Shown here: positions 1-64,000 of the stretch, piece by piece
Layout of the letters: every line of letters starts with the position of its first letter
Position numbering within the stretch: position 1 is the first letter of the stretch
From: an uncultured archaeon
Lineage (GTDB): Archaea > CAYFZR01
Assembly (NCBI GenBank): GCA_964347835.1
Contig: CAYFZR010000032.1
Span: forward strand, 17,814-81,813
Length of the DNA: 64,000 nucleotides
Direction: 5' to 3'
The notes under the pieces: generated by a model
What the model saw: the letters and a program-made list of their open reading frames with translations, nothing else
Databases searched by the model: none
Told to the model about the DNA's origin: nothing
Position numbers and translations under genes: made by a program

Positions 1-2
1 CT

Positions 3-374
3 AACGATAATGAATCCATTGAAGCAGCATTATACATTAAGGAGTACTTGGATAGGCAAGGTCTATCAAACCTAATCAGAGAAGATATGCTTCCCGAATG
101 CTTTCTCAATCCCTCCGAAGGTAAACATAGACATTATAGAAAGATAGATGGCGGGGTGTTCGTGAGACATAAAGGAGAAACAGGTTTTAAGGAGTATACC
201 TCTAAATTAGGAATTCCACACATATGCGTAGAATCTCCTGCAAAAACAAAGAATTTCTTTTTCAAAGTAGAGGAAGATATAGTGAGATACGAAAAGAATT
301 TTAACAATTATGTAGATTTCCATTATCTCAGCATGCTCGGCTTAATAGAATATCTGCAAATAGAGAGGGCATAA
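3..374 (+). CDS. hypothetical protein, probably 5'-truncated by the window edge (track start 48 is TTG; frame open back to nt 3)
   Basis: ORF track 48..374; no in-frame stop upstream to window start; TAA stop 372-374 lies 1 nt before the ATG of the next ORF (coupled). Confidence 0.3.
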   Translation, partial: NDNESIEAALYIKEYLDRQGLSNLIREDMLPECFLNPSEGKHRHYRKIDGGVFVRHKGETGFKEYTSKLGIPHICVESPAKTKNFFFKVEEDIVRYEKNFNNYVDFHYLSMLGLIEYLQIERA

Positions 375-375
375 C

Positions 376-1926
376 ATGGACATAATGGAACTATCTATCG
401 AGTTATACGATTCTTATTTAGGTATGATTAATTCAAAAAGAGAAGACTTTGAAAGAGAAGTTGCGATATTTCAAAAACTCCTTGAAACAATCGCTGATAT
501 TTTCGGTATTGACCAATACAACCTCGCAAGATATGGGTTTTTCTTGGACAGAGAATTGATGAGAGGCACCTATTTGGATTTGTTGAAAGAAAATCCAGAA
601 ATCGCCGAACTGAACGCCGGGGTAAATGTACCAGTATTGATGAGCGTAGATATGATGGATTGTGGCGAAAAAATAGCGGTCATAGAAACAAATGGTTTTA
701 CGTGCAGAGGATTTAGTTGTGGAGAAATTGAGATTATTGTAAGTTCTCTAAAAAATGTACTCAGCAGAGAGAAAAAAGTCACGTTTGCCATCGGATATCC
801 CTTAGAAGAGGGAAAATCAAAGAAATCTGATGACTTGATATACGAAAAAATCTTGTATTGTGGTGCATTGGCAAAAAAAATGAAAGAATATGGAAAGAAG
901 GTGAAGGTTGAGAAGTTCGATGGAAAAATAGAAGGCGACTTTGACATATTAATGATCCTACTTCCAAAAGACATGTCAGAGAATTTTGAGGTAAGAGACA
1001 ACGGAGTCTTTCTTGAGGGTGTGAAAATCAATTTCGTCTCAGATAATATAGCAAGAACAAGAAACGATTTGCTAGACTATGCAATTAGCATAAATTCCAA
1101 CGGTAAGATTTCAGATAGCAAACATCTAACCTACAAGGCAGTTGAAGGCTTTTTGAAGTCTTTGAAGAGAGATTCTCCAATACATGGTCTTTATTCTCGT
1201 AGAATAAATGTTAAAGAAATAAGTGAGAAAGAAGTTAAAGGAGAGGTTAGGAAAGCGGTGAAAGATATTCTTTCCATGGGAAGAAATATCCTCGTAAAAC
1301 CAGACAAGGGATCTGGTGGTGGCGGTATTTTTGTGTGCGATACTGAGGAAGAAGTGTTTGAGAGAATAAAATTAGCAGAACCTTATGCACCAGACGGTAA
1401 CGTCTTGATAATGGAGTGTGCACCTATAGTTCCAGTAGATCTTGACTCATACAGCGTAAAGAGAAAGATTAGATCTGGAGATCTGCTTGAAAAGATAATC
1501 AGAGAGATTCACCAACATGCTCTGGAAGAAGGAATCCCTAACGCTTTTTTGAGAGGCAAACATGCAGTAGATTTCAGATTCTATGTTGTATGTATGAGTG
1601 GAAAAGAAATTATCGAAAAATATGGTGCAAAAAAAATTAATGAAGATGGTCTTTATATTGCTCCCCAAGCAGCAATCCTCAGGATGGCACCCGGAATCTG
1701 GATGGACGATCCAAAATGTTTAGTGGAAGATCCAACAATAATTAAGAGCAATATAAGCCAAGAGGTGAAAGATAAGGGGGCAAAGGTAGAACACGGTATA
1801 CTTAGATTTTTCGTTCCATTTGAAGAAATCTTGGAAGCCTTCGATTATAAAGAAAAATATAAAGATTTTATGATGGCTTCATTCGATGCTGTAAAGGCAA
1901 CGATACAATATAGCGAGAATCTATAG
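376..1926 (+). CDS. hypothetical 516-aa protein with ATP-grasp-like C-terminal half (KPDKGSGGGGIFV glycine loop, RFYVV, E-x-N-like motif)
   Basis: Track ORF; motif resemblance only; tightly coupled to upstream ORF. Confidence 0.35.
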   Translation: MDIMELSIELYDSYLGMINSKREDFEREVAIFQKLLETIADIFGIDQYNLARYGFFLDRELMRGTYLDLLKENPEIAELNAGVNVPVLMSVDMMDCGEKIAVIETNGFTCRGFSCGEIEIIVSSLKNVLSREKKVTFAIGYPLEEGKSKKSDDLIYEKILYCGALAKKMKEYGKKVKVEKFDGKIEGDFDILMILLPKDMSENFEVRDNGVFLEGVKINFVSDNIARTRNDLLDYAISINSNGKISDSKHLTYKAVEGFLKSLKRDSPIHGLYSRRINVKEISEKEVKGEVRKAVKDILSMGRNILVKPDKGSGGGGIFVCDTEEEVFERIKLAEPYAPDGNVLIMECAPIVPVDLDSYSVKRKIRSGDLLEKIIREIHQHALEEGIPNAFLRGKHAVDFRFYVVCMSGKEIIEKYGAKKINEDGLYIAPQAAILRMAPGIWMDDPKCLVEDPTIIKSNISQEVKDKGAKVEHGILRFFVPFEEILEAFDYKEKYKDFMMASFDAVKATIQYSENL

Positions 1927-1928
1927 GT

Positions 1929-1945
1929 CTATTTTTTATTGTTTT
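1929..1945 (+). terminator. T-rich tract (TTTTTT) just after the stop of the 516-aa ORF; archaeal oligo-T terminator candidate
   Basis: tattttttattgtttta immediately 3' of TAG 1924-1926. Confidence 0.3.
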
Positions 1946-2280
1946 ATAAAGTCTCCCTTAAGGTAACATAGTCGCAGAGAAAGAGATCACTTATTGATAC
2001 AACTCAACGACGATTTTTAATAAATACACAAATCCTATCGCAAGGGAAACCCACAACAGATATTCTATTGATTCTTTAATCATTTTTACTTATTAATTTT
2101 ATAACAATATAGAGGGATAAAATCCTACAAAAGAATTCTCTAAACTATTTTGTCAAAAAACTAGCAATTTTGACCATTTTGTCATATATCCATATTTATT
2201 TTATTAAACAAACCTACATTTGTTGTAAGCAATTCGGATAAAATTAAATTATGACCCTGTTTAACTTTTTATATCTAAAC

Positions 2281-3099
2281 TTATTCTGGCGCTTTGGCTA
2301 TTTCCCAAATTATATCGCTAAAAAGAGTAAAAGACCTGGCAAAGGCTTCGTTCTCAAAGTAAAGCCCAGTTATATGTAAAAGTCGATCGTCTTTTATTCC
2401 TGGTAGACATACAAAAAACGCCCTTGAATCAACTAGAACTGCTTTTACAGGGGGCATTACTCCTTCTTTTTCTCCAAATCTTATTAATGAAAGAAAACGC
2501 ATTATACCCTCTTTTTTTAGTTCTTCAAGATCTTTTTCTTCGATACCGTCTGGTATGATCGGTCTCTTTCGCCCAATGATCTTAATTTCAATATTGCTCT
2601 CTCGTTTTTCTTTGATAATGTCCTTTAAAATTTTAAGTTCATTTTTTAAAAAGTACCCTATTACAATTCGAATTTCCTTTTCTGCTCTCCTTAGTATCTC
2701 TTCCAATTTGATCAGGTAGTTTTGCTCACCGTTTACTATCCATACGGTAGTCTCTTCTTCATGAGGCTCTTCCCTTTTTAGATAAATTTCATTGAGGTAG
2801 GGAGTTATTTGTTCACTCAAATCTTTAAATTCGTTGGATCTTGATAAAACAAAGTTCTTTAGAGCATTACTTGGATCTAACGCTCTAAAAATACGGGGTC
2901 TTCCGTATTGTATCTCGAGCAAACCCCAATTTGCCAGCTTATCCAAGGCTTCGTAGACTTTAGGGCGAGAAAAACCTGATAATCTGCTTAATTCAGAAGC
3001 CGTAGACTGTCCATGGGATAAAAGGAGGAGATACGTCTTAGTCTCTGCTTCTGTCATGCCTAAATCCTGTAGCTGCCTTTGAATTTCAGGAAACTCCAT
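2281..3099 (-). CDS. TrmB-family transcriptional regulator (N-terminal wHTH plus C-terminal sensing domain)
   Basis: N-terminus MEFPEIQRQLQDLGMTEAETKTYLLLLSHGQSTASELSRLSGFSRPKVYEALDKLANWGLLE is a typical TrmB HTH; divergent from the ABC operon. Confidence 0.8.
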   Translation of the reverse strand: MEFPEIQRQLQDLGMTEAETKTYLLLLSHGQSTASELSRLSGFSRPKVYEALDKLANWGLLEIQYGRPRIFRALDPSNALKNFVLSRSNEFKDLSEQITPYLNEIYLKREEPHEEETTVWIVNGEQNYLIKLEEILRRAEKEIRIVIGYFLKNELKILKDIIKEKRESNIEIKIIGRKRPIIPDGIEEKDLEELKKEGIMRFLSLIRFGEKEGVMPPVKAVLVDSRAFFVCLPGIKDDRLLHITGLYFENEAFARSFTLFSDIIWEIAKAPE

Positions 3100-3144
3100 A
3101 GTCTATTACCTTCTATTTTGTAATTAATTTACTTGTTTACAACC

Positions 3145-3176
3145 ATAAGATTTATAAACCTCATCGTTTATAATTC
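3145..3176 (+). promoter_or_regulatory. Two TTTATAAA/TTTATAAT TATA-box-like elements in the divergent intergenic region upstream of the ABC operon (and of the TrmB gene on the opposite strand)
   Basis: tttataaacc at 3151-3160 and tttataat at 3168-3175; ATG at 3205 preceded by GGAG RBS. Confidence 0.4.
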
Positions 3177-3204
3177 TTTTGTAATGAAAAAAGGAGTCTG
3201 AACT

Positions 3205-4155
3205 ATGCTCCCAATAATAGAGACTTTTGATCTCACAAAAGAATTCAACGGTCTCATAGCAGTAGACTGTTTGAATTTTAAGATCGATAAAGGGGAGATT
3301 TTTGGTTTGTTGGGTCCTAACGGGGCTGGCAAAACGACTCTTGTTAGCATGCTCACCTGTTTGATAAGTCCTACGAATGGCACCGCAAAGGTGGCTGGAT
3401 ATGATATAATAGAAGAATCTCAAAAAATAAAGCCCATCATAGGAATGGTTCCTCAGGAGCATTGTCTTTATGATAATCTAACTTTGTACGAAAATTTAGC
3501 CTTTATGGGAGAAATGTACGATATTCCCAAGAAAAAGACAGAAGTATTGATTAAACAAACTCTTGATCTTATGTATCTTAATGATCGAAGAAATGATCCA
3601 GTTGGAACCTTTTCTGGAGGAATGAAGCAGAGAGCTTCGGTAGCGAGTGGATTGATAAATGAACCGGAAATCTTGTTTTTAGACGAGCCGACCACTGGAA
3701 TAGATCCGCAAAACAGACAGGCAATATGGGATTTTATAAAAGAACTTAACCGTGAAGAAGGCGTTACGATTTTGATTACGACTCACTACATGGATGAAGC
3801 AGATATTCTATGCGATAGAGTCGCTATAATGGATCACGGAAGCATAGTAGCATTAGACACTCCTAAAGCGTTAAAAGAATTGTTAAAAGGTGATATAATA
3901 GATGTTGACTCTGATGACATTGATAAAGACTATATAGGATCTCTAGACGGTGTAAATGAAATTATTGAAGGAAAAACTACGAAAATCATCGTAGACGATT
4001 CTGATACTATTCTACCAGTTCTAGTAAAAGAAATTCAAAATATTAAGTCTATTAAAGTAGAAAAACCTACCCTGCAGGATGTATTTTTGAAATTAACTGG
4101 TAGAGAGCTTCGAGATGACTTAGAAAGAGCTAGAAGGGGATTTTATGGGTATTAG
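3205..4155 (+). CDS. ABC transporter ATP-binding protein (ABC-2/DrrA-like exporter ATPase)
   Basis: Walker A GPNGAGKTT, ABC signature SGGMKQR, Walker B ILFLDEPTTGID, H-loop. Confidence 0.9.
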   Translation: MLPIIETFDLTKEFNGLIAVDCLNFKIDKGEIFGLLGPNGAGKTTLVSMLTCLISPTNGTAKVAGYDIIEESQKIKPIIGMVPQEHCLYDNLTLYENLAFMGEMYDIPKKKTEVLIKQTLDLMYLNDRRNDPVGTFSGGMKQRASVASGLINEPEILFLDEPTTGIDPQNRQAIWDFIKELNREEGVTILITTHYMDEADILCDRVAIMDHGSIVALDTPKALKELLKGDIIDVDSDDIDKDYIGSLDGVNEIIEGKTTKIIVDDSDTILPVLVKEIQNIKSIKVEKPTLQDVFLKLTGRELRDDLERARRGFYGY

Positions 4156-5263
4156 AGAAGATTTTCGACATGCAAAAACCATCGCGAAAAAGGATTTGAG
4201 AGAATTGAGTAAAGTACCCCACATTTACGTAGCGCTAACATTATTTCCTTTGATCATGGTTTCTATCATAGCATGGGGTTTTGGAGGAGATATAGACCAT
4301 ATCAAAGTCGGTCTGGTAGATGAAGATAAAACCATTGCTTCTATCGAGTTTACAGAAGAGTTACAAGCTTCTAAAACTTTAGATTTGATAGAACTGAATG
4401 GACTCCATCAAGCGAGAAAGTTACTTGAAGAAGAAAAAATATTTGGAATCATTGTACTTCCAGAAGGGTTTGGTAATAATTTGGGAGTTTCACAGAGTAA
4501 AGTTTTATTGTATCTTGACGGAACTCAATATACAGTCATGAATATTATTTCCAGAAAGGTTGATGAGATCTCGGGGAGATATAGTATTTCGGTAGTAAAG
4601 TACCCAGAGACTAAAAACAAAGCAAGTATCGTTGTTGAAAAAGACTACTTTTACGGAGGAAATACAGAATATCTCGATTTTATAATTCCCGGTGGTATAG
4701 CCTTTGCCATCGCTGTTGGAGTTATGTTCAGGATGGGAGACACTATAGTTAGAGAAAGGGAGAGAGGTACTATACAAAGAATCTTGATAACTCCAGCTAC
4801 GGACAGAGCTATAATTATGGGTAAGACCCTTTCAAGTCTTGCCATAGACGTTCCTCGGGCTTTTATCGTAACTATATTGGCTTTCTCCATATTCAACATC
4901 TATCTTAGGGGAAGTTTTATTTCACTAATGATAATAGAGATTCTAGCTATTTTAATATTCATAGGACTGGGCTTTTTGATCTCAAGCAGGATAACGTCCA
5001 TGGCAGAATACATTCCCATCGCTATGCCTTTGACTGTACCTCCAGCCTTTATTTCAGGAGTATTTTTTCCCATTGAAGCACTTCCGTGGATATTGAATAA
5101 ATTCGCATATTTATTGCCTCTAACTTACGTAGCCCATGCTTTGAGGTTAATAACCATAAAGGGCTACGGTCTCACTCAAATCAGCACAGATATTGTGGCT
5201 TTAACTATATACGCGATTATAGCAATGGCTCTCGGAACAATAAGCTTCCAAAGAGAGGTTTGA
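4145..5263 (+). CDS. ABC-2 family transporter permease
   Basis: N-terminal TM, large extracytoplasmic loop, 5 C-terminal TM helices; start overlaps ATPase stop. Confidence 0.7.
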   Translation: MGIREDFRHAKTIAKKDLRELSKVPHIYVALTLFPLIMVSIIAWGFGGDIDHIKVGLVDEDKTIASIEFTEELQASKTLDLIELNGLHQARKLLEEEKIFGIIVLPEGFGNNLGVSQSKVLLYLDGTQYTVMNIISRKVDEISGRYSISVVKYPETKNKASIVVEKDYFYGGNTEYLDFIIPGGIAFAIAVGVMFRMGDTIVRERERGTIQRILITPATDRAIIMGKTLSSLAIDVPRAFIVTILAFSIFNIYLRGSFISLMIIEILAILIFIGLGFLISSRITSMAEYIPIAMPLTVPPAFISGVFFPIEALPWILNKFAYLLPLTYVAHALRLITIKGYGLTQISTDIVALTIYAIIAMALGTISFQREV

Positions 5264-6921
5264 AAATGATAGAGGTGATCGAGATGAGAAAATTAAAACG
5301 GACTATCTCATTGGTAATCATTTTACTGTTGATTGCTCAGCTAGGATATTCTGAAGTTGCGTATGCTCAGGTACGAAAAACGGTTGTCTGTTGCCCTGAG
5401 CCTCCCGAAGAGGGGGAGATAATTCAAAAAACTACCGGGCCCTTTGAAATTACCATGGTGACTTCAGATCCTTCTCCCATAAGACCTGGAGACAAAGATG
5501 TTGAATTAGACGTCTGGGTGGAGTACAGGGGAAAAGATACCGCTAGAGATGTTAAGGTGCAATTATCTATACAGAAACCCTTTTCTTTGGCTAGAGAAGG
5601 AGGTTCTCTTGCTTATTTAGGTACATTAGGACAGTGGGGTGAAGGTAAATGCCAGTTCTATGTAAATGTAAATGAATCAGCCATTTCAAACGTTTATGAG
5701 CTCGGAATTTCTTTTTCATACCTAGATGAAGACGGAATAACCCATTTTTTTAGAGAGACGGTTAAAATACCAGTTGAAGGCGTGGCGGAGATTTTACTCA
5801 TGAATCTAAGAACAGAGCCGGAGCCGGTTGCTCCCGGAGAGAAAGCCAAAATATCAATGAGCGTAGAAAACAGCGGTACAGGAGATGCAAGAAGTTTCTG
5901 GGTAATTTTAGAACCCGAATATCCTTTTACTGCTGATAAAAACGAGTATTACTTAGGATTCTTAAATCCGGGTGAGAAAGATGACTTATCTATTGTTTTG
6001 GACATTGACGATCTCGCAGAGAGCAAGACCTACGCTTTGAACTTGAAAATAAAATACGAAGATGAAGGGGGAAAAAGTCACCAAATTACAAGAAGAATGG
6101 GCATTTTGGTACATGAAAAAGATCTCCTTATGATACAAAAAATAGTAACAGATCCACAGACAATAAAACCAGGAAATGAAGATGTTTTACTTGAAATCTG
6201 GATCGTGAACGCAGGGGGAAAGGTTGTAAAAAACGTGGATGCGAGACTTCTTCATTTAGAAGGAATAACTCCGGCATGGTCTGGAGCAGATAAGAAGTTC
6301 TTAGGAAATTTATTGCCATATGAGCCAGTTGAATGTGAATTTTTTATTGACGTGGATGAAGAACAAAAATCAGGAGTTTATCCTCTTAGATTGGAGTTAA
6401 CTCATAATTTAGGGAGGTCCGTAAAGGAAGTCCATACCATGATCTCTCCCCATGCAAGATTCGAGTTAGGAAAAGTCAGCTACGAAAAAGCTGTTCAAGG
6501 AGGCACTGTTAAGATTCACGTTCCGATTACAAATGTTGGAGACGAAAAAGCAGAAGCTGTTCAGGTACAGCTTAAAACAAACAACTACTTCACAGGATAC
6601 AAAACTAGCTACTTAGGCCAATTAGGACCTGGAGAGAGTGATACAGCTATTTTTGACCTTGATATAGATAAAAACGCGGAACCTGATGTATATTTAATCG
6701 ATGCTAAGATATACTGGGACGAAGATGATGATCGATATACAGATACTGAACCTTTTTCTCTAAGAGTTGAAAAGAGCTGGCTGAGAGTTTATCTATTTTT
6801 AATAATTGTTGCACTCACTCTCATATTGATCGGAGCAACTTTAGGAAGAAAAATAAAAGCAAGAAGAGAATTGATGGAAGAAAAAAAGATAAAGGAAGAA
6901 GAGGTGAGAAAAGAAGATTAA
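5260..6921 (+). CDS. Cell-surface protein with signal peptide, about 5 tandem beta-sandwich repeats (COG1361/CARDB-like), C-terminal TM anchor and KE-rich tail
   Basis: ATGA overlap with permease; repeated motif LG.L.PGE.D...F.LDID about every 110 aa; hydrophobic WLRVYLFLIIVALTLILIGATLG near C-terminus. Confidence 0.6.
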   Translation: MKMIEVIEMRKLKRTISLVIILLLIAQLGYSEVAYAQVRKTVVCCPEPPEEGEIIQKTTGPFEITMVTSDPSPIRPGDKDVELDVWVEYRGKDTARDVKVQLSIQKPFSLAREGGSLAYLGTLGQWGEGKCQFYVNVNESAISNVYELGISFSYLDEDGITHFFRETVKIPVEGVAEILLMNLRTEPEPVAPGEKAKISMSVENSGTGDARSFWVILEPEYPFTADKNEYYLGFLNPGEKDDLSIVLDIDDLAESKTYALNLKIKYEDEGGKSHQITRRMGILVHEKDLLMIQKIVTDPQTIKPGNEDVLLEIWIVNAGGKVVKNVDARLLHLEGITPAWSGADKKFLGNLLPYEPVECEFFIDVDEEQKSGVYPLRLELTHNLGRSVKEVHTMISPHARFELGKVSYEKAVQGGTVKIHVPITNVGDEKAEAVQVQLKTNNYFTGYKTSYLGQLGPGESDTAIFDLDIDKNAEPDVYLIDAKIYWDEDDDRYTDTEPFSLRVEKSWLRVYLFLIIVALTLILIGATLGRKIKARRELMEEKKIKEEEVRKED

Positions 6922-7030
6922 AAGATTTTTTGTAGTAGTTCCCAGTAGAATTCCTATCGCTATTAACTAATATTCTTTTTTTAGATAATGAAAAAGGGAT
7001 AAATACTATTAAAATAAGAAAAAAAAGTCT

Positions 7031-7327
7031 ATGTCAAACGTTGTCAAAAAATATCATGAGATCTATCATACCTTATTTAGGAGCAAATATACCGTCTTAG
7101 CACTTCTAATTCTGATTGAAAATGGAGAAAAGCTTGAACGCTCAAAATTACGTAAACTTGTTGAATGTAGGGATTTTAACAGATATGTAATGATTCCTCT
7201 CTTGGAGAGCGAATTTATAGAAGTAATCCAAGATAAAAGCAGATACCCCTATAAAACCTATGTTGGTCTAACCAATAAGGGTGAGGATATAGCCGGGAAA
7301 GTAAAGTCATGCATAGATGAAATATAA
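7031..7327 (+). CDS. small (98 aa) putative winged-helix DNA-binding protein
   Basis: Track ORF; helix-turn-wing-like segment YTVLALLILIENGEKLERSKLRKLV; sits upstream of the ROS cluster. Confidence 0.3.
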   Translation: MSNVVKKYHEIYHTLFRSKYTVLALLILIENGEKLERSKLRKLVECRDFNRYVMIPLLESEFIEVIQDKSRYPYKTYVGLTNKGEDIAGKVKSCIDEI

Positions 7328-7434
7328 AATTCCTTAACTGGTATTAGGTATTTTTCAATTTTTTATCATACTAGTAAACCTTTTAAGGAACAATAGTTCA
7401 ACTATCTGAAAGATTTTTAAACCAGATAAAAAAA

Positions 7435-8658
7435 TTGGATCCTAAATATGTTTGTCATATGCAAACCCAAATTGTAGGGGGTAACAAGTTGTCAGTTGAA
7501 TTAAAAGATGGAGTTTATTGGGTAGGCGCTATAGATTGGAATATAAGGGATTTTCATGGCTATACAACGCCAAAAGGGACCACATACAACGCCTATCTTA
7601 TAGTGGATGAGAAAATAGTGGTAGTTGATACAGTAAAACACGGATTTTTTGATGATATGCTGAGAGGAATTAAAGAAATTGTAGATCCAAGAGAAATCGA
7701 TTATGTGGTCTCTAATCATGTTGAAAAAGATCACTCAGGCTCCCTATCTGATATAATGAGGTTAGCCAAGAATGCAGAAATTTATGCCACGGGAAGAGGG
7801 AAAGAAGGATTAATAAAATATTTCAAGCAAGATTGGACTTTTAACATCGTTAAAACAGGAGATGAACTAAATATAGGCAAGAAGAATTTGATGTTTATTG
7901 AAGCACCAATGTTGCACTGGCCAGATAGCATGTTTACGTATATAAAAGAAGATCGCATCCTCTTACCCAACGATGCTTTTGGACAGCATATAGCAACTCA
8001 TCAGAGATTTGACGATGAGGTAAAGGATGTAATGGAAGATGCGGCTACCTATTATGCAAATATATTAATGCCCCTTGCTCCTTTGATACTGAAGAAGATA
8101 GAAGAAATCGTGAATTTGGGCATAAAAATAGATATGATCGGTCCCAGTCATGGCATAATATGGCGTAAGGAACCTGAGAAAATAATCAACGCGTACATCG
8201 ATTGGAGCAAGGGAGTTGCAAGAGACAAGATTTTAATTGTCTACGATACAATGTGGGGAAGCACAGAAAAAATAGCCAGATCCATTCTACGAGGAATAAA
8301 CAAAGAAGGCGTAGAAGCTAAATTGTTGAAGTTGAGAGAAAATCATAGAAGCGCTGTCATAAAGGAAGTTCTAGACTCCAAGGTCGTTCTCGTGGGGTCG
8401 CCGACTATTAACAATGGAATATTTCCTACTGTAGCAGATTTCTTGACTTATTTGAAAGGATTGAAGCCTAAGAAAAAGATAGGAGCAACTTTCGGATCTT
8501 ACGGTTGGGGAGGCGGCGCTTGTAAGGTAATAGAAAAAGAATTGAGAGAAATCGGTTTTGAAGTCTTAGATGCAAATTTAGAGTTTAAATACGTTCCAGA
8601 TGAAAGCGAGTTGGAAAGATGCGTCGAATTTGGAAAAGAACTTGTAAAGAAGTTGTAA
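7435..8658 (+). CDS. fprA: Flavodiiron protein (FprA-type; metallo-beta-lactamase-like diiron domain plus flavodoxin domain)
   Basis: H-x-E-x-D-H diiron motif HVEKDHSGSL; C-terminal flavodoxin fold VLVGSPTINNG; true start may be the internal Met (MQTQ...). Confidence 0.85.
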   Translation: MDPKYVCHMQTQIVGGNKLSVELKDGVYWVGAIDWNIRDFHGYTTPKGTTYNAYLIVDEKIVVVDTVKHGFFDDMLRGIKEIVDPREIDYVVSNHVEKDHSGSLSDIMRLAKNAEIYATGRGKEGLIKYFKQDWTFNIVKTGDELNIGKKNLMFIEAPMLHWPDSMFTYIKEDRILLPNDAFGQHIATHQRFDDEVKDVMEDAATYYANILMPLAPLILKKIEEIVNLGIKIDMIGPSHGIIWRKEPEKIINAYIDWSKGVARDKILIVYDTMWGSTEKIARSILRGINKEGVEAKLLKLRENHRSAVIKEVLDSKVVLVGSPTINNGIFPTVADFLTYLKGLKPKKKIGATFGSYGWGGGACKVIEKELREIGFEVLDANLEFKYVPDESELERCVEFGKELVKKL

Positions 8659-8853
8659 ATGTGGTAAGAGCCGATAATTGATAATAATTGAAACACGAAC
8701 GTCATATTAATAATGTCATATTGAATAGTTACAAGGGATACGAAAATAGGCGTATTATGTAATAAATATGACTAAATTCATAGAATAATGTATATAAATA
8801 AGTAAATATCTGTGTGAATATCGTTAAATTTATAAAGAAAAAGGAGGGTGTGA

Positions 8854-9357
8854 ATGAGTAAAACTGAAAAAAATTTGGAAACGGCATTCGCTGGAGAGAG
8901 CCAAGCAAATAGAAAGTACCTCGCATATGCAAAGAAAGCCGACGATGAAGGTTATAGACAAATAGCAAGGCTTTTCCGAGCAGTAGCAGCGGCAGAAACT
9001 ATTCATGCACACAATCATTTTAAAATTATGGAAGGGGTTAAAACTACGGATGAAAATTTGAGGGCAGCGATAGAAGGAGAACATTATGAGTTTACGAAGA
9101 TGTACCCAGAATTTATAGAGCAGGCCAATAAAGAAGAGAATAAAAGAGCAGCCAGGAGTTTCAATTGGGCCAATGAGGTCGAGAGAATACATGGAGAACT
9201 CTACACTAACTTTCTAGAAAGGTTGAAAGCAGGCGAGGAACTCGAAGAAAAGGATTTCTATGTGTGCGGGGTTTGTGGTTATACCTTAGAGGGAGAGTTG
9301 CCAGATAACTGTCCTATATGCAGAGCGGTTAAAGACAAGTTTATAAAAATAGAGTAG
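8854..9357 (+). CDS. rbr: Rubrerythrin
   Basis: NLETAFAGESQANRKY ferritin-like diiron motifs plus C-terminal rubredoxin-like CGVCGY...CPICR; GGAGGG RBS. Confidence 0.9.
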   Translation: MSKTEKNLETAFAGESQANRKYLAYAKKADDEGYRQIARLFRAVAAAETIHAHNHFKIMEGVKTTDENLRAAIEGEHYEFTKMYPEFIEQANKEENKRAARSFNWANEVERIHGELYTNFLERLKAGEELEEKDFYVCGVCGYTLEGELPDNCPICRAVKDKFIKIE

Positions 9358-9369
9358 AGGTGTGTCTTT

Positions 9370-9534
9370 ATGAGTGAAAAATGGGAATGTACAATATGCG
9401 ATTGGGTTTATGATCCCGATGAAGGAGATCCCGATGGCGGAATAGAGCCGGGAACTCCCTTTGAAGATATACCAGATGACTGGGTATGTCCTGTTTGTGG
9501 AGCGCCAAAAGATATGTTTGAAAAAATAGAATGA
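9370..9534 (+). CDS. rub: Rubredoxin (54 aa; below the ORF-track size cutoff)
   Basis: Own translation [54 protein letters not shown]; two CxxC pairs with the classic WVCPVCG motif. Confidence 0.85.
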
Positions 9535-9543
9535 GGTGATAGA

Positions 9544-9924
9544 ATGGCTGTCGAGAAATCTTGCGAAGAAGATCTCTTTTGTGGTTTGAATAAACCCGCA
9601 GACATAAAAAGTATGACCGATCTGGAGAAAAAACATACTCCAATAATCGAGGCACCATCTAAGGTCAAAGAAGGAGAAGTATTCGAAGTTAACGTGGAAG
9701 TTGGAAAACTTATGAAACATCCGAATGAAATTGGACATTTCATCCAATGGATAGAACTTTATTCTGGAGATACTTTTCTAACAAGGGTTGATTTGACTCC
9801 AGAACTTACCGAACCAAAGATTACTGTTCCTGTGCGCTTGACTCACACCCATTCATTGAAAACGGTTATAAGATGCAATCTTCACGGTCTGTGGGAGAAC
9901 ACCAAAGAAATTAATGTAGAGTAG
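9544..9924 (+). CDS. sor: Superoxide reductase (desulfoferrodoxin/neelaredoxin family) with short N-terminal extension
   Basis: EKKHTPIIEAP motif and C-terminal CNLHGLWEN Cys-ligand motif. Confidence 0.8.
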   Translation: MAVEKSCEEDLFCGLNKPADIKSMTDLEKKHTPIIEAPSKVKEGEVFEVNVEVGKLMKHPNEIGHFIQWIELYSGDTFLTRVDLTPELTEPKITVPVRLTHTHSLKTVIRCNLHGLWENTKEINVE

Positions 9925-9954
9925 ATCTAAGGGCAAAGATAAGTTTTTTTTTAA

Positions 9955-10398
9955 ATGAATAACGAGAGGTCTGATATGGCGATTGATAAAGAAAAATTAA
10001 TAGAATTACTTAATGACGATCTTTCTTGGGAATATACTGCATTGGTGCAGTATGTACAACACAGCGGAGTTATAACAGGCGCTGAATATGGAGATATTGT
10101 AAAAGAGATTAGAATCCACGCCACAGAGGAAATGCAGCATGCTATAGTACTGGTTGATCAAATCGATTATTTAGGAGGTACACCAACGACAAAAGTATAT
10201 CCTGCCAAAACTTCAGGAGATTCCGTGGAGATGTTGCAGCAAGATCTGGATGGAGAGGAAGACGCGATAAGGAGATATAAAGAACGAATCGAGCAGGCAG
10301 AAGAACTTAAAGAGTTCGCTTTGGCTCAAAAACTTCGCGAAATATTAGCAATGGAGCAAGAACACGCCATGGATCTTAAATTTGCCTTAGGAAAGTAA
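9955..10398 (+). CDS. Ferritin-like diiron-domain protein (bacterioferritin/Dps-like)
   Basis: E...EEMQH...E pattern resembling Bfr four-helix-bundle ligands. Confidence 0.5.
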   Translation: MNNERSDMAIDKEKLIELLNDDLSWEYTALVQYVQHSGVITGAEYGDIVKEIRIHATEEMQHAIVLVDQIDYLGGTPTTKVYPAKTSGDSVEMLQQDLDGEEDAIRRYKERIEQAEELKEFALAQKLREILAMEQEHAMDLKFALGK

Positions 10399-10520
10399 TC
10401 GTCAATAATACAATTTTTTTATTTTTTGATTATCTTCTTTTGTTTTGTTATTTCATCTTTGCAATGCGATATGCTAAAAAGAAAGACCATAATATAGTAA
10501 TCATCAAAAGGTGAAAGGCA

Positions 10521-11336
10521 TTGCTAATTTCAAGTCCCTTTGTTAGACTAAGGCGAGTAATCACATGCCCTCCTTTATATCTTGGGTTAGATCCCATAGA
10601 CGAGATATCTAAAACATGGTCAAGAAAAAATGATTTTGATAAGGATTTAGCCATGGAACAGCATGAAAACTTTATAGACACATTGAAATCAGAGAGGGTG
10701 AAGGTTGAAATTTTAGAGGCTTCGCCCGGAAAAGGAAACCAAACCTTTGTGAGAGACGTGGGATTTTCATTTAGAGAAGGAATTTTAATAGGCCGAATGA
10801 GAGAATCTACAAGACAAGGAGAAGAAAATCTTCTCTCTGAATTTATTGATCGTTTAAATCTTCCTATCATCCATAGAATAAAGAAAGGATTTCTAGAGGT
10901 AGGTGATATTCTAGCAATTGATGAAGAAAAAATATTCATTGGACATGGAAACAGAACAGATTTTGAAGGAATACAAGAAATTAAAACCCTTTTAGAAAAT
11001 TTAGAAATAAATACAATCCATTTAAAAAAAGAATTTGTTCATTTGGATTTAGCAATGAACGTTGTGGATGATTCAACCATCATAATGTTTCCAAATGCAT
11101 TTAATGAAGAAATAGAAATTTCTGACTGGAACATCATATTTGCAAACGAAAGAGAATACCTAACGATACCGGCCAATGTATTACTTCTAAAAAAAGGAAG
11201 GATTATCGCATCAGAAGAGAACTATCTGACCAATAAATCATTGGAAAAGGAAGGTATAGATGTATTGACGGTTAAAATTAACGAACTTTTAAAGGCAGGA
11301 GGAGGGCCACGCTGTCTAACTCTTCCAATTTTTTGA
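10521..11336 (+). CDS. Amidinotransferase-superfamily enzyme (DDAH/arginine deiminase-like, pentein fold)
   Basis: C-terminal GGGPRCLTLPIF with catalytic Cys a few residues from the end, as in DDAH; real start probably the internal Met (MEQHENF). Confidence 0.6.
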   Translation: MLISSPFVRLRRVITCPPLYLGLDPIDEISKTWSRKNDFDKDLAMEQHENFIDTLKSERVKVEILEASPGKGNQTFVRDVGFSFREGILIGRMRESTRQGEENLLSEFIDRLNLPIIHRIKKGFLEVGDILAIDEEKIFIGHGNRTDFEGIQEIKTLLENLEINTIHLKKEFVHLDLAMNVVDDSTIIMFPNAFNEEIEISDWNIIFANEREYLTIPANVLLLKKGRIIASEENYLTNKSLEKEGIDVLTVKINELLKAGGGPRCLTLPIF

Positions 11337-11514
11337 AGCAATCCACTTCCTGCACTTCTTCAGTTATCTCTTTTGAGCAGAGAAATTCTTTCTTCCTTTG
11401 GTAGATCATATATCGTTATTCTACATGCCTTAAGGAGACAAATTTATAAACAATTTTCTTTATTAGTTTTTGATCGAGGCTTAAACGAACACTATAAACA
11501 AAAGGAGACAATAA

Positions 11515-12240
11515 ATGGGAGAAGATAGAAAAAATGAAGGTTGTATGGTTTGTGCAAAGGAACTCGAGTATCTTGAAAAGCCCGTTGATGTGAGGTGCAT
11601 TTACTGCGGAGAAGAAGATCAAGGATATTTTATCTGCAAAGAAGGACATTATGTCTGCGAGGAATGCCATTCGAAGGGAGCAATAGATCTTATAACTCAA
11701 TTCTGCCTATCTTCAGAATCAAAAAACCCCTTTGAGATGGCAAACGCAATAATGAAACATCCAAAAATACCCATGATCGGTCCGGAGCATCATGCAATGA
11801 TAGCAGGTGTTTTGGTTACTGGTTATCGAAACTTAACAGGAAAAGGGACCGAAGATGATATTATAGAGGCGATAAGGCGTGGTAGTAAAGTTCCCGCTGG
11901 TTATTGCGGTTTATATGGTGCAGATGGGGTTGCTATTGCTACCGGCATAGCCTTATGCGTTATCTTAGGCTCAACGCCTCTTTCTGATAAAGAAAGATCT
12001 ATAGCAAATACGATGACTTCTCGTGCTCTCGCGGCAGTAGCGAATGCAAGAGGGGCAAGATGCTGTAAAAGAAGCACTTGGATTGTTTTAGATATAGCCG
12101 TTCAATATATAAGGGATGTTTTAGGTGTTGATTTAGAGTACGTTCCTCTTTCAGAAATAAAGTGTGATTATAGTGGTAGGAATAAATACTGCAGCAAAGA
12201 AGATTGCATATTTTATGTATCTGATAATACCAAAGATTAA
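11515..12240 (+). CDS. Cys-rich hypothetical protein (N-terminal paired CxxC zinc-ribbon-like motifs, CC and C-terminal Cys cluster)
   Basis: CMVCAKE...CIYCGEE...CKEGHYVCEECH...CCK...CDYSGRNKYCSKEDC; good RBS AAAAGGAGA. Confidence 0.4.
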   Translation: MGEDRKNEGCMVCAKELEYLEKPVDVRCIYCGEEDQGYFICKEGHYVCEECHSKGAIDLITQFCLSSESKNPFEMANAIMKHPKIPMIGPEHHAMIAGVLVTGYRNLTGKGTEDDIIEAIRRGSKVPAGYCGLYGADGVAIATGIALCVILGSTPLSDKERSIANTMTSRALAAVANARGARCCKRSTWIVLDIAVQYIRDVLGVDLEYVPLSEIKCDYSGRNKYCSKEDCIFYVSDNTKD

Positions 12241-12252
12241 GGGGAAATCTTT

Positions 12253-14103
12253 GTGAGTATAACGGTTTATAGTTTAAAAACATGTCCTTACTGTAGGCTG
12301 GTAGAGAGTTTTCTAGATGACCATGGTGTAGAATACGAGAGAATAATGGTTGACGAGTTGGGTGGAGAAGAGCAAAAAAAAGCAATAGCAGAGGCGTATC
12401 GATTAAGCGGTCAACGAAGTTTTCCCGTTATTCGCATAAACGAGAGGAGCATCATCGGCTTCGATGAAGCAAGAATGAGGAAGGCTTTAAATCTTAAGGC
12501 AAAGGACATTGTCCTTCCGAAATCGCCAGTTGTGGAAGAAAAGAAGAAAGATCTTCAGAAATACTATGATATCTTTAAAAAGCAGGCTGACAAAACAGGA
12601 TACCTCCTAAACCCCAATCGCGATTTTGTAGAGAGGATTTTGCTTGGCCTCATGGAAAATAAAGAGCGTTATGGCTATGCTACTTGTCCTTGTAGTTTGG
12701 CTAGCGGCAAAATAGAAGAGGACAAAGACTTAATCTGTCCATGCGCAAATAGAGATCTGCATCTCCAGAGATACGGTCGCTGCCTCTGCGGACTTTATAT
12801 AACGGAAGACTATAATCCTTATGATCCAACTAGCCCCTTGTGTATAGCAGAATATCATGAAGAAATGCTCGAACACGAGATTTCCACACCAACTTACGTT
12901 AAGGTATTTGGCTATTCTTTGAGAGGAGTAGATGAAGAAAGCATTAAAAATAACTTCGAAAAAGTCGCAAGTTTGTGTGAAATAAATTTAGAGGAGATAA
13001 AATGGAAAGAGAAGACTGCCTCCGTTTCTAAAACCTTCGAGGGTAAGTATCGATTAATTCTTAAAATGGATATTTCCAAGGATTTCTACAATTATCAAGT
13101 ATGGACGATTTCAATTAAAGAATCTCCGGCTGAAATCTTCAATTTAATCGATCATTTGGCCCCATTAGAATTACCTGATGTTCACAATCAACTCTTTGTG
13201 TTAGATATCCTATTGAACGAAGAGGAGTTTTTTTACGAAAATTTAGACTATTTTATGCCAAAAATCGATAAAGTGGGAAGTAAAATCTTAGATGGTATTC
13301 AGGTAATGAGCAGTGATCAGGAAAAAAGGATAGGGAGAGAAAGATACTTGGTTTCTCCCATGCAAGAGAGAATCGTAGACGATATAATAACAATAGAATC
13401 CAACTACCACCTACTCCATCTGGAGAAGCAAAAATACATTTTGATCTCTGATCGTCTAAGTCGAATTGAGGAAGAAACAGTATCGAAATTGGGATCTGTA
13501 AGCATTGGTCTGGCACAAGCAGACCATGATATTCTAAAAGATTGGATGCATGACATTAGCAATAGTTTTTCTGAAATAGCAGGCATTACTGAAGAAGTGA
13601 ACCACCATTTTCTCGATGCAACCTCCCACAGAAACATTTTAGAAACTATCTTCGTCGGTTGGAAAGAGCGCGAGGTAGATGCGTTACCATTAATATCGAC
13701 TTCCATTCTAAGTAAGGTTAAAGGCATCAAAGAAGACTACGAGACACTATATAATCGAATAGATGGTATACGTAAGGAAATGGAGGACATCATCAATATT
13801 TTACGAACTAAAATAGAGTTAATCCAACAAGAACAGAGTTTTGATCTTCAGAAAAGCATGCATGCTACTGCCAAGACGCAACTGGATTTACAAAAAGCAG
13901 TCAAAGGAGTGTATGTATTTTTGGTGGCATTTTATTTCACTGAACTTGCACTGATAATTTTCGAGGCAATGGAGGCAAGAGGAATAATTCATATAGATCC
14001 TTCCATTCCTGCTGCACTTTTCATTCCAGTAGCGATATTTTTAGGATGGATACTATCGGGAAAGGCAGAAGAAATGATTATGGGGAAAAGAAAACACTTA
14101 TAA
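12253..14103 (+). CDS. Fusion protein: glutaredoxin-like domain (CPYC) plus ferredoxin:thioredoxin-reductase-like catalytic domain (CPC..CPC..CLC) plus about 400-aa coiled-coil-rich domain ending in two TM helices
   Basis: SLKTCPYCRLV; GYATCPCSLASGKIEEDKDLICPCANRDLHLQRYGRCLCGLY; C-terminal GVYVFLVAFYFTELALIIF and IPAALFIPVAIFLGWILSG. Confidence 0.6.
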   Translation: MSITVYSLKTCPYCRLVESFLDDHGVEYERIMVDELGGEEQKKAIAEAYRLSGQRSFPVIRINERSIIGFDEARMRKALNLKAKDIVLPKSPVVEEKKKDLQKYYDIFKKQADKTGYLLNPNRDFVERILLGLMENKERYGYATCPCSLASGKIEEDKDLICPCANRDLHLQRYGRCLCGLYITEDYNPYDPTSPLCIAEYHEEMLEHEISTPTYVKVFGYSLRGVDEESIKNNFEKVASLCEINLEEIKWKEKTASVSKTFEGKYRLILKMDISKDFYNYQVWTISIKESPAEIFNLIDHLAPLELPDVHNQLFVLDILLNEEEFFYENLDYFMPKIDKVGSKILDGIQVMSSDQEKRIGRERYLVSPMQERIVDDIITIESNYHLLHLEKQKYILISDRLSRIEEETVSKLGSVSIGLAQADHDILKDWMHDISNSFSEIAGITEEVNHHFLDATSHRNILETIFVGWKEREVDALPLISTSILSKVKGIKEDYETLYNRIDGIRKEMEDIINILRTKIELIQQEQSFDLQKSMHATAKTQLDLQKAVKGVYVFLVAFYFTELALIIFEAMEARGIIHIDPSIPAALFIPVAIFLGWILSGKAEEMIMGKRKHL

Positions 14104-14180
14104 TATAAAACGATAGCCGCCATCTTTATATATATGTAAAAATTCTCCTCAGTTATATAGCAAATTCGAGGTGAAGTAAT

Positions 14181-14363
14181 ATGATTCCAGTGGTAGATCA
14201 TGAAAAATGCGATGGCGATGGAATTTGTGTAGATGTATGTCCAACGGAAGTATTTGAACTCGAAGGAGGAAAATCTATCGTCGCTCGCCCAGAAGATTGT
14301 ATAGAGTGCGAAGTATGTATTGACGAATGTCCTCAAGCAGCGATAACGTTAGAAGAAGAATGA
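14181..14363 (+). CDS. fdx: 2x[4Fe-4S] ferredoxin (60 aa)
   Basis: CDGDGICVDVCP and CIECEVCIDECP cluster motifs. Confidence 0.85.
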   Translation: MIPVVDHEKCDGDGICVDVCPTEVFELEGGKSIVARPEDCIECEVCIDECPQAAITLEEE

Positions 14364-14371
14364 TTTGAGAA

Positions 14372-14444
14372 GGGGGTTTTACCTAATTTTATACTGAATT
14401 TATCTTATCCTACCCTATCACCCCCTTTCTAAACCCCCATATAT
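14372..14444 (+). repeat. Copy A of a roughly 72-nt G5/C5-bounded intergenic element (second copy at 57026..57097, about 89% identical)
   Basis: gggggttttacctaattttatactgaatttatcttatcctaccctatcaccccctttctaaacccccatata versus copy B. Confidence 0.7.
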
Positions 14445-14573
14445 GTAGAAACAGCTCCTCTACAGATGAAAAGGAGAAAATTTATCCGAAATTATCTTAT
14501 GGTTCAAACAAAAAATTTTTAAACTCCTAGTTTGGAGATATAGTCGAACCAAGTTAATGAGAGAGAAATAATA

Positions 14574-14819
14574 ATGAAAAAAACAAATCCTGAGCCTGAT
14601 AAATCAATAGATTTAATTGGATTGTACTGTCCAATACCCATTTTTAAAACAAGAGAGGCATTGGATGGGATGGAGGTAGGGGAGATTTTAGAGGTTCTTG
14701 CTGACGACCCGGCTGCAGAAGAAGATTTGAGGCGTTTTGCGAAAAGAACCGGTCAAGAACTTCTTGAAATTAAAAAGGAAGGAGATGTCCTTCGTTTCAT
14801 TTTTAAAAAAAATAAATAA
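14574..14819 (+). CDS. tusA: TusA-like sulfurtransferase (SirA/YedF/YeeD family)
   Basis: CPIP active-site motif in GLYCPIPIFKTREAL. Confidence 0.8.
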   Translation: MKKTNPEPDKSIDLIGLYCPIPIFKTREALDGMEVGEILEVLADDPAAEEDLRRFAKRTGQELLEIKKEGDVLRFIFKKNK

Positions 14820-15221
14820 ATGAGAGTTATATTAAGGAGTTTGTTATTTATGCCTGAACATAAAAAAAAGATAATGTATGTCCAAACAAGCGGAGTAAAC
14901 ACTCCTGAAAGGCTTTATTCGCCATTTGTATTGGCACAAACCGCTAAAGCCATGGACATAGAACCTATAATTTATTTCCTTGGAATGGGATTGACAGTGA
15001 TTAAAAAAGGCGAAGCAGAGAAGATACAGTTGGGCAGTTTTCCCAGTCTAAAGGAAGTAATGGACCAGACGGCTAAAATGGGTGTCAAATTCTACGTATG
15101 CGAACAGAGTACTCAGTTATTGAACATGGAAAGAGGAGACTTCATAGAAGAAGCCAAAATAGTTGGAGCCGCTACCCTGAATGATTTAGTCTTAGAAGTA
15201 GATGGAGTAATGTGGTTTTAA
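14820..15221 (+). CDS. DsrE/DsrF-like family protein
   Basis: about 120-aa core with conserved Cys (YVCEQS); typical TusA partner; start probably internal Met (MYVQTSG). Confidence 0.55.
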   Translation: MRVILRSLLFMPEHKKKIMYVQTSGVNTPERLYSPFVLAQTAKAMDIEPIIYFLGMGLTVIKKGEAEKIQLGSFPSLKEVMDQTAKMGVKFYVCEQSTQLLNMERGDFIEEAKIVGAATLNDLVLEVDGVMWF

Positions 15222-15222
15222 A

Positions 15223-16383
15223 ATGAGAAAGGTATACATGGACTATGCTGCATCGTCGCCTACAGATCCGCGCGTTATAGAGGCGATGGTTCCTTATTAT
15301 AATGAAAAATATGGAAATCCATCCTCTTTGTATACTTTTGCGCATGAAGATAAAGTAGCTCTACAACAATCGAGAAAAAAGGTGGCAGAACTAATAGGGG
15401 CAAAAGATAGTGAAATTATCTTTACCTCCGGTGCAACGGAAAGTATCAACCTAGCATTAAAAGGAACTGCCTACAGAAATAAAACGAAAGGAAATCATAT
15501 CATTACTTCAAAAATAGAGCACATTTCCGTGTTGAATACATGTAAATATCTTCAGACGGAAGGTTTTAATATTTCATATATACCGGTAGATGAATACGGA
15601 ATGGTCGATGTAGAAAAGTTAAAGGAAGAGATATCGGAAGAAACCATACTCATCTCCATCATCTATGCGAACAACGAGATTGGAACAATACAGCCCATTA
15701 AGGAGATAGGCGAGATTGCGAGTGACAAAGAAATTTACTTCCACGTAGATTCTGTGGCGTCCTTGGGTAAGGTTCCAATAGACGTTGTAAGGGATGATAT
15801 AAGTTTATTATCAATGTCTTCAAACGATATCTACGGTCCTAAAGGTAAAGGCGCCCTGTATATTAAAAAAAGAACCAAAATAGCCCCGATTATACATGGA
15901 GGCGGACAGGAAGAGGGATTGCGATCCGGCACCGAGGACATACCCGGTATCGTGGGTATGGGCAAGGCCGCTGAATTCATAAAAGAAGAAATGAGTGAAG
16001 AAAGTAAAAGACTGACAAAATTAAGGGATAAGATAATAAAAGGCACTCTTGAGAACATAGACCACTGCTATCTGAATGGGCACCTTACAGAAAGACTTCC
16101 AAACAATATAAATCTCAGATTCAACTATATTGAAGGAGAATCTTTAATCTTAAGCCTTGATATGTATGGAATTTCTGCCTCGACCGGCTCTGCGTGTACT
16201 TCAAAGACTTTAGAGCCTTCACATGTACTGACTGCAATAGGCTTGCCGCATGAACTAGCCCACGGATCATTACAACTCACACTCGGCAAGTCAAATGATG
16301 AGGAAGATGTGAAATATTTATTAGAAGTTTTACCAGAAGTAGTAGAGAAGTTAAGAGAGTTATCTCCATTAACACCGAGGTGA
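15223..16383 (+). CDS. iscS: IscS/NifS-like cysteine desulfurase homolog lacking the PLP-binding lysine (SSND instead of SGHK)
   Basis: Fold-type I aminotransferase; SMSSNDIYGPKGKGALY aligns to E. coli IscS SFSGHKIYGPKGIGALY; catalytic-loop Cys retained (STGSACTS). Confidence 0.8.
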   Translation: MRKVYMDYAASSPTDPRVIEAMVPYYNEKYGNPSSLYTFAHEDKVALQQSRKKVAELIGAKDSEIIFTSGATESINLALKGTAYRNKTKGNHIITSKIEHISVLNTCKYLQTEGFNISYIPVDEYGMVDVEKLKEEISEETILISIIYANNEIGTIQPIKEIGEIASDKEIYFHVDSVASLGKVPIDVVRDDISLLSMSSNDIYGPKGKGALYIKKRTKIAPIIHGGGQEEGLRSGTEDIPGIVGMGKAAEFIKEEMSEESKRLTKLRDKIIKGTLENIDHCYLNGHLTERLPNNINLRFNYIEGESLILSLDMYGISASTGSACTSKTLEPSHVLTAIGLPHELAHGSLQLTLGKSNDEEDVKYLLEVLPEVVEKLRELSPLTPR

Positions 16384-16387
16384 TTTA

Positions 16388-16765
16388 ATGTATAGCGAGA
16401 AGGTCATGGATCACTTCAGGAATCCTCGCAACGTTGGAGTAATCGAAGATGCAGACGGAGTAGGTACCGTAGGGAACCCTGTTTGTGGTGATCTCATGAG
16501 CGTGTACATAAAGGTCGAAGATAATAAATTAAAAGATGTAAAATTTCAGACCTTTGGATGCGGGGCAGCCATAGCCACAAGCAGTATGGTTACTGAACTA
16601 GCAAAAGGAAAAACTCTTGATGAGGCGCAAAAAATTACAAAAAAAGACGTTGCAGATGCCTTAGAAGGTTTACCTCCAGTAAAAATGCATTGCTCTAATC
16701 TTGCTGCAGATGCATTGCACGCGGCAATAGAAGATTTTAAAAAGAAAAAATCTCAGGAGAGTTGA
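16388..16765 (+). CDS. iscU: IscU/NifU-like Fe-S cluster scaffold
   Basis: GNPVCGDLMSV, FQTFGCGAAIATSS, MHCSNLAADAL with three conserved Cys. Confidence 0.85.
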   Translation: MYSEKVMDHFRNPRNVGVIEDADGVGTVGNPVCGDLMSVYIKVEDNKLKDVKFQTFGCGAAIATSSMVTELAKGKTLDEAQKITKKDVADALEGLPPVKMHCSNLAADALHAAIEDFKKKKSQES

Positions 16766-16769
16766 TAAA

Positions 16770-16919
16770 GTGGATTGTGAACTCTGTGGAAAAGAAATTT
16801 CCCCGGAAGATTGCTTATTTGCCATGCATAAAAAGGTTATAGATGATAAGGAGTATGTATTTTGCTGCTCAATTTGTCTAGAGTCCTTTAAGAAGAAAGA
16901 GGAAGAGGTGAAAGAATGA
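16770..16919 (+). CDS. small Cys-rich ORF (49 aa, GTG start) between iscU and nfu; not in ORF track
   Basis: Own translation VDCELCGKEISPEDCLFAMHKKVIDDKEYVFCCSICLESFKKKEEEVKE; its TGA overlaps the ATG of nfu (ATGA). Confidence 0.3.
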   Translation: MDCELCGKEISPEDCLFAMHKKVIDDKEYVFCCSICLESFKKKEEEVKE

Positions 16920-17146
16920 AAGAAGAAGTGGAAAAGGTAATCGATGAGTACATCAGACCAAGTCTCAAAATGGATGGAGGAGATATCGAATTAATTGGCA
17001 TAGACGAGGAAAACGATATTGTAAAGGTAAGATTGGTCGGTGCCTGCGCCGGCTGTCCGATGTCCCAGTTTACGGCTCTCAATGTTGTTGAGGGCACATT
17101 GAAAAGGTTTGTTAAGGACACAATAATAGTGGAGACAGTGATTTAG
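16916..17146 (+). CDS. nfu: Nfu/NifU C-terminal-domain Fe-S cluster carrier
   Basis: GACAGCPMS CxxC motif; 76 aa. Confidence 0.75.
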   Translation: MKEEVEKVIDEYIRPSLKMDGGDIELIGIDEENDIVKVRLVGACAGCPMSQFTALNVVEGTLKRFVKDTIIVETVI

Positions 17147-17349
17147 GTTTAAGGCTACAAATTAAGCTCACCCCTCTTCTACCTTTTATTCGGGAAGTTA
17201 ATTACTTTTCCCAACTGAATAGATCTAAAAACTTTTTCTATTAGATAAAAGATTAAACAAGCATTAAGAACAAATAGGAGTACCCCTTTTCACGGAAATA
17301 TCTCGGAAATTAAGCAGGAAGAGGGGCCCTTTCCTTCGGTGGAGGATTT

Positions 17350-18060
17350 CTAACCTCCATAGGTATCTCTAACATCATAAAAAGGCTTATCTAAATCCTC
17401 GATTATCTTACAGGGTATATCTAACGCTTTTTTAGACTTTTTAATCAAAACGTGATCGCTCGTAGCAATACATTCAAAACCTAAGAGCTTCTTATCGCAA
17501 TGTTTTGAAGTAACAGCGGTACCGTTTAAACCTCTTTCATCTATATGTTCTTTTATTTTGCTCGATAATTCTCCGCTTTTCCTTACAGGACTGTCAAAAA
17601 CAAAAACCATATTTTTAGGAGGATAAATATTCAAAAGATCTAAAATAAGATTAATTGCCGTCATCGTATACTCACTCATCTTATACTTTCCGAAAGAAGC
17701 CTCAATGTCTCTAATGAAGGAATCGTCACATTTTATCAAAGGTTTATCCATCAGTATACATTCCGTAGTTATTAAAACGTTGTATCCGTCAATCCCTAAA
17801 TCCACGTTTATTAAATCATTCATTTTTATACGTCTTTTTCTAAGTTGTTCTGCCTCTTTCTTAGAAAATATAGCCCTAGCCAAAAGATTTCTCTCTTTTA
17901 GAGAAAGCAAATGATGGTCTGAAACAAATTTCAAGGCGCTCTTCTTTTTGTAACCGCTTTCTAACAAAAATCTAAGTTCCTGAGCAGCTTTCAATACTTT
18001 ATTCCATGTAAATGGCTGGTCTAAAGGGTTTTGCATGGGCTCTCTTATTTTTTGGGTCAT
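17350..18060 (-). CDS. conserved hypothetical protein (archaeal DUF434-like)
   Basis: Track ORF; 5' end overlaps the leuS 3' end, so the true start is probably an internal Met. Confidence 0.35.
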
Positions 18061-20869
18061 ATGCCTCTTCTTCCGCCATAACGATGTGTATACTTGTTTT
18101 TGTTTGATTTGATAAAAAGTCTTTTGCCTCTCTCAAAACATCTTCTTCAGTTAGGGAAAAATTAAGGGTTTTTTCAATGCTATCAACATGCATTTTATTT
18201 ATATCATCTATAATAGACGATGCGAACCTTTTGATCTCCTCAGAATACTCCTTTAACTCTTTGTCCTTCATACAGACCTCTAAAATTTTAGACAACTCTA
18301 TCTTCTCTTTCAATCTTTCTTTCAACATTTTTCGGTAGACTTTGTATTTCCATGAGGGGGCCAAGAATATAGAGGTCTTTTTTGGCTTTATATTTGTTAT
18401 TTTAAGTATGGCTTCTATATCTGAGGTAAGATTTTGCATATATTCCTCTGCTATTTCTACATCGTAATCAATTAATTCTTCGTCTATTTTTGGCCATTCT
18501 GCATTGAATACATAACCCGAGTTACCCATCCTCTCCCATAATTCTTCACACATATGCGGTATGAGGGGGGCGAGCAACCTTATCCAAACGTTCATTACTA
18601 GCGTAAGTACTTCTCTATTTGGCCTTTCTGCTCTCCTTAAGTATCTTCTAACGTTATGCAACAAAGAGAAAAAAGACTCCTGAACTGCTCTCCTCGTTTG
18701 GAAGGAGTTTAATGAGTTTGTAGTCTCTTTAATACTCCCTTGAAGTCTGCTTAGAATCCATCTATCTATGAATCGGATCTCACTTTCATCGGAATCCGTA
18801 TTTATAATATCATTTGCAAGTCTCCAAAATCTCTGGAGATTTTGTTCCATAGATTCTATTTGTCTCTCCTTCCAGTCGAAATCCTGCCAGGGATCTGCTG
18901 AAAACATCAAGAACAGCCTGGTCGTATCACCACCGTATTTATCCAACGCGTCTTGAAACAGAACTACGTTTCCTTTGGAAGAGGACATCTTTTCCCCCTC
19001 CAAAAGACCCATCCCAAACACCACAATACCGCTTGGCCAATTTTCCCTGGGAAATATGGCGGTATGGTGGAAAACATGAAAGGAAAGATGGTTGCCTACA
19101 AGATCCTTAGCAGAAAATCTTAAATCCAACGGATACCAGTGGGTAAACTCCTTTCTCATTGCTTTTAACGCGTGAATACCTATGTTCGTGCTTTCTGCAA
19201 TTTCTTCCGAAGAACCCCTGCCCAAAAATATATAGTCGAACACCTTGTCGTTTAGTTGCTCGGGATTTAAGTTTTTTATAATGTGGGCTATGGTATAGTA
19301 TGCCATATATATGGTAGAATCGCTCAAAGGCTCTACTATCCAATCTACATCCCATGGTATTTTTGTACCAAGTCCCATTTTTCGTGCACAAGCCCAATCA
19401 TTCAGCCAATTTATCACATAATTAAAGTTTGCCTTAACCTCCTCGGGTACAAGCGTCATTTCGTTAATACATTCTCTGGCTAATTCCTTCCAATTTTCGT
19501 CAGAATACTTCAGAAACCACTGATCGCTTAATAGTTTTACGAGACATTTTGTTCCACATCTGCATGTTACGGGCTTTTCTGAAAAATCCCACATTGAATT
19601 GGCTTTATTCTCTTTCAAAAAATCATATCTGACCATTTCTCTTGCTTCGTATACACTAAAATTACCATAACCTGGAATATTTTCTAACATACGTCCTTTA
19701 GCAAATTCAACCCTGTATATTTCTTCTGTTAAATCATCTAGTTTTTTATCGTCTTGGTCTTTTATATTGTATTTCTCTACGATATCTTTTGCAGGGTAAA
19801 TTCCATATCCCTCTACTTCTATGAGTTGGATGGGTTCTATACCACTCGCATCAATACCGTATTCCTCCAAAAATGAAGGATCTTCTTTCAACTGTTTTAA
19901 TGCAACATAATCGTAGGGGGCGTGAGCAGGTACGCTCATAACTATGCCACTAGCGTAATCTGGATCCACAAAGAAAGCAGGAAGTATGATTACATCACTA
20001 CCTAAAGCGAGATTTTTGACATACTTTCCAACGATTTCTCTTCCTTCTATGGTCTTTTCTTTTTCAGCATCGTATCCCTGCTCTTTGAGTTTTTCTAATG
20101 CCTCCTCGCTTATTATCCATTTTTCTCCCTCTATATTTGCTACGACGTACTCTAAATCTGGTCTAATCCAGAGATTTGTAACACCAAATACTGTTTCGGG
20201 CCTTAACGTTCCACAGGGAATCTTATAACCGTTGTAATCAAATTTCAATAACGTAAAGGTCAGTATGTTCGCTTCTTCTCCCTCCAGTAAATCGTGATCT
20301 CCTACAGGATTTTTATCATTTGGACACCACTTTACTGGATGCTCCCCTCTTACAACGTATCCTTTCTCTCTTAATTTTCTAAACTGCCATTCTATGAATT
20401 TATTGTATTGAGGGTCCGTCGTCGTAAATTCTCTCCTCCAGTCTATAGAATAACCTATTCTATCCATATTTTCTTTGTATTCCTTACAGAAGTATTCTAC
20501 AATCTTGTGAGGATTAGTAAACATGTATAATATGTTTTCTCGAACACGGTACAGATCTCTGTAGAGTTCTACCACACTTTGATCTCCTCGCTGAAACCTA
20601 CTTGCAATCCCAACTACGGGAGCTCCCGTAACATGCCAAGCCATCGGGAATAATACGTTGTAACCTTGCATTCTTTTAAAACGAGCTATTACATCTGGCA
20701 CTGTATAAGTTCTACCATGACCTACGTGCATTGATCCTGAGGGGTATGGATAGGCAACAGTTATGTAAAATTTAGGTTTCTTCTGAGGTTTTGAATGGTG
20801 AAGTTCCTCTTTTTTCCAGATGTCTTGCCATTTATCCTCCCATTTTTTCCATTCTTCCATAACTTTCAC
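17999..20869 (-). CDS. leuS: Leucyl-tRNA synthetase (archaeal type)
   Basis: HIGH motif [13 protein letters not shown] motif KMSSSKGN, 956 aa. Confidence 0.95.
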
Positions 20870-23553
20870 TCCAGAGACGAGTGAAGATCTCTTAAAACAT
20901 CTTCTAACGCGTCATCGTTCCATTGTTTTACGCTTCCTTTGGCAAGATTCTTCTTTCCGCCGCCTCCACCACCCATTCTGGAAGTGATCTTTTTAACTAA
21001 ATCGTTTGCACTGATGTTAACGGATTCTCCCACGCTTACGACTATATAGTTCTTAGGGTTTCTTAATATTGATATTGTATCTTTTCTTTTATTCATTGTC
21101 TGAATAGCCGTCTTTTCCAGTTCTTTGTCAGATAAATCAAGCATTTCTTTTATTACGAGAGATTCTCCTATTTTTTCTCCTTTTTGAATGAGATCTTCCA
21201 CTCTCAGAGAAGCCAATTCTTCTTGAAGCCTCTCAACATCTTTTTTAAGTTCTTTCCATTCTGAGAAGAAACGTTCTGCAGTCTCTGGAGTCTGCATTAA
21301 AGGTACCTTAAAAATGCTAGCAGTATTTTCTATAATTTCTTCCATTTCTTGGATTTGTTCTATGGCAGGCAGTCCTGCCGAGAATTCAAACCTTTCCACG
21401 CCGTCTTGAATCCTTTCGTTTCTTATTATTTTTATGGCGCCTATTTCTCCGGTGTGATCTATATGGGTGCCTGCACAAGCCTGAGCGTCAACATTATCGA
21501 TCTCTAAAACACGTATGTCTCTTCCTGGCACGACTCCTCCTTGATACAATCGAAATCCATATTTCTTCTCAGCCTGATTTCTCTCCATCCAAGTCTTTCT
21601 TACAAGTAAGTTTTCCATGACATATTCATTGGCTAGTTTTTCAATTTCTCTTAATTGTCGTTTATTAACTCTTTGAAAATGCGTTAAATCAATTCTAGCA
21701 CTTTTTTCTCCTTTTTGCGCGCCAGCCTGCCAGATGTGATTTCCTAATACATTTCTAGCGGCAGCCATAACCAAATGTGTGGCAGTATGGTGTCTAACAT
21801 GGGCAAGCCTTCTTTTTTTGTCTATTTTACCCAAAATTTCACCATGTTCGACGTTACCCTTTATTTTGTGGACTACAACATCCTTTACCTTTCGTACGTC
21901 TATTACATTTACTTCTAAACCATTCTGTTCAAAAGTACCTATGTCTGCGGGTTGCCCTCCTCCTTCTGGGTAAAAGTATGTTTTATCAAGTATAACTAAA
22001 TCTCCCTCTATTCCGATTATATTTGCCTTGAATTCAAATATATGTGGGTCTTCATAAAATAATAATTCTGTAGGAGGATATTCTTTTATCTCAATCTTCT
22101 CTTCCTTTATTTCTTCTTCCCTTTTTTGATGTAGTTCTGCTACTCTAGCATAGAAATCATCTGGAATATTTACCTCGATGTCGTCTTTTGCAATCTCCTT
22201 AACGATCTCTGGAGGGATACCCTGAGAGTCGTAGAGATTTATTAGAGTGGTGACATCTAACTCCTTTATGCCTCTTTTTTTAATGGCACTAGCAGTTCTT
22301 AAGACAAGTCTTTCTCCTCTCTTCAATGTTTCTTTATATCTCTTTTCCTCTACACTTACTTCTTCCAATATAGTATCTATATTTTCCTTTAATTCCGGAA
22401 AACTTGGACTTAAATGCTCTATTTGCATCGCTACTATCTCAGCGAAAGAAAGATCCATTTCTAATTCACGCAAGAACCTTAAGGCACGTCTTAAGACGAG
22501 TCTCGCCAAATAACCTTCTCTTACATTAGATGGAACTATGCCGTCTCCAAACATAAATGATATGCACTTAGAGTGATCAGCTAACGTATAAATCGCTTCT
22601 AGAGGCTCCATTATTCTTGACAATTCGACTAAGTCAATCCCAATCCTTTCTGCTACCTTTTTTCTTAACATTCTCACATCTGCAAGAGTCGATATGTCCA
22701 TCAAACCCGCTAATTTAGCATGTTCGACTAGAATGTCCCTATCTTCCTTTATTCCTGCTAATTTTTTTAATTTTACAAGAAAACCATCGAACACAGCATC
22801 ATATACGGTAGGTGTACCCTGAGAGACCCATGTAAATCTCTCTAGACCGTAACCAGTATCAACGACCTTCATATCCATCTCATGGTACTCACCATTTATG
22901 GGGCCTACATACTGCATAAATACTAAAGTGGCTAATTCAGCGCCATCCACTATAGACTCAAAACAAGGACCTGCGTTGCCTCCGCCTTCCCACCACTCTT
23001 CTATGTAAGTGATCTTTTCAGGTTTAACTCCCAATCTATCGGTAAGAAGTTCGTGACATAACCTCACGGTATCGTCTTTGAAGTAAACGTAGTGGTCCTT
23101 GGTATTAAAGGCATGGTGGGCCATCATCTCAAATAAAGTAAAGTGCCTCCCAGTCCTCCCTACGTTATCAATGTCATTTAATCTTATACTTGGCTGAGAC
23201 ATGGTTAAGGGATTGTAAGGTGGATCAACTTCTCCAGATAAAACCCAAGGTTGGAAACACGCTATTGATGCTATAGTTAATAAAATATCTTCTCTCCATC
23301 TCGCAACGACAGGATATCTCTCTATTCTCGTATGATCGTGATCCTCAAAAAATCTAAGGTACTCCTCTCTCATGTCATGCAAACTATAAGATTTCTTCAT
23401 TGAAGATTTGTCTATAAAGGTATACTCATCGCAAGGAGGTTCACCACAAGTTTTTCTATCAGGGACCAATGTCCAGAAGGCTCTTTTACAAATTTCACAC
23501 TCTTTTCTAGCAAAGTCCAAATCTCTAAATAATTCTACTTCATATTCGCTCAA
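20866..23553 (-). CDS. alaS: Alanyl-tRNA synthetase
   Basis: 895 aa; editing-domain HxxxH (HHTATHLV); C-terminal DHHA1 [13 protein letters not shown]. Confidence 0.95.
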
Positions 23554-23589
23554 AAAAATTCCTCCAAGGATATAAAGAGGGAGAGGAAT

Positions 23590-23913
23590 TTAGCCAAATA
23601 GTGCGGCTAATCCTGCTGCTACTTCTTCCTCTTCTTTTTCTTCTTCTTCCTCTTTTTTCTTCTTTTCAACTTTCTTCTCTTTTACTTCTGCCTTTTCTTC
23701 TGTAGGGGGCGCCTGAACAGTTGGAACTGTTGCCACAGATTCTATAGCCTTATCTATGTCAACGTCTTCTAGCGCGGATACTAAAGACTTTATTCTGGCG
23801 TCGTTTGCTTCAATGCCTGCTCCCTCTAATACTTTTTTGATGTTGTCTTCATTGATCTCTTTATGCGCGGAATGTAACAGCATAGCAGCATAAATGTATT
23901 CCAAAATTCTCAC
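23590..23913 (-). CDS. rpl12: 50S ribosomal stalk protein P1 (L12e)
   Basis: Acidic KE-rich tail ending AGLAALFG. Confidence 0.85.
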
Positions 23914-23916
23914 CTC

Positions 23917-24924
23917 CTAATCAAAAAGTGCGGAAAGACCAGACGCTACCTTATCTTCCTCCTCTTCCTTTTCCGCTTCCTTTTCTACCTCACTTTCTTC
24001 CGCTTTCTCCTCTTTTACGATATCCTCTTTGATTAACTCAGACCTTAGTTCATCTGGTAGAGCATCAGGATTCTTGCTAGCTAAAAAGGATGTTAAATTG
24101 GTGGCTTTTACATAAACATTTAATATTATGCTAGGTAAAGTTTCTTTAGTAGGTATATTGGCATTTAAAGAGAGATTACTTGCCTTAGTAAAAGCATTAT
24201 TTAATAGAATTTCTACCGAATATCTGGTTGGTATGTTAGCATTGACTGATAGATTTAATGAGCATGAAAATGCCTCTTTTACTTTTGCCACAAATTCTTC
24301 AGTATCTACATGAAGATATTCAGAGGTTAATATTGAACCATCTTCATAGGCCGCGACTAAATCTAATCCGACCTCCATAGGTTCAATTCCCAAACGATTC
24401 AGGACATTTGCAATGAGGGATGTAACTTTCATTCCCTTTTTTAGCACAATGCTATCTTCAATGATTACAATCTTCCCTTTTTGAATCTCAATCAGCAAGC
24501 CAGCTCTCTGAAATTCTCCTAAAATAGGTCCGGGTGGAAATGGGGTCTCTCCTTTTGGGACTACGATATCATTTGAGGCTATTTGTCCTAACTTAGCAGA
24601 AGCGGTCGTCTTGTTTTTTTGAAGTAATTTATATAATCTAAATGGGCTCATCTTTGTAAATACGAATCCTGGACGCCCTTTCATAAATTTAGATAAATTC
24701 TTTATATCATCTTCTCCTTTGGCAATTTCTTCCAGAGCGATGTTCATAAGAGATTTTTTTGAGACCTTCAACAGCGCTTGCCCCGTCAAATCTCTCCTTA
24801 TCCTCTGAATTTGTCTTGCTGGTATGTTCCCTACATCTACGATCCCTATTACAGGCCACTGTTTTAATTCTTCCTTTAGTTCTTCCACTTCTTTAAGTTT
24901 CCACTCAGCGACCAACTTTTTCAC
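23917..24924 (-). CDS. rplP0: 50S ribosomal protein P0 (uL10)
   Basis: Internal P1-binding repeats, acidic tail ending GLSALFD. Confidence 0.9.
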   Translation of the reverse strand: MKKLVAEWKLKEVEELKEELKQWPVIGIVDVGNIPARQIQRIRRDLTGQALLKVSKKSLMNIALEEIAKGEDDIKNLSKFMKGRPGFVFTKMSPFRLYKLLQKNKTTASAKLGQIASNDIVVPKGETPFPPGPILGEFQRAGLLIEIQKGKIVIIEDSIVLKKGMKVTSLIANVLNRLGIEPMEVGLDLVAAYEDGSILTSEYLHVDTEEFVAKVKEAFSCSLNLSVNANIPTRYSVEILLNNAFTKASNLSLNANIPTKETLPSIILNVYVKATNLTSFLASKNPDALPDELRSELIKEDIVKEEKAEESEVEKEAEKEEEEDKVASGLSALFD

Positions 24925-25563
24925 CTATTTTACCCTTATTGGCATGCCCATTGTAGTTTTAATGAATATATTTTTGATATGATAAGATCCTTTTTCAAGT
25001 TTACGTTCTATCGCGCCGACCACTGCCTCACAGTTTTCTGAAATTTTATCATCATCCATTTCTTCAGTTCCTACTGATACACTTATTACTGGTTGATCTT
25101 TCATCTTTATTCTAACTGTTCTATTATATCTCTCGAATAAAGGCTTCAGATCAGCAGTTAAGGGTATAGGTTTAGCCATCTTTCCTCTAGGGCCCAGAAC
25201 AGGACCTAGTATCTTACCAACCATCGGCATCATATCTGCTTGGGCAATGAAGAAATCATATTTTTTTGCTATTTCTTTGCACTCCCTTCTATTTTTCTGT
25301 AATTCCTTTAATTTTTCTTTTGTAATTATCATGTCAGTAAAATTCCTCGCTTTCATCGCTAAATCGCCATCGGCTATGATACTTACTTTTACTGATTTTC
25401 CTTTGCCGTGTGGAAGGACTAATTCTTCATTAATCCTGTTTTGAGGGTTATTAAGATCTACCTCCTTGAGAAGGATCGTAATATCTATGCTCTGGGAGAA
25501 ATTTCTCTTTTTAGAGTTCTCTTTCGCCTTTTTAATGCCTTCCATTATCATTAAACGATCCAT
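24925..25563 (-). CDS. rpl1: 50S ribosomal protein L1 (uL1)
   Basis: 212-aa ORF; position in the conserved rplK-rplA-rplJ-rplL cluster; family-typical sequence. Confidence 0.9.
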   Translation of the reverse strand: MDRLMIMEGIKKAKENSKKRNFSQSIDITILLKEVDLNNPQNRINEELVLPHGKGKSVKVSIIADGDLAMKARNFTDMIITKEKLKELQKNRRECKEIAKKYDFFIAQADMMPMVGKILGPVLGPRGKMAKPIPLTADLKPLFERYNRTVRIKMKDQPVISVSVGTEEMDDDKISENCEAVVGAIERKLEKGSYHIKNIFIKTTMGMPIRVK

Positions 25564-25583
25564 ATTTGACCCGCTCCCTCATT

Positions 25584-26057
25584 TCATATATCATATAAAC
25601 CTTCATCGATTTCTTTCTGTACTTCCTTTGGATCTTTGCCCTCTATAGTAATGCCCATGCTAACACATGTTCCGATTACTTCCTTTACGGCATTTTTAAC
25701 GTCATAAGAGAGTAAATCACTCATCTTCATCTTCGCAATCTTGATGACTTGTTCCATTTTAAGGTTACCAACCTTCTTTTCAAGAGGATGTTCTGATCCC
25801 TTTTCTAAGTCAAGTTCTTTCTTTATGAGCGCTGTACAAGGAGGTGTTCCAACCGTTATATCGAATTCCTTGGTTTTTTTATCAATGATGAGTTTTACAG
25901 GTACTTTCATGCCTTCGAAGTCTTTTGTAATTTCATTTATTTTTTTTACCGCCTCTCCTATGTTAATACCCACTGGACCTAAAGATGGGCCTAATGGAGG
26001 GCCTGCAGAGGCTTTTCCACCGTCTACTAAGACTTCTAGAATCTCTTTGTTCTTCAA
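25584..26057 (-). CDS. rpl11: 50S ribosomal protein L11 (uL11)
   Basis: [14 protein letters not shown] motif typical of uL11. Confidence 0.9.
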
Positions 26058-26521
26058 ACTCTCTCCTCCTTTAATAAGACTCTCACATGGTCTCCTCTAA
26101 CAGTAACGGGTATTGAAACTGTGGCCTCAAGCAATTCTACTGTTATTTCGCCCTTTCCTTCATCAAATCTCACAACTTTTGCTTTTTCACCTTTAAATGG
26201 ACCAGCAATAAGTTCTACAATATCCCCAATTTCAACACCTGCTATAAGAGGTTTAGCCTCCATAAAATGCTGTACTTCTTCTATAGGTACGGAGTCGGGT
26301 AGTACTCCCCTAACATGAGGGACGCCGGCTACGCCGCTTTCGACGATACCCTGATTCTCAGCCTCCACAAAAATATATCCTCTCATTTCTTCTGGTACCA
26401 ATATAGCCTTAATGTCGATCTTGTATCTCCTCATTTTTGCAGCTATAAGTTCTGCCACATTTTTCTCTTGACCAATTGTCGTTCTGAGGGGGAATAACTG
26501 AGTTTCCATCTTATCATCCAC
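26054..26521 (-). CDS. spt5: Transcription elongation factor Spt5 (NusG homolog)
   Basis: NGN plus KOW domain; GTG start; conserved position between secE and rpl11. Confidence 0.85.
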
Positions 26522-26684
26522 TCGTGATATGAACTATCATCCTAACAACAAATCCTATCGCACCAATTAATATTATGCCAAAGCCGGTGATCTTAGATAT
26601 ATTCGTAAACTCAAATCTATTCGGTCGCCTTGCTATTCTAAGAACTCTAAGATATTCTTTAAAGAAATTCTTAAGCTTTGGCAA
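26514..26684 (-). CDS. secE: Preprotein translocase SecE (Sec61 gamma); not in ORF track
   Basis: Own translation [56 protein letters not shown] with TTG start; single C-terminal TM; stop overlaps spt5 GTG; classic secE-nusG order. Confidence 0.55.
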   Translation of the reverse strand: MPKLKNFFKEYLRVLRIARRPNRFEFTNISKITGFGIILIGAIGFVVRMIVHITSG

Positions 26685-27815
26685 TTATTCCACCTGTTTA
26701 AGTCCCAGCCAAGTACTTATATCCGTTTCTCTTGGCAAATATTCTTCTTCATAAATGTCGTGGTATTTTACTCCTGTTACAACAACCATTGTCCTTACAT
26801 TTCTATCCATCGAGGGGTCTATTTGAGCGCCCCAAATTATAGTCGCTTCTGGATCTAGTTTACTGGCCACAACGTTAATTATCTTTTCTGATTCTTCTAC
26901 TGATAAGTCATCGCTACCCGTAATATTAATTAAAGCCCCTTTGGCTCCTGAGATATCTATATCCAAAAGAGGACTTACTATTGCTTTGTTTATTGAATCC
27001 AGTGCCCTGTTATCTGAATCAGAGTCTCCAATTCCCATCATTGCTAATCCTCCATTCTTTACTACTGCCTTTACATCAGCGAAATCTAAGTTTACGAGTC
27101 CCGGTTTTGTTATCATCTCTGTAATTCCCTTTACTGCCTGCATCAAAATCTCATCAGCCACCTTAAACGCAGCGTTTATCGGAAAATTAGGCACTATTTT
27201 TAAGAGTTTATCGTTAGGTATAACAATGGCAGTATCTACAACCCTCATAAGTTTTGATAGTCCACCCTGCGCATTCCTCCTTCTTAATACACCTTCTATG
27301 GTGAATGGAAGTGTTACAACTCCAACCGTAAGAGCGCCTAATTTTTTTGCTATCTGCGCTATAATAGGGGCGGAACCCGTTCCTGTCCCTCCTCCTAATC
27401 CGCAAGTGACGAATACCATGTCTGAACCTTGTAACAGTGCCTTTATCTCTGGTTCATTCTCTTTTGCGGCTTCTTCTCCTAAAAGGGGAACGTTTCCGGC
27501 GCCGAGTCCTTGAGTTACCTCTCTCCCAAACAAGAGCTTATGATGAGACCTTGTGTACAAGAGATCTTGTGCATCTGTATTCATGCAGATGGTTTCTGCT
27601 CCCTCTATGCCTGCTTCCATAATCCTTGTTACAGTATTTCCTCCTGCTCCACCCGTTCCTACGACAGATATGTTCGTTCTCAGTTTGATTAACAAATCTT
27701 CCAGTTCTTCATCGATAAGATCAGGTTTCTTGCTTGTTTTTGTCTCCTTTTTTTCCTTTTTTTCTTCGTCTTCATCATCTATCCTCTTCATCACGTCTTC
27801 AATGATCTTTTCCAA
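26685..27815 (-). CDS. ftsZ: Cell division protein FtsZ
   Basis: GGGTGTG tubulin signature ([10 protein letters not shown]), NTDAQ, about 50-aa KE-rich N-terminal extension. Confidence 0.95.
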
Positions 27816-27903
27816 TTTAGGACCTCCAGAATCTCCTGTTTAATTTTTAATTGTTATACAAAGTATGTATAATATTTAGATCGGATATTTTTATTTCCCG
27901 TAA

Positions 27904-28695
27904 CTATCCATCCTTAATATCTTTTTCTCTTACCACCTCTACTCCTAGCTTCTTGCAAATATTTAACATCTTTTTCCTTTCTATGCTTTTCATCCCTTTC
28001 CAGTCAAATATTACCTTATTAATATTTCCTACACTTCTATGAAGAACTTGCTCAAATACTTTTTCAGTGATATCTCCTATTAAATAAGAAGGCAATATAT
28101 GTCCCACCGCGATTTTTGTTGTTAAGACGGTCTTGGTATGGGCTGGAGCGTAGTGGGGACCTCCCAAACCCCCGTAGGATTCAAAGGTAATGTCTTTTGT
28201 TGCATTCATTATTGCTTGAGAGACAATTTCACCTGCTTTGAGATCATTCCAGGCTTTCAAATCGCTTCCAATTTCGATAAAAGTTACGGGTTTTTTAAAA
28301 CTCGTGGGACCATGGTGTGTAGCCTCTAAAGAAACATGATAGTCGAGGTTAAATTCCCTGGTTAATTCATGAAGTTTCATGAGAGCGAGTTTAATTGATG
28401 AAGGATCTGCAATACCGAATTGATCCAGATTTCCAGGAGCATGAACAGTTAGACAAGGCAATTTCGTCTTACTTTCATGTCTTGAAGCGAAAAACCATGC
28501 TTCAGGCATAAAATAATTTTCTAGATGATTTGACTTGGTAAGTTCTTCTTTAGTGGTAATTACCATGATATCTTCATATACATAAATAGGAAAACCCTCG
28601 AATTCTCCCTCTTTTTCAAAAGGAAAGTATTCTATGAGAGATTCTAAGATATTCATGCTAGCTTTGTCAACCGAAGATGTCACAATAATTTTCAT
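27904..28695 (-). CDS. dtdA: Archaeal-type D-aminoacyl-tRNA deacylase (DtdA, PF04414-like)
   Basis: SRHESK and EATHHGPT motifs, about 265 aa. Confidence 0.7.
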   Translation of the reverse strand: MKIIVTSSVDKASMNILESLIEYFPFEKEGEFEGFPIYVYEDIMVITTKEELTKSNHLENYFMPEAWFFASRHESKTKLPCLTVHAPGNLDQFGIADPSSIKLALMKLHELTREFNLDYHVSLEATHHGPTSFKKPVTFIEIGSDLKAWNDLKAGEIVSQAIMNATKDITFESYGGLGGPHYAPAHTKTVLTTKIAVGHILPSYLIGDITEKVFEQVLHRSVGNINKVIFDWKGMKSIERKKMLNICKKLGVEVVREKDIKDG

Positions 28696-29557
28696 CCTTT
28701 TCCCTCAAAAAACTGAGTAATTCACTTAGAGTGGGGGAGTTTCTAGCTCCAACTTTTGTTGTTTTAAGCGCTGCACATGTATTAGCGAGTTTTAACGCCA
28801 TATGTATGTCATAGTTAAGTATACCGTATACGAAGCCAGCAGCAAAAGAATCTCCTGCTCCAGTGGTATCAACAACGTCTACTTCATACCCTCTGGAACT
28901 TATATTTTCTTCACCCACCAAAAGACTCCCTTCTCTTCCCATCGTAACGATGAAGTCAGATTTATATTTTTTTAGTTTATCCCACTCTTCGCCAAATAAT
29001 CTTAAGGCCTCGCTTTTGCTCAAAAATACATACTTACAATAATTGAATATTTCTTCGATATGATCTAGTCCGAAACCAACCATTATGCTACCAGGAGAAT
29101 AACTTACTTTGTGAAAAGTTTTACACGCCTTCGAAACGATATCTTTCTCTACGCTCGCGACATGTACCCAGTCAAAGTCAGATAATAAATCTTCTTCCAA
29201 GTCATCGGCATCCAGAAATTTATTCGCGCCTCTATATGCAAACATCCTTTTTTCTCCTGTTTCGTCGAATATGACTACTACAAGACCAGATCTTCCATCT
29301 CCTTTTTTTAAATAAGATATATCAACGTTATTTCTAATCAATTCTTTTTTTAGAAGTTCTGCATATGTGTCATTCCCAACTGCCCCCATAAAACTAACAT
29401 CCATACCCAATCTACTTAAAGCCACGGCAAAATTTGCAGCAGAACCTCCATGCATCTCGTGCAGACCTCTTATGAGGACTTCACTATCTAACTCTGGAAA
29501 ATCTTCTATCTGCAAGACGATGTCTATGTTTATGGACCCAATTGAGAGTATGCGCAT
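28667..29557 (-). CDS. PfkB-family carbohydrate/nucleoside kinase (ribokinase-like)
   Basis: GGSAANFAVAL N-terminal motif and DTTGAGDSFAAGFVYG C-terminal motif. Confidence 0.8.
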   Translation of the reverse strand: MRILSIGSINIDIVLQIEDFPELDSEVLIRGLHEMHGGSAANFAVALSRLGMDVSFMGAVGNDTYAELLKKELIRNNVDISYLKKGDGRSGLVVVIFDETGEKRMFAYRGANKFLDADDLEEDLLSDFDWVHVASVEKDIVSKACKTFHKVSYSPGSIMVGFGLDHIEEIFNYCKYVFLSKSEALRLFGEEWDKLKKYKSDFIVTMGREGSLLVGEENISSRGYEVDVVDTTGAGDSFAAGFVYGILNYDIHMALKLANTCAALKTTKVGARNSPTLSELLSFLREKDENYCDIFG

Positions 29558-29588
29558 GAAAAAAATAAGAAACGATCACTTAAAGAGT

Positions 29589-30899
29589 TTACTTTCTCAA
29601 TTTATCAAAAGAACGGATCAAAAAAATTGAGAGAACTATAATGGCAACCGTTGATAAAAATAATAAAAATAGTAAATCTGAACCTTCTGTTCTCTGCGTA
29701 TACAAATAAATTATGTCTGGATCTTTAAAGACCGGAGGTGCCTTTTCCTTATAATAAATTTTGAGTCTGGGCTCTCTCTCGCCTATGGGAAGTTTTAGAG
29801 TTGGATCAACCGATACCCATCCTCTCCCAGGAATAAACGCCTCCAACCAGGCATGACCGCTCTTCTCCAACAAAGTCTCTGTTTCCCCTCCGACAACCAA
29901 GCGTGCCGGAACGTCTACACTTCTTAACATAGCTATAGTAAGAAGGGTTTTGTCTATGCACACTCCTTTTCTCTTTTTGAGGGTAGTATCTGGGTAATAA
30001 GAAGGTTTTAAAGGATTCTTGTTGTACTCGTACTCAATTTCGTTGGCAACGAAATTATATATTCTTTTAACTACTGAATCAACATCTTGACAATCTTCCA
30101 CTAAAAAATTTGCCTCTTTTTTTGTTACAGAATATGATTCCGGGTTTGCGAGTAATTCTGAAAAGAGAGTTCCTCTATCCACATAAATGTAAGGATAAAG
30201 TTCTTTGTCGAAGTTCCAACGGTTTTTTATATCAGGCGGTAAGTAAAAGGCTTTCATCTCAAGGTAAAATTGTCGGATATCTCCAGATTGGAGAGAGTCT
30301 TCGTATTTTATAAGTATATCATCCTCTTGTATCTCAATTATACCGGTAGTTTCCAAAGAAACTATTTTACCTGCCATTCCGTATTTCTTATCGGAAATAT
30401 CAACAATTCGTCTTCCCTGAGACTCTATAGACCCATACTCTGACCTACCAGCGATATCTGTTCTTTTATTGGTGAACCTTAAAATGAGAATTACTTCGCA
30501 GGGTTCAATGTTGATATTTTCAATCGTACCGTATATCCTTACTCCATCGTCATTCAAGGTTATCCGTGAATCGATGCTAACAGAATTCAAATCTTTTTTT
30601 CCGAGTACAATGGAAGTTACATCATAGGACGACGGTCGCGGCTGTAAAAAGACTCCTCCCTCAGGATAATAAACCCCCTTTCCATTGGTCCTTACTTCCA
30701 TGAAGGGATAAGCCGCCTCTATTACGTCTTCAATTGAGAAATACTGCAGTTCATTGAAATCTACATCATAAAGAACTGTATAGGTTTCGCTTTGAATAAT
30801 TCCTGCATCATAAATCAAGGGTACAACTCTAGTTTCCGAGAGAACCGGGCTTGGAATAACTAATACGAATAAGATTATTAAGTTTATTTTTAGAGACAT
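29589..30899 (-). CDS. Transglutaminase-like Cys-protease-domain protein, secreted with C-terminal TM anchor
   Basis: Signal peptide MSLKINLIILFVLVIPSPVLS; core GVCIDKT...GHAWLEAFIPGRGWVSVDPT (Cys-His-Asp); C-terminal hydrophobic helix. Confidence 0.7.
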   Translation of the reverse strand: MSLKINLIILFVLVIPSPVLSETRVVPLIYDAGIIQSETYTVLYDVDFNELQYFSIEDVIEAAYPFMEVRTNGKGVYYPEGGVFLQPRPSSYDVTSIVLGKKDLNSVSIDSRITLNDDGVRIYGTIENINIEPCEVILILRFTNKRTDIAGRSEYGSIESQGRRIVDISDKKYGMAGKIVSLETTGIIEIQEDDILIKYEDSLQSGDIRQFYLEMKAFYLPPDIKNRWNFDKELYPYIYVDRGTLFSELLANPESYSVTKKEANFLVEDCQDVDSVVKRIYNFVANEIEYEYNKNPLKPSYYPDTTLKKRKGVCIDKTLLTIAMLRSVDVPARLVVGGETETLLEKSGHAWLEAFIPGRGWVSVDPTLKLPIGEREPRLKIYYKEKAPPVFKDPDIIYLYTQRTEGSDLLFLLFLSTVAIIVLSIFLIRSFDKLRK

Positions 30900-31004
30900 T
30901 TCCAGTGCACGTTTTTTATCGGTTTAAAAATAATTATTGAGCAATAACATATTTCTAACTTCGGATGGAAGTAAAAAGAGTATAATTTTTCCCTGTAGAA
31001 GGAT

Positions 31005-31278
31005 TTATGATAAGAATTTTTGATTAATAAAAGGCCATATCACAGTTAATAGAATAATAAGCAAACCTAAAATTATGCCTAACAGTCCCAATATCAATCC
31101 CCAGTGCAATTCACCGTCCTCACGATAATGATACATAATGGATTGATACTGTATATGGATGCCGATATAGAACAAATAGAGTATTCCACCACTAACAACT
31201 AAAAATTACTAAATAATATACTACTTTAGGCCAAAGTAAGAGCAATAATAAAATCGCTCCAATTATCATCCCTTTCAT
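31005..31278 (-). pseudogene. Possible frameshifted small 3-TM membrane-protein gene (two overlapping frames joined at an A5/T5 homopolymer)
   Basis: Own translation MKGMIIGAILLLLLLWPKVVYYLVIFSC then, in another frame, GGILYLFYIGIHIQYQSIMYHYREDGELHWGLILGLLGIILGLLIILLTVIWPFINQKFLS; no track ORF of 60 aa or more. Confidence 0.2.
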
Positions 31279-31515
31279 CCACGTCTTCACTTCCACACCT
31301 ATCACTCTATGCAATATTAGAGGTATAAAGATTGGTCATAGTTCAAGCGCGGCAATACTTTTATACTGAGAAGGGGTCGATTTTTTTAATTTAAGTTAAA
31401 TTGGCATCACTGCTTGCATACATCTTAACTTAACAGAACCTTAAGGGGCACGAGAACTCTTATTTAGACAATTAGGCAATCATAGATCAGAAGGGATCCC
31501 ATAAGATTAAGTGAT

Positions 31516-31889
31516 TTGAAATTCCAGACTCTAAAGTATACCGGGGAGGGAAAAGAGATCGAGAAACCAGTAGCGATTTTGACTATAACTAGGCACAAAC
31601 CGAAAGATAATGAAAGGATGTCAATGGTCTTATCAGACGCAGTAATCGCTTTGCAGTGTTATTTAGAATTTGAACATGATTGGAAAGATAATCCTGAAGC
31701 ACCATTATGGATTTCCAAGGAAGCAAATCAATATATCGAAGTAAACGGAGAGAAGATTCCATATCTGGGTTATTATGGATTAAAAATATGATCAAAAGAA
31801 CTGCCAAAAAAGTAGGAATAAAAGGCAAAAAAATATCTCCTCATGGAATTCGACATAATTTAAGTATTATATATTCTAAGCATTATTAA
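31516..31889 (+). pseudogene. Tyrosine-recombinase (integrase) remnant: C-terminal catalytic-domain fragment, frameshifted and truncated at both ends
   Basis: Two overlapping track ORFs in different frames; second contains KRTAKKVGIKGKKISPHGIRHNLSI matching the HxLRH box II region; first resembles the preceding patch; no N-terminal domain. Confidence 0.5.
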
Positions 31890-31894
31890 GTAAT

Positions 31895-32548
31895 ATGATT
31901 AACGACTCAACAATGACAATTGCAATTATTATCTTTGTTTTGATATTAATTGCTTTGTTTCTCTCTGAAATAGTGATAATGTTCCCAGAAAGTTCTATTG
32001 AAGAGGAAATTAAAAGTAAAATCACACCAACAGATTCAGTGGTAAGAACTAAAGCAGTTCAAATTGCTAGAGAACATCCGGGAGAATGGAATATTGAACA
32101 AGCCTGTGATATATATGATTGGATAAAAGAAAATATTAGATATGTAAGTGATCCAAGAGGAATAGAATACATTGCACCTCCTAGAGAGACTATTATTGCA
32201 GGAGGAGGAGACTGCGACGACATTGCTATTTTGTCAGCATCTTTGATAGAAGCGATAGGTGGCTCTTCAAGAATCGTGTTGATCTATAAGAAAGGAGGAG
32301 GACATGCTGTCTGCGAGGTATATGCAGGGAATAAAAGGCATACAAAGGATTTAATTGATTATTTAGACACCCGATATATGTGGTCGTTCGCAGATTTCTA
32401 TGGATGGGAAATAGATGAAAATGGAGGGTGTTGGCTGATTTTTGATCCAGCAGGCGGAAATTGGGTTGGCGATATAGGTATTTCTGGTATTAGAACTTCT
32501 GAGACTGAGTGGAGATGGGATGGAGAAGTAAGTTACATATATCCTTAA
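31895..32548 (+). CDS. Transglutaminase-like Cys-protease-domain protein with N-terminal TM helix
   Basis: GGGDCDDIAILSASLIEAIG (Cys), GGHAVCEVY (His), WLIFDPAGGNW (Asp). Confidence 0.65.
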   Translation: MINDSTMTIAIIIFVLILIALFLSEIVIMFPESSIEEEIKSKITPTDSVVRTKAVQIAREHPGEWNIEQACDIYDWIKENIRYVSDPRGIEYIAPPRETIIAGGGDCDDIAILSASLIEAIGGSSRIVLIYKKGGGHAVCEVYAGNKRHTKDLIDYLDTRYMWSFADFYGWEIDENGGCWLIFDPAGGNWVGDIGISGIRTSETEWRWDGEVSYIYP

Positions 32549-32714
32549 AAAATGAAAAATAAGGTCTGAGGTTAGGATCGAGTTCGTTTACTTTGATTTT
32601 TCAAAATAATTATTGGGCAAGAGAAAAAAAACTTTTATATTAGTTACCAAGATTCGTATTAAAAAGTTGAAAGTAATAGCATGGCGTTAGTAGCGCCGAG
32701 TAGGAGGATCGATA

Positions 32715-33080
32715 ATGGCGCGAGTCATAAGGAGTTCAAATCCCTTCTTAAAAGATACAATTATAAAACTAGAAAAGATTTCTAAGGAAAATAATGCCAA
32801 TATCTGGAAAGATTTGGCAGGAAGATTGAAAAAATCTAGAAAAAGGAAGGCAGAGGTAAATTTAAGCAAGATAAACCGATATAGCAAGCCAAACGATATC
32901 ATAGCGGTTCCCGGGAAGGTCCTCGGAAGCGGATCGGTTTCACATCCGGTAAGCGTGGGTGCATTTAATTTCTCAAAAAATGCCCACGAAAAAATAACAA
33001 ATTCTGGAGGAGAGTGCCTTTCTTTAGTCGAACTTGCAAGAAAAAATCCTAAAGGAACCAATGTAATAATTATGGAGTGA
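32715..33080 (+). CDS. rpl18e: 50S ribosomal protein L18e (eL18)
   Basis: Family-typical sequence; conserved L18e-L13-S9 order. Confidence 0.85.
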   Translation: MARVIRSSNPFLKDTIIKLEKISKENNANIWKDLAGRLKKSRKRKAEVNLSKINRYSKPNDIIAVPGKVLGSGSVSHPVSVGAFNFSKNAHEKITNSGGECLSLVELARKNPKGTNVIIME

Positions 33081-33084
33081 TAAC

Positions 33085-33510
33085 ATGATAATAGACGGTG
33101 AAAAACACGTTCTTGGAAGGCTCGCAAGCATTGTTGCCAAGAGACTTCTAGAGGGAGAAAAGATACAAGTCATAAACGCTGAGAAAATAGTGATCACCGG
33201 AAAGAAGGAAACAATCTTAAGGGAGTATAAAGAATTGGTGAATAAAAAGAATATAGATAGTTACAAAAAAGGACCATATAGGCCAAAAAAACCAGATGGA
33301 TTGTTTAGAAGAACAGTAAGGGGCATGTTGCCTCACAAAAGAGCAAGGGGAAGAAAGGCATTGAAGGAATTGAAGGTGTATATTGGCACGCCCAAGGAAT
33401 TAGAGGGAAAAGAAGTCGAGAGAGTCAGTGATGCGGATGCAATAAAACTAGGAAGAGCCAAGTTAATCACCCTTGAAGAATTATGTAGGTTGCTAGGCTC
33501 AGATTTCTAG
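33085..33510 (+). CDS. rpl13: 50S ribosomal protein L13 (uL13)
   Basis: 141-aa ORF with uL13-typical sequence; conserved position between rpl18e and rps9. Confidence 0.9.
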
Positions 33511-33518
33511 GTGGTATC

Positions 33519-33923
33519 ATGACTAAGAATATTGTTATTTCCGTGGGGAAGAGAAAAACCTCAATTGCAAGAGCGGTGATAAGAGAGGGTAGTGGAAGAA
33601 TAAGAATAAACAAGATTCCTATTCAGTTAATAGAGCCAGAATTAGCTAAATTAAAGCTAATGGAACCTGCATTATTGGCCAAAGATGTAATAGACGGTGT
33701 AGATATAGACGTTAACGTAGAAGGCGGAGGAGTTATGTCCCGAGCAGAAGCTTGCAGAGTCGCCATAGCGAGAGGTTTAGTAGATTGGACAAAGGATGCA
33801 GGACTAAAGAACACTTTCTTAGAGCACGATAGAAATTTGCTTATATGGGATAAAAGAAGGACAGAACCAAAGAAATACGGTGGAAAAAAGGCTAGAGCAA
33901 GGAGACAGAAGTCATATAGGTGA
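33519..33923 (+). CDS. rps9: 30S ribosomal protein S9 (uS9)
   Basis: C-terminal basic tail [12 protein letters not shown]. Confidence 0.9.
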
Positions 33924-33956
33924 TCTAATGATCGTTCTAGTAAGGAAATCTACACA

Positions 33957-34031
33957 GGGGCCGTGGGGTAGGTTGGTCCATCCTCTCGGACTGGGGGTCC
34001 GGTGACTCGAGTTCAAATCTCGGCGGCCCCA
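33957..34031 (+). tRNA. tRNA-Pro (anticodon GGG), 75 nt, no encoded CCA
   Basis: Hand fold: acceptor GGGGCCG/CGGCCCC, T-arm TCGAG-TTCAAAT-CTCGG, anticodon stem TCGGA/TCCGG, loop CTGGGGG; the D-arm to anticodon junction is 1 nt longer than canonical, so the fold needs tRNAscan confirmation. Confidence 0.7.
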
Positions 34032-34033
34032 TT

Positions 34034-34089
34034 CCACCTTCTGAAAGGTGGATCATCAGGTCGAGTTGCTTCGCAACTCAACAACTCAA
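34034..34089 (+). repeat. Structured repeat unit 1: hairpin CCACCTT-CTGA-AAGGTGG followed by a 39-nt element containing hairpin GAGTTGC-TTCG-GCAACTC
   Basis: gatcatcaggtcgagttgcttcgcaactcaacaactcaa is repeated 38/39 identical at 34187..34225. Confidence 0.7.
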
Positions 34090-34162
34090 CTAGAACTCCT
34101 CGAAAAAACAAAGCAAAATGTATGGGAGTTGTTCTACCTCCGAAGGATGTAGTTCCTTTGAT

Positions 34163-34225
34163 CAACCTTTAATAAAGGTTGAGGTCGATCATTAGGTCGA
34201 GTTGCTTCGCAACTCAACAACTCAA
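34163..34225 (+). repeat. Structured repeat unit 2 (hairpin CAACCTTT-AATA-AAGGTTG plus the 39-nt element) forming the 5' leader of rps2
   Basis: Ends 2 nt before the GGAGAGAG RBS, 15 nt before the S2 ATG at 34241. Confidence 0.7.
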
Positions 34226-34240
34226 ATAAGGAGAGAGAAT

Positions 34241-34840
34241 ATGGAAGAGGAAGCAGAAGGTCTTTTGGTACCTTTGGATAAGTATCTCGCAGCTGGAATC
34301 CATATTGGCACACAGCAAAAAACGAAGGATATGAAACAGTTCATTTATAGAGTAAGACCCGATGGATTGTATGTGCTAGACATAAAGAAGGTTGACGAAA
34401 GATTGAGAGTAGCAGCAAAATTAATCGCTAGGTATAGTCCAAAAGAAGTACTGGTGGTCTCTTCTAGACAATATGGATTTAATCCAATAAAGAAATTCTC
34501 AGAGATCACGAACACAATAGCAATACCGGGCAGGTTTATACCTGGCACACTCACAAACCCCAAATCTCAAAGTTACATAGAGCCAAAGTTGTTGTTGGTA
34601 ACAGACCCACTAGGAGACTCTCAAGCAATAGAAGAAGCGCAAAAGACCAAAATTCCAGTGATAGCATTGTGTGATACCAATAATGCAACAAGAAACATTG
34701 ACCTAATAGTACCTACCAACAATAAAGGCAGAAAAGCCCTCATGTTGGTATACTGGGTTTTGGCAAGAGAGGTAATGAAAGAAAGAAAAGAAATAAAAGG
34801 GGATGATGAATTCCCATATACGCCTGAAGAGTTTGAGTGA
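34241..34840 (+). CDS. rps2: 30S ribosomal protein S2 (uS2)
   Basis: [47 protein letters not shown] matches archaeal uS2 N-terminus; track ORF starts at 34202 but the RBS supports 34241. Confidence 0.85.
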
Positions 34841-34849
34841 GGGTAAGAT

Positions 34850-35680
34850 ATGAGAGAACCTAGTGTTGCGGGTCAATTTTATCCCTCTAATACAAAAGCA
34901 TTAAAATCCGCCGTAGAGAACTGTTATCTCCATAGTCTTGGTCCGGGAAAAACTCCTGACATAGGTAAAGAAAGGAAGATAGTAGGGGCAGTTGTACCCC
35001 ACGCAGGTTACATGTATTCTGGTCCTGTCGGTGCTTATGCTTACTATGAGATTGGATCAGACGGAAAACCTGAGACTTTTGTTATAATTGGTCCAAATCA
35101 TACAGGAATAGGTGCAGGAGTAGCATTGAGTAGCCTAAGGTGGAAGACTCCATTAGGGGAGGTAAATACGGATAAAGAATTCGTAGAAAAATTAAGTTCC
35201 CTTGGATTTGAAGTAGATGATGATGCCCATATGTATGAGCACTCTCTAGAGGTCCAACTTCCTTTTTTACAGGAATTATACCATGATTTCTCCGTAGTGA
35301 GCATTTCAATCTGGATGCAAGATTATGAGACTTGTGAAGAACTAGGAGAAGCTATATCGAGAGTTTCAAAAGAATTAGATCGGGAAATAATCGTTTTGGC
35401 GAGTACCGATTTTTCTCATTATGAGCCTCATGATGTGGCAAACATAAAGGATAACATGGCAATCCAAGCGATAGTTGATATGGACCCCTACGAACTAAGC
35501 GAAGTGGTGAACTCGGAAAATATATCCATGTGCGGAGTAGGTCCGACCATATCCGCTTTGGTTGCAGCAAAAGAACTCGGCGTAAAAAAGAGTTTATTGC
35601 TGAAATATGCAACAAGCGGAGATATTACAGGAGATAAATCTAGAGTAGTGGGATACGCCTCTATTATAATGAGGAGATAA
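34850..35680 (+). CDS. MEMO1-family protein (AmmeMemoRadiSam system protein B-like)
   Basis: SVAGQFYP N-terminus, VPHAGY and IGPNHTG motifs; conserved archaeal neighbour of rps2 and mvk. Confidence 0.7.
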   Translation: MREPSVAGQFYPSNTKALKSAVENCYLHSLGPGKTPDIGKERKIVGAVVPHAGYMYSGPVGAYAYYEIGSDGKPETFVIIGPNHTGIGAGVALSSLRWKTPLGEVNTDKEFVEKLSSLGFEVDDDAHMYEHSLEVQLPFLQELYHDFSVVSISIWMQDYETCEELGEAISRVSKELDREIIVLASTDFSHYEPHDVANIKDNMAIQAIVDMDPYELSEVVNSENISMCGVGPTISALVAAKELGVKKSLLLKYATSGDITGDKSRVVGYASIIMRR

Positions 35681-35682
35681 TT

Positions 35683-36639
35683 TTGATCATAGCTTCTGCA
35701 CCCGCTAAGACGATATTGTATGGCGAGCATGCGGTTGTATACGGCGAGCCGAGCATCGCTTGCGCAATAGATATAAGAGTCAAAACAAAGATATCTGAGA
35801 GCGGCACAATCGAAATAAAGGCAAAAGACGTTATTAAAACCGACATTGATACAATTTTAGACAGAAAACACATATCTATGAGAAATAAGGGTGAATTGAG
35901 ATACGTACTGACAGCCATAGATAAGACCTTTGAAAAAATAGGCAAAGAAAAAACTTTTTGTCTAGATATAAGTTCTAACATTCCAGTTGGTGTTGGTTTA
36001 GGTTCTTCGGCTTCTGCTGTGGTTTCTACTATATCAGCACTTTCTAATTTTATGAAAGAACCTCTCGAAATCAAAGAGATTTCTGAACTGGCCTATGAGG
36101 TGGAGTTAGAAGTACAGGGAGCAGCTAGCAGAATTGATACTTCAGTCATAACGTATGGCGGAGGTGTTTTGGTAAGGGGCTCAGACATAAGGCTAATCGA
36201 TATAGAGTTGCCTATGGTAATAGGCAATACTGGAATTACGGGTGATACAGGTAAACTAGTTGCTAAGGTAAGAGAGAGAAGAGAGAGAAATCCAGAAATA
36301 ATCGATAGAATTATAGCATCTATTGGCGAGATCACCCTTAAGGCACTGGATGCTTTGAATAACAAGGACTACATAAAAATAGGCGAGCTCATGGACATAA
36401 ATCATGGATTATTGGATTCATTGGGTGTTGTAACAAAAGAACTCTCTGAACTCGTACATGTAGCTAGGAGAGCAGGATCTTTAGGAGCAAAAATGACGGG
36501 TGCTGGAGGAGGCGGATGCATAATCGCGTTTGCTCCTGGAATTGAAAAAAAAGTTGTAAGCGCTATAAGAGAAATCGGATGTTCTTCTTTTATATCTTCT
36601 ATATCCAAAGAAGGGGTGAGAATAGAGAGTGATAATTAA
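35683..36639 (+). CDS. mvk: Mevalonate kinase (GHMP kinase)
   Basis: GHMP motif PVGVGLGSSASAVVS; KTILYGEHAVVYG N-terminus. Confidence 0.85.
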   Translation: MIIASAPAKTILYGEHAVVYGEPSIACAIDIRVKTKISESGTIEIKAKDVIKTDIDTILDRKHISMRNKGELRYVLTAIDKTFEKIGKEKTFCLDISSNIPVGVGLGSSASAVVSTISALSNFMKEPLEIKEISELAYEVELEVQGAASRIDTSVITYGGGVLVRGSDIRLIDIELPMVIGNTGITGDTGKLVAKVRERRERNPEIIDRIIASIGEITLKALDALNNKDYIKIGELMDINHGLLDSLGVVTKELSELVHVARRAGSLGAKMTGAGGGGCIIAFAPGIEKKVVSAIREIGCSSFISSISKEGVRIESDN

Positions 36640-37393
36640 AATAGGTGGCTCAGTGATATCTGAAAAGAAAATTGATTTCAGTTTCAGGGAGGATGTCATT
36701 AAAAGACTAGCAAGAGAGATAAAGGAACTTGATAAAGATTTGATTCTTGTTCACGGAGGAGGATCCTTTGGCCATCCTATTGCCAGAAAATTCAATATTA
36801 GAGAGATATTCTCACTGGAAGGGTTTGCAGAGATTCATTGCAGTATGAGAAAATTGAATTTTATGATATCAAGGTGTTTTATTGAAGAAGGACTTTATGT
36901 TGTAGGTCTTTCTCCATCATCCTTTATCACTACCAAAGACGGAAGGATATATCGAATTTACCTAGAAACAATAAGAAACATAATTGATTTAGGTATGATA
37001 CCTCTATTGCACGGTGATGTTGTAGTAGATTTGGAAAAGGGGTGCGATATCTTATCTGGAGATCAAATAGTGAGATTTTTGGCAAAGAAATTCGGAATGG
37101 ATGTGATATTCTTGACAGATGTGGATGGCATATACACGAAAGACCCTAAAAAATACAAGGATGCAATGTTAATACGAGAGTTAGATGCACAGTCCTTAGA
37201 TAAGATTAAATTAGAACCAATAGATCCAAATAATAAGGATGTAACTGGAGGAATGAAACAAAAATTCGACGAAATACGCGAAATCATCAAATATTCTAAC
37301 GTCATTATTGTAAACGGAATGCGATCAAACGTTATAAGACTCGCACTGGATGGTGAGGGGCCATCCACAATTATTGAGAGGAAAGGTGAATGA
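36629..37393 (+). CDS. Isopentenyl phosphate kinase (amino-acid-kinase family)
   Basis: IIKIGGSVIS and LVHGGGSFGH motifs; sits between mvk and fni. Confidence 0.8.
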   Translation: MIIKIGGSVISEKKIDFSFREDVIKRLAREIKELDKDLILVHGGGSFGHPIARKFNIREIFSLEGFAEIHCSMRKLNFMISRCFIEEGLYVVGLSPSSFITTKDGRIYRIYLETIRNIIDLGMIPLLHGDVVVDLEKGCDILSGDQIVRFLAKKFGMDVIFLTDVDGIYTKDPKKYKDAMLIRELDAQSLDKIKLEPIDPNNKDVTGGMKQKFDEIREIIKYSNVIIVNGMRSNVIRLALDGEGPSTIIERKGE

Positions 37394-38466
37394 AAGAGAA
37401 AGAGTCAGACATGAGGAAGAGGAAATTAGACCACATTGAGATTTGTCTAAAAGAAAATGTTGAGAGTAAGAGAAAGACGGGATTTGAGGATGTTCATTTT
37501 ATTCATGAATGTATCCCTAATATAAATTTTAGTGATATAGACTGTAGTTGCGAATTTTTTGGCAAAAAAATATCTGCTCCGGTAATCGTAGCTGGAATGA
37601 CTGGCGGACACATTGATGCAAAAAAAATAAATAAAAACATCGCAAGAGCAGTTCAAGATCTTGGTTTGGGCATGGGAGTCGGAAGTCAAAGACCTGGAAT
37701 TGAAGATGAAAGTTTAATGGATACATACAAGGTCAGAGATGAAGCACCTGAAATCTTGCTTATAGCAAACCTAGGTGTTCCGCAGTTCATGAAGTATACC
37801 GCTAAAGAAGCGAACAAGGCTGTAGAAAAGATAGAGGCTGACGCTCTCGCGATACACCTAAACCCTTTACAGGAATTAGTCCAACCGGAGGGCGATGTGG
37901 AGACAAAGGGTCTTAAAGAAAAGTTAAAAAAAATAATAAAAGACGTAAGGTATCCATGTATTGCAAAAGAGACTGGAGCAGGAATTTCTTATGAAAATGC
38001 CCTTGAACTTAAGGAGATAGGCTTCTCAGGGATAGATGTGGGTGGTTTAGGAGGGACCTCTTTCTCAGCGGTGGAAACTTATAGGACTGGAGACTTTCCT
38101 CTAAAAAAAAGATTAGGAGAAGTTTTGTGGGACTGGGGCATCCCAACCGCCATCTCTACCTTTGAGGTGAGGAAGGCACTTCCAAACATGAAGATAATAT
38201 CAACAGGGGGAATAAGAACCGGCCTAGATATTGCTAAAGCACTAGCATTGGGAGCGGATGCGGTAGGAATAGCCTTACCGGTCCTTAAGAAGGCAGTAAT
38301 AGGCGAAAAGCAAACTAAAGATTATCTCGAAGAAATAGTACTCCAACTTCGTGGAGTCATGTATCTGCTAAATGCCGAAAAAATAAAAGACTTAAAAAGT
38401 AAGAATGTTGTAATCTCTGGCGAGACACGTGAGTACATGAAGGTGAGGGGGTTTGAAGTTGGCTAA
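37390..38466 (+). CDS. fni: Isopentenyl-diphosphate delta-isomerase type 2 (FMN-dependent)
   Basis: RKLDHIEIC, TIM-barrel Gly-rich phosphate-binding motifs (TGGIRTGLD). Confidence 0.85.
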   Translation: MKEKESDMRKRKLDHIEICLKENVESKRKTGFEDVHFIHECIPNINFSDIDCSCEFFGKKISAPVIVAGMTGGHIDAKKINKNIARAVQDLGLGMGVGSQRPGIEDESLMDTYKVRDEAPEILLIANLGVPQFMKYTAKEANKAVEKIEADALAIHLNPLQELVQPEGDVETKGLKEKLKKIIKDVRYPCIAKETGAGISYENALELKEIGFSGIDVGGLGGTSFSAVETYRTGDFPLKKRLGEVLWDWGIPTAISTFEVRKALPNMKIISTGGIRTGLDIAKALALGADAVGIALPVLKKAVIGEKQTKDYLEEIVLQLRGVMYLLNAEKIKDLKSKNVVISGETREYMKVRGFEVG

Positions 38467-39457
38467 GATAAACGATGTTCTTAGTGTACTAGAAGAGAAA
38501 TCAAAGAAGTTAGATCCTATAATACTCTCATGCTTCGAAGGACGAGAAGAATCGGACGTTTTGTATAAAGCATCAAGGCATCTCATTGAAGCAGGAGGGA
38601 AGAGAATAAGACCTTCTCTAACCATTTTATCGTGCCTTGCTCTGGGAGGAAATGAAGAAGAAGTTTTACCTGTTGCAGCAGCCTTCGAACTCATACATAC
38701 CTTTACGCTTATTCACGATGATATAATGGATGATGATGATTTTAGAAGAGGATTGCCTACAGTTCATAAACAGTGGGATGTTCCTACTGCAATACTCTCT
38801 GGTGATACTCTATTCGCCTTAGCCTTTGAATTGGTTTCTTCCAGTAATTTGATAGAGACGCAACTATCCAGAGAGATATTGAATATCATAGCAAAGACTG
38901 CAGTTATCATATGTGAAGGTCAAACGATGGATCTAGAATTTGAAAAACGGTGGGATGTCAAAGAAAACGAATATCTAGAAATGATAGAAAAGAAAACCGC
39001 TTCGTTGTTAAGTGCTTCAGCAATGGCCGGATCGATTGTTGCAAGAGGCTCGGAGGAACAAGTAAAGCGGATAGCAAATTACGGAAGATATCTGGGTATA
39101 GCATTCCAAATAAAGGATGATTTGCTTGGTATTTTGGGAGAGAAATCCGAATTAGGTAAACCAGTAGGAAGTGACGTCGAACAAGGAAAGAAAAATTTAA
39201 TCATACTGCATGCCCTACAAAATTGTAATGAAGAAGATAAAGAATTTTTACTGAATCGTTTGGGAAAAGATGTCCCAGACCATGAATTAAATAAAATTAT
39301 CGGTATACTTGAAAACACAAGATCTATAGAGTATGCAGAAAAAAAAGCAAGAGATCTAGTAGATATGGCAAAACGATGCATAAACGCTCTTCCTAAATCA
39401 GAGACACAAGAGATATTGCTCAAGCTAGCGGATTTTGTGGTAGAACGAAAGTTTTAA
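38453..39457 (+). CDS. idsA: Geranylgeranyl diphosphate synthase (short-chain trans-prenyltransferase)
   Basis: First DDxxD motif [11 protein letters not shown] and second FQIKDDLLG. Confidence 0.8.
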
Positions 39458-39534
39458 GAACTAAAGACATTATTTTAGACAAGATCTATACAATGACTGA
39501 TGAGGGGAAATACCCTAAAGGAGGTAGTTTAATT

Positions 39535-39906
39535 ATGGCAAAAGCCGTTTATGTCAGATTTGAAGTTCCAAAAGAGGTCTATGACAAAGCATATGAGGCC
39601 ATAGAATTAGCAAGAACAACTGGAAAGATTAAAAAAGGAGTTAACGAAACAACCAAGGTAGTAGAGAGAAGAGAGGCTCAGTTAGTAATTATCGCGGAAG
39701 ATGTTGAGCCGCCGGAGATTGTTGCCCACCTCCCAATTTTATGCGAGGATAAAGAAACTCCTTATGTATATGTTCCGAAAAAGTTTGATTTAGGGAGTTC
39801 AGCTGGAATAGACGTTTCTTCTTCTGCTATAGCGATCGTTAAGTCGGGAGATGCCAAAGAATTGATTGAAGAAATCGTTGGCAAAATTGAGGAATTAAAA
39901 ACATAG
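39535..39906 (+). CDS. rpl7ae: 50S ribosomal protein L7Ae (kink-turn binding)
   Basis: [24 protein letters not shown]...[25 protein letters not shown]; GGAGGT RBS; track ORF 39493 is an upstream extension. Confidence 0.9.
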
Positions 39907-39916
39907 GGGAATTTAA

Positions 39917-40126
39917 ATGACAGAAGAATCAACTCCAGCAGAGGTTATAGAAATCAAGGGAAGAACCGGAATGACAGGAGAGGTAATCCAAGTTAGGTGT
40001 AAAATACTGGAAGGTAGGGACAAAGGAAGAATACTCACAAGAAACGTCATGGGTCCAGTTAGATTAGGAGATATTCTGGCCTTAAAAGAAACTGAAAGAG
40101 AAGCAAGAAAACTATCTGCCCCTTAG
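39917..40126 (+). CDS. rps28e: 30S ribosomal protein S28e
   Basis: 69 aa; [11 protein letters not shown]...[20 protein letters not shown]. Confidence 0.85.
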
Positions 40127-40315
40127 GTGATATTTTTGCCTGAGAAAAGAAATTGCTCATTCTGCGGAAACGATATCAAAGCAGGAACTGGAAAGATGTT
40201 TGTGAAGAATGATGGTACCATATTTCACTTTTGTTCATCTAAATGTGAAAAAAATATGTTAAAATTGAAAAGAGTACCTAGGAAGATACGATGGACATCT
40301 TATTCTAGAGGATAA
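40127..40315 (+). CDS. rpl24e: 50S ribosomal protein L24e
   Basis: CSFCGNDIKAGTGKMFVKNDGTIFHFCSSKC zinc-ribbon. Confidence 0.85.
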   Translation: MIFLPEKRNCSFCGNDIKAGTGKMFVKNDGTIFHFCSSKCEKNMLKLKRVPRKIRWTSYSRG

Positions 40316-40316
40316 A

Positions 40317-40772
40317 ATGATGGAAAGAACATTCGTTATGATAAAACCGGATGGAGTATCCAGAGGACTAATCGGTGAAATTATAAGGCGTATAGAGAGT
40401 AGAGGGCTCAAGATTTCTGGAGCGAGGATGATATGGATAGATAGAGATCTGGCGGAAAGACTTTATGAAATTCACAAAGATAAGCCATTTTTTGAATCGA
40501 CCATATCTTTTGTTACTTCTTCTCCCGTATTAGCCATGGTAGTTGAAGGAAAGAACGTAGTAAATGTTATTAGAGACATGGTAGGGGCTACAGACCCTAA
40601 AGATGCTATAACAGGCACCATACGTGGAGATTTTGCAATTGATATCGGGAGAAATGTCATACATGCTGCTGATTCTTTAGAAAATGCAAAGATAGAAATC
40701 TCTTTATTTTTTACTGAGGAAGAAATATTCAACTACGAAAGAACAGATAATGATTGGTTGTACGAGGTGTAA
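40317..40772 (+). CDS. ndk: Nucleoside diphosphate kinase
   Basis: ERTFVMIKPDGV, NVIHAADS (active-site His), 151 aa. Confidence 0.9.
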   Translation: MMERTFVMIKPDGVSRGLIGEIIRRIESRGLKISGARMIWIDRDLAERLYEIHKDKPFFESTISFVTSSPVLAMVVEGKNVVNVIRDMVGATDPKDAITGTIRGDFAIDIGRNVIHAADSLENAKIEISLFFTEEEIFNYERTDNDWLYEV

Positions 40773-40774
40773 CT

Positions 40775-42550
40775 TTGAAAATAAGACAAATTATTATATC
40801 CGTTCTAGGTCATGTAGATCATGGAAAGACCACCCTATTAGACAAAATAAGAGGTACAGCTATAGCACAGAGAGAATTTGGAGGAATAACCCAGCATATA
40901 GGCGCTACAGAAATACCAATCGACGTAATCAAAAATATATGTAAGGGTCTAATAGACGAGTCTAATTATAAAATAAAAATTCCGGGCCTGCTATTCATTG
41001 ATACCCCTGGTCACGAGGCATTTACTACTCTACGGAGGAGAGGAGGAGCTTTAGCAGATCTTGCTCTCTTGGTTGTGGATATTAATGAAAGCATTCAACC
41101 GCAAACCATTGAGTCGATAAACATTCTTAAACATTACAAAACTCCTTTTGTAGTTGCGGCAAACAAGATAGATATGGTATATGGATGGCAAAGAGAAGAA
41201 AATACCGCTTTCTTCGAAACTTTCGAAAAACAAAGTAGTTTTGTCAGAGATCAAATAGATGAAAAGTTATACACTATAGTGGGAGAATTACATGAACACG
41301 ACTTCGTTTCTGAGAGATTTGATAGAGTAAAAGATTTTACGAAGGAAGTAGCCATCGTTCCCATTAGTGCTGTTTCTGGAGAAGGTATACCAGAACTTCT
41401 CATGGTTTTAATTGGATTGGCACAGCAATACTTAACAGAAAGTCTCAAAATAGAGGTTTCTGGACCAGGAAAGGGCACAGTAATGGAGGTAAAAGAAGAA
41501 CATGGATTAGGCACTACTTTAGATGTCATACTATACGAAGGAACCATAAAGAGAGGAGATAAGATAGCTATCGGCGGATTGGACGGGGTTGTGATGACCA
41601 AAGTAAAGGCTCTCTTGAAGCCTAGACCTTTAGACGAAATTAGGGATCCAAAATTTAAATTTCAGCAATTCAATGAGGTTTATGCCGCTAGCGGAGTTAA
41701 GATCGTTGCCAAAGAACTAGAAAATGTGATTGCCGGGGCTCCTTTATCAGTGGTTGAAGAAGACTTGGAATCTGTAAAGAGCCGGATAATTTCTGAAATA
41801 GAAGGAATAAGAATAGAGAGCGAAAATCAGGGAGTCGTACTTAGAGCAGATACCCTTGGATCTCTCGAAGCCACCACAGGACAACTTAAAAAGTTGGGGG
41901 TTACTATAAGAAAAGCGGATGTCGGCGACGTCTCGAAGAGAGATGTAATAGAAGCCTATTCTGTAAATCTTAACGATCCCTACCTCGGAGTTATAATTGC
42001 CTTTAATGTAAAAATATTACCTGACGCGTTAGAAGAGGCTGAAAGAAGCGGTGTAAAAATATTTCAGGATAACGTGATTTATAGGCTTGTAGAAGACTAT
42101 GAAAAATGGGTCGAAGAAACCAAAGAAGAAGCTAGAAGAAGAGAACTAAAAGCCTTAACACACCCTGGAAAAATTCAAATTCTTCCAAATCATACATTTA
42201 GGGTTAGTAAACCAGCCATTGTAGGTATAGAAGTTGTTTCAGGATCTATTCGTCCAAAATATAAACTTATGCGCTCTAACGGTTCGATAGTTGGAGAAAT
42301 AAAGAGTATTCAAGAAGAGAAGGAGAGCATCAGTACGGCAAAGAAGGGGGATAGGGTAGCCATTGCCATAGAAGGAGCCATAGTAGGGAGACATATAAAC
42401 GAGGGAGATTTGCTCTACGTATTTATACCTGCTGATCATTTATCTCAATTGGGAAAATTCGTTGACGAATTCAGCAACGAGGAATTGAGTACCTTTCAAG
42501 AAATAAAAAGTATAATCGAAAAAAAGAAGAAGGGTGAATCATATGGCTAA
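40775..42550 (+). CDS. infB: Translation initiation factor aIF5B (IF-2)
   Basis: GHVDHGKTTLLD P-loop, DTPGHEAF; track gives TTG at 40754 overlapping ndk; TTG 40775 after GAGGTG is the likelier start. Confidence 0.9.
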   Translation: MKIRQIIISVLGHVDHGKTTLLDKIRGTAIAQREFGGITQHIGATEIPIDVIKNICKGLIDESNYKIKIPGLLFIDTPGHEAFTTLRRRGGALADLALLVVDINESIQPQTIESINILKHYKTPFVVAANKIDMVYGWQREENTAFFETFEKQSSFVRDQIDEKLYTIVGELHEHDFVSERFDRVKDFTKEVAIVPISAVSGEGIPELLMVLIGLAQQYLTESLKIEVSGPGKGTVMEVKEEHGLGTTLDVILYEGTIKRGDKIAIGGLDGVVMTKVKALLKPRPLDEIRDPKFKFQQFNEVYAASGVKIVAKELENVIAGAPLSVVEEDLESVKSRIISEIEGIRIESENQGVVLRADTLGSLEATTGQLKKLGVTIRKADVGDVSKRDVIEAYSVNLNDPYLGVIIAFNVKILPDALEEAERSGVKIFQDNVIYRLVEDYEKWVEETKEEARRRELKALTHPGKIQILPNHTFRVSKPAIVGIEVVSGSIRPKYKLMRSNGSIVGEIKSIQEEKESISTAKKGDRVAIAIEGAIVGRHINEGDLLYVFIPADHLSQLGKFVDEFSNEELSTFQEIKSIIEKKKKGESYG

Positions 42551-42932
42551 GATGATTATATCCAATCCTGAAGCGCAAAGGAGTTACGAATATAGCGTAA
42601 CGGATAAGATGGACGTATTGGTAGGAGCAAAAATCGGAGATACAATAGATGGATCTACTCTTGGACTCAAAGGATACAAAATAAAGATTACTGGTGGAAG
42701 CGATAAAGATGGCTTTCCCATGAGGCGGGATATTTCAGGAACGGGTAAAAAAAGAGTTTTAATTACCAAAGGACCAGGATTCAATCCGAAGAGGAAGGGA
42801 ATTAGGAAGAGAAAAACCGTGAGAGGTAATACCATATCAGATGCCATTATTCAGATAAACGCCAGGGTAGTAGAGCAAGGAAAAAAGCCCTTAGAGGAAT
42901 TGATAGGCGGTGATAAAGATAGGAAAGAGTAA
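42534..42932 (+). CDS. rps6e: 30S ribosomal protein S6e
   Basis: 132-aa ORF with eS6-typical sequence; conserved position between infB and the aIF2-gamma gene. Confidence 0.85.
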   Translation: MNHMAKMIISNPEAQRSYEYSVTDKMDVLVGAKIGDTIDGSTLGLKGYKIKITGGSDKDGFPMRRDISGTGKKRVLITKGPGFNPKRKGIRKRKTVRGNTISDAIIQINARVVEQGKKPLEELIGGDKDRKE

Positions 42933-44145
42933 ACAACCTGAAATCAACATTGGAATGGTAGGACACATCGATCACGGTAAAACTACCTTAACAGAGGCTT
43001 TGTCTGGTATATGGACAGATACTCACAGTGAAGAGATAAAAAGAGGCATTACGATCCGTTTGGGATACGCTGATGCCACATTCTACAAGTGTCCTAATTG
43101 CGATGAGCCTCAATGTTATACGACGGAAAAAAAGTGTCCTATTGATGGGTCAAAGACGGAGTTTCTGAGGATGGTATCTTTTGTAGATGCTCCAGGACAC
43201 GAAACCCTCATGGCAACCATGTTGTCTGGAGCCGCCTTGATGGATGGTGCTATACTCGTCATAGCGGCGAATGAGCCATGTCCTCAACCACAAACAAAAG
43301 AACATTTGGTGGCACTAAATATTATAGGGGTTAAAAATACAGTGGTTGTCCAAAACAAGATTGACCTTGTTCCCGAAGAGCAAGCGTTAGAAAATTATAG
43401 AGAGATTAAAAGTTTCGTATCTCAAAATTTAGGAGAAGACGTTCCTATTATTCCTGTTGCTGCTCAACACCACGCAAATATAGACATATTGATTAAGAGC
43501 ATCGAAGAATATCTGCCTTCTCCTAAGAGAGACGAGAAAAAACCATGGAAGATGCATATAGCGAGATCTTTTGACGTAAATAAGCCTGGAACCAGACCAG
43601 AAAATCTCTTAGGTGGCGTGATTGGAGGCTCCCTTTCGCAAGGTAAAGTAGGAATTGGTGATGAGATTGAAATAAGACCAGGAGAAAGGAAAAAGGGGGA
43701 CGAGGGTTATGGGTCTATCTTCACCGATATAGAATCCATAATGTGCGGCGGTCGAAAAATTAAGGTTGCATCTCCTGGAGGATTGCTCGGGATAGCAACG
43801 GGATTGGATTCTACCTTAACGAAGGCAGATGGACTAGCAGGAAAGGTAGCGGGAAAACCAGATACACTCCCACCAGTATTAAACGGAATAACCCTGGAAA
43901 CATATCTTCTGGAAAGAGTTGTGGGTACAAAGGAAGAAAGAGAAGTCGTGCCTATTAAGAAAGGAGAACTTTTAATGTTAAATTTGGGCACCTCTACCAC
44001 ATTAGGTACAGTCACTTCTGTAAAAGGCAGTTTGATAGAATTACTGCTAAGATTACCAATTTGTGGACAAATAAACGACAGAGTAGCGATTAGTAGAAAA
44101 ATAGGCGAAAGGTGGAGATTAATTGGACACGGAGTCTTATGTTAA
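42910..44145 (+). CDS. eif2g: Translation initiation factor 2 subunit gamma (aIF2-gamma)
   Basis: GHIDHGKTTL, zinc ribbon CPNCDEPQC...KKCP, GTPase motifs; GTG start. Confidence 0.9.
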   Translation: MIKIGKSKQPEINIGMVGHIDHGKTTLTEALSGIWTDTHSEEIKRGITIRLGYADATFYKCPNCDEPQCYTTEKKCPIDGSKTEFLRMVSFVDAPGHETLMATMLSGAALMDGAILVIAANEPCPQPQTKEHLVALNIIGVKNTVVVQNKIDLVPEEQALENYREIKSFVSQNLGEDVPIIPVAAQHHANIDILIKSIEEYLPSPKRDEKKPWKMHIARSFDVNKPGTRPENLLGGVIGGSLSQGKVGIGDEIEIRPGERKKGDEGYGSIFTDIESIMCGGRKIKVASPGGLLGIATGLDSTLTKADGLAGKVAGKPDTLPPVLNGITLETYLLERVVGTKEEREVVPIKKGELLMLNLGTSTTLGTVTSVKGSLIELLLRLPICGQINDRVAISRKIGERWRLIGHGVLC

Positions 44146-44509
44146 GGTTATATTGGATACAAATTTCCTAATGCTCCCGGGAAGACTCGGCATTGACGTA
44201 TTTAGAGAGATAGACAGGGCATTATGCCTAAAACATAAACTTTTTGTATTATCTACTACAAAGGACGAACTAAAAAATATAGTTGAGAATGCAAAAGGAT
44301 CTGAAAAAAAAGCAGCCAAAATTGGTCTTGAGTTACTGGAACGTTGCGAAGTTTTACCTGCTGATAGAAAGCCAGATATCGCTATTTTCGATTTCATAAA
44401 CGAAAATACTGTTGTAGCAACAACTGATAAGGAATTTAGAAAAAAACTAAAGAAAAAGGGAGTAAAGACTTTATATTTGGCACAAAGTGCTTTTATAAAG
44501 ACGGATTAG
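44123..44509 (+). CDS. PIN-domain protein (COG1412 type, conserved neighbour of aIF2-gamma)
   Basis: VKVILDTNFLMLP N-terminal PIN motif. Confidence 0.7.
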   Translation: MDTESYVKVILDTNFLMLPGRLGIDVFREIDRALCLKHKLFVLSTTKDELKNIVENAKGSEKKAAKIGLELLERCEVLPADRKPDIAIFDFINENTVVATTDKEFRKKLKKKGVKTLYLAQSAFIKTD

Positions 44510-44524
44510 GTGACTTGAGGTGTA

Positions 44525-45082
44525 TTGATGTATAGAATTGTTACCATTAGAGATATCGTGGCTGTTCCACCGGAACGATTTGGAGAAGATTTGAGCGGTG
44601 TGATAAAAGATATTCTTAGAGATACCTACGAGGGTATATTAGACAAAGAATTGGGAGTAATTATATTGATATCAAATGTGAAGGATATTGGTATCGGTAA
44701 GATTGCGCCTGGTGAAGGATCAGTATACCACGAAGTAACCTTCGATGCGCTGACCTTTAAACCAGATATGCAAGAGATTTTGGATGGAGAAGTGGTAGAA
44801 ATAGTTGATTTTGGAGCTTTTGTGAGATTAGGGCCTTTAGATGGACTTATCCACATCTCTCAAGTAATGGAGGATTATATTGTACATGATATTAAAGGAG
44901 GCGCATTAGTAGGAAAAGAAACACACAAAACATTGAAAGAGGGCGATAAAGTTAGAGCAAGGGTTGTAGCAGTTAGTTTAAACCCGAGAGAGTTGAGAGA
45001 GAGCAAAATAGGTTTGACAATGAGGCAAAAAGGGCTAGGTAAGATTGAGTGGATAAAATCTGAGAAGGAGGAGAAGAAGTGA
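44525..45082 (+). CDS. rpoE: DNA-directed RNA polymerase subunit E' (Rpb7 homolog, S1 domain)
   Basis: 185-aa ORF beginning MMYRIVTIRDIVAVPPERFGEDL (Rpb7-like N-domain plus S1 fold); conserved position after the PIN-domain gene. Confidence 0.8.
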   Translation: MMYRIVTIRDIVAVPPERFGEDLSGVIKDILRDTYEGILDKELGVIILISNVKDIGIGKIAPGEGSVYHEVTFDALTFKPDMQEILDGEVVEIVDFGAFVRLGPLDGLIHISQVMEDYIVHDIKGGALVGKETHKTLKEGDKVRARVVAVSLNPRELRESKIGLTMRQKGLGKIEWIKSEKEEKK

Positions 45083-45270
45083 CCAAGGAAAAAGTATGTC
45101 GAGAGTGTCATATAATTCTAAAAAAGGAAGTTTTATGTCCTGTATGTAAGAAGAGAAATTTATCTTCGGAATGGGGAGGTATGGCTATCATCATCGATCC
45201 GAAAAATTCAAAAATAGCCGAGATAATGAATGTGAAGTTGGCAGGTAAATATGCCCTCAGAGTTAGGTAA
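45079..45270 (+). CDS. spt4: Transcription elongation factor Spt4 (RNAP subunit E'')
   Basis: CRECHIIL...CPVCK zinc ribbon, 63 aa. Confidence 0.7.
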   Translation: MTKEKVCRECHIILKKEVLCPVCKKRNLSSEWGGMAIIIDPKNSKIAEIMNVKLAGKYALRVR

Positions 45271-45805
45271 ATATACTCTTAAAATGCCTGGTAGACTGGC
45301 TGATCAAAAATGTAAAGAACCTTGGGGTACCATATATAAAGGGAAAGGTTTGAAACCAGCGAAACAGGTAAAAGACTTCATAAAAAAGAAAAACTACTCA
45401 AAGGTTATAGCTGTTGGTGACGTAACTGTGAGAAATCTCCTAAAGGTTGGTTTGATTCCAGACGTATCAATTATAGATGGAAAGGTAGAAAGAGATATAA
45501 CAGAAGCTCCTGAATTCGAGGCTTTAAGTGAAGAATGCATTAATCCGGCAGGACACATAACAAAAGATCTTTGGCGCGCTATAAAACGTGCCCTAAAAAA
45601 AGATAAACCCGTGAGATTGTTTGTTGTAGGGGAGGAAGATCTCGCAGTAGTTCCAGTTGCAATATTAGCCGAAGATGCCTGTATTTGTTATGGACAGCCA
45701 AAAGAAGGTTTGGTGTTGGTTGAGGTTACAGAAGAGAAAAAGAAACTTGCTAGAGAACTCATAGACAAAATGGAGGTAGTTGAAAATGGAAATCAAGATA
45801 ATTGA
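45251..45805 (+). CDS. GTP-dependent dephospho-CoA kinase (DUF359/COG1909)
   Basis: KVIAVGDVTVRNLLKVGLIPDVSIIDGKVER; conserved position after spt4. Confidence 0.65.
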   Translation: MPSELGKYTLKMPGRLADQKCKEPWGTIYKGKGLKPAKQVKDFIKKKNYSKVIAVGDVTVRNLLKVGLIPDVSIIDGKVERDITEAPEFEALSEECINPAGHITKDLWRAIKRALKKDKPVRLFVVGEEDLAVVPVAILAEDACICYGQPKEGLVLVEVTEEKKKLARELIDKMEVVENGNQDN

Positions 45806-46088
45806 GGAGAAAGACAATCCGTTGCTAAAGAGAAAAGAAGTCAGGTTTAGGATACTACATGAGGGGGAGGCAACTCCTAAGAGAGAAGAAGTCGTGGATA
45901 AATTGTCCTCTCTTATAAAAGCGGATAAGGAATTGCTTATTATTGATTCATTAAATAGTCAATTCGGAAAGCCTGAGACTGAGGGATATGCAAAAGCCTA
46001 TGATACTCTACAGAGAATGGAATTTGTTGAAGCGAAACATAAGATAAGGAAGAATATCGTAGAGAAAGAGGAGGAGAAAAAAGAATGA
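45780..46088 (+). CDS. rps24e: 30S ribosomal protein S24e
   Basis: [36 protein letters not shown]. Confidence 0.8.
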
Positions 46089-46231
46089 AATGGAAACAGT
46101 ATGCAATAAAAAACGGAAAGATCGATTATAAGAGCAAATTTTGTCCAAGATGCGGACCCGGAGTATTCATGGCAGTCCATCAAAACAGAGTATCCTGTGG
46201 TCGGTGCGGATATACGGAGTGGAGCAAGTGA
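46085..46231 (+). CDS. rps27ae: 30S ribosomal protein S27ae (48 aa; not in ORF track)
   Basis: Own translation [48 protein letters not shown]; C4 zinc ribbon; ATGA overlap with rps24e. Confidence 0.75.
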
Positions 46232-46258
46232 GAAATTTACGAGTTATGAGATAAAAAC

Positions 46259-46984
46259 ATGCAGAATTCAGAAGAATTGTCTTTAGGAATGGAGGAACTT
46301 TTTAAAGAAACTTTTAGCGTTTTCAAGGATAATTTGAAAATCTTCATACCTATCTCATCGATTATTGTGATAATTTTAGTTGTGAGTACGCTCATCTTTG
46401 GTATACTATTTGCTGCAATCGCAGTTTTATCGATATTGTATGAAGGAAATGTCACTATATTCATTGTTTTGATTTCCCTGTCTTTGATCATAATCTTCCT
46501 CTCAACCTATTCATGGGTCTACGCAAGTCTTGTATCTGCAATTAAAAATTTGGAAGGAGAAGAAGTCATTGCTAAATCTCTAAAAGAGGGTTTTTCTCTA
46601 ATTTTACTTTTTTCAATATTGTTCGTATTTTATGGCATATTGGTATCGATTGGTTTTGCCTTTCTGATTCTCCCTGGTGTCTTTTTTTATACATGGTATT
46701 TTTTCTTTCCTTATTTCTTGGTATTTGAGGAATTGGAAGAAGATAATTTTTTAACAAGCATTTTTAATCCTCTTTCAAGAAGCAAAAGACTAGTAGGAGG
46801 ATACTTCATGCCTGTTTTTGCCAGATTATTCGTATTTTGGTTGGTTTCTCTCGTTGTTGGGATCTTGTTTTCTATCATTCCTCTGGGCATTCTATTGTTT
46901 TACATGGTTTATCTTCCGTTTAAAACCATATTTGGATATCTTTTGTATAAAGATCTTAAGAGGATTGGTAATTCTGTGCGTTAA
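46259..46984 (+). CDS. polytopic membrane protein, hypothetical
   Basis: About 6 hydrophobic helices; no recognisable motif. Confidence 0.4.
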   Translation: MQNSEELSLGMEELFKETFSVFKDNLKIFIPISSIIVIILVVSTLIFGILFAAIAVLSILYEGNVTIFIVLISLSLIIIFLSTYSWVYASLVSAIKNLEGEEVIAKSLKEGFSLILLFSILFVFYGILVSIGFAFLILPGVFFYTWYFFFPYFLVFEELEEDNFLTSIFNPLSRSKRLVGGYFMPVFARLFVFWLVSLVVGILFSIIPLGILLFYMVYLPFKTIFGYLLYKDLKRIGNSVR

Positions 46985-47004
46985 AAATCTCTAATCTTCA
47001 AAAA

Positions 47005-47424
47005 CTATATTACCCAAATTCTTCTTTCTAAATGACCTTTCATTCTCGCTAAGTCTTTGTCAAAGAAGGTTTCATCATCTTTTATCTCTTCGTAACTTCC
47101 CCAGAAATGAGATACGGGTTCCGAGGGTTTAAAAGCATAGACTCTTAAATTCGAATCAGTATCTTGGAAGGTCAATTTTTCCAAGACATATATTTTTTCG
47201 TTTAGAAAGTAGATTTCGAATGAATAATATTTAACATAATTTTCATGAATTAAACCTTCTTTATTAAAATGATTAAAGCAAAGCCATCCGATATGCGGTA
47301 TATAAACCCCATCATTTTTGTAGTCTTCTATCTTCCATAGAAAACCCATTTCTTTGCGATGTGTAGTGAAAAGCATTTCACCACATTTTATACACCTGCA
47401 AATTCTCTCTTCCATTTCAACCAC
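47005..47424 (-). CDS. hypothetical protein with N-terminal CxC..C Cys cluster
   Basis: Track ORF only. Confidence 0.3.
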   Translation of the reverse strand: MVEMEERICRCIKCGEMLFTTHRKEMGFLWKIEDYKNDGVYIPHIGWLCFNHFNKEGLIHENYVKYYSFEIYFLNEKIYVLEKLTFQDTDSNLRVYAFKPSEPVSHFWGSYEEIKDDETFFDKDLARMKGHLERRIWVI

Positions 47425-47754
47425 CTTATAAACTCTTACGAATCTTTGGTGGAACGAAGACTATCTCTTCCCTTCCCAAAATGCCATGGTAGATACAAAC
47501 TTTGGATGTTTGTAGGGTTCTCAATTCAGATTTACAAAATTTACAGATCTCCACTGCCTTCCCTAATATATTACTTATTTATTAATTTAAAATCTTTTCT
47601 ATAACACATTTATAATTGCAAATAAATTTGCTATAAGTTTCAAATGATAAGATATCTCGCGAATGATTTTTTTTCTCTCTTTTATTACTGTGTTAAAGAG
47701 AATAATTACACAGGTGCATCCCAAATAAATTCCACAAAGCTTATTTAATTTACA

Positions 47755-48309
47755 TTGAGTGGAAAAAACATGAAAAAAATAAACTATTGTACACGTTGTC
47801 CTCTACACAAAGGGAGAACGAACATAGTGATAGGGGAAGGAGACGAAAAGACCGAAATAATGTTCATTGGAGAGGCTCCTGGGTTACAAGAGGACAAAAT
47901 GGGTAGGCCTTTTGTGGGAAGAGCAGGAAAGATTCTAACTGAACTGATAGAGAGCATCGGCCTTAAAAGAGAAGATGTATATATAACAAACGTAGTAAAA
48001 TGTCGACCCCCGAATAACAGAGACCCTACCGAAAAAGAGATAATTACATGCATGGATTATCTTCTCGAGCAGATTAAAACGATAAAGCCCAAGATTATCG
48101 TTGCATTAGGAAGAATATCAGCAGGCGCCCTTTTGGAAAAATCTATATCTCTATGGAAAGAACATGGGTCTTTTATAGATTATCCTCGCGCAAACTGCAA
48201 GTTATTCGTAACTTATCATCCAGCCGCTGCGATTTACAGCGGAGAAGTTAGATCTAAATTACAGGAGGACTTTAAAAAATTAAAGAATATTATAAATGGT
48301 ATAATTTAA
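47755..48309 (+). CDS. udg: Uracil-DNA glycosylase, family 4 (Fe-S type)
   Basis: N-terminal CTRCPLH Cys pair, GEAPG motif, C-terminal HPAAAIY. Confidence 0.8.
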   Translation: MSGKNMKKINYCTRCPLHKGRTNIVIGEGDEKTEIMFIGEAPGLQEDKMGRPFVGRAGKILTELIESIGLKREDVYITNVVKCRPPNNRDPTEKEIITCMDYLLEQIKTIKPKIIVALGRISAGALLEKSISLWKEHGSFIDYPRANCKLFVTYHPAAAIYSGEVRSKLQEDFKKLKNIINGII

Positions 48310-48375
48310 ATGATTGCGATTTTTAAATCGGTAAAAGTCCAATTTTTTCTGGATTAAATCGGAGATTCAAAAAAA

Positions 48376-49143
48376 ATGACGTCGAAGAAAGACCTTGCAA
48401 AAAAACAATTTGGAAAACGCGTAACTGGATATACAAGGGGAATATTCTCGGACGAAGAGCATCTGAAAGAAATTTCTACATTGAGTGGGTTAAGGAAAGA
48501 AGATAATGTACTCGATGTTGCTACTGGAGCAGGATTCTTAGCCTTTGAATACTCTAAAATAGCCAAAAGAGTTGTTGCAACCGATATCACTCCTGAAATG
48601 CTTGAGAAAGCTAAGAACCTTAAAAATGATAGAAAATTTAAAAATGTTTCGTTTATAACCGCAGACGTTGAAGATCTGCCTTTTGAGAATAAAATTTTCG
48701 ATTTAGTTTCATGTAGATTTTCTTTTCATCATTTTCCAGATCCGCGGAAGGCATTGGAAGAGATGAAACGCGTTTGCAAGAAAGATGGTAAGATAGTTTT
48801 AATCGACGGCATTTCTTCCGAAGATGATGCTAAGAGCGATTACCTAAACAAAATGGAAAGAATACGAGACAAGTCTCATGTTTGCCTTTATAAACTATCT
48901 GAGTTACAAAATCTATTCGATGAAGTAGATTTGGAAGTTATAATTGAAAAACACTGGGATTTAGATCAATATTTTGATGAATGGATCGAAAGGGCAGATC
49001 CAGATTACAAAGATGCCAAGAAAATCGAAGAGATGATGAAGAGTTGTTTAAAAGAAGATCATACTGGATTAAATGTTCGCTTAGAAGATGGAAGGATTAA
49101 GTTTACTTACGATACAGTTATAGTGATTGCTAAACGATTATAA
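48376..49143 (+). CDS. Class I SAM-dependent methyltransferase
   Basis: Motif I VLDVATGAGF, motif post-I VATDIT. Confidence 0.75.
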   Translation: MTSKKDLAKKQFGKRVTGYTRGIFSDEEHLKEISTLSGLRKEDNVLDVATGAGFLAFEYSKIAKRVVATDITPEMLEKAKNLKNDRKFKNVSFITADVEDLPFENKIFDLVSCRFSFHHFPDPRKALEEMKRVCKKDGKIVLIDGISSEDDAKSDYLNKMERIRDKSHVCLYKLSELQNLFDEVDLEVIIEKHWDLDQYFDEWIERADPDYKDAKKIEEMMKSCLKEDHTGLNVRLEDGRIKFTYDTVIVIAKRL

Positions 49144-49243
49144 AATTAAAAAATTTTGATGTTTAGACCCGAATATCTTTCAATTGAGATAGAGATTATT
49201 GTCCAGATAAAGATGTTACGGATTATTGGAAGAGGTTTAAACT

Positions 49244-49624
49244 ATGAATGAAAACCTGATTTACGTAATCGCTATTCTAGTTATTCTAGTATTGGTCCTA
49301 ATAGGTTTAGCGATATTGAGAGGGGATTGGTTTAAGATACGATTTATTAGGAGTATTGGAGAGTCTTTTGCTGAGGACGACAAGAATAAACTAATTGCCA
49401 GCATCGTTATAGACGTAATCGGCCTCTTCACATACGCATTTCTCGGAGTTCTCGAGGTGACTGATATCTTCTGGGCGTTCATCTCTAGAGAATTGATGAT
49501 TGGGATGTATGGAAAAACCCGGCTCAGTAATTTCAATTTCCTCGAGGAAATATTACCATTCACAGATTTTATACCTACGGCGACAATAGGCTACTTTCTC
49601 TCGAAAAAAGAGAAAAAAGAATAG
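49244..49624 (+). CDS. small membrane protein, hypothetical
   Basis: Two or three hydrophobic helices. Confidence 0.3.
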   Translation: MNENLIYVIAILVILVLVLIGLAILRGDWFKIRFIRSIGESFAEDDKNKLIASIVIDVIGLFTYAFLGVLEVTDIFWAFISRELMIGMYGKTRLSNFNFLEEILPFTDFIPTATIGYFLSKKEKKE

Positions 49625-49685
49625 ATAAAAAGTATTGGAAAGTCATCTCTCCATTATAAATTAGATAAATGGAATATACTTATTT

Positions 49686-50087
49686 TCATTCTCCTATAAC
49701 AGTAACATCTATCCTCCTTGATCTTCCATGAGTATCTGCTTCTACAAAGAATAAACTTTGCCAAGTACCTATAACCATTCTTCCTTCTCTTACAGGAAGA
49801 GTTTTGTCCGGAGCTAAAAGCATAGATCTTAAATGAGAATGTGCATTTCCAGAATGCTTCCATCCTCCCGCAGGGGCCACAATATCTAAAAATTTCTTTA
49901 CATCGTCTTTCAATCTTGATTCCAACTCAGTTAGAGCGAATACAGCCGTAGCATGGGGGGAGAACACGTGAACAATTCCATCCCTTATTTTGGATTCTAA
50001 AACGATCTCATTGACTTTAGAGGTCAGATCAACTATATCTCCGGGTCCCTTTGTGTTTATGCTGAAAGTTTTAGTTTGAACCGTCAT
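49686..50087 (-). CDS. yjbQ: YjbQ/UPF0047 family protein (secondary thiamine-phosphate synthase-like)
   Basis: 133-aa ORF; GIVHVFSPHATAVFALTE and MLLAPDKTLPVREGRMVIGTWQSLFFVE match the UPF0047/YjbQ family pattern. Confidence 0.7.
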   Translation of the reverse strand: MTVQTKTFSINTKGPGDIVDLTSKVNEIVLESKIRDGIVHVFSPHATAVFALTELESRLKDDVKKFLDIVAPAGGWKHSGNAHSHLRSMLLAPDKTLPVREGRMVIGTWQSLFFVEADTHGRSRRIDVTVIGE

Positions 50088-50169
50088 TTTTTCACCTCGT
50101 ATTTTTGATAGAGAATCATATTAAGTTATATAAAATCATCCTCGAATATGGTTTAGAAGATGAGTAAAA

Positions 50170-50394
50170 ATGGAAACTTATCTTGATGTGTGTATTACAA
50201 AATGTCCATCGTGCAAAGCTGTATACGCTGATGCGAGCTGGTACGCTATAAATTTATCTGCCGATTTAGAGTGTGGTAAGTGTAGAACAAGTTTTAATGC
50301 AAAGGAAAACTGTATCGACAGAGTTATGGTAAAATTTACGTTAGACGAGAATGGAAAAGTGGAATCTGCCCATATATCTAAGCTTGAAGAATAA
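50170..50394 (+). CDS. small zinc-ribbon-like protein, hypothetical
   Basis: CPSC...CGKC pairs. Confidence 0.3.
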   Translation: METYLDVCITKCPSCKAVYADASWYAINLSADLECGKCRTSFNAKENCIDRVMVKFTLDENGKVESAHISKLEE

Positions 50395-50431
50395 ACGAAA
50401 TTCAATTTCAATCGAATAAAAAGGTTTTGAA

Positions 50432-50947
50432 ATGATAAGGCTGTTAATTACTTGCAGAGATATTTACGGAGAGTACGAAACCATAAAATCCCTGAAAAGA
50501 GTAGTTGAAGGAATAAAAGTGAAGCGTACTGGTTTCAGAGCAGTGCTTATCGCAGAAGTTGAAGAAGGAGATCCCATAAAAATTGCTGAAAAGGTAAATC
50601 GTGAGTGTTCTCCCGATATAGGAAAGGTTGTTCTGATCTTAGAAGACGTAGAAAGTAATTTTGAAAATGTAAAAGAGGCCGCTGTTAAAGTGGGGTTAAG
50701 TCAGATAAGCGAAGGAGAAAGTTTTTGCTTCAGAATTTACAAGAGAGGCTCTCATTACTTAGATAAACCTACTCCAGAACTAGAGTATGAGATTGGCGGC
50801 ACCATATACGAGGAATTGGAGGAGAAATTTAAAAAGAAGCCCGTGGTTGACTTGAAAGATTCTGATATCACCATAGTCGCGGAAGTATTAGGCAAGAGAG
50901 CAGAGGTAGGCATCATAAGAAAAAAGTGGTCAGAAGAGACGAACTAA
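50432..50947 (+). CDS. THUMP-domain protein (putative RNA-binding)
   Basis: ferredoxin-like plus THUMP-like segment; weak. Confidence 0.4.
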   Translation: MIRLLITCRDIYGEYETIKSLKRVVEGIKVKRTGFRAVLIAEVEEGDPIKIAEKVNRECSPDIGKVVLILEDVESNFENVKEAAVKVGLSQISEGESFCFRIYKRGSHYLDKPTPELEYEIGGTIYEELEEKFKKKPVVDLKDSDITIVAEVLGKRAEVGIIRKKWSEETN

Positions 50948-51729
50948 AACATTTTCTTTAAGAAAGACAAAAGAAATCTAAGGCTACCTTTTACATGGAC
51001 CTTATCTTTCTCTTTTTTTATCTCAAATAACTCCTTTCTGTACTTACTCATAAGATTATTATCGCGACGTTCCTCTATCAAATCGTATGCGTGGATGTAA
51101 TGTGGTCCCATAGGTATTCCTTCTGTTCCATACTGGTCGAAATCTAAGGTTATTCTTTCTGATGTCTCTTCAACAAATCCTGTCTTCGTGAGCATTCCAA
51201 ATATATCCTCCTCTCCAAATACCCTATGATCCGGATGCCTTATTTTGAAAGCCTCTTCTAAGACCTTTCTTAACTCTGGATCCTTCGGACCCAAAGGCTC
51301 ATACAAAACCAACATTCCATCTCTTTTTAAAACCCTACAGATTTCTTTTAGGGCTAACATAGGATCTCTGAAGTGATGGAGACTTATAACTAAAAAGGCG
51401 ATTTCAAATAGAGAGTCTCTGAATATAATATCTTCAGCATATGATTTTAAAACATAATAATTTGAGAGGTCTTTTTTTACGATGTTTTCTCTGGCAACTT
51501 TTAACATGGCCTGAGATTGGTCAATACCGATTATATATCCATTTGGAAGTCTTTGACTTAGAATTTCAGCAAGATGTCCGGTCCCGGTTCCTACATCCAA
51601 AACAACCTCGTCTCCCCTAAGAATTAACATATTCACCATCTTTGAAAACAATTCTTCACGTGATTTTGATTTTCTCAACTCTTTATCCATTTCTAAGGCT
51701 CTTTTGTAATTTTTGTTCATTAAAACCAC
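50944..51729 (-). CDS. Class I SAM-dependent methyltransferase
   Basis: VLDVGTGTGHLAE motif I. Confidence 0.7.
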   Translation of the reverse strand: MVLMNKNYKRALEMDKELRKSKSREELFSKMVNMLILRGDEVVLDVGTGTGHLAEILSQRLPNGYIIGIDQSQAMLKVARENIVKKDLSNYYVLKSYAEDIIFRDSLFEIAFLVISLHHFRDPMLALKEICRVLKRDGMLVLYEPLGPKDPELRKVLEEAFKIRHPDHRVFGEEDIFGMLTKTGFVEETSERITLDFDQYGTEGIPMGPHYIHAYDLIEERRDNNLMSKYRKELFEIKKEKDKVHVKGSLRFLLSFLKKMF

Positions 51730-51827
51730 CCAGTAATAATGTAAGGTCTTTTCGATTTGAATCTTTTTAGGCTCTTTATGTTTTTAGTGCTAAAAAATTC
51801 ACTATCTACATTATCCAACTTTTCAGA

Positions 51828-52565
51828 TCATTTTGAATAATAATACCCATGTATTTCCTCAAGGTTACCACCCAAAGCATACCATAAACGACACTTCAAG
51901 ATGCGTAAAGTGTTTCGCAACAATCCGCGGCTTGTAAAAGTAGTAGCACTTGTTGTAACTTTTTCTTTGAGCATTATAACATCACCCTTTTTTTTCATAC
52001 AATGCGATAATCGCACATCTTCCATAATGGGCACATTCATAATTGTTAGACAATCCTTCAAATATTCAGAACGTACAAAAATAGCACGGTCGCCCCATAA
52101 TTCCCCTGTCAGTCGAAATAATAAATTTGAAAGAAAGATAAGTAATTTTAGATATCTACGCTGATCATCAAAAGTCAGTGAAAAAGCACCACCAATTACA
52201 TGCTTTTGAAGCAAAGCGTTACTGATAGCGATATCCCAGCCTTTTGGTAAAATAGTATCGGCATGTAAAAAAACGACAATTTCGCCCTCTGCTTCACTAA
52301 CTCCTTGAACACACGAAAATCCCCGACCTCGTCTTTTTGCAATAACAACTTTTTCATAGGGCTTTTCTTGATCTACAATTCCTTTTAGGTCTTTGTTAAT
52401 AACAAAAATTACCTCAATTGGTGTATTGACTAAAGTAAATTGTTCCCGTATTATATCTAGGTAAGGAGTTAATTTATCGATAGGTACGACGACAGATATC
52501 ATATTCTCTTTTTTTCCAACACTGAATGGCCGATTTGAAGAGAACAAATTCGACAACACCACCAA
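51828..52565 (-). CDS. Glycosyltransferase family 2 (TIGR04283-like partner of DUF2064)
   Basis: ISVVVPI N-terminal GT-A start, DxD-like HAD. Confidence 0.55.
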   Translation of the reverse strand: MVVLSNLFSSNRPFSVGKKENMISVVVPIDKLTPYLDIIREQFTLVNTPIEVIFVINKDLKGIVDQEKPYEKVVIAKRRGRGFSCVQGVSEAEGEIVVFLHADTILPKGWDIAISNALLQKHVIGGAFSLTFDDQRRYLKLLIFLSNLLFRLTGELWGDRAIFVRSEYLKDCLTIMNVPIMEDVRLSHCMKKKGDVIMLKEKVTTSATTFTSRGLLRNTLRILKCRLWYALGGNLEEIHGYYYSK

Positions 52566-52591
52566 TAATCAAACATCTTGGTCAAAAGTTT

Positions 52592-53296
52592 TTATTTGAA
52601 CATCTTCTCATATTTTAACGAATAAGAAATCGTTCTTGAAGATTTAAACTCTGTATCTCGATTTCTCTGAAAAAGATCTTTCAAATCGGCAAGTGTATCT
52701 ATATCACGCCATTCCGGTAAGACATGAATTTTGCATCCGGCTTTTTTTAAAATTTTCATGGTTTCCTGAAATACCGTATCAGTGCTCCAGTTAATCCCTT
52801 CAAACACTCTCGGTGAAAAATTATTGTATCTAAAGCCGATTAAATAATATCCTCCATCAAAAGAAGGGCCTACTACGGCATCGTGCGTTTCAAGAAACAA
52901 AAATGCCTCGTTAATAATGGTTCCCGGTAAATCCGGGATGTCACTACCGATAATAATAACCCTCTGAAAGCCCTCGGCGAAAGCTTGAATAAAACTGTTT
53001 TTCATCCTTTGCCCCAAATCCTCTCCTTTCTGGGGCATATAACAATATTGCATCCCCAACCATCTTTTAAATTTTTCCTGCAAGTTATCCGGATAAAAAC
53101 ATATCCAGAATCGAGATCCGAGTTTCTCCAACGTGGATAACAAATCCAAGACAAAATTCCTGTACAACTCGACTGTCATAGTCTCACCAAGAGCAGCAGA
53201 AAGGCGTTCTTTTACCTCTCCCTCTTTCGGATACTTAACGAAAAAAAGCACACATCTATCATCTGATTTATTTGCTATACCAATATCTCCGTACAA
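52592..53296 (-). CDS. DUF2064/TIGR04282-like nucleotidyltransferase-fold protein
   Basis: CVLFFVKYPKEGEVKERLSAALG N-terminus typical of DUF2064 (MobA-like fold). Confidence 0.55.
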   Translation of the reverse strand: MYGDIGIANKSDDRCVLFFVKYPKEGEVKERLSAALGETMTVELYRNFVLDLLSTLEKLGSRFWICFYPDNLQEKFKRWLGMQYCYMPQKGEDLGQRMKNSFIQAFAEGFQRVIIIGSDIPDLPGTIINEAFLFLETHDAVVGPSFDGGYYLIGFRYNNFSPRVFEGINWSTDTVFQETMKILKKAGCKIHVLPEWRDIDTLADLKDLFQRNRDTEFKSSRTISYSLKYEKMFK

Positions 53297-53322
53297 CTTA
53301 GCATCTCCAACTGGAGAAAATA

Positions 53323-53413
53323 TGCCGGGGGCGGGTTTCGAACCCGCGACCTCCAGGTTTCCCAGGAGACTCTCCCTATGAGCCTGGCGCTCCGCCCCCT
53401 GAGCTACCCCGGC
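53323..53413 (-). tRNA. tRNA-Met or Ile2 (anticodon CAT) with an about 18-nt canonical intron at position 37/38; 91 nt
   Basis: Hand fold of reverse complement: GCCGGGG-TA-GCTC-AGGGGGCG-GAGC-G-CCAGG-CTCATA[GGGAGAGTCTCCTGGGAA]A-CCTGG-AGGTC-GCGGG-TTCGAAA-CCCGC-CCCCGGC-A. Confidence 0.75.
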
Positions 53414-53523
53414 TACCTCAATTTACGTTTACGAGACCGAAACATACCCATATATTTTGTGGTTATATATAAAATTAAAATATAAGGAAAGGAGATATTT
53501 TAGACCTTGGGAGAGGGTGAATT

Positions 53524-54006
53524 TTGAGGTACAAATTGATCTTTCTAATTTTAATAATCTTGGTCGGTAGCTCATTATGCCTTGGTCAAAAGAAAGAGTT
53601 TAAAATAGGAGATATTGTTGAGTTTGGCGATTATAAAATCGTTGTTCATTCTTTAAAAAAGGTTGACACCGTTTATGTTAAGGCAATGGGAGATGAACGA
53701 ATACAGGAAAACGCCAGCAAAGGCACTAAATACATTCTTGTCAACGTAACTCTTAAGAAATATACCTATGAAAACCCTGATAAATCCTTGCGCTTCGAAC
53801 TAAAGGATGCAAACGGAAAAATTTTAATGGAAAAAGGATCGTTCAAAAAACGTTATGTGGGACACTTAGATTTTCAAAATATGGACCCTTACAGCGAGAA
53901 ATCGGGATTTCTGATTTTTCTCGCTGAAGAAGATATAATAGTTAAAGAGTTAGAATGCTGGAAAAAAGGAACCGAGAATCCTGATGTTGTAATAAGTTTA
54001 AGATGA
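53524..54006 (+). CDS. secreted hypothetical protein (signal peptide; DUF4352-like beta-rich)
   Basis: MRYKLIFLILIILVGSSLCLG signal; host-like AT-rich codon usage. Confidence 0.4.
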   Translation: MRYKLIFLILIILVGSSLCLGQKKEFKIGDIVEFGDYKIVVHSLKKVDTVYVKAMGDERIQENASKGTKYILVNVTLKKYTYENPDKSLRFELKDANGKILMEKGSFKKRYVGHLDFQNMDPYSEKSGFLIFLAEEDIIVKELECWKKGTENPDVVISLR

Positions 54007-54126
54007 AAAAATTGAGTCAGGAAAATTAAGTGCAATTGCAATTTGTTTACAAGCATAATTAAAAAAAGATAAGGGAGATTTCTCTCCCCACTTTCAAGAG
54101 ACCCCTATTTCGAAGAATGCCTCGCT

Positions 54127-56436
54127 TCACTGAATGATAAAGGTGGTCGTCACTATACTGGCACTTACATTGAAATTGTAGCCGTCTTTGATGACGTCTA
54201 TCACATTGGCTTTGTATGTTCCCGCTGCTTGAGTTCTCGAGGTCTTCCACTGCATTACCGCATCGCCGTTGGTATCACTGAACCCCTGAAGAGATTTCAC
54301 CACTAAACCGTTGGGATCGGAGATATCTAGGAACACCTGTGCACCGGAGATGGGCACTCGAACTGTATCTACTTCTTCTACGGTGTGGGCCACGATTCCT
54401 ACTGTATCACGCGCCCTGAATGTATCTGTCTGGGTCACCAGATTTCCTCTCTTATCGACTGACCAGGTGGTCAGACTGTCTACGAAGAGATCTGGCATCG
54501 GTGGTGTAACCTTCTTTCCCCATTCTGTGGATGTCATCACGTATGGTTCTGCCATGCCTGTATTCATCCACGCATCCAGCAGGTTTATACCTTCCTCAGC
54601 TAGGAATGGATTCTGACCGTTGTTGCCTAGATAGAGGAACTGTATGTACTCCCAGCTCGTTGGCTGGTAGAGAAGGTCAATAGTCGCGTACACGGCGTGA
54701 GTTGGTGGATTCAGCGTGAACTCGTCCCAGTAGTTATATTTACCGCCTGCTACAGGGTTTCCGTATTGATCCGCTGGCACAGGGAGTGCGTTTCGAATCT
54801 TTGCTTCGTCGAAGCTCATCTCGTAGGGCGGAATGCGGTTGTCCTTGGCAACTTTGTTGTTCAGGACGAAATGGAAGGACTCGTGGTAGGTTCCGGGTGC
54901 CTGAGCCGATAGATTTCCAAGCGTATAGTCCACCGCACCAGTAATGCGGTCGTAGCTCAACGGAAGGTCTGAGCTATATCCAAATCCTATGAGCTGGTTA
55001 GCCCATTCTTGCGTCATGGCATAGTGGGCCTCATATATCTTGGTGTTTGGGTCATTAAGGTCCAAAATGGTTTTTACTTGTGTCGGCGTGCCGCCGATGT
55101 TTACTGTTATATTGCCGTATTTTCCGTCTTCACGCAGGAGTTCTCCGTCACTATCATACCACTTGATACTAAGCCACATCCTGCGTCCTTCTGGATAGCC
55201 AGAGATAAGCTTGTGCCCGGCATGATTGACAACTTTTAGAATGTTACCGCTTAACGAGAGCGTGGCTGCCTCACTTAGCTGCTTCATGGCCCTAGTCTTG
55301 CCGTCATTTAGCGCTGCAATCTGGGTCGAACTGAGATCGCCGCCGATTCTTAGCTTGCCTTGGGCATCTAGATACTGTATTGCGTCTGGCATCCAGTAGT
55401 TGCCACCAGTCATGTCGTGTAGCGGCAAGTCCTTTCTGATCTTCGGGTTCTTGTTGCAGCCCTGGCCGTTCACGGGGCGAAGGTGGCAGGTCTGGCATGT
55501 GTAGTACCTTGGTGTATTGTCCTCGTAATTTCCGCCTGTTCCGGCTAAGATGGCGCTCTCATAACCGGCCTTGAGAGCCCCGTCCTGGAGGTCAACGGGA
55601 AGATTCATGTAATCAGAGACCAGCACAGTGTCCAACATGCTTGCCTTCCACTCACTGTATGTTCTCTCCACAATCCCATACTGATAGGGGAAGTTGTTAA
55701 AGGCCGCCTTTCCTTCTACTGGCGAACCGAGCGTCCCGTTGTATGTTCCAGGCTCAAGCGGTACCTGGGCTCCGTTGTTATGTGCTAAATCACCTACTGC
55801 TGGGTTTGAGACGTCATGGCAAGTTCCGCAGAGATCACCTGAGCGGTAGAACTTGGACTGCAAGAACTGATGCCTGGCTTCTGCGTCGATATATGGTCCC
55901 AGCTTATCAGAGCCATCCCAGAGAACGTACATTCCGCTTCCATAGTATCCGACTAAGTTACCGTCGCTTATATTGTAGGCTATAAACGGTGGATTCTGAA
56001 CACCAATGTGTTCTGATTGGTCAGGATTGGTCAACTTATGGCATAAGTCGCATTCGACGCCGTCTCCATCACTTGGTCTCAATGCTGATCCATCAGTCGG
56101 TGTAGAACGTCCTTCCACCCATCCGGTCACGCTGTGGCAGCGGATGCAAAGATCTCCAGCTCCATCAAAGTCCTGTTCGGCTATAGCCAAAGTCGCCCAG
56201 AATATCGGATCGCGTCCGGCGTTTGCCATCATGCTTCCCCGCCAGTTGTGAGCAGGTTCCACTGTAATGTCATATCCACCGTGGCAGTTGTCGCATTTGT
56301 CGACTGACTCTATATTCCCTACTTCTCCTGGCTGTGTGCCTGGCATCTTGATTTCGTTGGGCACAATATCAGCTGCAAATGCAACAAAACCAACCAAAAG
56401 CATTAAAATCGTTGCTAAAAAAATCCTCTTTTTCAT
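54127..56436 (-). CDS. Multiheme c-type cytochrome (5 CxxCH) with N-terminal signal/TM and about 450-aa heme-free beta-rich C-terminal domain; atypically GC-rich gene
   Basis: CDNCH, CIRCH, CDLCH, CGTCH, CQTCH; N-terminus MKKRIFLATILMLLVGFVAFA; local GC about 50-55% versus about 35% flanks. Confidence 0.8.
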   Translation of the reverse strand: MKKRIFLATILMLLVGFVAFAADIVPNEIKMPGTQPGEVGNIESVDKCDNCHGGYDITVEPAHNWRGSMMANAGRDPIFWATLAIAEQDFDGAGDLCIRCHSVTGWVEGRSTPTDGSALRPSDGDGVECDLCHKLTNPDQSEHIGVQNPPFIAYNISDGNLVGYYGSGMYVLWDGSDKLGPYIDAEARHQFLQSKFYRSGDLCGTCHDVSNPAVGDLAHNNGAQVPLEPGTYNGTLGSPVEGKAAFNNFPYQYGIVERTYSEWKASMLDTVLVSDYMNLPVDLQDGALKAGYESAILAGTGGNYEDNTPRYYTCQTCHLRPVNGQGCNKNPKIRKDLPLHDMTGGNYWMPDAIQYLDAQGKLRIGGDLSSTQIAALNDGKTRAMKQLSEAATLSLSGNILKVVNHAGHKLISGYPEGRRMWLSIKWYDSDGELLREDGKYGNITVNIGGTPTQVKTILDLNDPNTKIYEAHYAMTQEWANQLIGFGYSSDLPLSYDRITGAVDYTLGNLSAQAPGTYHESFHFVLNNKVAKDNRIPPYEMSFDEAKIRNALPVPADQYGNPVAGGKYNYWDEFTLNPPTHAVYATIDLLYQPTSWEYIQFLYLGNNGQNPFLAEEGINLLDAWMNTGMAEPYVMTSTEWGKKVTPPMPDLFVDSLTTWSVDKRGNLVTQTDTFRARDTVGIVAHTVEEVDTVRVPISGAQVFLDISDPNGLVVKSLQGFSDTNGDAVMQWKTSRTQAAGTYKANVIDVIKDGYNFNVSASIVTTTFIIQ

Positions 56437-56490
56437 TCTTTCACCTCCCCAATTTTTTTCTGTCCCCCCCTCTCCTGAGGACGATTCAAT

Positions 56491-56820
56491 CTACTTGAGT
56501 AAATCATAAAGGCTTTTGTAGCCTTTCAAACCGAGTTGGATCATTCCTTTCTTCGGCTCGATGGTGACGTTACCTTCATCATATTCCATCTTGATCGATT
56601 CGATTGGATTATCAGAATTTTTAATATTCGAAAAGGCTGACTCTGTCATGGAAATATTGATGTCTGGATCGCTCGCTTCTCCTTTATGCGTTGCGATTTC
56701 ACCTTTCGTTTTTCTTATTTCTAAAGGCTCACCGTCAACGATCACTTGAACTACGGCGCCGTCTTTGAGCCTATGAAAGCCCAAACTATTTGCCAGATTA
56801 TTTACCTCTTGTTCTATCAT
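56491..56820 (-). CDS. small protein with SCP2-like sterol-carrier fold (hypothetical)
   Basis: Pattern ...VIVDGEPLEIRKTKGE...DPDINISMTESAFSNI...IEPKKGMIQLGLKGY resembles SCP2; co-oriented upstream of the cytochrome. Confidence 0.35.
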   Translation of the reverse strand: MIEQEVNNLANSLGFHRLKDGAVVQVIVDGEPLEIRKTKGEIATHKGEASDPDINISMTESAFSNIKNSDNPIESIKMEYDEGNVTIEPKKGMIQLGLKGYKSLYDLLK

Positions 56821-56913
56821 CTATTTCAATGGGAAATATAATGTAATATATAAATTTAACCTATTTTCTCCCGATAAGTGAGTAATATGTAGAAGAAGGT
56901 TTTAATACATTTT

Positions 56914-56959
56914 ATATCTTAATTATATTATTCTACATATCTTAATTATATTATTCTAC
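56914..56959 (+). repeat. Perfect tandem duplication of a 23-bp AT-rich unit atatcttaattatattattctac
   Basis: Two exact, adjacent copies; about 95-140 bp upstream of the minus-strand SCP2-like gene. Confidence 0.8.
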
Positions 56960-57025
56960 CTTACGCACCAAAATCATAGATTTTTGACGCGCTAATAATC
57001 GAAGATTATTGTGCATCGTCCAGAA

Positions 57026-57097
57026 GGGGGTTTTACTTAATCTTATACTGAAATTATCCTATCTTACCTTATCACCCCCTCTCTACACCCCCATATA
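57026..57097 (+). repeat. Copy B of the 72-nt G5/C5-bounded intergenic element (copy A at 14372..14444)
   Basis: gggggttttacttaatcttatactgaaattatcctatcttaccttatcaccccctctctacacccccatata; followed by perfect palindrome gggggtaattaccccc at 57101..57116. Confidence 0.7.
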
Positions 57098-57320
57098 AAG
57101 AAGGGGGTAATTACCCCCTTTCTAATCCCCCACATAATATTTAGAGTAGAAAGCAAATTTAGAGTAGATAACGACTTATTCGGTACCGTTAATAAAATAA
57201 TTTTCTTTTGATCGAACTTTTCTTAAAAGTTCGTTGCGGATTGCCGTTTTTTTGATAAAACTTTTTTCTAAAAAGTTTTGATGGAACGAGCCACGTTCCA
57301 AAGCGAGCCACGCTGCATTT

Positions 57321-57650
57321 TTATTTCTTCTTTTTCTTGTATTTCTTTTCAAGATTGCTGATCTGTCTTTCTAGCCTTCTCAACTCTTCCATGATCTCCT
57401 CAGTTGTGTGTTCCACTAACTGTTCTTCTACTTTTGAAACCCTTTTTTCTAACTCTTCTTCCACTCTTTTCAATTCATATAAATCAAAAACAATTTTTTC
57501 AATTTTCTTCTGCCTGGGCACTATCTCTTCGTCAAAAAACGTTACCTGCTCTTTCAACGTAGAAATTTCTTTTTCCAATATATGTATAATTTCTATTACA
57601 TGTTTGAGATTGGTTTGTAACTTTTCGACGTTTATCTCGTTGACCTTCAT
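57321..57650 (-). CDS. coiled-coil protein, hypothetical (K-rich C-terminus)
   Basis: Heptad-rich, 109 aa. Confidence 0.4.
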   Translation of the reverse strand: MKVNEINVEKLQTNLKHVIEIIHILEKEISTLKEQVTFFDEEIVPRQKKIEKIVFDLYELKRVEEELEKRVSKVEEQLVEHTTEEIMEELRRLERQISNLEKKYKKKKK

Positions 57651-57713
57651 TCAACTACTCTCCGTCAAAGAAACATGTAAGACTTTTATTACATTCCTCA
57701 AATTTATAGTTTC

Positions 57714-59663
57714 ATGTTATACGATATACCGGGAATTGGCGAAAAGACTTATAATCGTCTTTTGTATTTTTTTGGAGACGAAGCATCGATATTAGAATGC
57801 TTAGAGTCTAAGGATCTATTTGAACTATCGAAAGTACCAGGAATCAGTCCTAAAAAGGCGTTGGATATAATAAGATTCTACAACTTGAAAAAACAAGGAA
57901 AATCATTTCAACCAATACTGAGGACATTTTTTTCTGAAGCAATGCATGAGAAGATAATAAGTACCATCGTATCATATGCAACCTCTTATTTAGTGAAAAA
58001 CCAGTTAAGGTTACTCTATCCAACTACAGATATAAAAGAGATTGAAACAAGAAAAAAAGACATCTTAGAAGCAAAAGAATGGGCAAAGAATATAAATATA
58101 GAAAGAGAAGCCTTTAAAAGGCTTTTAGAGTGTGATCCAAGCAATTTTGTTCTTAAAGACGATGCTAAGGTCTTAGTAACAGATGATCAAGATGTTTACG
58201 AGTCTCTGCTTGAGTATCAGAAATACTGCGATGTGAGATTGATTGAGGATTCATCCCAATTAAATGAATTCATTAAGAATTATTTCGCTGTTATTTACGT
58301 ATACAAGACGCCTACATATGATTTCATTGAGTCTGTGGAACCTTCCACCCTGGATGATTTTTATCTTCCTGAAAAAATATTGAGCGTGTTAATAAGGCAT
58401 CTTACCCTATTTTTAAATTCCATTAGATTGAATGAAACATGCGATACAGATTTTTCAAATTACGTGGATATGGTTCAGGAACTGGATCAACTTGGTCAAG
58501 ATACAAAGGATCTCAAAGAGAAGTTGAATAATATTTGGGAATACGCAAACGAATTAGAAAGTCACTATAATGAGATTTTGAAGGGTAAAATAGACAAAAT
58601 TGAGTTAGAAAAAGAAATTTTTCTCGACATGGTTAAGAGAAGTTACGAAGGTTCTTTAGAATGGGACTCTCTGCTTCCAGATTTCTTCGAAAAACTCAAT
58701 AAAGTATGTTCTGAGATGGAAGAAGAATTGGTTAATTATTATAACGTAATGAATGATTTTGAGTTAGTAGAGCGAAGATACCCCATTAGATTTAATCGAG
58801 ATGCCCTTAGAGAATATGGAAATTTAGTTAGAAAAGAGATATACCGCCAAGAATTCGATGAAAAAAAGAGAGTCGCAATGAAATACAAATCAGTATTAGA
58901 AGAGATCCCAGAAATGTTAAAAAAGATCCATGAATTGGATTTAAAATTTGCGCTAGGAAGTTTTGCCCTAGATTATGATTTAAGAGACTTTGAAATAAGT
59001 AATACCTCTTTAGGATTTAAAAAAGCGAGAAATTTATATATTGAAGATCCTCAGCCCATAAACTATGGAATAGGTGATTATGCAGAGCCAAATTCTCGAA
59101 TAACAATATTAACAGGTGCAAACAGCGGAGGAAAGACTTCTCTCCTTGAAACAGTATTGCAATTACAAATACTCGCACAAATGGGTTTCCCTGTGCCTTG
59201 TGAGCACGCATTGATAAAGATATTTGATGAAATTTACTATTTTGCAAGACATAAAGGCTCTACTGATGCTGGCGCATTAGAAAATTTTTTGAACATGTTA
59301 ATGCCTCTATTAAAAACGCAAGGGAGAAAAATAATATTGGCAGATGAGATAGAGGCGGTTACAGAGCCAGGAGCAGCAGCAAAACTTATTTCCGGTCTTA
59401 TAAACTACCTCGTTAGAAGTACTGAGAACTATGGCATAGTTGTTACACATTTAGGAGAAGATATTAGCGATAAAGTAAACGCAAGAATAGATGGTATCGA
59501 AGCCGAGGGACTGAATCCAGATCTAAGTTTAAAGGTAGATCACAATCCTAAATACAACGTGATAGCGAAAAGCACACCAGAGTTGATAGTAAGAAAGATG
59601 CATGGATTATCTGAAGATTTAACTGAAAAAGAATTCTTAGAGAACATCTTAAATTACTTTTGA
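57714..59663 (+). CDS. Archaeal MutS2-like ATPase (MutS domain V) with N-terminal helix-hairpin-helix
   Basis: Walker A GANSGGKTSLLETV, Walker B ILADEIE; N-terminus LYDIPGIGEKTYNRLL HhH. Confidence 0.75.
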   Translation: MLYDIPGIGEKTYNRLLYFFGDEASILECLESKDLFELSKVPGISPKKALDIIRFYNLKKQGKSFQPILRTFFSEAMHEKIISTIVSYATSYLVKNQLRLLYPTTDIKEIETRKKDILEAKEWAKNINIEREAFKRLLECDPSNFVLKDDAKVLVTDDQDVYESLLEYQKYCDVRLIEDSSQLNEFIKNYFAVIYVYKTPTYDFIESVEPSTLDDFYLPEKILSVLIRHLTLFLNSIRLNETCDTDFSNYVDMVQELDQLGQDTKDLKEKLNNIWEYANELESHYNEILKGKIDKIELEKEIFLDMVKRSYEGSLEWDSLLPDFFEKLNKVCSEMEEELVNYYNVMNDFELVERRYPIRFNRDALREYGNLVRKEIYRQEFDEKKRVAMKYKSVLEEIPEMLKKIHELDLKFALGSFALDYDLRDFEISNTSLGFKKARNLYIEDPQPINYGIGDYAEPNSRITILTGANSGGKTSLLETVLQLQILAQMGFPVPCEHALIKIFDEIYYFARHKGSTDAGALENFLNMLMPLLKTQGRKIILADEIEAVTEPGAAAKLISGLINYLVRSTENYGIVVTHLGEDISDKVNARIDGIEAEGLNPDLSLKVDHNPKYNVIAKSTPELIVRKMHGLSEDLTEKEFLENILNYF

Positions 59664-59869
59664 ATCGAAAGTATTTTAAGTCAACCTTCCATAATAATAG
59701 CAGGTAGGGGTATCGGAGCAAAATTATAATCGATAGATTGTCCCTGTAGATTGAGGTAGAGAATTCAGTTGAAGAAAGATACCTGCGATTAAAAGATATG
59801 GAGGGATGGCGGGAAAATATTGTAAATTTTTAGTTCTCAGAGGCAGGTACATCCCAAAAAAATTTTAAG

Positions 59870-60553
59870 GTGAATGAATTGAGAACGCCACTAATAGTAC
59901 TGAACTTCAAAACTTATATCGAGGCTACTGGAAAGAAGGCTTATGAATTATCAAAGACGTGTGAATATGTTTCTAAAGAATATGGGGTAGAGATTGCTGT
60001 AGCGCCTCAGACCGTGGATATACCTATGATGGAAGGTCTGGATATACCTTTACTCGCGCAACATATCGATCCCATCAAACCAGGAAGCAATACTGGAAGT
60101 ATATTGTTAGAGGCTTTAAAAGAGGCGGGCATAACTGGGACATTAATAAATCACTCAGAGAAGAGATTAGAAATTGCTGACATTGATTTTTTGGTCAAAA
60201 GATGTAGAGAGTTTAAGCTAGAAAATGTGGTGTGCACGAATACTGTTGAGGTTAGTAGAGCTATATCTGCTTTATCACCAGATTTTATTGCAATAGAACC
60301 GCCTGAACTCATTGGTACAGGGATACCGGTCTCTAAAGCAGATCCTGAGATTGTAGAAAATTCCGTAAAGGCAGTGAGGGAGATAGACCCCGAGGTTATA
60401 GTTTTATGTGGCGCTGGCATAAGTACAAATGAGGATGTAATAGCAGCGCTGAAATTAGGTTCAAAGGGTGTATTACTGGCTTCTGGCATTGTAAAAGCAA
60501 AAGATCAAAGAGAAGCATTAAAAAATTTAGTAGAAGGAATTAATGAATTGTAG
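59870..60553 (+). CDS. tpiA: Triosephosphate isomerase (short archaeal type)
   Basis: PLIVLNFKTY N-terminus, AIEPPELIGTG catalytic Glu region, 227 aa. Confidence 0.85.
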   Translation: MNELRTPLIVLNFKTYIEATGKKAYELSKTCEYVSKEYGVEIAVAPQTVDIPMMEGLDIPLLAQHIDPIKPGSNTGSILLEALKEAGITGTLINHSEKRLEIADIDFLVKRCREFKLENVVCTNTVEVSRAISALSPDFIAIEPPELIGTGIPVSKADPEIVENSVKAVREIDPEVIVLCGAGISTNEDVIAALKLGSKGVLLASGIVKAKDQREALKNLVEGINEL

Positions 60554-60561
60554 GGGAAAAT

Positions 60562-61803
60562 ATGTTAGAACTCGATTTTTTAACCATGGAAGATTTGGCG
60601 TTAGAAAAACGTGTAGTATTACTTCGAATAGATATTAACGTCCCTATAGAGCCTGAGAGTGGAGAGATACTGGATGATACTAGACTTATGAGTCATGCAA
60701 TCACTATAAAAGATCTTGTAAACGAGAATGCCAAAGTAGTTTTGTTATCTCATCAAAGTAGACCTGGAAGAGAAGATTTTACCACGTTAGAGACTCACGG
60801 AAAGCATTTAGAAGAAATATTAGACATGCATGTGGAATACGTAGATGATATCTTCGGAAGCAGAGCGAGAGATTCAATTAGGAGGTTAGATCCCGGGGAT
60901 GTATTATTACTGGAAAACACTAGATTTTACTCAGAAGAAAACTTGTGTATAGCGAAAAATATGATGAGTTCCACCCATTTTATAAAGGGCCTTTATCCAC
61001 TGGCAGATTACTTCATAAACGATGCGTTTTCAGCGTCACACAGAGCACATCTATCAATTGTAGGTTTTACAACCGTATTGCCATCTGCAGCAGGTAGGAT
61101 TATGGAAAAAGAAATTATGGCCCTTAATAAAGTACTAAAAAATCCCGAAAGACCGTGCATATTTTTGTTAGGTGGTGTAAAGGCGGATGATTCTTTTAAA
61201 GTTATAAAAAATGTCTTGGAGAATGGTAAGGCAGACAAGGTACTAACCACGGGAATTGTCGCGAACATATTCTTGCTCGCAAAAGGAGTTGATATAGGAA
61301 AGGTAAACATCGATTTTATAAAGGAAAGAAAATATGATGAACTGATAGAAGAATCAAAAGAGTTAATCAAAAAATACAGGGATAAAATAAGCACTCCTTA
61401 TGATCTCGCAATATCTAAGGATGGAGAGAGAGTTGAAGTATTGTTTACCGGCGTTCCCGACGACAAATTGATCTACGATATAGGCCTAGAAACCATCTTT
61501 CGGTATTCTAAGGAGATATATGGGGCATATACTGTTGTGGCAAACGGTCCTGCCGGTATTTTCGAAGAGAAGGGATTTGAAATCGGTACAGAAGAACTAA
61601 TGGGTGCAATATCAGGATCAAAAGCCTTTTCTGTAATAGGAGGAGGACATTTAGTAGCCGTAGCTGAAAGTGCAAACGTCAAAGATGACATTTCCCACGT
61701 ATCCACGGGAGGAGGAGCCTGTATCTCATACCTAGCAGGAGAGCCTTTGCCTGGTTTGGAGGCATTGAAAGAGGCGGCAGAAAGATTTAAGGTGCCCCGG
61801 TAG
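60562..61803 (+). CDS. pgk: Phosphoglycerate kinase
   Basis: RIDINVPI, ILDDTRL, GGVKADD, VIGGGHLV/STGGGA motifs. Confidence 0.9.
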   Translation: MLELDFLTMEDLALEKRVVLLRIDINVPIEPESGEILDDTRLMSHAITIKDLVNENAKVVLLSHQSRPGREDFTTLETHGKHLEEILDMHVEYVDDIFGSRARDSIRRLDPGDVLLLENTRFYSEENLCIAKNMMSSTHFIKGLYPLADYFINDAFSASHRAHLSIVGFTTVLPSAAGRIMEKEIMALNKVLKNPERPCIFLLGGVKADDSFKVIKNVLENGKADKVLTTGIVANIFLLAKGVDIGKVNIDFIKERKYDELIEESKELIKKYRDKISTPYDLAISKDGERVEVLFTGVPDDKLIYDIGLETIFRYSKEIYGAYTVVANGPAGIFEEKGFEIGTEELMGAISGSKAFSVIGGGHLVAVAESANVKDDISHVSTGGGACISYLAGEPLPGLEALKEAAERFKVPR

Positions 61804-61867
61804 CTTAGATCGGTAGAGCGGTTGACTTGTAATCAGCAGGTCGCGGGTTCAAATCCCGCTCGGGGCT
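61794..61867 (+). tRNA. tRNA-Thr (anticodon TGT), 74 nt
   Basis: Hand fold: GCCCCGG-TA-GCTT-AGATCGGTA-GAGC-G-GTTGA-CTTGTAA-TCAGC-AGGTC-GCGGG-TTCAAAT-CCCGC-TCGGGGC-T; 5' end overlaps the last pgk codons. Confidence 0.8.
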
Positions 61868-61877
61868 TCTTTTTTGA
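61868..61877 (+). terminator. oligo-T tract (TTCTTTTTTT) immediately 3' of tRNA-Thr
   Basis: archaeal-type T-run terminator. Confidence 0.35.
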
Positions 61878-61929
61878 GTTCAAAGCCTAGAAAAAAAGAA
61901 AATGCTAAAGCCCTCATAAAAGCTTTTTA

Positions 61930-62742
61930 TCATCCAAATAATTGTTCCCTTATTCTTTCAGGATCTATTTCTTTGAATTTTTCTTGGATTTTTCTGTTTA
62001 TTTTTTCTAAAGCTTCCCATAACTCTCTTATCTCAGGAGAAAGCATCCATTCCTCCGGTTTCGTTGAATATTCTTCTCCTTCACCTATAAAATTGTATAT
62101 GTAAACGACACATCCCCTGTATTCCTGTTGATTACCCTGCCAACGAGTAAATCTACCGGGGAATATTCCAGCTAGCCTGCTTCCTCCCCTTAAAGCCAAT
62201 ATCTGGGTAATATCATGCCACGTCTCTAAAAATGCGGTTAAATATTCAGCGCCTGATTCTTCAATTTTCTCACGTATTGCCCAACCCAATCCGTAGGTAA
62301 ATCTCTTTTTCCTATAATCTGGATGGGTTCCTAACAATGAATACTCTATCTCAAGATTTTTATCTTCCTTGGTAAGCAATGCAACTGTAACAAGTTTTCG
62401 AGTCTCTGTTTCCTCAACAACTGGCATACAGTGTTTTTTATTTAAACGATCTCCATCCCATGTTTCCCTTAACGCTACTTTCTCCTCGTATTCTTCAGGG
62501 AACAAAACAAATTCGTATGGAGATCCATATAACTCTGGATAGGACTGTCTCCATAATTCAGCCACCTCTTCCACATCACCTCTTCCAATCATTCTAACCC
62601 TGTATTTCCCGTTTAAAAAAGGGCCTAATGTAAAGTCAGGCCAAATAACCTTTTTTTCTTTTATTTTTCTCGTTTTACATGTTTTCCCCATCTCTTTGAA
62701 GGGACGATACTTTGACATATCCAACATCATAAAAAACACCAC
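61930..62742 (-). CDS. hypothetical protein, possible GNAT-fold acetyltransferase
   Basis: Weak motif-A-like HPDYRKKRFTYGLG; otherwise uncharacterised. Confidence 0.35.
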   Translation of the reverse strand: MVFFMMLDMSKYRPFKEMGKTCKTRKIKEKKVIWPDFTLGPFLNGKYRVRMIGRGDVEEVAELWRQSYPELYGSPYEFVLFPEEYEEKVALRETWDGDRLNKKHCMPVVEETETRKLVTVALLTKEDKNLEIEYSLLGTHPDYRKKRFTYGLGWAIREKIEESGAEYLTAFLETWHDITQILALRGGSRLAGIFPGRFTRWQGNQQEYRGCVVYIYNFIGEGEEYSTKPEEWMLSPEIRELWEALEKINRKIQEKFKEIDPERIREQLFG

Positions 62743-62946
62743 AGTTAACTCTACGCCGTTTATTATCTATTTATTCTAAATTCTTCTTAATTAATTTACA
62801 TTCCTGTATGCACAATTTATGATGAAAGAGTAAATCTCGACAAGCAGTCAATTCTAATTAAATAGGTTAGGTTTAAGTTATTTATATTTGTTATTATTTA
62901 TAGATCAATAATTTATAGATCAATAAAAAAAAGGAGGGGAATTTTC

Positions 62947-64000
62947 TTGAGGAGTATAATCTTTATTTTGGTAATAGCGATCATTGCCATGCCGTTTGCG
63001 CTTTGTTTTAACGGGATATATCCTACAATAACACCAGTTCCTAAACCAACATTCCCGCCTCTAACCACAACGCCGCCTCCACTCCCGACTCCTCCTCCTA
63101 CAACAACTCCTCCTCCTACAACAACGCCGCCTCCGACATTACCACCAGCAAAACCAGATTTAAGAGTTACAGAAATATCATGGAGTCCTACTACCCCTTA
63201 CACAGCTCAACCTACAATCATAAGGGTTAAAGTGAAAAACTCGGGCACTAAAAGCGCGATGGCATACGTAAAGATCTACATAGGACGAATAATTTGTGGA
63301 AAATCTTTAGGAACTCTAGGACCGGGAGATGCTGGGACATTAACTTTTTCTGGTTGCGTCATTTCATTCTCCGCTCCAGGAACCTATTCAATAACCGCAA
63401 TTGTAGACCCTGATGATGATGTAGCAGAGTCGAACGAGGGTAACAACGAGGAAACCAGAGAAATAACGGTAAAAGAGGAAATTAAGGGTGGAATAAAGGG
63501 GACAGTTCTCTGCGGAGGAAATCCCTTGTCCAACGCTCAACTTACTATAACGGGTCCGAGTCCTTCTACTGCGATAGCATGGTCAGGCTTTTCAGATGCA
63601 GCAGGAAATTATGATACGGGCTTAACTCTCTCTCCAGGCACGTATAAAGTTATTATAGCCAAGTCAGGTATAAGTTTCACGCCCACAACCGTCACGTTAT
63701 CCGTCAATCCAAATCTCTATTCTACTCAAAACTTCGCGTGCGTAGAATTAGAGGAAAAAGGAGGAATAAAAGGAACAGTACTCTGCGGAGGAAATCCCTT
63801 GTCCAATGCTCAACTTACTATAACGGGACCGAGTCCTTCTACTGCGATAGCATGGTCTGGGTTTACTGATTCAGCGGGAAGTTACGATACAGGTCTAACT
63901 CTCTCTAAAGGCACATACACGGTAAAAGTAAGCTTTACAGGACAAAGTTTTACTCCATCTCCGGGTACCGTAATAGTTAGTTCAAATAATTATGCGATTC
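62947..64000 (+). CDS. Secreted surface protein (3'-partial at window end): signal peptide, P/T-rich linker, CARDB domain, then tandem 91-aa Cna-B/carboxypeptidase-regulatory-like repeats
   Basis: TTG start after GGAGGGG RBS (not in track); TTTPPPLPTPPPTTTPPPTTTPPP linker; CARDB hallmark DLRVTEISW...VDPDDDVAESNEGNNE; repeats GGIKGTVLCGGNPLSNAQLTITGPSPSTAIAWSGF. Confidence 0.6.
   Translation, partial: MRSIIFILVIAIIAMPFALCFNGIYPTITPVPKPTFPPLTTTPPPLPTPPPTTTPPPTTTPPPTLPPAKPDLRVTEISWSPTTPYTAQPTIIRVKVKNSGTKSAMAYVKIYIGRIICGKSLGTLGPGDAGTLTFSGCVISFSAPGTYSITAIVDPDDDVAESNEGNNEETREITVKEEIKGGIKGTVLCGGNPLSNAQLTITGPSPSTAIAWSGFSDAAGNYDTGLTLSPGTYKVIIAKSGISFTPTTVTLSVNPNLYSTQNFACVELEEKGGIKGTVLCGGNPLSNAQLTITGPSPSTAIAWSGFTDSAGSYDTGLTLSKGTYTVKVSFTGQSFTPSPGTVIVSSNNYAI
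63487..64000 (+). repeat. Intragenic tandem repeat, period 273 bp (copy 2 from 63760 runs off the window), first about 100 nt of each copy nearly identical
   Basis: ggtggaataaaggggacagttctctgcggaggaaatcccttgtccaacgctcaacttactataacggg versus ggaggaataaaaggaacagtactctgcggaggaaatcccttgtccaatgctcaacttactataacggg. Confidence 0.8.

Follow-up and report, generated by a model that had tools for sequence, protein, structure and literature searches.

A 616-aa protein encoded in this archaeal DNA joins a glutaredoxin-like (Grx) domain, a ferredoxin:disulfide reductase (FDR) domain and a DUF3422 membrane domain, and is a rare yet conserved membrane protein of strict anaerobes. We established its domain composition, its conservation, the invariance of its redox cysteines, its predicted CorA-like architecture and its genomic link to stress genes and iron proteins. 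To explain these we tentatively propose, with somewhat less than even confidence, that the fusion is a channel-like membrane protein under ferredoxin/thiol-redox control, acting in the anaerobic oxidative-stress response. The relevant features of the window (the whole 64,000-nt stretch of DNA that was analysed) are as follows.

7435..10398, + strand: ROS-defence cluster, upstream of the fusion gene and present also in the archaeal relative, with the five genes below (Pfam)
7435-8658: flavodiiron protein
8854-9357: rubrerythrin
9370-9534: rubredoxin
9544-9924: superoxide reductase
9955-10398: ferritin-like protein
11515..12240, + strand: 241-aa Cys-rich DUF5714 protein (PF18978, E=2e-61)
12253..14103 (stop included), + strand: 616-aa Grx-FDR-DUF3422 fusion (ORF, Pfam, full-length homologues)
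12259..12453, + strand: glutaredoxin-like domain, residues 3-67, with C11-P-Y-C14 (PF00462)
12553..12819, + strand: FDR (FTRc-like) domain, residues 101-189, with Cys145/147, 162/164 and 177/179 (PF02943)
12865..14100, + strand: DUF3422 domain, residues 205-616 (PF11902, AF2 model)
13906..13974, + strand: predicted TM1, approximately residues 552-574 (hydropathy peak at residue 561)
14002..14058, + strand: predicted TM2, approximately residues 584-602, with the family-invariant Pro592 (hydropathy, AF2 model, conservation)
14181..14363, + strand: 60-aa ferredoxin, CxxDxxCxxxCP and CxxCxxCxxxCP (Pfam Fer4, Fer4_7)
14574..17146, + strand: TusA, DsrE, cysteine desulfurase, IscU and NifU-like genes (sulfur trafficking, Fe-S assembly), downstream and syntenic with the archaeal relative

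Three ORFs were counted at 11515-14363, with the same coordinates as in the first-pass annotation of this DNA. The fusion gene has a GTG start and a Shine-Dalgarno-like site (AGGGG), and begins 12 nt past the DUF5714 stop. Pfam finds Glutaredoxin (residues 3-67), FeThRed_B (101-189) and DUF3422 (441-601) in its product, all above cutoff, and together with PDB sequence matches these bear out the three-part architecture that had been claimed. Full-length fusions were found in ~25 loci from Hydrothermarchaeota, Planctomycetota (anammox Brocadiaceae), Nitrospirota and Deltaproteobacteria; these come from independent assemblies in at least four phyla, share 33-100% identity, and are collinear throughout, from residue 1 to ~615. 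In the archaeal relative (L001) the fusion is 74% identical to the window protein and the locus is syntenic. When 24 full-length fusions were aligned, all eight redox cysteines were invariant and no cysteine within the DUF3422 part was universally conserved. A possible artefact, with the C-terminal 400 aa being a separate gene joined on by a sequencing or assembly frameshift, is given a negligible chance. Since all eight redox cysteines are invariant and the fusion occurs in ~25 loci, the 616-aa protein is not a frameshift product; the same continuous ORF recurs in the independent assemblies, marking it as genuine, and we found no point in support of the artefact.

Judged by its sequence matches, the N-terminal 190 aa is an already known unit, the Grx/FDR fusion type of PDB 7PWE. 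Residues 3-187 match residues 6-174 of 7PWE in one alignment (E=1.9e-34, ~32% identity), while residues 99-186 match the Methanosarcina FDR 4TPU (E=1.2e-22). The FTR-like cysteine region aligns to the FtrB/FDR profile with FeThRed_B (PF02943) scoring 76.8 bits (cutoff 22). Its six cysteines, in three CxC motifs that would supply four cluster ligands and the redox-active pair, align with those of 7PWE and 4TPU, are invariant in the 24 fusions, and are spaced as in both structures, CPC-x14-CPC-x12-CLC; the six cysteines and the x12 spacer had been read correctly before, and the first spacer, given as x16, had not. The 7PWE protein, a Grx/FDR fusion from Desulfotalea psychrophila, shares the domain order, the Grx CxxC and CPC-x14-CPC-x12-CxC with the window protein, but has CYC in place of CLC as its last motif, and is soluble at ~196 aa, whereas the window protein runs 430 residues further into a membrane domain. 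The system had been called undescribed, which for the Grx-FDR fusion does not hold, as its crystal structure exists. The classical plant and cyanobacterial FTR has a CHC motif with a catalytic His, in the pattern CPC-x16-CPC-x8-CHC, and needs a variable subunit as well; the window protein does not follow this pattern, CLC and the x14/x12 spacing being of FDR type. The Methanosarcina FDR (4TPU) shares the FTRc-like catalytic domain and is soluble, with a C-terminal rubredoxin domain in place of the N-terminal Grx. Methanosarcina FDRs are reported, in PMC6262447 with its references 29-32, as ferredoxin-dependent and as reducing Trx/Grx-like proteins; key FDR papers cited in PMC6262447 are Kumar 2015, Wei 2015, Prakash 2018 and Balsera 2013.

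The Grx domain (PF00462, 47.2 bits with a 22.9 cutoff, CPYC at residues 11-14 at the N-terminus of helix 1) has as its closest solved relatives in a PDB sequence search the archaeal Grx-like proteins 3IC4, 3NZN and 5CAX. Its CxxC is invariant in the 24 fusions. The inner dipeptide varies widely among these orthologues (PY, LY, HW, YK, HK, PL), which argues against a classical GSH-Grx and makes one seem unlikely here.

The C-terminal part had been described as a ~400-aa coiled-coil-rich extension, a generic linker or sensor ending in two TM helices. The helices stand, as two hydrophobic segments centred on residues 561 and 592. The remainder is replaced by a folded DUF3422 domain (PF11902, residues 441-601, 58.6 bits with a cutoff at 25) with an alpha/beta subdomain, long helices and a CorA-like predicted architecture. 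An AF2 model of the domain (pLDDT 92, pTM 0.79) places an alpha/beta subdomain at residues 214-368, helices at 372-419 and 425-470, and a stalk helix at 481-575 that runs into TM1 and is followed by TM2, with an external loop of only ~9 residues between the two TM helices and a basic C-terminal tail, predicted to be cytoplasmic, behind TM2. Searching with a profile built on residues 205-616 yields 1,249 family clusters; of 72 members sampled, 71 match PF11902. Across this whole family the stalk-TM1 helix is the best-conserved segment, and the most conserved motif lies just before TM1 (LRTK..QEQS..QKSM..T.KTQ..LQ..V[E/K]G). Conservation along the helix is alpha-helically periodic, with 8.6 times the mean power at 100 degrees; at 102.9 degrees, 41 of 5000 shuffles came up to the power observed. 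Polar residues make up the conserved face (R518, T519, Q528, S535, Q543, Q547 and E551), although position 551, a near-invariant Glu in the family, is Lys in the window protein. Such a conserved, periodic, polar face suggests that the membrane part of the fusion is no passive anchor.

The best whole-domain structural matches to the DUF3422 model are CorA, Mrs2 and ZntB, with low TM-scores. The model and these channels are laid out alike: after the cytoplasmic alpha/beta domain and a helical hairpin comes a very long stalk helix that continues as TM1, and a short loop outside the membrane then leads to TM2 and a C-terminal tail of basic residues. Past TM1, neither GMN nor GxN was found in the window protein, which reads FEAMEARGIIHIDPS there; in the family consensus a Gly is conserved, and M-N is missing. 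Homology to CorA at the sequence level was sought and not found: PF01544 (CorA) is matched by none of the 72 members at E<=1, a search of PDB sequences with the DUF3422 profile gave no matches, and hhalign against E. coli CorA gave a probability of 0.6%, a weak test as the template was a single sequence. DUF3422 thus appears, from the model, to have the CorA/Mrs2/ZntB layout without detectable sequence similarity to CorA. We know of no CorA-family member with a redox enzyme at its N-terminus.

The ROS-defence cluster lies upstream of the fusion in both archaeal genomes, and the adjacency to ROS-detoxification genes that had been pointed out in the window is real. Judged by gene order, the conserved partner in bacteria is a two-gene split rubrerythrin, which adjoins the fusion in 13/13 bacterial genome loci with upstream sequence and in three metagenome loci; each half has E + ExxH, and CPVC..CRMC is present in addition. 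In Deltaproteobacteria a PerR-like gene of the Fur family overlaps the fusion start, while no regulator gene lies next to the fusion in the window, Planctomycetota or Nitrospirota. The MbfA-type erythrin-VIT1 iron exporters, which combine a rubrerythrin-like di-iron domain with a membrane metal transporter against peroxide and iron stress, are a conceptual precedent. They differ in having the VIT1 membrane fold and a fused erythrin, whereas in the bacterial fusion loci the split pair is separate, and as such it is absent from the window.

The ferredoxin gene lies 77 nt past the fusion gene, with a TATA-like TTTATATATA ~45 nt upstream of it. It had been taken for a 2x[4Fe-4S] ferredoxin and a plausible electron donor. 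It is of dicluster type and matches Fer4 and Fer4_7; of the eight cysteines of two CxxCxxCxxxCP motifs it has seven, and with CxxDxxCxxxCP as first motif one cluster would be an Asp-ligated [4Fe-4S] or a [3Fe-4S]. The gene is kept downstream of the fusion in the archaeal relative L001 and was absent from all bacterial fusion loci surveyed. Elsewhere a Fer4 domain is itself fused to DUF3422 (P0039 and P0041, 33-38% identical to the window ferredoxin; in P0039, 38% end to end over the 60 aa). Both observations favour the proposed role, and the 60-aa ferredoxin is likely the electron donor of the FDR domain.

In the explanation that we tentatively favour, which way electrons flow, that the protein oligomerises and works as a pore, the gating of that pore by redox state and its substrate are all inferred. 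The fusion would be a single polypeptide of N-in/C-in topology. Its cytoplasmic N-terminus would carry the FDR, whose [4Fe-4S] cluster would sit beside a redox-active disulfide, and in front of the FDR its own acceptor, the Grx-like CxxC. A flexible linker of ~25 residues would join Grx-FDR to a DUF3422 part built like a CorA/Mrs2/ZntB channel subunit (alpha/beta domain, long stalk helix into TM1, short outer loop, TM2). Electrons would reach the FDR cluster from a small iron protein encoded alongside: the 60-aa ferredoxin in Hydrothermarchaeota, the rubredoxin-like tail of the split rubrerythrin in bacteria, and the ferredoxin domain fused to DUF3422 in some relatives. The FDR would then reduce its own disulfide and next the Grx CxxC. 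The thiol/disulfide state of Grx-FDR would report whether the low-potential electron pool is intact or oxidised by O2/H2O2, and would control an oligomeric DUF3422 membrane pore. The transported species may be a divalent metal such as Fe2+, our leading guess by analogy with the fold and the iron-protein partners. A stronger form of this explanation, that DUF3422 is an unrecognised branch of CorA-like oligomeric channels, gated here by the attached FDR, we hold to be doubtful. In it the ferredoxin pool would, through its redox state, directly open or close a pore that probably passes iron or another metal when strict anaerobes, anammox bacteria among them, meet O2/peroxide stress. Counted against a channel are the missing sequence relationship to CorA, the missing GMN/GxN and Lys at 551; counted against redox gating in cis is that DUF3422 has no conserved cysteine to take the reducing equivalents of Grx. 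A disulfide target inside DUF3422 was rejected for want of a universally conserved cysteine.

The same pattern, in which all redox cysteines are invariant and no DUF3422 cysteine is, fits a trans-acting enzyme. DUF3422 may be merely an oligomerising anchor that holds Grx-FDR at the inner membrane face, with nothing crossing; the enzyme would there reduce disulfides or peroxide-damaged thiols, or exchange electrons, in either direction, with the adjacent (split) rubrerythrin peroxidase. Such a tethered reductase was among the options of the first-pass annotation. In bacteria the fusion always has a rubrerythrin-type neighbour with a rubredoxin-like tail, and the M. acetivorans FDR (4TPU) itself has a rubredoxin domain. 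However, a mere anchor needs no 410-aa domain, and the best-conserved segment in 1,249 clusters is stalk-TM1 with its polar periodic face, alongside an invariant Pro in TM2; moreover, most DUF3422 members carry no enzyme, so the membrane domain must have a function of its own. We consider the tethered reductase unlikely.

Two further readings are improbable. A sensor or transducer might sense the ferredoxin/thiol state and signal to the transcription factor encoded next to it, which is PerR-like in Deltaproteobacteria and TrmB in the archaeal relative, for instance by holding that factor at the membrane. In the deltaproteobacterial loci and the archaeal relative the gene immediately upstream does encode a regulator, and the long helices resemble signalling stalks, but the protein has no recognisable output or partner-binding domain, its external loop has only ~9 residues, and no regulator is adjacent in the window, Planctomycetota or Nitrospirota. 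PerR, moreover, senses peroxide by itself. Slightly less probable still is the model of the first-pass annotation, in which a thiol/disulfide relay driven by ferredoxin works at the membrane with three dedicated components, DUF5714, the fusion and the ferredoxin. The gaps of 12 and 77 nt in the window speak for it, and the DUF5714 gene is probably co-transcribed with the fusion; the nearest NCBIfam models of DUF5714 (PF18978, 207 bits with a 26.2 cutoff) and of the FDR domain are both selenoprotein families, and both score below cutoff, that of DUF5714 far below (metal-binding selenoprotein MbdU, 194 against 600). Against it, the neighbourhood survey found DUF5714 in none of the ~25 related fusion loci, its place in the syntenic 74%-identical relative being taken by a TrmB regulator, and the ferredoxin gene in archaeal relatives only and in no bacterial locus. 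The expected co-location of the three genes in relatives thus fails, and the conserved triad was rejected: the ferredoxin is lineage-specific, and DUF5714 appears from these neighbourhoods to be a lineage-specific accessory outside the conserved system.

If the favoured explanation is true, the low-potential ferredoxin/thiol network of anaerobes is physically tied to a pore-like membrane protein, a coupling not described before; to our knowledge no earlier channel is under the control of a covalently fused ferredoxin:disulfide reductase. Split rubrerythrin plus Grx-FDR-DUF3422 would then be a conserved oxidative-stress module in lineages such as anammox Brocadiaceae and Nitrospirota, which are both oxygen-sensitive and important in the environment. 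It would also give a first functional hypothesis for DUF3422 (~1,250 clusters), for which our literature search found no experimental work on any member and no mention of DUF3422, PF11902, COG4949 or 7PWE. The invariant cysteines, the polar stalk-TM1 face and the defined partner genes offer experimental handles on the family.

Stand-alone DUF3422 proteins lack a fused redox module and are ~15-38% identical to the window domain, with which they share R518, Q528, Q543, Q547 and the stalk-TM1 motif. No separate Grx-FDR gene was found beside DUF3422 in nine stand-alone loci, and the neighbourhoods of DUF3422 genes, whether stand-alone or Fer4-fused, gave no clue in Nitrospira, Leptospirillia and others. 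That stand-alone members sense through two semi-conserved cysteines which fused versions have lost was considered and is unsupported: the pair does not strictly co-occur (both in 31, neither in 21, one in 20), and the clade nearest the fusion lacks it entirely, fused or not. Stand-alone genes, too, occur within thiol-linked or stress-detoxification operons. Conjugative plasmids of Enterobacteriaceae carry DUF3422 within formaldehyde-resistance operons (frmR-adhC-VOC-DUF3422-fghA, formaldehyde/glutathione), so the gated-channel reading, if true, would assign a function to a family found on clinical resistance plasmids. Another context is hupUV in Bradyrhizobium, and the contexts converge on no single substrate. 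The closest stand-alone DUF3422 homologue is encoded in an operon of the order Crp/Fnr - DUF1858(ScdA_N) - CopD-like.

All three open reading frames that the first-pass annotation had combined into a redox relay are present on the + strand:

11515-12240, + strand, DUF5714 protein, 241 aa (E=2e-61)
12253-14103, + strand, the fusion, 616 aa
14181-14363, + strand, short dicluster-type ferredoxin, 60 aa, downstream of the fusion

The fusion begins at a GTG codon 12 nt past the preceding stop, with an AGGGG ribosome-binding-like site ahead, and its N-terminus (MSITVYSLKTCPYC) lines up with those of all homologues. Pfam matches above curated thresholds are Glutaredoxin (Grx; residues 3-67), FeThRed_B (101-189) and, as a partial match, DUF3422 (441-601). 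Two hydrophobic segments centred at residues 561 and 592, taken with a basic C-terminal tail, imply that both termini are inside (N-in/C-in) and that the loop exposed outside has ~9 residues. Two details had been misread: the Cys spacing is CPC-x14-CPC-x12-CLC, with x14 in place of x16, and the ferredoxin, described as 2x[4Fe-4S], has seven Cys, its first motif being CxxDxxCxxxCP.

Taking the spacing and motif of the classical FTR catalytic subunit as the comparison standard, the fusion differs in both; its x14/x12 spacing and CxC without His are those of a ferredoxin:disulfide reductase (FDR). Residues 99-186 align with the Methanosarcina acetivorans ferredoxin-dependent disulfide reductase (4TPU; E=1.2e-22), and residues 3-187 align continuously with 7PWE (E=1.9e-34), titled 'glutaredoxin/ferredoxin disulfide reductase fusion protein from Desulfotalea psychrophila'. 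The N-terminal 190 residues are thus a known unit of the 7PWE type; since 7PWE matches in one piece, the joining of Grx to an FTR-like domain is not new. The new part of the fusion is what comes after Grx-FDR. PMC6262447 describes FDRs as archaeal and bacterial Fe-S enzymes with kinship to FTRc; in Methanosarcina they reduce particular Trx/Grx-like proteins, and one supplies class III ribonucleotide reductase with electrons.

Among 5.8 billion proteins searched, nine proved to be full-length fusion homologues. One is identical; a second, from a Candidatus Hydrothermarchaeota MAG, shares 74% identity, and the other seven, from Deltaproteobacteria-type MAGs, share 37-39%. Searching 1.84 billion cluster representatives with a profile brought in five divergent clusters (P0024, P0029, P0030, P0057 and P0059), and a scan of species-representative genomes gave 15 fusion loci, every one collinear with query residues 1 to ~615:

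Hydrothermarchaeota, 1 locus
Deltaproteobacteria, 1 locus
Nitrospirota, 2 loci
Planctomycetota, 11 loci, several in Brocadiaceae, including Ca. Wunengus

Eight further loci, several incomplete, came from a metagenome scan. When 24 fusions are aligned, the CxxC of Grx and each of the six Cys of FDR prove 100% conserved, and no Cys of the DUF3422 part is universal. A frameshift artefact is excluded because full-length fusions recur collinearly and their redox Cys are invariant. It is firmly established that Grx, FDR and DUF3422 form a single conserved polypeptide, and equally that its redox domains are cytoplasmic and under strict selection; judged from the sequences recovered, the fusion is conserved but rare.

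A profile of the C-terminal 410 residues matched 1,249 clusters at E<=1e-3 (737 at E<=1e-10), mostly proteins 410-460 aa long that stand alone and whose annotation goes no further than 'DUF3422 family protein' or 'uncharacterized membrane-anchored protein'. A confident AlphaFold2 model of this part (72-sequence alignment; pLDDT 92, pTM 0.79) has the following elements:

residues 214-368, alpha/beta subdomain
between this subdomain and residue 481, two long helices
residues 481-575, a ~95-residue helix whose end is TM1
residues 584-601, TM2

The best 47 Foldseek matches in the PDB were to CorA and MRS2 only (E 2e-4 to 1e-2, probability up to 0.99, ~450 aligned columns, TM-scores only 0.2-0.27), and a lower-confidence model of the full-length fusion gave the same CorA-like picture. 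At the sequence level there is no such link: hhalign of DUF3422 against E. coli CorA gave 0.6% probability, Pfam CorA matched no DUF3422 member tested, the DUF3422 profile matched no PDB sequence and the GMN motif is absent from the DUF3422 part. Given the structural matches and these negative tests, we use 'CorA-like' for the architecture of the predicted domain and refrain from placing it in the CorA family; in that sense, the predicted CorA-like character of the membrane domain is firmly established.

The most conserved stretch of the family is the helix running from the stalk into TM1 (LRTRVD..Q[N/S]..LL.SM..R..QL.LQ.TVEGLSV..ISYY). Its conservation is periodic as a helix: the power at 100 degrees is 8.6x the mean, and at 102.9 degrees the observed power is reached in 41/5000 shuffles. 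The conserved face is polar. Top conservation, periodicity and polar face together argue that the helix next to the membrane does more than anchor the protein passively and serves its own function, perhaps lining a pore or funnel. The family-wide TVEGLSV at the cytoplasmic mouth of TM1 is AVKGVYV in both Hydrothermarchaeota proteins, where the near-invariant Glu551 (94% in the family) is Lys:

13903-13914, K551/V553/Y554 of the fusion, deviating TM1-mouth motif

The surroundings of the fusion were compared with those in L001, the locus of the 74%-identical archaeal relative. The upstream cluster of flavodiiron protein, rubrerythrin, rubredoxin, superoxide reductase and ferritin-like genes is syntenic, as are the ferredoxin, TusA, DsrE, IscS, IscU, NifU and LeuRS genes downstream. 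This synteny and the 74% identity make it very probable that the window comes from a Hydrothermarchaeota archaeon. Where the window has DUF5714, L001 has a TrmB regulator and an inverted DsrE/TusA/DsrH/thioredoxin-like block. The interval between the DDAH and fusion genes (window 11337-12252; L001:4276-7833) is a hotspot of variable insertion; the window has a TrmB paralogue elsewhere, at 2281-3099 (- strand). The DDAH/arginine-deiminase-superfamily gene itself (window 10521-11336, + strand; L001:3345-4169) stands in both archaeal genomes between the ferritin-like gene and the redox module.

Bacterial fusions have another partner. In 13/13 bacterial genome loci with upstream sequence, and in three metagenome loci, a small homologous gene pair adjoins the fusion, which it precedes in Planctomycetota and Nitrospirota and follows in Deltaproteobacteria (L004:9886-10450; L011:1713-2332; equivalents in loci L022-L037). 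One member is a half-ferritin of 70-78 aa, the other a half-rubrerythrin of 116-119 aa with a rubredoxin-like C-terminal CPVC..CRMC ribbon. Each half conserves one Glu and one ExxH, and together they would supply the residues of a rubrerythrin-type di-iron site, for which reason we call the pair 'split rubrerythrin'; two small di-iron proteins of this kind seem not to have been described before. No orthologue of the pair exists in the window, which has only the intact rubrerythrin and ferritin-like genes upstream. In Deltaproteobacteria a Fur-family gene overlaps the fusion start (best score to PerR models, all below curated cutoffs), then come hemerythrin, catalase, rubrerythrin and superoxide reductase genes; Planctomycetota have an extra 247-aa lipoprotein-like ORF with no Pfam match recorded and TPR-like repeats by eye. 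That the fusion is embedded in oxidative-stress gene sets is firmly established.

Two further clusters carry an N-terminal dicluster ferredoxin domain directly on DUF3422, without Grx or FDR:

L013:1337-2797, P0039, Fer4-DUF3422
L016:6001-7554, P0041, Fer4-DUF3422, Leptospirillia MAG

The 60-aa ferredoxin of the window can be aligned along its full length with both domains (38% identity, E=3e-13, and 33%, E=4e-8, respectively). They are a second, independent redox-domain fusion to the family and independently support a ferredoxin-DUF3422 link. Across lineages a small iron protein is always found beside or on this membrane domain, its type varying:

Hydrothermarchaeota, ferredoxin gene adjoining the fusion
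bacteria, rubredoxin-like ribbon of split rubrerythrin
P0039 and P0041, ferredoxin domain fused to DUF3422

Of the stand-alone relatives, P0026 is the closest; its gene belongs to a putative nitrosative/oxidative-stress operon (L044:2027-5304) that comprises a Crp/Fnr regulator, a 45-aa ORF, DUF1858 (ScdA_N-like), a CopD-like membrane protein, DUF3422 and an 80-aa ORF. DUF3422 was also found on 351 plasmids; 113 encode a protein 60-80% identical to that of Comamonas, many of them conjugative and from Enterobacteriaceae, and close homologues (~67-71%) occur on Klebsiella, Enterobacter, Aeromonas and Acinetobacter plasmids. Operon context was established for the E. coli (NZ_AP027687.1, L048:3951-8213) and Comamonas (L046) plasmids, where DUF3422 stands within frmR (or LysR)-adhC-VOC-DUF3422-fghA, a glutathione-dependent formaldehyde detoxification operon that offers a genetically tractable route to DUF3422 function. 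In Bradyrhizobium hupUV neighbours DUF3422; Nitrospira, Leptospirillia and the other contexts inspected were uninformative. Stress or thiol-linked detoxification and metalloenzymes keep recurring, and no single substrate emerges from the contexts surveyed.

We tentatively favour a reading in which a small iron protein would deliver electrons to the [4Fe-4S]/disulfide of FDR, FDR would reduce the Grx CxxC, and the redox state of the Grx-FDR module would control an oligomeric DUF3422 pore. For the transported species the first guess would be a divalent metal, for instance iron, given the analogous fold and the di-iron and ferritin partners. The main rival, which we consider rather unlikely, is that DUF3422 only tethers and oligomerises a reductase serving membrane-proximal or rubrerythrin partners; the adjoining split rubrerythrin would suit it, and the conserved polar helix argues against a passive anchor. 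A sensor-transducer role seems improbable. Still less credible is the original relay of DUF5714 protein, fusion and ferredoxin: the ferredoxin gene is kept in L001, but DUF5714 is missing there and neither gene occurs in any bacterial fusion locus examined.

Returning to the preferred redox-controlled pore, its membrane part belongs to a catalogued, uncharacterised family, and no paper on DUF3422, PF11902, COG4949 or 7PWE was found in the literature searched. As far as our analysis shows, three features are undescribed: an FDR joined to a membrane domain of CorA-like architecture, the obligatory association of this fusion with split rubrerythrin in three bacterial phyla, and the parallel Fer4-DUF3422 fusions.

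Elsewhere in the window, a 769-aa ORF at 54127-56436 (- strand) has a signal-peptide-like N-terminus and five CxxCH haem-binding motifs, and is therefore a putative secreted multihaem cytochrome. GC is ~0.50 over 54300-56400 against ~0.37 for the rest of the window, with a tRNA at 53323-53413, and this compositional island may be horizontally acquired.

Follow-up and report, generated by a model that had tools for sequence, protein, structure and literature searches.

What is a stretch of about 72 nt, bounded by runs of five G and five C, doing at two distant intergenic places in the DNA of an uncultured archaeon, and is it a mobile repeat, the gene of a small structured RNA or a regulatory module shared by the genes beside it? 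The window analysed here, a stretch of 64,000 nt, is archaeal and AT-rich (GC ~37-38%), and its IscS protein shares 87% identity with the one encoded by a 'Candidatus Hydrothermarchaeota archaeon' MAG, whose gene order is also that of the window; this MAG (b3.sp1_bin.60) represents what we call the sister species. To our knowledge, metagenomes are the sole source of information on the Hydrothermarchaeota, and no description of their mobile DNA was found in the literature that we searched. We conclude, with moderate confidence, that both stretches represent a dispersed, MITE-like repeat that is non-autonomous and specific to the lineage.

The pair had been described as about 72 nt long and about 89% identical, and this was borne out: it is a direct repeat (14368-14443 versus 57022-57097) of 76 nt and 89% identity, which reaches 4 nt (AGAA) further 5' than first described. 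Each half of the consensus, searched through the whole window with up to 3 mismatches, matched at the element copies alone where 0 matches were expected (100 shuffles), so the repeat is real and not a product of chance; similarly, CCCCC-N8-CCCCC occurs at 3 sites in the 64 kb, all inside element copies (0.18 expected). An alignment of seven full copies (A4, drawn from the window copies A and B and from the loci L004, L006 and L008 described below) defines a unit of ~65-76 bp. Its left end, (T)AGAAGGGGG, is identical in all seven, and is followed by an AT-rich core of ~44 nt, TTTTA..TTATACTGAA.TTA..TA.CYTATCA, which is 63-86% identical between full copies, and by a right end, CCCCCTYTCTA-MACCC(CC)ATATA, in which a second C5 box precedes ATATA. 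The first 10-11 nt of this right end (CCCCCTYTCTA) repeat the left end in inverted form, with a single base added, and the two pair as terminal inverted repeats of 9-12 bp with a 1-nt bulge, invariant in the seven copies; the G5/C5 pairing that had been proposed to close a stem thus exists, and extends to AGAAGGGGG / CCCCCTYTCT. The unit is non-coding, with stop codons in all frames on both strands, and all copies lie between ORFs. Its right module comes in two linked variants, CTTTCTAAAC and CTCTCTACAC, each found in both species. We also observed that every cluster with two full or mini units has one unit of each variant (L004 CC->TA, L006 TA->CC, window B CC->TA-like), a pattern that with n=3 is not significant.

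The window holds four copies: A, B, a mini copy and a decayed copy (Table 1). Copy A starts 4 nt past the ferredoxin stop codon (14361-14363). Downstream of copy B, the sequence noted earlier as a perfect palindrome, GGGGGTAATTACCCCC, is indeed there, but its reading changes, since it belongs to a third copy of the unit that has lost its core and kept both ends, and which a bacterial-type promoter/terminator scan, otherwise uninformative, flagged as a hairpin. The decayed unit has lost its G5 and C5 runs and carries an internal 23-nt tandem duplication (56914-56936 = 56937-56959).

Table 1. Features of the repeat family; positions are those of the window unless another locus is named.
Feature	Position	Strand	Remark
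Copy A, full solo unit	14368..14443	+	nhmmer E 1e-23
Copy A, left inverted repeat AGAAGGGGG	14368-14376	+	
Copy A, AT-rich core	14377-14420	+	
Copy A, right inverted repeat CCCCCTTTCTA	14421-14431	+	
Copy A, outer C5 box and ATATA	14432-14443	+	
TAGA 3' of copy A	14446-14449		
Intergenic block at site B, missing from the sister species	56836..57317	.	~480 nt
Decayed unit, TAGAAGAAGGTTTTAATACATTTTATA...CTTACGCACC	56890..56969	+	nhmmer E ~0.03 at 56889-56936
Copy B, full unit, right-end variant CCCCCTCTCTACACCCCC	57022..57097	+	nhmmer E 1e-24
Mini copy without core, AGAAGGGGG-TAATTA-CCCCCTTTCTAATCCCCCACATA	57099..57136	+	TAGA follows at 57142-57145
Tail with GTTAATAAAATAATTTTC, hairpins and T-runs	57137..57314	+	partly homologous to sequence downstream of the L004 and L006 clusters
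AGCCA-loop hairpin sites	57282-57314; L004 5616-5636; L006 5192-5208; L008 6539-6580		

A pattern search for more copies, as suggested in the preliminary description, found them at unrelated loci of the same organism and of the sister species. When species-representative genomes were scanned with the right-end pattern, two loci were found in the sister MAG: L004, with two head-to-tail units at a period of 70 nt, and L006, with a full, a decayed and a second full unit; with the strict 3' pattern, these are the only two loci in the whole of that MAG. A further match to the right-end pattern, in a Lachnospiraceae MAG (L005), proved to be a chance match. The scan of metagenomes returned contigs of the window organism only, and one of them, L008, is another contig of that organism in which a 5'-half unit precedes a full unit that lies at the contig end. 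The known loci are three in the window organism and two in the sister species, and the derivative copies among them are core-deleted, reduced to the 5' half or decayed.

Assemblies of the same organism tend to break at these units. In three other, independent assemblies (GCA_012974985.1, GCA_012974965.1 and Logan ERR2564004), four contig ends or N-gaps lie at or beside the element: the Ns of L001 (1195-1205) begin inside a right end, L002 starts just past copy A, L003/L007 end at the mini copy of B, and L008 ends within a right end. Such breaks are the usual signature of a multi-copy repeat in short-read assemblies. Among viral contigs, one search pattern gave 0 matches, and the four matches to a second pattern were unrelated, being one sequence common to four viral contigs of 55-57% GC; BLAST against plasmids and phages gave no match. 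No transposase was found in the window, and none of the AGAAGGGGG/CCCCCTTCT pairs, in the window or in the other loci retrieved, bounds a larger element. Copies A and B were also considered as the att sites of a 42.6-kb integrated element. This idea was dropped: between the two lie housekeeping genes (LeuRS, AlaRS, ribosomal proteins), whose order the sister species shares.

TAGA stands 2-5 nt past the ATA at all four cluster 3' ends (chance ~3e-6) and starts three of the four cluster 5' ends, the two sides of copy A differing (GAGA versus TAGA). This pattern is ambiguous: it fits a 4-bp target duplication, and it fits equally well TAGA being the first 4 nt of the unit, or of an aborted next unit. 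The tandem junctions in L004 and L006 both read ACCC followed across the junction by TAGAAGGGGG, and GTAGAA recurs at unit starts and in flanks. The copies do not group by species, with core identities of 68-84% between species and 63-86% within, and the best cross-species pair (L008_2 versus L006_1) is 90% identical over the unit. While ordinary spacers of the two species are unalignable, the core is ~77% conserved between them, and the family may accordingly have stayed alike in any of three ways: competent masters that go on being copied, exchange between the two species, or selection for a function.

The occupancy of both window sites differs between these close relatives. At site A, gene order in the sister species is unchanged, ferredoxin-TusA-DsrE-IscS-NifU (locus L009), and the ferredoxin-tusA spacer is of almost the same length (209 nt, against 210 nt in the window). 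Since the lengths are nearly equal, a remnant of the element was looked for: a model of the unit found no match in the sister spacer, and the local alignment that might have marked a decayed copy there was equalled or beaten by 653 of 1000 shuffles and was rejected. What the sister does conserve is AAAAAAYTTTTAAA, ~50 nt upstream of tusA, together with a TCGAAC box. The AAAAAATTTTT run (14510-14523), first noted downstream of copy A, belongs to this promoter-like motif, which is conserved in the element-less sister.

At site B, the genes 56491-56820 and 57321-57650 have orthologues in the sister species (68% and 82% identical) that lie 14 nt apart, against 500 nt in the window, and the difference corresponds to an intergenic block that opens with a TTTATATA-bearing stretch and the decayed unit; after a spacer come copy B and the mini copy, and a hairpin-rich tail closes it. 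Either an insertion here or a deletion in the sister would account for the difference. If it was an insertion, it was not a simple one-unit event, since the block of ~480 bp exceeds the TAGA...TAGA interval. Its left ~50 nt contain a consensus archaeal TATA box, TTTATATA (56847-56854, minus strand), 27 nt ahead of the start codon (ATG) of gene 56491-56820; because this box lies within DNA missing from the sister, the separated gene may owe its promoter to the inserted DNA. For the L004 locus of the sister, a database search for the window-organism orthologue of its V-ATPase subunit I did not find one, the next match being 45% identical.

Prokaryotic MITEs are shorter than 500 bp, have TIRs of 4-30 bp, are AT-rich and intergenic and occur in several copies (PMC10969869), and the family described here shares with them its size and non-coding nature, its TIRs, its AT-rich intergenic setting, its multicopy dispersal and its presence or absence at orthologous sites. 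Among the candidates put forward at the outset, a MITE-like repeat fits best, given the terminal inverted repeats, the non-coding sequence, the dispersal in two species, the derivative copies, the two orthologous sites unoccupied in the sister and the contig breaks. We infer that the family would transpose in trans: a transposase or recombinase encoded elsewhere in the genome would recognise the G5-box ends, and units would be moved or copied into AT-rich intergenic DNA, often next to resident copies, so that short tandem clusters could form whose members would then decay or lose their core. At B, the repeats lie within the ~480-bp intergenic block that parts two genes adjacent in the sister. 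Against this reading, no autonomous element or transposase with matching ends was found in the window, and only a handful of loci are known in either species, so that the copy number may be low. A further point is the conservation of the core where neutral spacers are scrambled, which could reflect selection for a host function rather than transposition alone.

The family has close analogues among known repeats. SM1 of Sulfolobus is shorter than 100 bp, and the SM1-SM4 elements of Sulfolobus solfataricus are likewise small, non-coding, AT-rich, intergenic and multicopy, with terminal inverted repeats and an archaeal host. In the account of Redder, She & Garrett (2001) cited in PMC10969869, their partner IS elements have been identified, and they number 25-44 copies per genome. 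The present family, in contrast, has a handful of known loci, no known partner, frequent head-to-tail clusters and an extra C5 box on its right end. The REP/BIME sequences associated with RAYTs, which are known from bacteria, are imperfect palindromes of 20-40 nt with a conserved GTAG head; they are paired in inverted orientation, and the genome that carries them has a RAYT gene. The units described here resemble these REP/BIME sequences (RAYT, IS200/IS605-type Y1) in being very short, G/C-stemmed and palindromic, intergenic or 3'-flanking, and single or clustered, and the likeness is closest in the core-less mini copy (a 25-nt palindrome) and in GTAGAA at unit starts and flanks, which recalls the REP GTAG motif. 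However, REPs lack anything like the 44-nt unpaired core, and BIME units alternate in inverted orientation whereas the clusters here are direct, head to tail. Correia elements of Neisseria, ERIC and RUP-type MITEs are longer (100-160 bp), with long TIRs and well-defined duplications of TA or similar (PMC10969869). They too are intergenic repeats bounded by inverted repeats, and can carry promoter- or terminator-like signals and alter the expression of neighbouring genes, but they have no sequence similarity to the G5/C5 family, for which the plasmid, phage and viral collections yielded nothing related. The PATE elements of Haloquadratum walsbyi reportedly derive from IS200/IS605 ends and have subterminal hairpins and no TIRs; they are archaeal, non-autonomous, intergenic and hairpin-forming at their ends as well, whereas the ends here are true terminal inverted repeats. 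Finally, the ORB elements of archaeal origins combine a dyad with a G-string, stand as inverted copies around an AT-rich unwinding region and lie next to orc1/cdc6. This candidate is not supported: the units do have G5 runs but lack a dyad of the ORB type, they occupy several loci per genome, and no orc1/cdc6 gene was seen among the neighbours of the copies.

The main alternative, unlikely though not negligible, is that each copy is a REP-like stem-loop module acting in cis and kept for host function, its 9-12-bp G/C-rich stem protecting or terminating mRNAs in 3' UTRs; in a wider form of this view, the cluster with its tail block would be a portable terminator/promoter cassette between genes. 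Consistent with this, three of the five loci (A, L004 and L006) begin 0-5 nt past the stop codon of an ORF on the same strand, L004 following a 22-codon ORF and the L006 unit containing the TAG stop of its ORF. Tail hairpins in the window and in L004 stand directly 3' of the stop of a minus-strand gene and are followed by T-runs, the ends are fully and the core largely conserved between species whose neutral spacers are unalignable (100% and ~77%), and the B block places TTTATATA just upstream of the separated downstream gene. Yet the orientation of units relative to neighbouring genes varies, copy B and L008 being antisense to both neighbours, and the orthologous genes of the sister do without the element. 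No covariation is seen in the stem, the fold of a single copy is no more stable than that of shuffled sequences (z +0.25 for the plus strand and +1.6 for the minus strand), and archaeal termination uses oligo-T, of which the unit has T3-T4 runs only. Moreover, the REP-like reading covers how a copy may act, and not dispersal, truncation and clustering, so it is compatible with a mobile origin.

The tail raises a related question. In the window it ends in two hairpins with an AGCCA loop (57282-57300 and 57302-57314), which lie immediately 3' of the stop codon of gene 57321-57650, on the minus strand, and the sequence that L004, L006 and window B share past their clusters reads ..GTTTAGAAC.., TCTCAGTAATAAAATAATTTTT.ATAAAATTGCGGATG. 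The AGCCA loop is constant over these three loci, while the stem differs at three pairs, each of them compensated (GGAGCA/TGCTCC in L004, GCAACG/CGTTGC in L006 and GGAACG/CGTTCC in the window). An HMM built from the two sister tails matches the window at 57255-57303 (E 1e-3) and also one place in L008 away from the units (E 6e-4), and a similar upstream motif, ATAAAATAAT.TTTGATAA.ATTG.GG.TG, has a single occurrence in L008, at a distance from all units. Matches to the ATAAAATAAT motif at window 28508 and L006 3644 were discarded as plain AT-rich coincidences. At the sister orthologue of the window gene, a hairpin of the AGCCA type is absent. With three to four instances, the tail hairpin is a lead: it may be a second small module, terminator-like or RNA, that travels with the units. 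More speculatively, and in our view rather improbably, the units would be part of a portable intergenic cassette, composed of tandem G5-box units and a tail of ~130-180 nt with the covarying AGCCA hairpin, that moves as a block and rewires transcription. If so, at B it would have separated two genes that form one contiguous unit in the sister, providing terminator signals (hairpins and T-runs) for the upstream gene and the consensus TTTATATA promoter for the downstream one, and the conservation of core and tail across species would point to selection for a module that works as an RNA or binds protein, and not to transposition alone.

That the units are a family of small structured ncRNA genes, with either a gene in every unit or a single RNA for a cluster and its tail, is improbable. 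A closing stem does exist, the minus-strand ...ATATAAAA end resembles a TATA-like box (TTTTATAT) facing into the unit, and the tail hairpin combines three compensatory pair changes with a constant AGCCA loop at three loci. However, folding of either strand gave only the 9-12-bp terminal stem around an unstructured loop, the alignment of seven copies revealed no conserved fold in the AT-rich core, and RNAalifold on these copies found a compensatory change in 0 of 13 predicted pairs; as the terminal stem is the same in every copy, the 13 pairs carry no information on this point. With Rfam 15 at gathering thresholds, only three tRNAs passed in the whole window, and in E-value mode both window loci and L006 returned noise only. 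The best sub-threshold match was CRISPR-DR65, on one copy only (28.7 bits against a gathering threshold of 43), and it was rejected. Inspection of the unit showed no C/D or H/ACA boxes, single-copy fold z-scores are not significant, and truncated and core-less copies are hard to reconcile with an RNA gene. The structured-RNA candidate has no positive support, and the orientation of the units relative to genes is variable.

We consider it very unlikely that the copies are a shared operator, that is, sites for one transcription factor co-regulating tusA-iscS and the genes near copy B. Each unit does carry three G5 boxes with conserved flanks, copy A lies upstream of tusA, and a candidate TATCAC half-site in the unit resembles the TrmB-family motif. 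But the earlier suggestion that copy A regulates tusA-iscS is not supported, as the sister keeps the tusA-dsrE-iscS-nifU order and the promoter-like motif with no detectable copy. Since AAAAAAYTTTTAAA and TCGAAC are kept there without the element, the likely tusA promoter is independent of it, and copy A itself is ~70 nt upstream of the promoter-like motif, abutting the previous gene's stop codon. The neighbours at the five loci are functionally unrelated: ferredoxin/TusA-DsrE-IscS-NifU; V-ATPase subunits K and I; MobB; a metallo-beta-lactamase-fold protein; and a coiled-coil protein with MutS2. A TrmB-type operator in particular is unsupported by anatomy or context.

The remaining explanations are excluded: chance similarity by the zero matches expected in shuffles; a recent local segmental duplication carrying its flanks, a possibility raised in the preliminary description, by similarity that ends at the unit borders and by copies on other contigs and in another species; and a degenerate CRISPR-like array, suggested by the 70-77-nt unit period, which resembles repeat plus spacer, and by the weak CRISPR-DR65 match on one core, by would-be spacers that are the most conserved part, by the homology of all 'repeats', and indeed of every part of the unit, to each other, and by the lack of cas genes near any copy seen.

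The family, read as a MITE-like repeat, is new in sequence and comes from an archaeal lineage of which little is known, but as an object it is of an ordinary kind. A partner IS with ends beginning AGAAGGGGGT would be expected if this reading is true, and the family then offers a handle for finding the transposase that recognises G5-box ends. It explains the fragmentation of assemblies at particular intergenic sites, helps in scaffolding these MAGs, and can be used as a marker of strain-level variation. Since the repeats at copy B coincide with the split of a two-gene unit, the family may also contribute to operon remodelling. The general understanding of archaeal biology is unchanged by it, and its interest lies mainly in MAG assembly and evolution and in the possible operon-splitting cassette at B.

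Several other features of the window were observed along the way. A tRNA-Pro gene with an intron (91 nt, 53323-53413, minus strand) is nearly base-for-base the same in the sister (L013, ~100-193); its anticodon is called by ARAGORN as AGG, which is unusual and may be an artefact of intron placement. Beside it, a region of ~3 kb (53469-56490) contains a DUF4352 protein (53524-54006, plus strand) and, on the minus strand (54127-56436), a protein of 769 aa that has five CxxCH haem motifs, and the 54-56 kb stretch with this cytochrome gene has a GC content of 49%, against ~37% elsewhere. The region is missing from the sister, where the tRNA-Pro lies 48 nt from the orthologue of gene 56491-56820, and it is likely a horizontally acquired insertion beside the tRNA promoter. 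Elsewhere, two 47-nt copies (34046-34092 and 34182-34228; 94% identical, 136 nt apart, with the hairpin GAGTTGC-TTC-GCAACTC) sit between tRNA-Pro(GGG) (33957-34031) and a putative ribosomal protein S2 gene, assigned from its N-terminal sequence; this pair (34046-34228) is unrelated to the G5/C5 family. Near the window end, a repeat with an 18-nt period, CAACAACTCCTCCTCCTA-like (63047-63134), and a tandem pair of 244 nt, 75% identical at a spacing of 273 nt and reaching the window end (63484-64000), are probably coding repeats of a surface-type protein.

What the first reader, a model, noticed from the sequence alone, without database searches (positions are those of the whole stretch)
15223..16383. 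IscS homolog naturally lacking the PLP-binding lysine (SGHK to SSND) inside a TusA-DsrE-IscS-IscU-Nfu cluster
Alignment of SMSSNDIYGPKGKG to the canonical IscS SFSGHKIYGPKG puts Asp202 (nt 15826-15828) where the Schiff-base lysine should be. The preceding His is also replaced. The catalytic-loop Cys (STGSACTS) and the IscU partner are retained. A natural Lys-to-Asp substitution with loss of PLP and desulfurase activity has been described for Archaeoglobus fulgidus IscS in the IscS-IscU complex literature. Finding the same state here, next to TusA and DsrE-like sulfur-relay proteins, suggests this Fe-S assembly system takes sulfur from another source, such as sulfide or persulfide carried by TusA/DsrE, rather than from cysteine.
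Basis: partly seen in the sequence, partly recalled or inferred. Interest (0 to 1): 0.55.

Follow-up and report, generated by a model that had tools for sequence, protein, structure and literature searches.

The report
Lysine-less IscS with TusA/DsrE sulfur relay
This archaeal gene encodes a known type of "dead" cysteine desulfurase that still partners with the iron-sulfur scaffold IscU, and comparison with about 150 other genomes shows that such lysine-less copies, unlike active ones, nearly always sit beside TusA/DsrE sulfur-carrier genes, which suggests where their sulfur comes from.

Summary
ORF 15223-16383 encodes a 386-aa IscS/NifS homologue with Asp202 (GAT, 15826-15828) where the PLP lysine should be. 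It is not a one-off. It is an orthologue (55% identity, E 1e-140) of Archaeoglobus fulgidus IscS2, the crystallised, inactive Lys-to-Asp IscS, and it belongs to a large, apparently monophyletic archaeal clade. All 238 closest database proteins carry SSN[D/E]. They have also lost His205, Gln183 and Arg354 (E. coli numbering), but keep the cofactor-pocket residues and the loop cysteine.

The new result is the gene context. TusA and/or DsrE flank 54 of 61 Lys-less loci, against 0 of 70 Lys-containing loci. Three other Lys-less variants (SANS, SAQG, AGNQ) have the same partners in different gene orders, and A. fulgidus IscS2 itself has a DsrE gene directly upstream.

The window operon is tusA-dsrE-iscS*-iscU-TRASH-nfu.

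Best reading: a cysteine-independent Fe-S assembly unit in which TusA/DsrE persulfide is passed through the pseudo-desulfurase's Cys325 to IscU. That step is inferred, not shown. Whether a canonical desulfurase exists elsewhere in the genome could not be tested.

The parts
14574..14819 (+). tusA: 81-aa TusA-family sulfur carrier with the CPxP cysteine (Cys19) and Asp44/Asp45/Asp51
   Evidence: Pfam PF01206, 83.9 bits. The closest solved homologue is E. coli TusA/YhhP, E 1e-10. C19, P20, P22, D44, D45 and D51 are invariant in 53 orthologues, and all 53 match Pfam TusA. It scores below the NCBIfam TusA and YedF equivalog cut-offs.
14820..15221 (+). dsrE-like sulfur carrier: 133 aa from the ATG at 14820, or 123 aa from the ATG at 14850 as in relatives, with a single invariant Cys in the VCEQS motif
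   Evidence: Pfam PF02635 and PF13686. The closest solved structure is 3mc3, a DsrE/DsrF-like protein, E 4e-16. All 26 orthologues match Pfam DsrE and DrsE_2, and the Cys is invariant.
15223..16383 (+). iscS* (misS-like): Lys-less pseudo-cysteine-desulfurase, orthologue of A. fulgidus IscS2
   Evidence: E 1.2e-140 to 4eb5, 55% identity. Pfam Aminotran_5 1e-80. It falls inside the SSN[D/E] clade of the NJ tree.
15826..15828 (+). Asp202 codon (GAT) at the position of the PLP Schiff-base lysine (E. coli K206). Asn201 (15823-15825) replaces His205.
15757..15759 (+). Ala179 in place of Gln183 (E. coli numbering). In the top 150 family representatives, 12 have Ala here, including most Lys-less variants.
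16273..16275 (+). Gln351 in place of Arg354. Arg354's role in binding the substrate carboxylate is stated from general knowledge. The position is V, L or Q in all 238 clade members.
16195..16197 (+). Cys325 of the flexible loop STGSACTS (E. coli Cys328; Cys321 in AfIscS, where it is the fourth ligand of the [2Fe-2S] cluster). Invariant in the clade.
   Evidence: ligand role from PMC7585200 and PMC13066941
16388..16765 (+). iscU: 125-aa scaffold with Cys33, Asp35, Cys58 and His101-Cys102
   Evidence: Pfam NifU_N 2.6e-52. TIGR03419 scores above its cut-off. Residues checked. IscU follows the Lys-less gene in 57/66 loci.
16770..16919 (+). 49-aa Cys-rich TRASH-domain protein (GTG start, 4-nt overlap with nfu).
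   Evidence: ORF. Pfam Arc_trans_TRASH 32.7 bits against a cut-off of 27. Homologues directly follow iscU in 31/62 Lys-less loci with enough downstream flank, and a homologue was found in none of the 80 control loci or the 5 Methanoperedens Lys-type loci.
16916..17146 (+). nfu: 76-aa NifU C-terminal-type Fe-S carrier with a CAGC motif
   Evidence: Pfam PF01106 1.3e-25. It is adjacent only in the Hydrothermarchaeota loci and one Bathyarchaeia locus.
14181..14363 (+). 60-aa 2x[4Fe-4S] ferredoxin, 210 nt upstream of tusA. Possible electron donor and a peripheral part.
   Evidence: Pfam Fer4 families. A small ferredoxin lies upstream in 7/61 Lys-less loci against 2/80 control loci. This enrichment is weak.
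12253..14103 (+). 616-aa glutaredoxin + ferredoxin:thioredoxin-reductase-beta-like + DUF3422 protein. Linked only in this lineage, so peripheral.
   Evidence: Pfam. The same gene occupies the same position in the 87%-identical Hydrothermarchaeota MAG. It is rare elsewhere.
14516..14523 (+). TTTTTAAA, an A/T-rich TATA-like element 51-58 nt upstream of the tusA ATG. Possible archaeal promoter of the six-gene unit (inference only).
   Evidence: Sequence read. Downstream gene spacings are 0, 1, 4, 4 and -4 nt, and the unit ends against a convergent gene at 17350-18060.

Best explanation
The gene encodes an A. fulgidus-IscS2-type pseudo-desulfurase. It has the IscS fold and keeps the cofactor pocket and the mobile loop cysteine (Cys325). 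It has lost the Schiff-base lysine and three other catalytic or substrate-binding residues, so it cannot take sulfur from cysteine. It works as the partner of IscU in a six-gene operon, tusA-dsrE-iscS*-iscU-TRASH-nfu. The proposed mechanism has four steps. (1) TusA, with DsrE, picks up sulfane sulfur as a cysteine persulfide from environmental or metabolic polysulfide, thiosulfate or oxidised sulfide. (2) TusA docks on the IscS* dimer as TusA docks on E. coli IscS, but the sulfur flows the other way, from TusA Cys19-SSH to IscS* Cys325. (3) The Cys325 loop swings to IscU, delivers the sulfur and serves as the fourth ligand of the nascent [2Fe-2S] cluster, with reducing equivalents possibly from the upstream ferredoxin. 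(4) The TRASH protein may handle the metal, and Nfu carries the finished cluster away. Shown here: the identity of the proteins, the coordinated loss of catalytic residues, purifying selection on the SSND motif, and the specific and recurrent genomic linkage to TusA/DsrE. Taken from the literature on the A. fulgidus orthologue: absence of desulfurase activity and the Cys ligand role. Inferred: the direction of sulfur flow, the source that loads TusA/DsrE, and the roles of ferredoxin and TRASH.
For: Orthology to the characterised inactive AfIscS2: E 1e-140 with an identical SSNDIYGPKG, and inactivity plus the Cys-ligand role as reported in PMC7585200 and PMC8918507. In 238 clade proteins the changes are K206->D/E, H205->N, Q183->A (227 of 238) and R354->V/L/Q. 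H104, D180, T76, S203 and C328 are invariant, and T243 is T or S. Codons vary synonymously at both N201 and D202. Context in one representative genome per species: TusA directly upstream in 52/61, TusA or DsrE in 54/61, IscU downstream in 57/66. Pfam confirms TusA in 53/53 and DsrE in 26/26. Controls: 0/4 Methanoperedens Lys-type loci and 0/66 metagenomic Lys-type loci have TusA or DsrE, Fisher p = 1.7e-29. Other Lys-less variants with different gene orders show the same partners: AGNQ as IscS-IscU-DsrE-TusA (L137), SAQG as IscS-DsrE-TusA, and SANS as YHS-x-TusA-DsrE-IscS-IscU. A. fulgidus has DsrE directly upstream of IscS2, and Ferroglobus has TusA-IscS*-IscU. Natural TusA-IscS fusion proteins exist, which supports physical pairing of the two families. 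In the E. coli IscS-TusA structure Cys328 and TusA Cys19 lie about 4 A apart (PMC2854127). The six genes are packed at 0 to 4 nt or overlap.
Against: There is no biochemical evidence for TusA-to-IscS* transfer in any organism. Persulfide flow in the characterised E. coli pair runs the other way. The TusA-IscS fusions found are Lys-type, so TusA pairing is not exclusive to dead enzymes. Seven Lys-less loci with adequate flank lack TusA and DsrE, including the two Borrarchaeota and the Sifarchaeum (Asgard) loci. E. coli TusA-contact residues on IscS are not conserved in either class, so docking cannot be inferred from sequence. The Lys-less sample is dominated by Bathyarchaeia and the control set is largely bacterial, so the Fisher p-value overstates independence. 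The published hypothesis for AfIscS, free sulfide used directly, needs no carrier. A canonical desulfurase elsewhere in the genome cannot be excluded.
Confidence: 0.55

Rival explanations
1. Scaffold-only model with free sulfide. IscS* merely stabilises IscU and lends Cys325 as a cluster ligand. Sulfur enters as free HS- from the sulfidic habitat. TusA/DsrE are co-located for another purpose, such as buffering reactive sulfur or feeding thiocarboxylate, tRNA or Moco thiolation through the same hub.
For: This is the hypothesis quoted for AfIscS in PMC8918507. Sulfide can feed IscU in E. coli lacking IscS (PMC13015791) and feeds the SMS system. Seven Lys-less loci, the Asgard ones among them, have IscS*-IscU without TusA or DsrE. 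A. fulgidus has a ThiS-ThiF-TusA-DsrE-TusA cluster nearby, which hints at thiocarboxylate chemistry.
Against: It does not explain why TusA/DsrE linkage is 54/61 for Lys-less copies against 0/70 for Lys-type copies. It also does not explain why the linkage was kept through at least five different gene orders and four different replacements of the lysine. The genes are packed tightly enough for translational coupling with iscS*-iscU.
Confidence: 0.25
2. Scaffold paralogue model. A canonical Lys-containing IscS, SufS or NifS encoded elsewhere in the genome supplies cysteine-derived sulfur, possibly via TusA. IscS* is an auxiliary adaptor.
For: One Lys-less variant (SGSD, L168) is followed by IscU and a second class-V aminotransferase gene. 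M. acetivorans combines a Lys-less IscS1 with an active IscS2. Only 64 kb of this genome is visible.
Against: There is no IscS or SufS paralogue in the window (tblastn), and no other Fe-S or sulfur genes among 40 other ORFs scanned. From my memory of the Pagnier et al. 2014 abstract (paper not held), both A. fulgidus IscS ORFs lack the lysine. None of the 80 genome loci shows a second desulfurase gene within about 6 kb.
Confidence: 0.12
3. Neo-functionalised enzyme. The remodelled pocket (Asn-Asp, Ala, Val/Leu/Gln) binds PMP or PLP non-covalently and catalyses a different reaction. Other Lys-less PMP-dependent aminotransferase-fold enzymes such as ColD and E1 dehydratase (recalled from memory) are a precedent. 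One example would be release or activation of sulfur from a non-cysteine substrate.
For: Cofactor-binding residues are invariant, and Asn201-Asp202 are invariant rather than drifting. AfIscS crystals contain PMP. Purifying selection acts on the new motif.
Against: No activity has been reported for AfIscS, and D199K does not restore activity. The Asp may simply hold the cofactor as a structural element. Other Lys-less variants replace the lysine with S, G, Q or A, which argues against a specific catalytic Asp.
Confidence: 0.06
4. Artefact. A sequencing or assembly error, or a decaying pseudogene.
For: None found.
Against: The ORF is intact. An 87%-identical orthologue with the same operon occurs in independent assemblies. 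All 238 homologues share the motif, and the codons vary synonymously.
Confidence: 0.01

Closest known systems
Archaeoglobus fulgidus IscS2-IscU (PDB 4EB5, 4HVK; D199K variant 4R5F)
   Same: Same SSNDIYGPKG motif, same loss of the Gln183 and Arg354 equivalents, and same retained loop Cys. IscU lies immediately downstream with Cys33, Asp35, Cys58 and Cys102. Identity is 55%, E 1e-140. A DsrE gene directly precedes AF IscS2.
   Different: The window operon adds TusA, a TRASH protein and Nfu. A. fulgidus has only DsrE adjacent, with TusA genes about 6 kb away. In the papers I could read, the A. fulgidus work invoked free sulfide rather than a carrier.
MIS minimal Fe-S system (MisS/MisU), as described in PMC13066941
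   Same: An adjacent IscS-like and IscU-like pair in an anaerobic archaeon, with no HscAB, IscA or Fdx-type ISC accessories.
   Different: MIS is described as lacking carriers and other components and as containing a cysteine desulfurase. Here the 'desulfurase' lacks its catalytic residues, and the operon carries two sulfur carriers, a TRASH protein and an Nfu carrier.
Methanosarcina acetivorans IscS1 (PMC7585200)
   Same: It is reported to lack the catalytic lysine and is suggested to act like AfIscS.
   Different: It coexists with an active IscS2. Its gene context was not examined here.
E. coli IscS-TusA complex (PDB 3LVJ; PMC2854127)
   Same: The same two protein families. TusA Cys19 and the conserved Asp residues are present. 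The mobile IscS cysteine loop reaches both TusA and IscU.
   Different: In E. coli the sulfur comes from cysteine and flows from IscS to TusA for tRNA thiolation and Moco. Here IscS* cannot generate persulfide, so the flow would have to be reversed. The E. coli interface residues are not conserved.
TusA/DsrE sulfur relays of sulfur oxidisers (Rhd-TusA-DsrEFH-DsrC; sHdr-associated TusA/DsrE3; PMC11094781, PMC3397948)
   Same: TusA plus a DsrE-family protein act as a tandem of cysteine-persulfide or thiosulfonate carriers that are loaded without a desulfurase.
   Different: Those relays feed dissimilatory oxidation enzymes. Here the linked acceptor is an Fe-S scaffold pair. The DsrE matches the DsrE2 equivalog only weakly (37 bits against a cut-off of 210).
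SMS (SmsCB) system using sulfide directly (PMC12192291, as cited in PMC13066941)
   Same: A cysteine-independent Fe-S assembly route in anaerobic archaea.
   Different: An unrelated scaffold (SufBC-like) with no known sulfur carrier.

Membership tests
Type I cysteine desulfurase IscS/NifS (EC 2.8.1.7) | Aminotransferase class-V fold and family-level sequence similarity | tested here: met
   Pfam PF00266 1e-80. TIGR03402 'cysteine desulfurase NifS' scores 540.2 against a cut-off of 530.75.
Type I cysteine desulfurase IscS/NifS (EC 2.8.1.7) | PLP Schiff-base lysine (E. coli K206) | tested here: not met
   Asp202.
Type I cysteine desulfurase IscS/NifS (EC 2.8.1.7) | Active-site His205, Gln183 and Arg354 | tested here: not met
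   Asn201, Ala179 and Gln351. The same positions are conserved as H, Q and R in 124-139 of 150 family representatives.
Type I cysteine desulfurase IscS/NifS (EC 2.8.1.7) | Persulfide-forming loop cysteine (C328) | tested here: met
   Cys325 in STGSACTS.
Type I cysteine desulfurase IscS/NifS (EC 2.8.1.7) | Cysteine desulfurase activity | not testable with these tools
   Reported absent for the A. fulgidus orthologue. Not measured for this protein.
Lys-less IscS of the A. fulgidus IscS2 type (pseudo-desulfurase) | SSN[D/E] in place of S(G/A/S)HK, with the loop Cys retained | tested here: met
Lys-less IscS of the A. fulgidus IscS2 type (pseudo-desulfurase) | Groups phylogenetically with AfIscS2 | tested here: met
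   In the NJ tree, 72 SSN* sequences plus two variants form one clade of 74 leaves, and the clade contains both the window protein and 4eb5. There is no bootstrap support, so the tree is only a rough guide.
Lys-less IscS of the A. fulgidus IscS2 type (pseudo-desulfurase) | Adjacent IscU with three Cys and one Asp ligand set | tested here: met
   Cys33, Asp35, Cys58 and Cys102. IscU is downstream in 57/66 loci.
Lys-less IscS of the A. fulgidus IscS2 type (pseudo-desulfurase) | Non-covalent PMP/PLP binding and [2Fe-2S] ligation by the loop Cys | not testable with these tools
   Known only from the A. fulgidus structures.
MIS (two-component MisS/MisU minimal system) | Adjacent IscS-like and IscU-like genes | tested here: met
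MIS (two-component MisS/MisU minimal system) | No additional carrier or accessory components; MisS is a cysteine desulfurase (definition in PMC13066941) | tested here: not met
   TusA, DsrE, TRASH and Nfu are in the same operon, and the catalytic residues are absent.
TusA sulfur-carrier family (PF01206) | Pfam model above its cut-off, the CPxP cysteine and conserved Asp residues | tested here: met
   83.9 bits against a cut-off of 28.6. Cys19, Asp44, Asp45 and Asp51 are invariant.
TusA sulfur-carrier family (PF01206) | Equivalog of E. coli TusA, YedF or YeeD | tested here: not met
   53-55 bits against cut-offs of 78-79; 21 bits against 147.5 for YeeD.
DsrE/DsrF-like family (PF02635, PF13686) | Pfam model above its cut-off and a conserved active-site cysteine | tested here: met
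   65.9 bits against 22.7. The Cys is invariant in 26 orthologues. The DsrE2 equivalog cut-off is not reached.
TRASH metal-binding domain (PF08394) | Pfam model above its cut-off and the Cys pattern | tested here: met
   32.7 bits against 27. The pattern CxxC...C...CCxxC is conserved in about 35 loci. Metal binding was not tested.
Nfu-type Fe-S carrier (PF01106) | NifU C-terminal domain with a CxxC motif | tested here: met
   1.3e-25. The CAGC motif is visible in the translation.

The most novel reading that the evidence does not exclude
Lys-less IscS proteins are persulfide shuttles rather than leftovers. Together with a dedicated two-cysteine TusA subfamily, a DsrE-like carrier and often a TRASH protein, they form a cysteine-independent, carrier-fed Fe-S assembly machine (TusA/DsrE-SSH to IscS* Cys to IscU). 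This machine would be the main ISC-type route in Bathyarchaeia, Hadarchaeota, Hydrothermarchaeota, Archaeoglobi and relatives. That would answer the open question of where the sulfur in the A. fulgidus IscS-IscU cluster comes from, and it would reverse the textbook IscS-to-TusA direction of flow.
Probability: 0.45. Interest if true: 0.8.

Novelty: new variant of a known kind. Interest (0 to 1): 0.6.

Why it matters
The review PMC8918507 explicitly leaves open how [2Fe-2S] assembly proceeds on A. fulgidus IscS-IscU without a desulfurase. The MIS system is called the least-studied Fe-S machinery, with unknown accessory factors. The comparative result here names concrete candidates: TusA, DsrE and a TRASH protein. 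They are linked specifically to the inactive enzymes across at least six archaeal lineages, including the crystallised model organism. That turns the question into a set of simple in-vitro transfer experiments. The result also flags a systematic annotation error. These proteins pass the NCBIfam 'cysteine desulfurase NifS' threshold, so metabolic reconstructions of Bathyarchaeia, Hadarchaeota and others may wrongly credit them with cysteine-derived sulfur mobilisation.

Tried and rejected
1. Sequencing error or pseudogene: rejected.
2. Second desulfurase in the window: tblastn with the IscS* protein found nothing, and Pfam scans of 40 other window ORFs found no Fe-S or sulfur genes.
3. Conservation of the E. 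coli TusA-docking residues (W45, E49, D52, R55, D65, R220, R237) on IscS: not conserved in either the Lys-less or the Lys-type group, so uninformative.
4. My first iterated HMMs for TusA, DsrE and IscU drifted onto fusion proteins and overlapping frames. I replaced them with single-round phmmer on start-codon ORFs and validated the result with Pfam.
5. Regex motif calls missed variants. I replaced them with alignment-based calls.
6. Ferredoxin as a specific component: 7/61 Lys-less loci (upstream) against 2/80 control loci, which is too weak. The Grx-FTR-DUF3422 protein and Nfu are restricted to the Hydrothermarchaeota lineage plus one or two others, so I treat all three as peripheral.
7. Look-up of the exact window protein (P0001) in the assembly index: not on record.
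8. The primary A. fulgidus papers (Pagnier 2014, Yamanaka 2013) are not held, so I relied on secondary descriptions and on my memory of the abstract.
9. Six literature searches found no paper linking TusA/DsrE to Lys-less archaeal IscS. Subscription reviews, such as the TusA review by Tanabe, Leimkuhler and Dahl, could not be checked.
10. A TusA:IscS*:IscU complex model was not attempted, because structure prediction takes a single chain only.
Full report
**Observation**

The ORF at 15223-16383 (+) is intact and encodes 386 aa. The best solved-structure match is A. fulgidus IscS2 (4eb5/4hvk, E 1.2e-140), which carries the identical SSNDIYGPKG. The engineered D199K variant 4r5f reads SSNK, and Lys-containing desulfurases read S(A/T)HK at the same columns.

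**Extent of the active-site change**

I aligned the protein to E. coli IscS. That sequence was recalled from memory, and it is self-consistent at K206, C328, H104, D180, Q183, R354, N155, T76, S203, H205 and T243.
- Replaced: K206->D202, H205->N201, Q183->A179, R354->Q351.
- Retained: T72, H100, N151, D176, S199, T237 (cofactor ring and phosphate contacts, plus the Asn155 equivalent) and the loop cysteine C325.

The roles I assign to individual residues come from general knowledge of IscS, not from a tool.

Across 238 proteins from two searches of the 5.8-billion-protein set, the pattern is nearly uniform:

| E. coli position | State in the clade |
|---|---|
| K206 | D or E in all natural members (the single Lys is a 100%-identical A. 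fulgidus IscS2 entry, presumably the engineered D199K variant) |
| H205 | N in 238 |
| Q183 | A in 227 |
| R354 | V, L or Q in all |
| N155 | mostly G, S or P (the window keeps N) |
| H104, D180, T76, S203, C328 | invariant |
| T243 | T or S |

Codons at the Asp site (GAC 40, GAT 24, GAG 1) and the Asn site (AAC 44, AAT 21) vary synonymously among 65 species. The motif is therefore held by purifying selection. It is not an error and not decay.

**How large the group is**

- All 120 best hits to the window protein are SSND or SSNE.
- The closest is an 87%-identical protein from a Candidatus Hydrothermarchaeota MAG with the same gene order, so the window most likely comes from that phylum.
- A scan of one genome per GTDB species found 314 relatives. 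Of the best 80, 70 are Lys-less of this type. They come from Bathyarchaeia, Hadarchaeota, Hydrothermarchaeota, Geothermarchaeales, Methanocellales, Thermoplasmata, Archaeoglobi and Asgard archaea.
- At 50% clustering the clade collapses to one or two clusters among mostly Lys-type representatives. Other Lys-less variants appear (SSSA, SANS, SGSD, SAQG, SAQQ, SSGP, AGNQ), and nearly all of them also carry Gln183->Ala.
- A neighbour-joining tree without bootstrap puts all SSN* sequences, including A. fulgidus IscS2 and the window protein, in one clade. That clade nests among the other Gln183Ala and Lys-less lineages.

**What is already known**

The Lys->Asp state, the lack of desulfurase activity, the failure of D199K to restore activity, the PMP/PLP ambiguity, and the [2Fe-2S] cluster ligated by three IscU cysteines plus the IscS cysteine are all described for A. 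fulgidus. M. acetivorans IscS1 is noted to share the substitution. The review PMC8918507 states that how the cluster is assembled without a desulfurase is an open question, and it relays the hypothesis that free sulfide is the source. As a single-gene observation, the finding is therefore a new member of a known kind.

**Gene context: the new part**

Spacings are 0, 1, 4, 4 and -4 nt. A 210-nt A/T-rich gap lies upstream and a convergent gene lies downstream.

Among the species-representative loci with at least 700 nt of upstream flank:
- TusA lies directly upstream on the same strand in 52 of 61 Lys-less loci.
- A DsrE-family gene is present upstream in 26 of 61.
- One or the other is present in 54 of 61.
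- IscU follows in 57 of 66 loci with adequate downstream flank.

Pfam independently confirms all 53 TusA and all 26 DsrE calls.

In contrast, none of 4 Methanoperedens Lys-type loci has TusA or DsrE within 2.5 kb. None of 66 Lys-type loci retrieved from metagenomes with the nearest Lys-type relatives has them either. Fisher's exact test gives p = 1.7e-29. The value is inflated by shared ancestry and by a largely bacterial control set.

Evidence that does not rest on that one clade:
- The only Lys-less gene in the control set (AGNQ, L137) is followed by IscU-DsrE-TusA.
- A SAQG variant is followed by DsrE-TusA.
- A SANS variant sits in YHS-x-TusA-DsrE-IscS-IscU.
- In A. fulgidus a DsrE gene directly precedes IscS2, and Ferroglobus placidus has TusA-IscS*-IscU.

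Linkage has thus been kept through at least five gene orders and four different replacements of the lysine.

Exceptions:
- Seven Lys-less loci, including Borrarchaeota and Sifarchaeum, have IscS*-IscU without TusA or DsrE.
- A Thermoplasmata ASQD/E subgroup has neither IscU nor TusA.
- An SGSD variant is instead paired with IscU and a second class-V aminotransferase gene.

**Accessory parts**

- **TRASH ORF.** The window copy passes the Pfam Arc_trans_TRASH threshold. Homologues directly follow iscU in 31 of 62 Lys-less loci, and none was found in the 85 Lys-type loci.
- **TusA.** The partners keep Cys19 and the Asp residues implicated in E. coli sulfur transfer. In 51 of 53 they carry a second cysteine five residues upstream. 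The window and its closest relative have Leu there.
- **Peripheral genes.** Nfu and the Grx-FTR-DUF3422 protein are confined mainly to the Hydrothermarchaeota lineage. A small ferredoxin is only weakly enriched, 7/61 against 2/80.

**Mechanism**

Shown here or taken from the literature:
- The protein cannot perform PLP-dependent C-S cleavage, because four catalytic or substrate-binding residues are gone (shown here).
- The orthologue is inactive (literature).
- It keeps the mobile cysteine that, in the A. fulgidus complex, ligates the IscU cluster (literature).
- In E. coli, the equivalent loop cysteine lies about 4 A from TusA Cys19.
- TusA-IscS fusion proteins exist in nature, so the two families pair physically. 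Those fusions are Lys-type.

Inferred: in the Lys-less systems TusA, helped by DsrE, is the sulfur donor. It would load Cys325 by trans-persulfidation, and Cys325 would pass the sulfur to IscU. I put this at about 0.55.

Rivals:
- Free sulfide acting on IscU, with IscS* as scaffold and ligand only: 0.25.
- A canonical desulfurase elsewhere in the genome: 0.12.
- A new PMP-dependent activity: 0.06.

**What could not be done**

- The rest of the genome could not be scanned for a Lys-type desulfurase.
- No complex prediction was possible.
- The E. coli docking residues are not conserved in either class, so they say nothing.
- Six literature searches found no description of the TusA/DsrE linkage, but subscription reviews were not covered.

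**Verdict**

The added value is a specific, recurrent association of the inactive enzymes with TusA/DsrE carriers and a TRASH protein. This differs from the published two-component picture of MIS. It also gives the unanswered sulfur-source question a testable answer.

Noticed in passing
It is conserved directly after iscU in about half of the Lys-less loci and was found in no Lys-type locus.
   Followed up: yes
window 14574-14819; alignment A3: TusA partners of Lys-less IscS carry a second cysteine (DCxGLxCP) in 51 of 53 species. The window and its Hydrothermarchaeota relative have Leu at that position. E. coli TusA has Ala there (recalled from memory).
   Followed up: partly
window 15223-16383: The protein scores above the NCBIfam TIGR03402 'cysteine desulfurase NifS' cut-off (540.2 against 530.75). 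Database names for relatives read 'cysteine desulfurase NifS', which is probably a systematic mis-annotation of an inactive clade.
   Followed up: partly
window 7435-10398 (+): An oxygen-detoxification cluster lies just upstream: a flavodiiron-type protein (ODP + flavodoxin), rubrerythrin, desulfoferrodoxin and a ferritin-like protein, followed by a DDAH/arginine-deiminase-like gene (10521-11336). It is syntenic with the related MAG.
   Followed up: partly
L001/L006 3321-5892 (Hydrothermarchaeota MAG), compared with window 11515-12240: The 87%-identical relative carries an extra divergent cluster (DsrE, TusA, DsrE/DsrH, a TusA-DsrE fusion, thioredoxin/DsrH) plus a TrmB regulator. The window has a DUF5714 gene at that position.
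   Followed up: no
L166 45-3241 (A. fulgidus AE000782): A ThiS-ThiF-TusA-DsrE-TusA-pyridine nucleotide-disulfide oxidoreductase cluster lies about 6 kb upstream of IscS2. It may be a thiocarboxylate sulfur relay fed by the same carrier families.
   Followed up: no
L068, L073, L075, L078, L080 (Thermoplasmata): A sister group of Lys-less IscS homologues carries ASQD/ASQE at the lysine site and has neither IscU nor TusA/DsrE nearby. Its function is unclear.
   Followed up: no
L168 3897-6635: A Lys-less SGSD variant is followed by IscU and then a second class-V aminotransferase gene. It may be a pseudo-desulfurase paired with a real desulfurase.
   Followed up: no
proteins P0155 and P0250: Natural fusions of TusA to Lys-containing IscS exist, one N-terminal and one C-terminal.
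   Followed up: partly
window 54127-56436 (-): A 768-aa ORF has a weak cytochrome c7-type multihaem match. The 516-aa ORF at 376-1926 has no Pfam match.
   Followed up: no
window 17350-18060 (-): A DUF434/DUF5616 gene lies convergent to the operon. It is also adjacent in the Hydrothermarchaeota relatives and in Hecatella (L031). Its function is unknown.
   Followed up: no

Follow-up and report, generated by a model that had tools for sequence, protein, structure and literature searches.

Evidence for horizontal acquisition of a secreted pentaheme cytochrome gene by an uncultured archaeon of Candidatus Hydrothermarchaeota

Several multiheme cytochromes with five c-type hemes have been described in bacteria and archaea. 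In cytochrome c552 of Thermochromatium tepidum (PDB 5ZE8), the hemes lie in an N-terminal cap that is followed by a beta-sandwich, and the physiological function of this protein has not been established (PMC11976967). MccSep / ExtKL (GSU2937-2936) of Geobacter sulfurreducens, a periplasmic protein with a pentaheme cap and an Ig-like stem that is structurally related to c552 (10.1101/2025.11.18.688581; PMC11976967), is a polysulfide reductase and belongs to the "sPHC" group of a proposed PHC family (10.1101/2025.11.18.688581). "Large pentaheme cytochromes" (lPHC), namely Gsu2801 and homologues from cable bacteria, have also been proposed (PMC11976967). Among archaea, Methanosarcina acetivorans has a single listed five-heme cytochrome, MA3739; it is up-regulated in AQDS respiration (PMC6703419), and methane production from Fe(0) is unaffected by its deletion (PMC10989991).

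In this study, a window of 64 kb, the whole stretch of DNA that was analysed, was examined from a low-GC, deep-sea, uncultured lineage of Candidatus Hydrothermarchaeota, whose AlaRS is only ~51% identical to anything beyond its own phylum. The first-pass annotation had described the chromosome as otherwise fermentative-looking, a view that is not supported for this phylum, for which multiheme cytochromes, ccmB/ccmC and respiratory pathways have already been published (PMC6775978, PMC6759336). In particular, ccmB/ccmC and 5-CxxCH cytochromes are reported for one low-GC Hydrothermarchaeota genome, and none for a sister genome (PMC6759336 supplement). When the 64 kb were scanned, only a single ORF was found to carry more than one CxxCH motif. 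The gene and its parts are as follows.

54127..56436, minus strand: cytochrome gene, 769 aa, encoding a secreted pentaheme c-type cytochrome; foreign
55387..56364, minus strand: pentaheme domain, residues 25-350, with CxxCH at C48, C97, C129, C203 and C314
54505..55386, minus strand: heme-free beta-sandwich/helical domain, residues 351-644 (alignments and model secondary structure)
54130..54504, minus strand: optional C-terminal macroglobulin-type (MG2-like) Ig domain, residues 645-769
56441..56448, minus strand: Shine-Dalgarno-like GGAGGTGA, 4 nt before the cytochrome ATG (sequence)
54072..54089, minus strand: hairpin GGGGAGAGAAATCTCCCT with a T-run, ~40 nt past the cytochrome stop codon (pattern scan, consensus match only)

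Architecture of the cytochrome and its described counterparts

The five CxxCH motifs and the N-terminal signal noted earlier for the 769-aa minus-strand ORF were confirmed. The protein begins with MKKRIFLATILMLLVGFVAFA followed by AD. This is a signal peptide, with AxA-type cleavage between AFA and AD, and the protein is both exported and equipped with multiple heme-binding motifs, as is characteristic of c-type multiheme cytochromes. It is also matched by Pfam Cytochrome_C7 with 29.6 bits (cut-off 24.8). The C-terminal region, which the first-pass annotation had left unassigned, resolves into the conserved family core (residues ~350-640) and the MG2-like Ig domain. The extent of this heme-free core was judged from the core in distant relatives, and its motifs comprise GYPEGRRMW, KDNRIPP, YQPTSWEY and His522.

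The AlphaFold2 model (pLDDT 83.4, pTM 0.80) has a five-heme cap and, after it, a beta-sandwich, and it can be superimposed on 5ZE8, indicating a predicted c552-like pentaheme (PHC) fold. Sequence identity to c552 is only 14-20%, however, and profile and single-sequence searches of the PDB gave no cytochrome match at E <= 1. The window protein is also twice as long as c552; its heme domain is larger, and it has a heme-free domain of ~290 conserved residues and the extra MG2-like Ig domain. With MccSep / ExtKL it shares, by the papers' descriptions, the pentaheme cap and Ig-like stem, but the signatures of that protein, a Cys distal ligand at heme 2 and a Sec/Cys in the Ig-like domain, are absent, and no MccSep / ExtKL entries appeared among the fold-search hits. 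An MccSep-type identity was rejected: outside the heme motifs the protein has Cys at one place only, C327, and its gene has no in-frame UGA and involves no UGA read-through. The lPHCs, which were compared by description, may carry truncated-hemoglobin domains in cable bacteria, whereas none is present here.

The likeness to MtrC/OmcA and OcwA is functional only, these being secreted, bis-His multiheme chains combined with beta-sandwich domains for contact with extracellular substrates; they differ from the window protein in heme number and fold. A decaheme MtrC/OmcA type was rejected, as the Pfam MtrC/MtrF match fell far short of its cut-off (16.8 versus 30 bits) and there are five hemes, not ten. 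An NrfA-type nitrite reductase was likewise rejected, with no CxxCK, no Pfam/NCBIfam NrfA match and no NrfA structure within the first 50-60 entries of the fold search. The vicinity of the cytochrome gene holds neither a porin gene nor partner genes.

A two-gene insert beside a tRNA gene

The neighbourhood of the cytochrome gene was compared with that of a sister species (~80% nucleotide identity), represented by contigs L084-L086, which share source samples with the sister's L088/L087. The features concerned are listed below.

53323..53413, minus strand: tRNA with a CAU anticodon and an 18-nt intron past position 37 (Rfam RF00005, 56.6 bits)
53441..56490, no strand: lineage-specific insert of ~3.05 kb relative to the sister species (blastn and pairwise alignments, L084/L085/L086)
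53524..54006, plus strand: DUF4352 (Ig-like) gene, 160 aa, secreted, with a signal peptide (Pfam PF11611, E = 4.4e-6, 27.4 bits, cut-off 25.9)
56491..56820, minus strand: native small gene, 109 aa, GC 40.0%, adjoining the tRNA(CAU) gene in the sister
56821..57320, no strand: second lineage-specific insert, AT-rich and intergenic, ~0.5 kb (sister comparison)

In all three sister contigs the tRNA(CAU) and the 109-aa gene are only ~37 bp apart, and the additional ~3.05 kb of the window are therefore a lineage-specific insert, which contains just two genes, the DUF4352 gene and the cytochrome gene. The cytochrome gene is thus absent from the syntenic site of a close relative. Both flanking genes are native: the tRNA is 96% conserved in the sister (L084 88-216 versus window 53309-53438), and the 109-aa gene has a counterpart there at 74% (L084 254-561 versus window 56503-56810). 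The latter gene, previously counted as an SCP2-like member of the island, consequently falls outside it, and its SCP2 identity was rejected at E = 0.041 and 14.7 bits, under the Pfam cut-off of 21.3. The neighbouring secreted-protein gene, that is, the DUF4352 gene, does have the host-like composition ascribed to it (GC 34%, codon-adaptation z = -0.2), yet it lies within the insert.

Both junctions are identical in an independent assembly, GCA_012974965.1, in which contig L001 is 99.6% identical to the window (32 mismatches in 10,220 bp). Contamination or a chimeric assembly, for which the metagenomic source and the abrupt switch in composition might speak, is effectively refuted by this identical arrangement in a separate assembly, together with host-like flanks on both sides of the same contig and switch points that coincide with gene ends. 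The empty sister site and the same junctions in L001 also carry the earlier claim of foreign DNA, as far as the cytochrome gene is concerned, beyond composition alone.

The association with the tRNA calls for a narrower reading than that of a tRNA-linked island. As in tRNA-associated genomic islands and integrative elements, foreign DNA lies beside a tRNA gene, and the adjacency is real. Such islands differ from the present locus, however, in which the insert holds two genes only and lies 5' to the tRNA, no integrase ORF turned up, no direct repeats longer than chance flank the insert, and no att repeats duplicate the tRNA 3' end. No carriers of the cytochrome gene were found among plasmids or viral contigs. 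The CAU anticodon and the intron of the supposed tRNA-Met were upheld by the Rfam alignment, and the tRNA is of the elongator Met or Ile2 class, the two being indistinguishable here; the ARAGORN call of Pro(agg) is a miscall.

The genes split by the second insert stand 15 bp apart in the sister. Within the inserted ~0.5 kb are 23-mers and 18-mers in tandem, a palindrome and a single copy of a ~80-nt dispersed repeat, and this insert is probably the source of the promoter now driving the 109-aa gene and the cytochrome gene.

Composition and relatives of the cytochrome gene

The cytochrome gene has a GC content of 50.1% and a GC3 of 54.7%, compared with 37.4% and 33% in the rest of the window. 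In 200-bp windows, GC steps from 0.37 to 0.47-0.58 between ~54100 and 56400, at the ORF ends. Among 59 window ORFs (mean GC3 0.332, sd 0.034), the gene stands at a GC3 z of +6.4, its codon-adaptation index at z = -4.8 relative to window genes, and its codon choice differs from that of the host (chi-square 300, 41 df, p = 4e-41), so that the raised GC and deviant codon usage seen in the first reading of the sequence were borne out by sliding-window and codon analysis. When the same protein was re-coded with host codon preferences, GC fell to 42.3% and GC3 to 34.6%, showing that, of 13 GC points in excess, ~5 are owed to amino-acid composition and ~8 to synonymous codon choice. The gene-minus-flank difference of +14.4 points is the largest among 76 family loci.

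Sequence searches showed that the cytochrome belongs to a very large, strongly conserved and stand-alone family that is mostly bacterial, includes some archaea and is uncharacterised. Its thousands of members share 60-75% identity over many bacterial phyla and some archaea. The window protein is 72-76% identical in the core to proteins of many bacterial phyla; its closest labelled relatives, from Gemmatimonadota, Nitrospirota, TA06 and Chloroflexota, share 72-73% and its nearest relative overall (P0004/L003) only 75%. Copies from Methanosarcinales are more distant at 65-66% in the core, those of Methanosarcina sp. KYL-1 and other Methanosarcinaceae being 60-61% identical over the full length. 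The closest labelled matches are bacterial, at 73% core identity, one of the outcomes that had been expected. MA3739 is a candidate relative by description (five hemes), and the window copy is closer to bacterial than to Methanosarcinales copies. Identities across the family are flat (68.7% within and 65.8% between phyla), the nearest neighbour comes from the same phylum for only 32 of 77 labelled sequences, and the window cytochrome is placed incongruently with its host in an analysis confined to distances and neighbour-joining. No conserved neighbour genes were found among 84 family loci; a multicopper oxidase lies upstream at five of them.

These data strongly support horizontal acquisition of the cytochrome gene. 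An ancestral gene that was deleted in the sister, its high GC reflecting amino-acid composition only, is very unlikely. Such a history could draw on the ~5 GC points owed to composition, on the 47-52% GC of family genes in other low-GC hosts, where they are also GC-richer than their flanks, on an empty-site comparison that involves one sister lineage, and on the host-like composition of the co-inserted DUF4352 gene. It is contradicted by the GC3 of 54.7%, against 34.6% expected with host codon usage, and by a protein that is nearer to bacterial than to other archaeal copies. The locus is a clean example of gene transfer, not a new kind of system. With its empty sister site and its junctions in a second assembly, it represents a well-documented single-gene transfer into an uncultured archaeon, and it fits the published strain-level differences in cytochrome content among Hydrothermarchaeota.

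Proposed expression and possible role of the cytochrome gene

The explanation that we consider probable is a recent horizontal gain of one self-sufficient gene for a secreted pentaheme cytochrome with an extracytoplasmic electron-transfer role. The donor, unsampled so far and with a GC content of roughly 50% or more, would have passed this single gene to the low-GC Hydrothermarchaeota; its landing site is the spacer between the tRNA(CAU) and the native 109-aa gene, directly downstream of the latter and co-oriented with it. The cytochrome start is 54 bp from the stop codon of the 109-aa gene, and because of this short gap the two are likely co-transcribed. Transcription would probably proceed from the promoter of the 109-aa gene, with a strong ribosome-binding site of the cytochrome's own and, at the other end, the hairpin and T-run, which look like a candidate terminator. 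The protein would then be exported via Sec, and its five hemes would be attached by a Ccm system of the host.

Of 204 aligned relatives, 201 or more retain each CxxCH, and the last four motifs are invariant. The only non-motif His residues conserved in close and distant relatives are H189, H197, H340, H408 and H522, and these alignments suggest bis-His hemes that may form an electron wire. The protein may act outside the membrane, in electron transfer or as a terminal oxidoreductase, with a soluble or solid acceptor or donor, and the conserved heme-free domain may serve as a docking or substrate site.

Some observations count against this explanation: the candidate heme ligand at position 197, His in 98% of the family, is Tyr in this copy only; part of the GC excess, ~5 of 13 points, stems from amino-acid composition; and the 64-kb window contains no ccm genes, none of its proteins having the tryptophan-rich (WWD) motif that is the signature of CcmC/CcmF. 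Together with codon usage that is unameliorated and a sister species that lacks the gene, the Tyr and the missing ccm genes could also point to a recently arrived passenger that is unexpressed or unmatured and hence non-functional in the host. This is improbable, however, since the ORF of 769 codons is intact and kept in two populations at 99.8% amino-acid identity, its deviation at highly conserved columns (9 of 281; family median 6) is in the normal range, a strong ribosome-binding site precedes it close behind a native gene, and ccm genes are present in related low-GC genomes of Hydrothermarchaeota.

A competing possibility, which we regard as clearly less probable than electron transfer, is that the gene was transferred in the same way but encodes a catalytic multiheme enzyme for a small inorganic substrate (sulfur, nitrogen or metal species) instead of an electron carrier or an MtrC-like terminal reductase. 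The heme-free domain is so highly conserved that an enzyme would account for it no less well than a simple carrier: identity of 60-75% is retained across phyla and the bacterial-archaeal divide over a core of ~615 residues, heme-free invariant motifs included. The invariant M70 and M634, together with a sixth group of conserved residues, could make an active site. The gene stands alone, as do those of many periplasmic enzymes, and the upstream multicopper oxidase at 5 of 84 loci would also be in keeping with catalysis. Among fold relatives, MccSep/ExtKL is a polysulfide reductase (10.1101/2025.11.18.688581), and participation of c552 in sulfur metabolism has been proposed (PMC11976967). Nevertheless, the MccSep-defining Cys ligand and Sec/Cys pair are absent, C327 is 84% conserved and replaced by Ala or Ser in 16% of relatives, neither CxxCK nor another known catalytic-heme signature is present, the conserved non-motif His number exactly five, as five bis-His hemes would require, and the cytochrome gene is not accompanied by substrate-specific accessory genes.

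Acquisition of an electron-transfer protein, which remains our preferred reading, implies that respiratory hardware is able to spread as one self-sufficient gene. A more speculative proposal, which we think rather unlikely as a whole, is that the family represents an undescribed self-contained extracellular redox enzyme, that its conservation and flat phylum structure reflect frequent transfer between bacteria and archaea, that one gene gives the host lineage a new respiratory or detoxifying capacity, and that the change of His197 to Tyr retunes one heme in the archaeal copy. With thousands of stand-alone members at 60-75% identity and neither a curated annotation nor a solved structure for any of them, the family is a good target for biochemistry and structure determination. 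Cultivated organisms with family members are Methanosarcina sp. KYL-1 and Shewanella atlantica.

Composition, insertion site and upstream region of the cytochrome gene

Three independent and agreeing lines of evidence, namely composition and codon usage, an empty site in a sister species, and phylogenetic incongruence, strongly support a foreign origin of the cytochrome gene of the window. The features concerned are listed below.

53323..53413, minus strand, intron-bearing tRNA(CAU) (Rfam, 56.6 bits)
53524..54006, plus strand, DUF4352 gene, secreted protein of host-like composition
54127..56436, minus strand, cytochrome ORF, 769 residues with a signal peptide and five CxxCH motifs
56491..56820, minus strand, small gene, 109 aa, 40% GC, SCP2 similarity under threshold
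~53441-56490, lineage-specific insert holding the DUF4352 and cytochrome genes, site empty in the sister species
56821-57320, second lineage-specific insert, AT-rich, ~0.5 kb, between the small 109-aa gene and a coiled-coil 109-aa gene

The first-pass annotation had described five CxxCH motifs and an N-terminal signal in the 769-aa ORF, and both were confirmed. The motifs are at C48, C97, C129, C203 and C314, the signal peptide is of the classical type (MKKRIFLATILMLLVGFVAFA|AD), and no other ORF of the 64 kb window contains more than one CxxCH. The atypical composition reported there also held. The gene has a GC content of 50.1% (GC3 54.7%), compared with 37.4% in the remainder of the window, and the GC step coincides with both ends of the ORF in 200-bp sliding windows. 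Relative to 59 window ORFs, its GC3 lies at z = +6.4 and its codon-adaptation index, built from window genes, at z = -4.8, and its synonymous codon choice departs from host preferences (chi-square 300, 41 df, p = 4e-41). Re-encoding the protein with host codons gives an expected 42.3% GC and 34.6% GC3, indicating that about 5 of the 13 excess GC points come from amino-acid composition and about 8 from synonymous codon choice. An exact look-up of the 769-aa sequence returned no record.

The sister species, with ~80% nucleotide identity to the window, is represented by contigs L084-L086 from runs SRR29324583, SRR29324587 and SRR29324585; the last run also yielded L088, whose AlaRS is the same as that of L087, a contig of a named Hydrothermarchaeota genome. 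In the sister contigs, only ~37 bp separate this intron-bearing tRNA, 96% identical to window 53309-53438, from the small 109-aa gene, 74% identical to window 56503-56810. The window therefore contains an insert of ~3.05 kb at ~53441-56490, on the 5' side of the tRNA. Assembly chimerism was excluded, as the independently assembled contig L001 (GCA_012974965.1) is 99.6% identical over 10.2 kb with the same junctions. No integrase was found near the insert, and the search for flanking direct or inverted repeats gave none that was convincing or beyond chance. The small gene, previously counted with the foreign island as "SCP2-like", is native as judged from the sister contigs, in which it adjoins the tRNA; its SCP2 match is below threshold. 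The neighbouring secreted-protein gene, correctly described as host-like in composition, encodes a DUF4352 protein; it may have come in with the cytochrome gene, or may have been present beforehand and disappeared from the sister.

The intron-bearing CAT tRNA noted beside the GC-rich segment is real. In the Rfam alignment the anticodon is CAU and an intron of 18 nt comes next, after position 37; the ARAGORN call of tRNA-Pro(agg) is a miscall. The tRNA may be an elongator Met or an agmatidine-modified Ile2 species; the sequence fits both. In all three runs, the sister contigs end within ~90 bp past the tRNA 3' end (L084 1-87, L086 1-87, L085 1-11), with no match there to the DUF2064 gene of the window, which points to variability, or a tendency to break assembly, on the other side of the tRNA as well in that population.

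The cytochrome ORF starts 54 bp past the stop codon of the co-oriented small gene, with GGAGGTGA located 4 nt upstream of its ATG and a hairpin with a T-run ~40 nt past its stop codon. The AT-rich segment 56821-57320 lies upstream of the small gene, and the genes flanking it are 15 bp apart in sister contig L084. On the simplest reading, the cytochrome and small genes would be co-transcribed from a promoter in this segment. Within the segment there are also 23-mers (56914-56959) and 18-mers (57139-57174), each in tandem, and the palindrome AAGGGGGTAATTACCCCCTT at 57101-57120. An intergenic dispersed repeat of ~80 nt (GAAGGGGGTTTTAC...CACCCCCT...ACCCCCATATA) occurs at 14368-14443 and 57022-57097 with 89% identity; at the 14.4 kb site the sister genome lacks it. 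The repeat has no folding advantage over shuffled sequences (z = -0.4 to -0.6), which makes a MITE-like (small mobile-element) or terminator-like element more likely than a structured RNA.

A cross-domain protein family and the relatives of the gene

A word-indexed search recovered 5,267 homologues at E <= 1e-3, the best 120 being 62-72% identical, and an exhaustive search of 50%-identity representatives gave 2,063 clusters at E <= 1e-3 and 487 at E <= 1e-30. The conserved family core spans residues ~25-640, and the last 125 residues are optional. Pfam returned only a short Cytochrome_C7 match together with sub-threshold MG2 and Ig-like matches. None of the cytochrome, small-gene and DUF4352 products matched an NCBIfam model, and PDB sequence searches, with a profile or with the heme domain alone, gave no hit to a cytochrome. 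Among the distant members P0447, P0455, P0458, P0461, P0462, P0473 and P0491, some have a ~230-residue N-terminal extension and a sixth CxxCH, and others reach 1,000-1,700 residues via C-terminal extensions.

The gene is stand-alone: two all-against-all ORF clusterings of 84 loci revealed no conserved gene neighbour, and, apart from a few sporadic external ones, the clusters obtained were alternative-frame ORFs of the cytochrome gene itself. The family carries next to no taxonomic signal. Its members average 68.7% identity when compared inside a phylum and 65.8% when compared across phyla, and the nearest neighbour belongs to the same phylum for only 32 of the 77 labelled sequences. As a rule, copies in low-GC hosts have a higher GC content than their flanks, the excess in the window being the largest of 76 loci. 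Taken together, these features indicate a family under strong constraint with frequent transfer. A multicopper oxidase gene lies upstream in five of the 84 loci, from different phyla (L002, L015, L023, L056 and L058), and a class I cytochrome c gene lies directly downstream in four gammaproteobacterial loci (L034, L042, L066 and L078); functional links of these neighbours to the cytochrome are possible but weak. Methanosarcinales loci show sporadic two-component neighbours (response regulators and sensor kinases).

The phylogenetic incongruence comes from the core comparison. Core identity (residues 25-640) is 72-76% to homologues that form a flat set, drawn from Gemmatimonadota, Nitrospirota, TA06, Chloroflexota, Acidobacteriota and a few unlabelled contigs, versus only 65-66% to Methanosarcinales copies. 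The nearest relative is P0004 on contig L003 (75% core identity), whose flanks have 49% GC and encode TrmB, DUF835 and a KaiC-like ATPase, genes that make L003 probably archaeal. L002, which likewise carries one of the nearest relatives, may also be archaeal, the assignment of both contigs being from Pfam content only (S_layer_C, DUF835, TrmB, KaiC-like ATPase). By tblastx, no host genes are common to the window and L002 or L003. Family members were absent from the viral contigs scanned, the plasmid search gave only one remote match (24%), and a metagenome scan with the neighbouring MutS-like protein as query had no match. Cytochromes are known to enter archaea by horizontal transfer, and multiheme cytochromes of Hydrothermarchaeota are already published; the present case adds the acquisition of a single gene, cleanly resolved, and the placement of that gene in a very large, unannotated, cross-domain family.

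Fold, candidate heme ligands and proposed function

A first AlphaFold2 model from 23 sequences had a heme-domain pLDDT below 50, making its fold matches uninformative, and was superseded by a confident model from a 120-sequence alignment (pLDDT 83.4, pTM 0.80). Conservation was scored in 204 close relatives and 38 distant representatives (~40-60% identity). All five CxxCH motifs are retained in both groups, as are exactly five non-motif histidines (H189, H197, H340, H408 and H522) together with M70 and M634. The five histidines are candidate distal ligands. This pattern is consistent with five bis-His hemes, as is usual for electron-transfer chains. The window protein deviates at 9 of 281 highly conserved columns (family median 6). 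Position 197 (codon 55846-55848), a candidate distal ligand, is His in 98% of the 204 relatives; the Hydrothermarchaeota copy, in the window and in L001, is alone in having Tyr.

On the reading favoured here, the protein would serve in electron transfer or as a terminal oxidoreductase; the window copy is otherwise normal. The cytochrome would be exported via the Sec pathway, matured by the host Ccm system, and act as an extracytoplasmic pentaheme protein in which the conserved heme-free domain may be the docking or substrate-binding part. Because conservation is extreme, a true catalytic enzyme is a serious alternative to this electron-transfer or terminal oxidoreductase role.

By predicted fold, the protein belongs to the c552-like pentaheme architecture. 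A pentaheme (PHC) family uniting c552, Geobacter ExtKL and cable-bacteria cytochromes in "small" and "large" forms has been proposed (PMC11976967). ExtKL has since been characterised as the polysulfide reductase MccSep, with an active site formed by a Cys-ligated heme 2 and a selenocysteine from an Ig-like domain (10.1101/2025.11.18.688581). In contrast, the sole non-motif Cys here is C327, 84% conserved and elsewhere replaced by Ala or Ser, and MccSep-like chemistry was thus rejected. As their defining features were tested and not found, the protein falls outside the MccSep/ExtKL, NrfA and MtrC-type families. Possible kinship to "lPHC"/Gsu2801 and to Methanosarcina acetivorans MA3739 offers a lead. 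The five hemes of MA3739 make it comparable in number; this cytochrome is up-regulated on AQDS (PMC6703419), and deleting it leaves Fe(0)-dependent methanogenesis unaffected (PMC10989991).

The Hydrothermarchaeota host

The window encodes archaeal translation genes (aIF5B, aIF2-gamma, and archaeal-type AlaRS and LeuRS). Its AlaRS is 87% identical to an NCBI protein named "Candidatus Hydrothermarchaeota archaeon", followed by Thermococcus and Methanobacterium at only ~51%. The GC content of published genomes from Hydrothermarchaeota is between 39% and 51%, and the organisms are described as carboxydotrophic/Wood-Ljungdahl, able to reduce sulfate or nitrate and equipped with "many different c-type cytochromes" (PMC6775978). 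According to Kato et al., all subgroups have multiheme cytochromes; the low-GC subgroup A genome BMS3Bbin15 has two 5-CxxCH cytochromes (Table S2) and ccmB/ccmC (supplementary gene table), and its sister genome IPdc08 has neither (PMC6759336). Given these reports of respiration, cytochromes and ccm genes, the initial picture of a "fermentative-looking" host, with multiheme cytochromes as a rarity, was not the right frame. Elsewhere in the window, 12253-14103 encodes a 616-aa fusion of glutaredoxin, the ferredoxin-thioredoxin reductase catalytic subunit and DUF3422, which is kept in the sister genome (L087 16695-18539).
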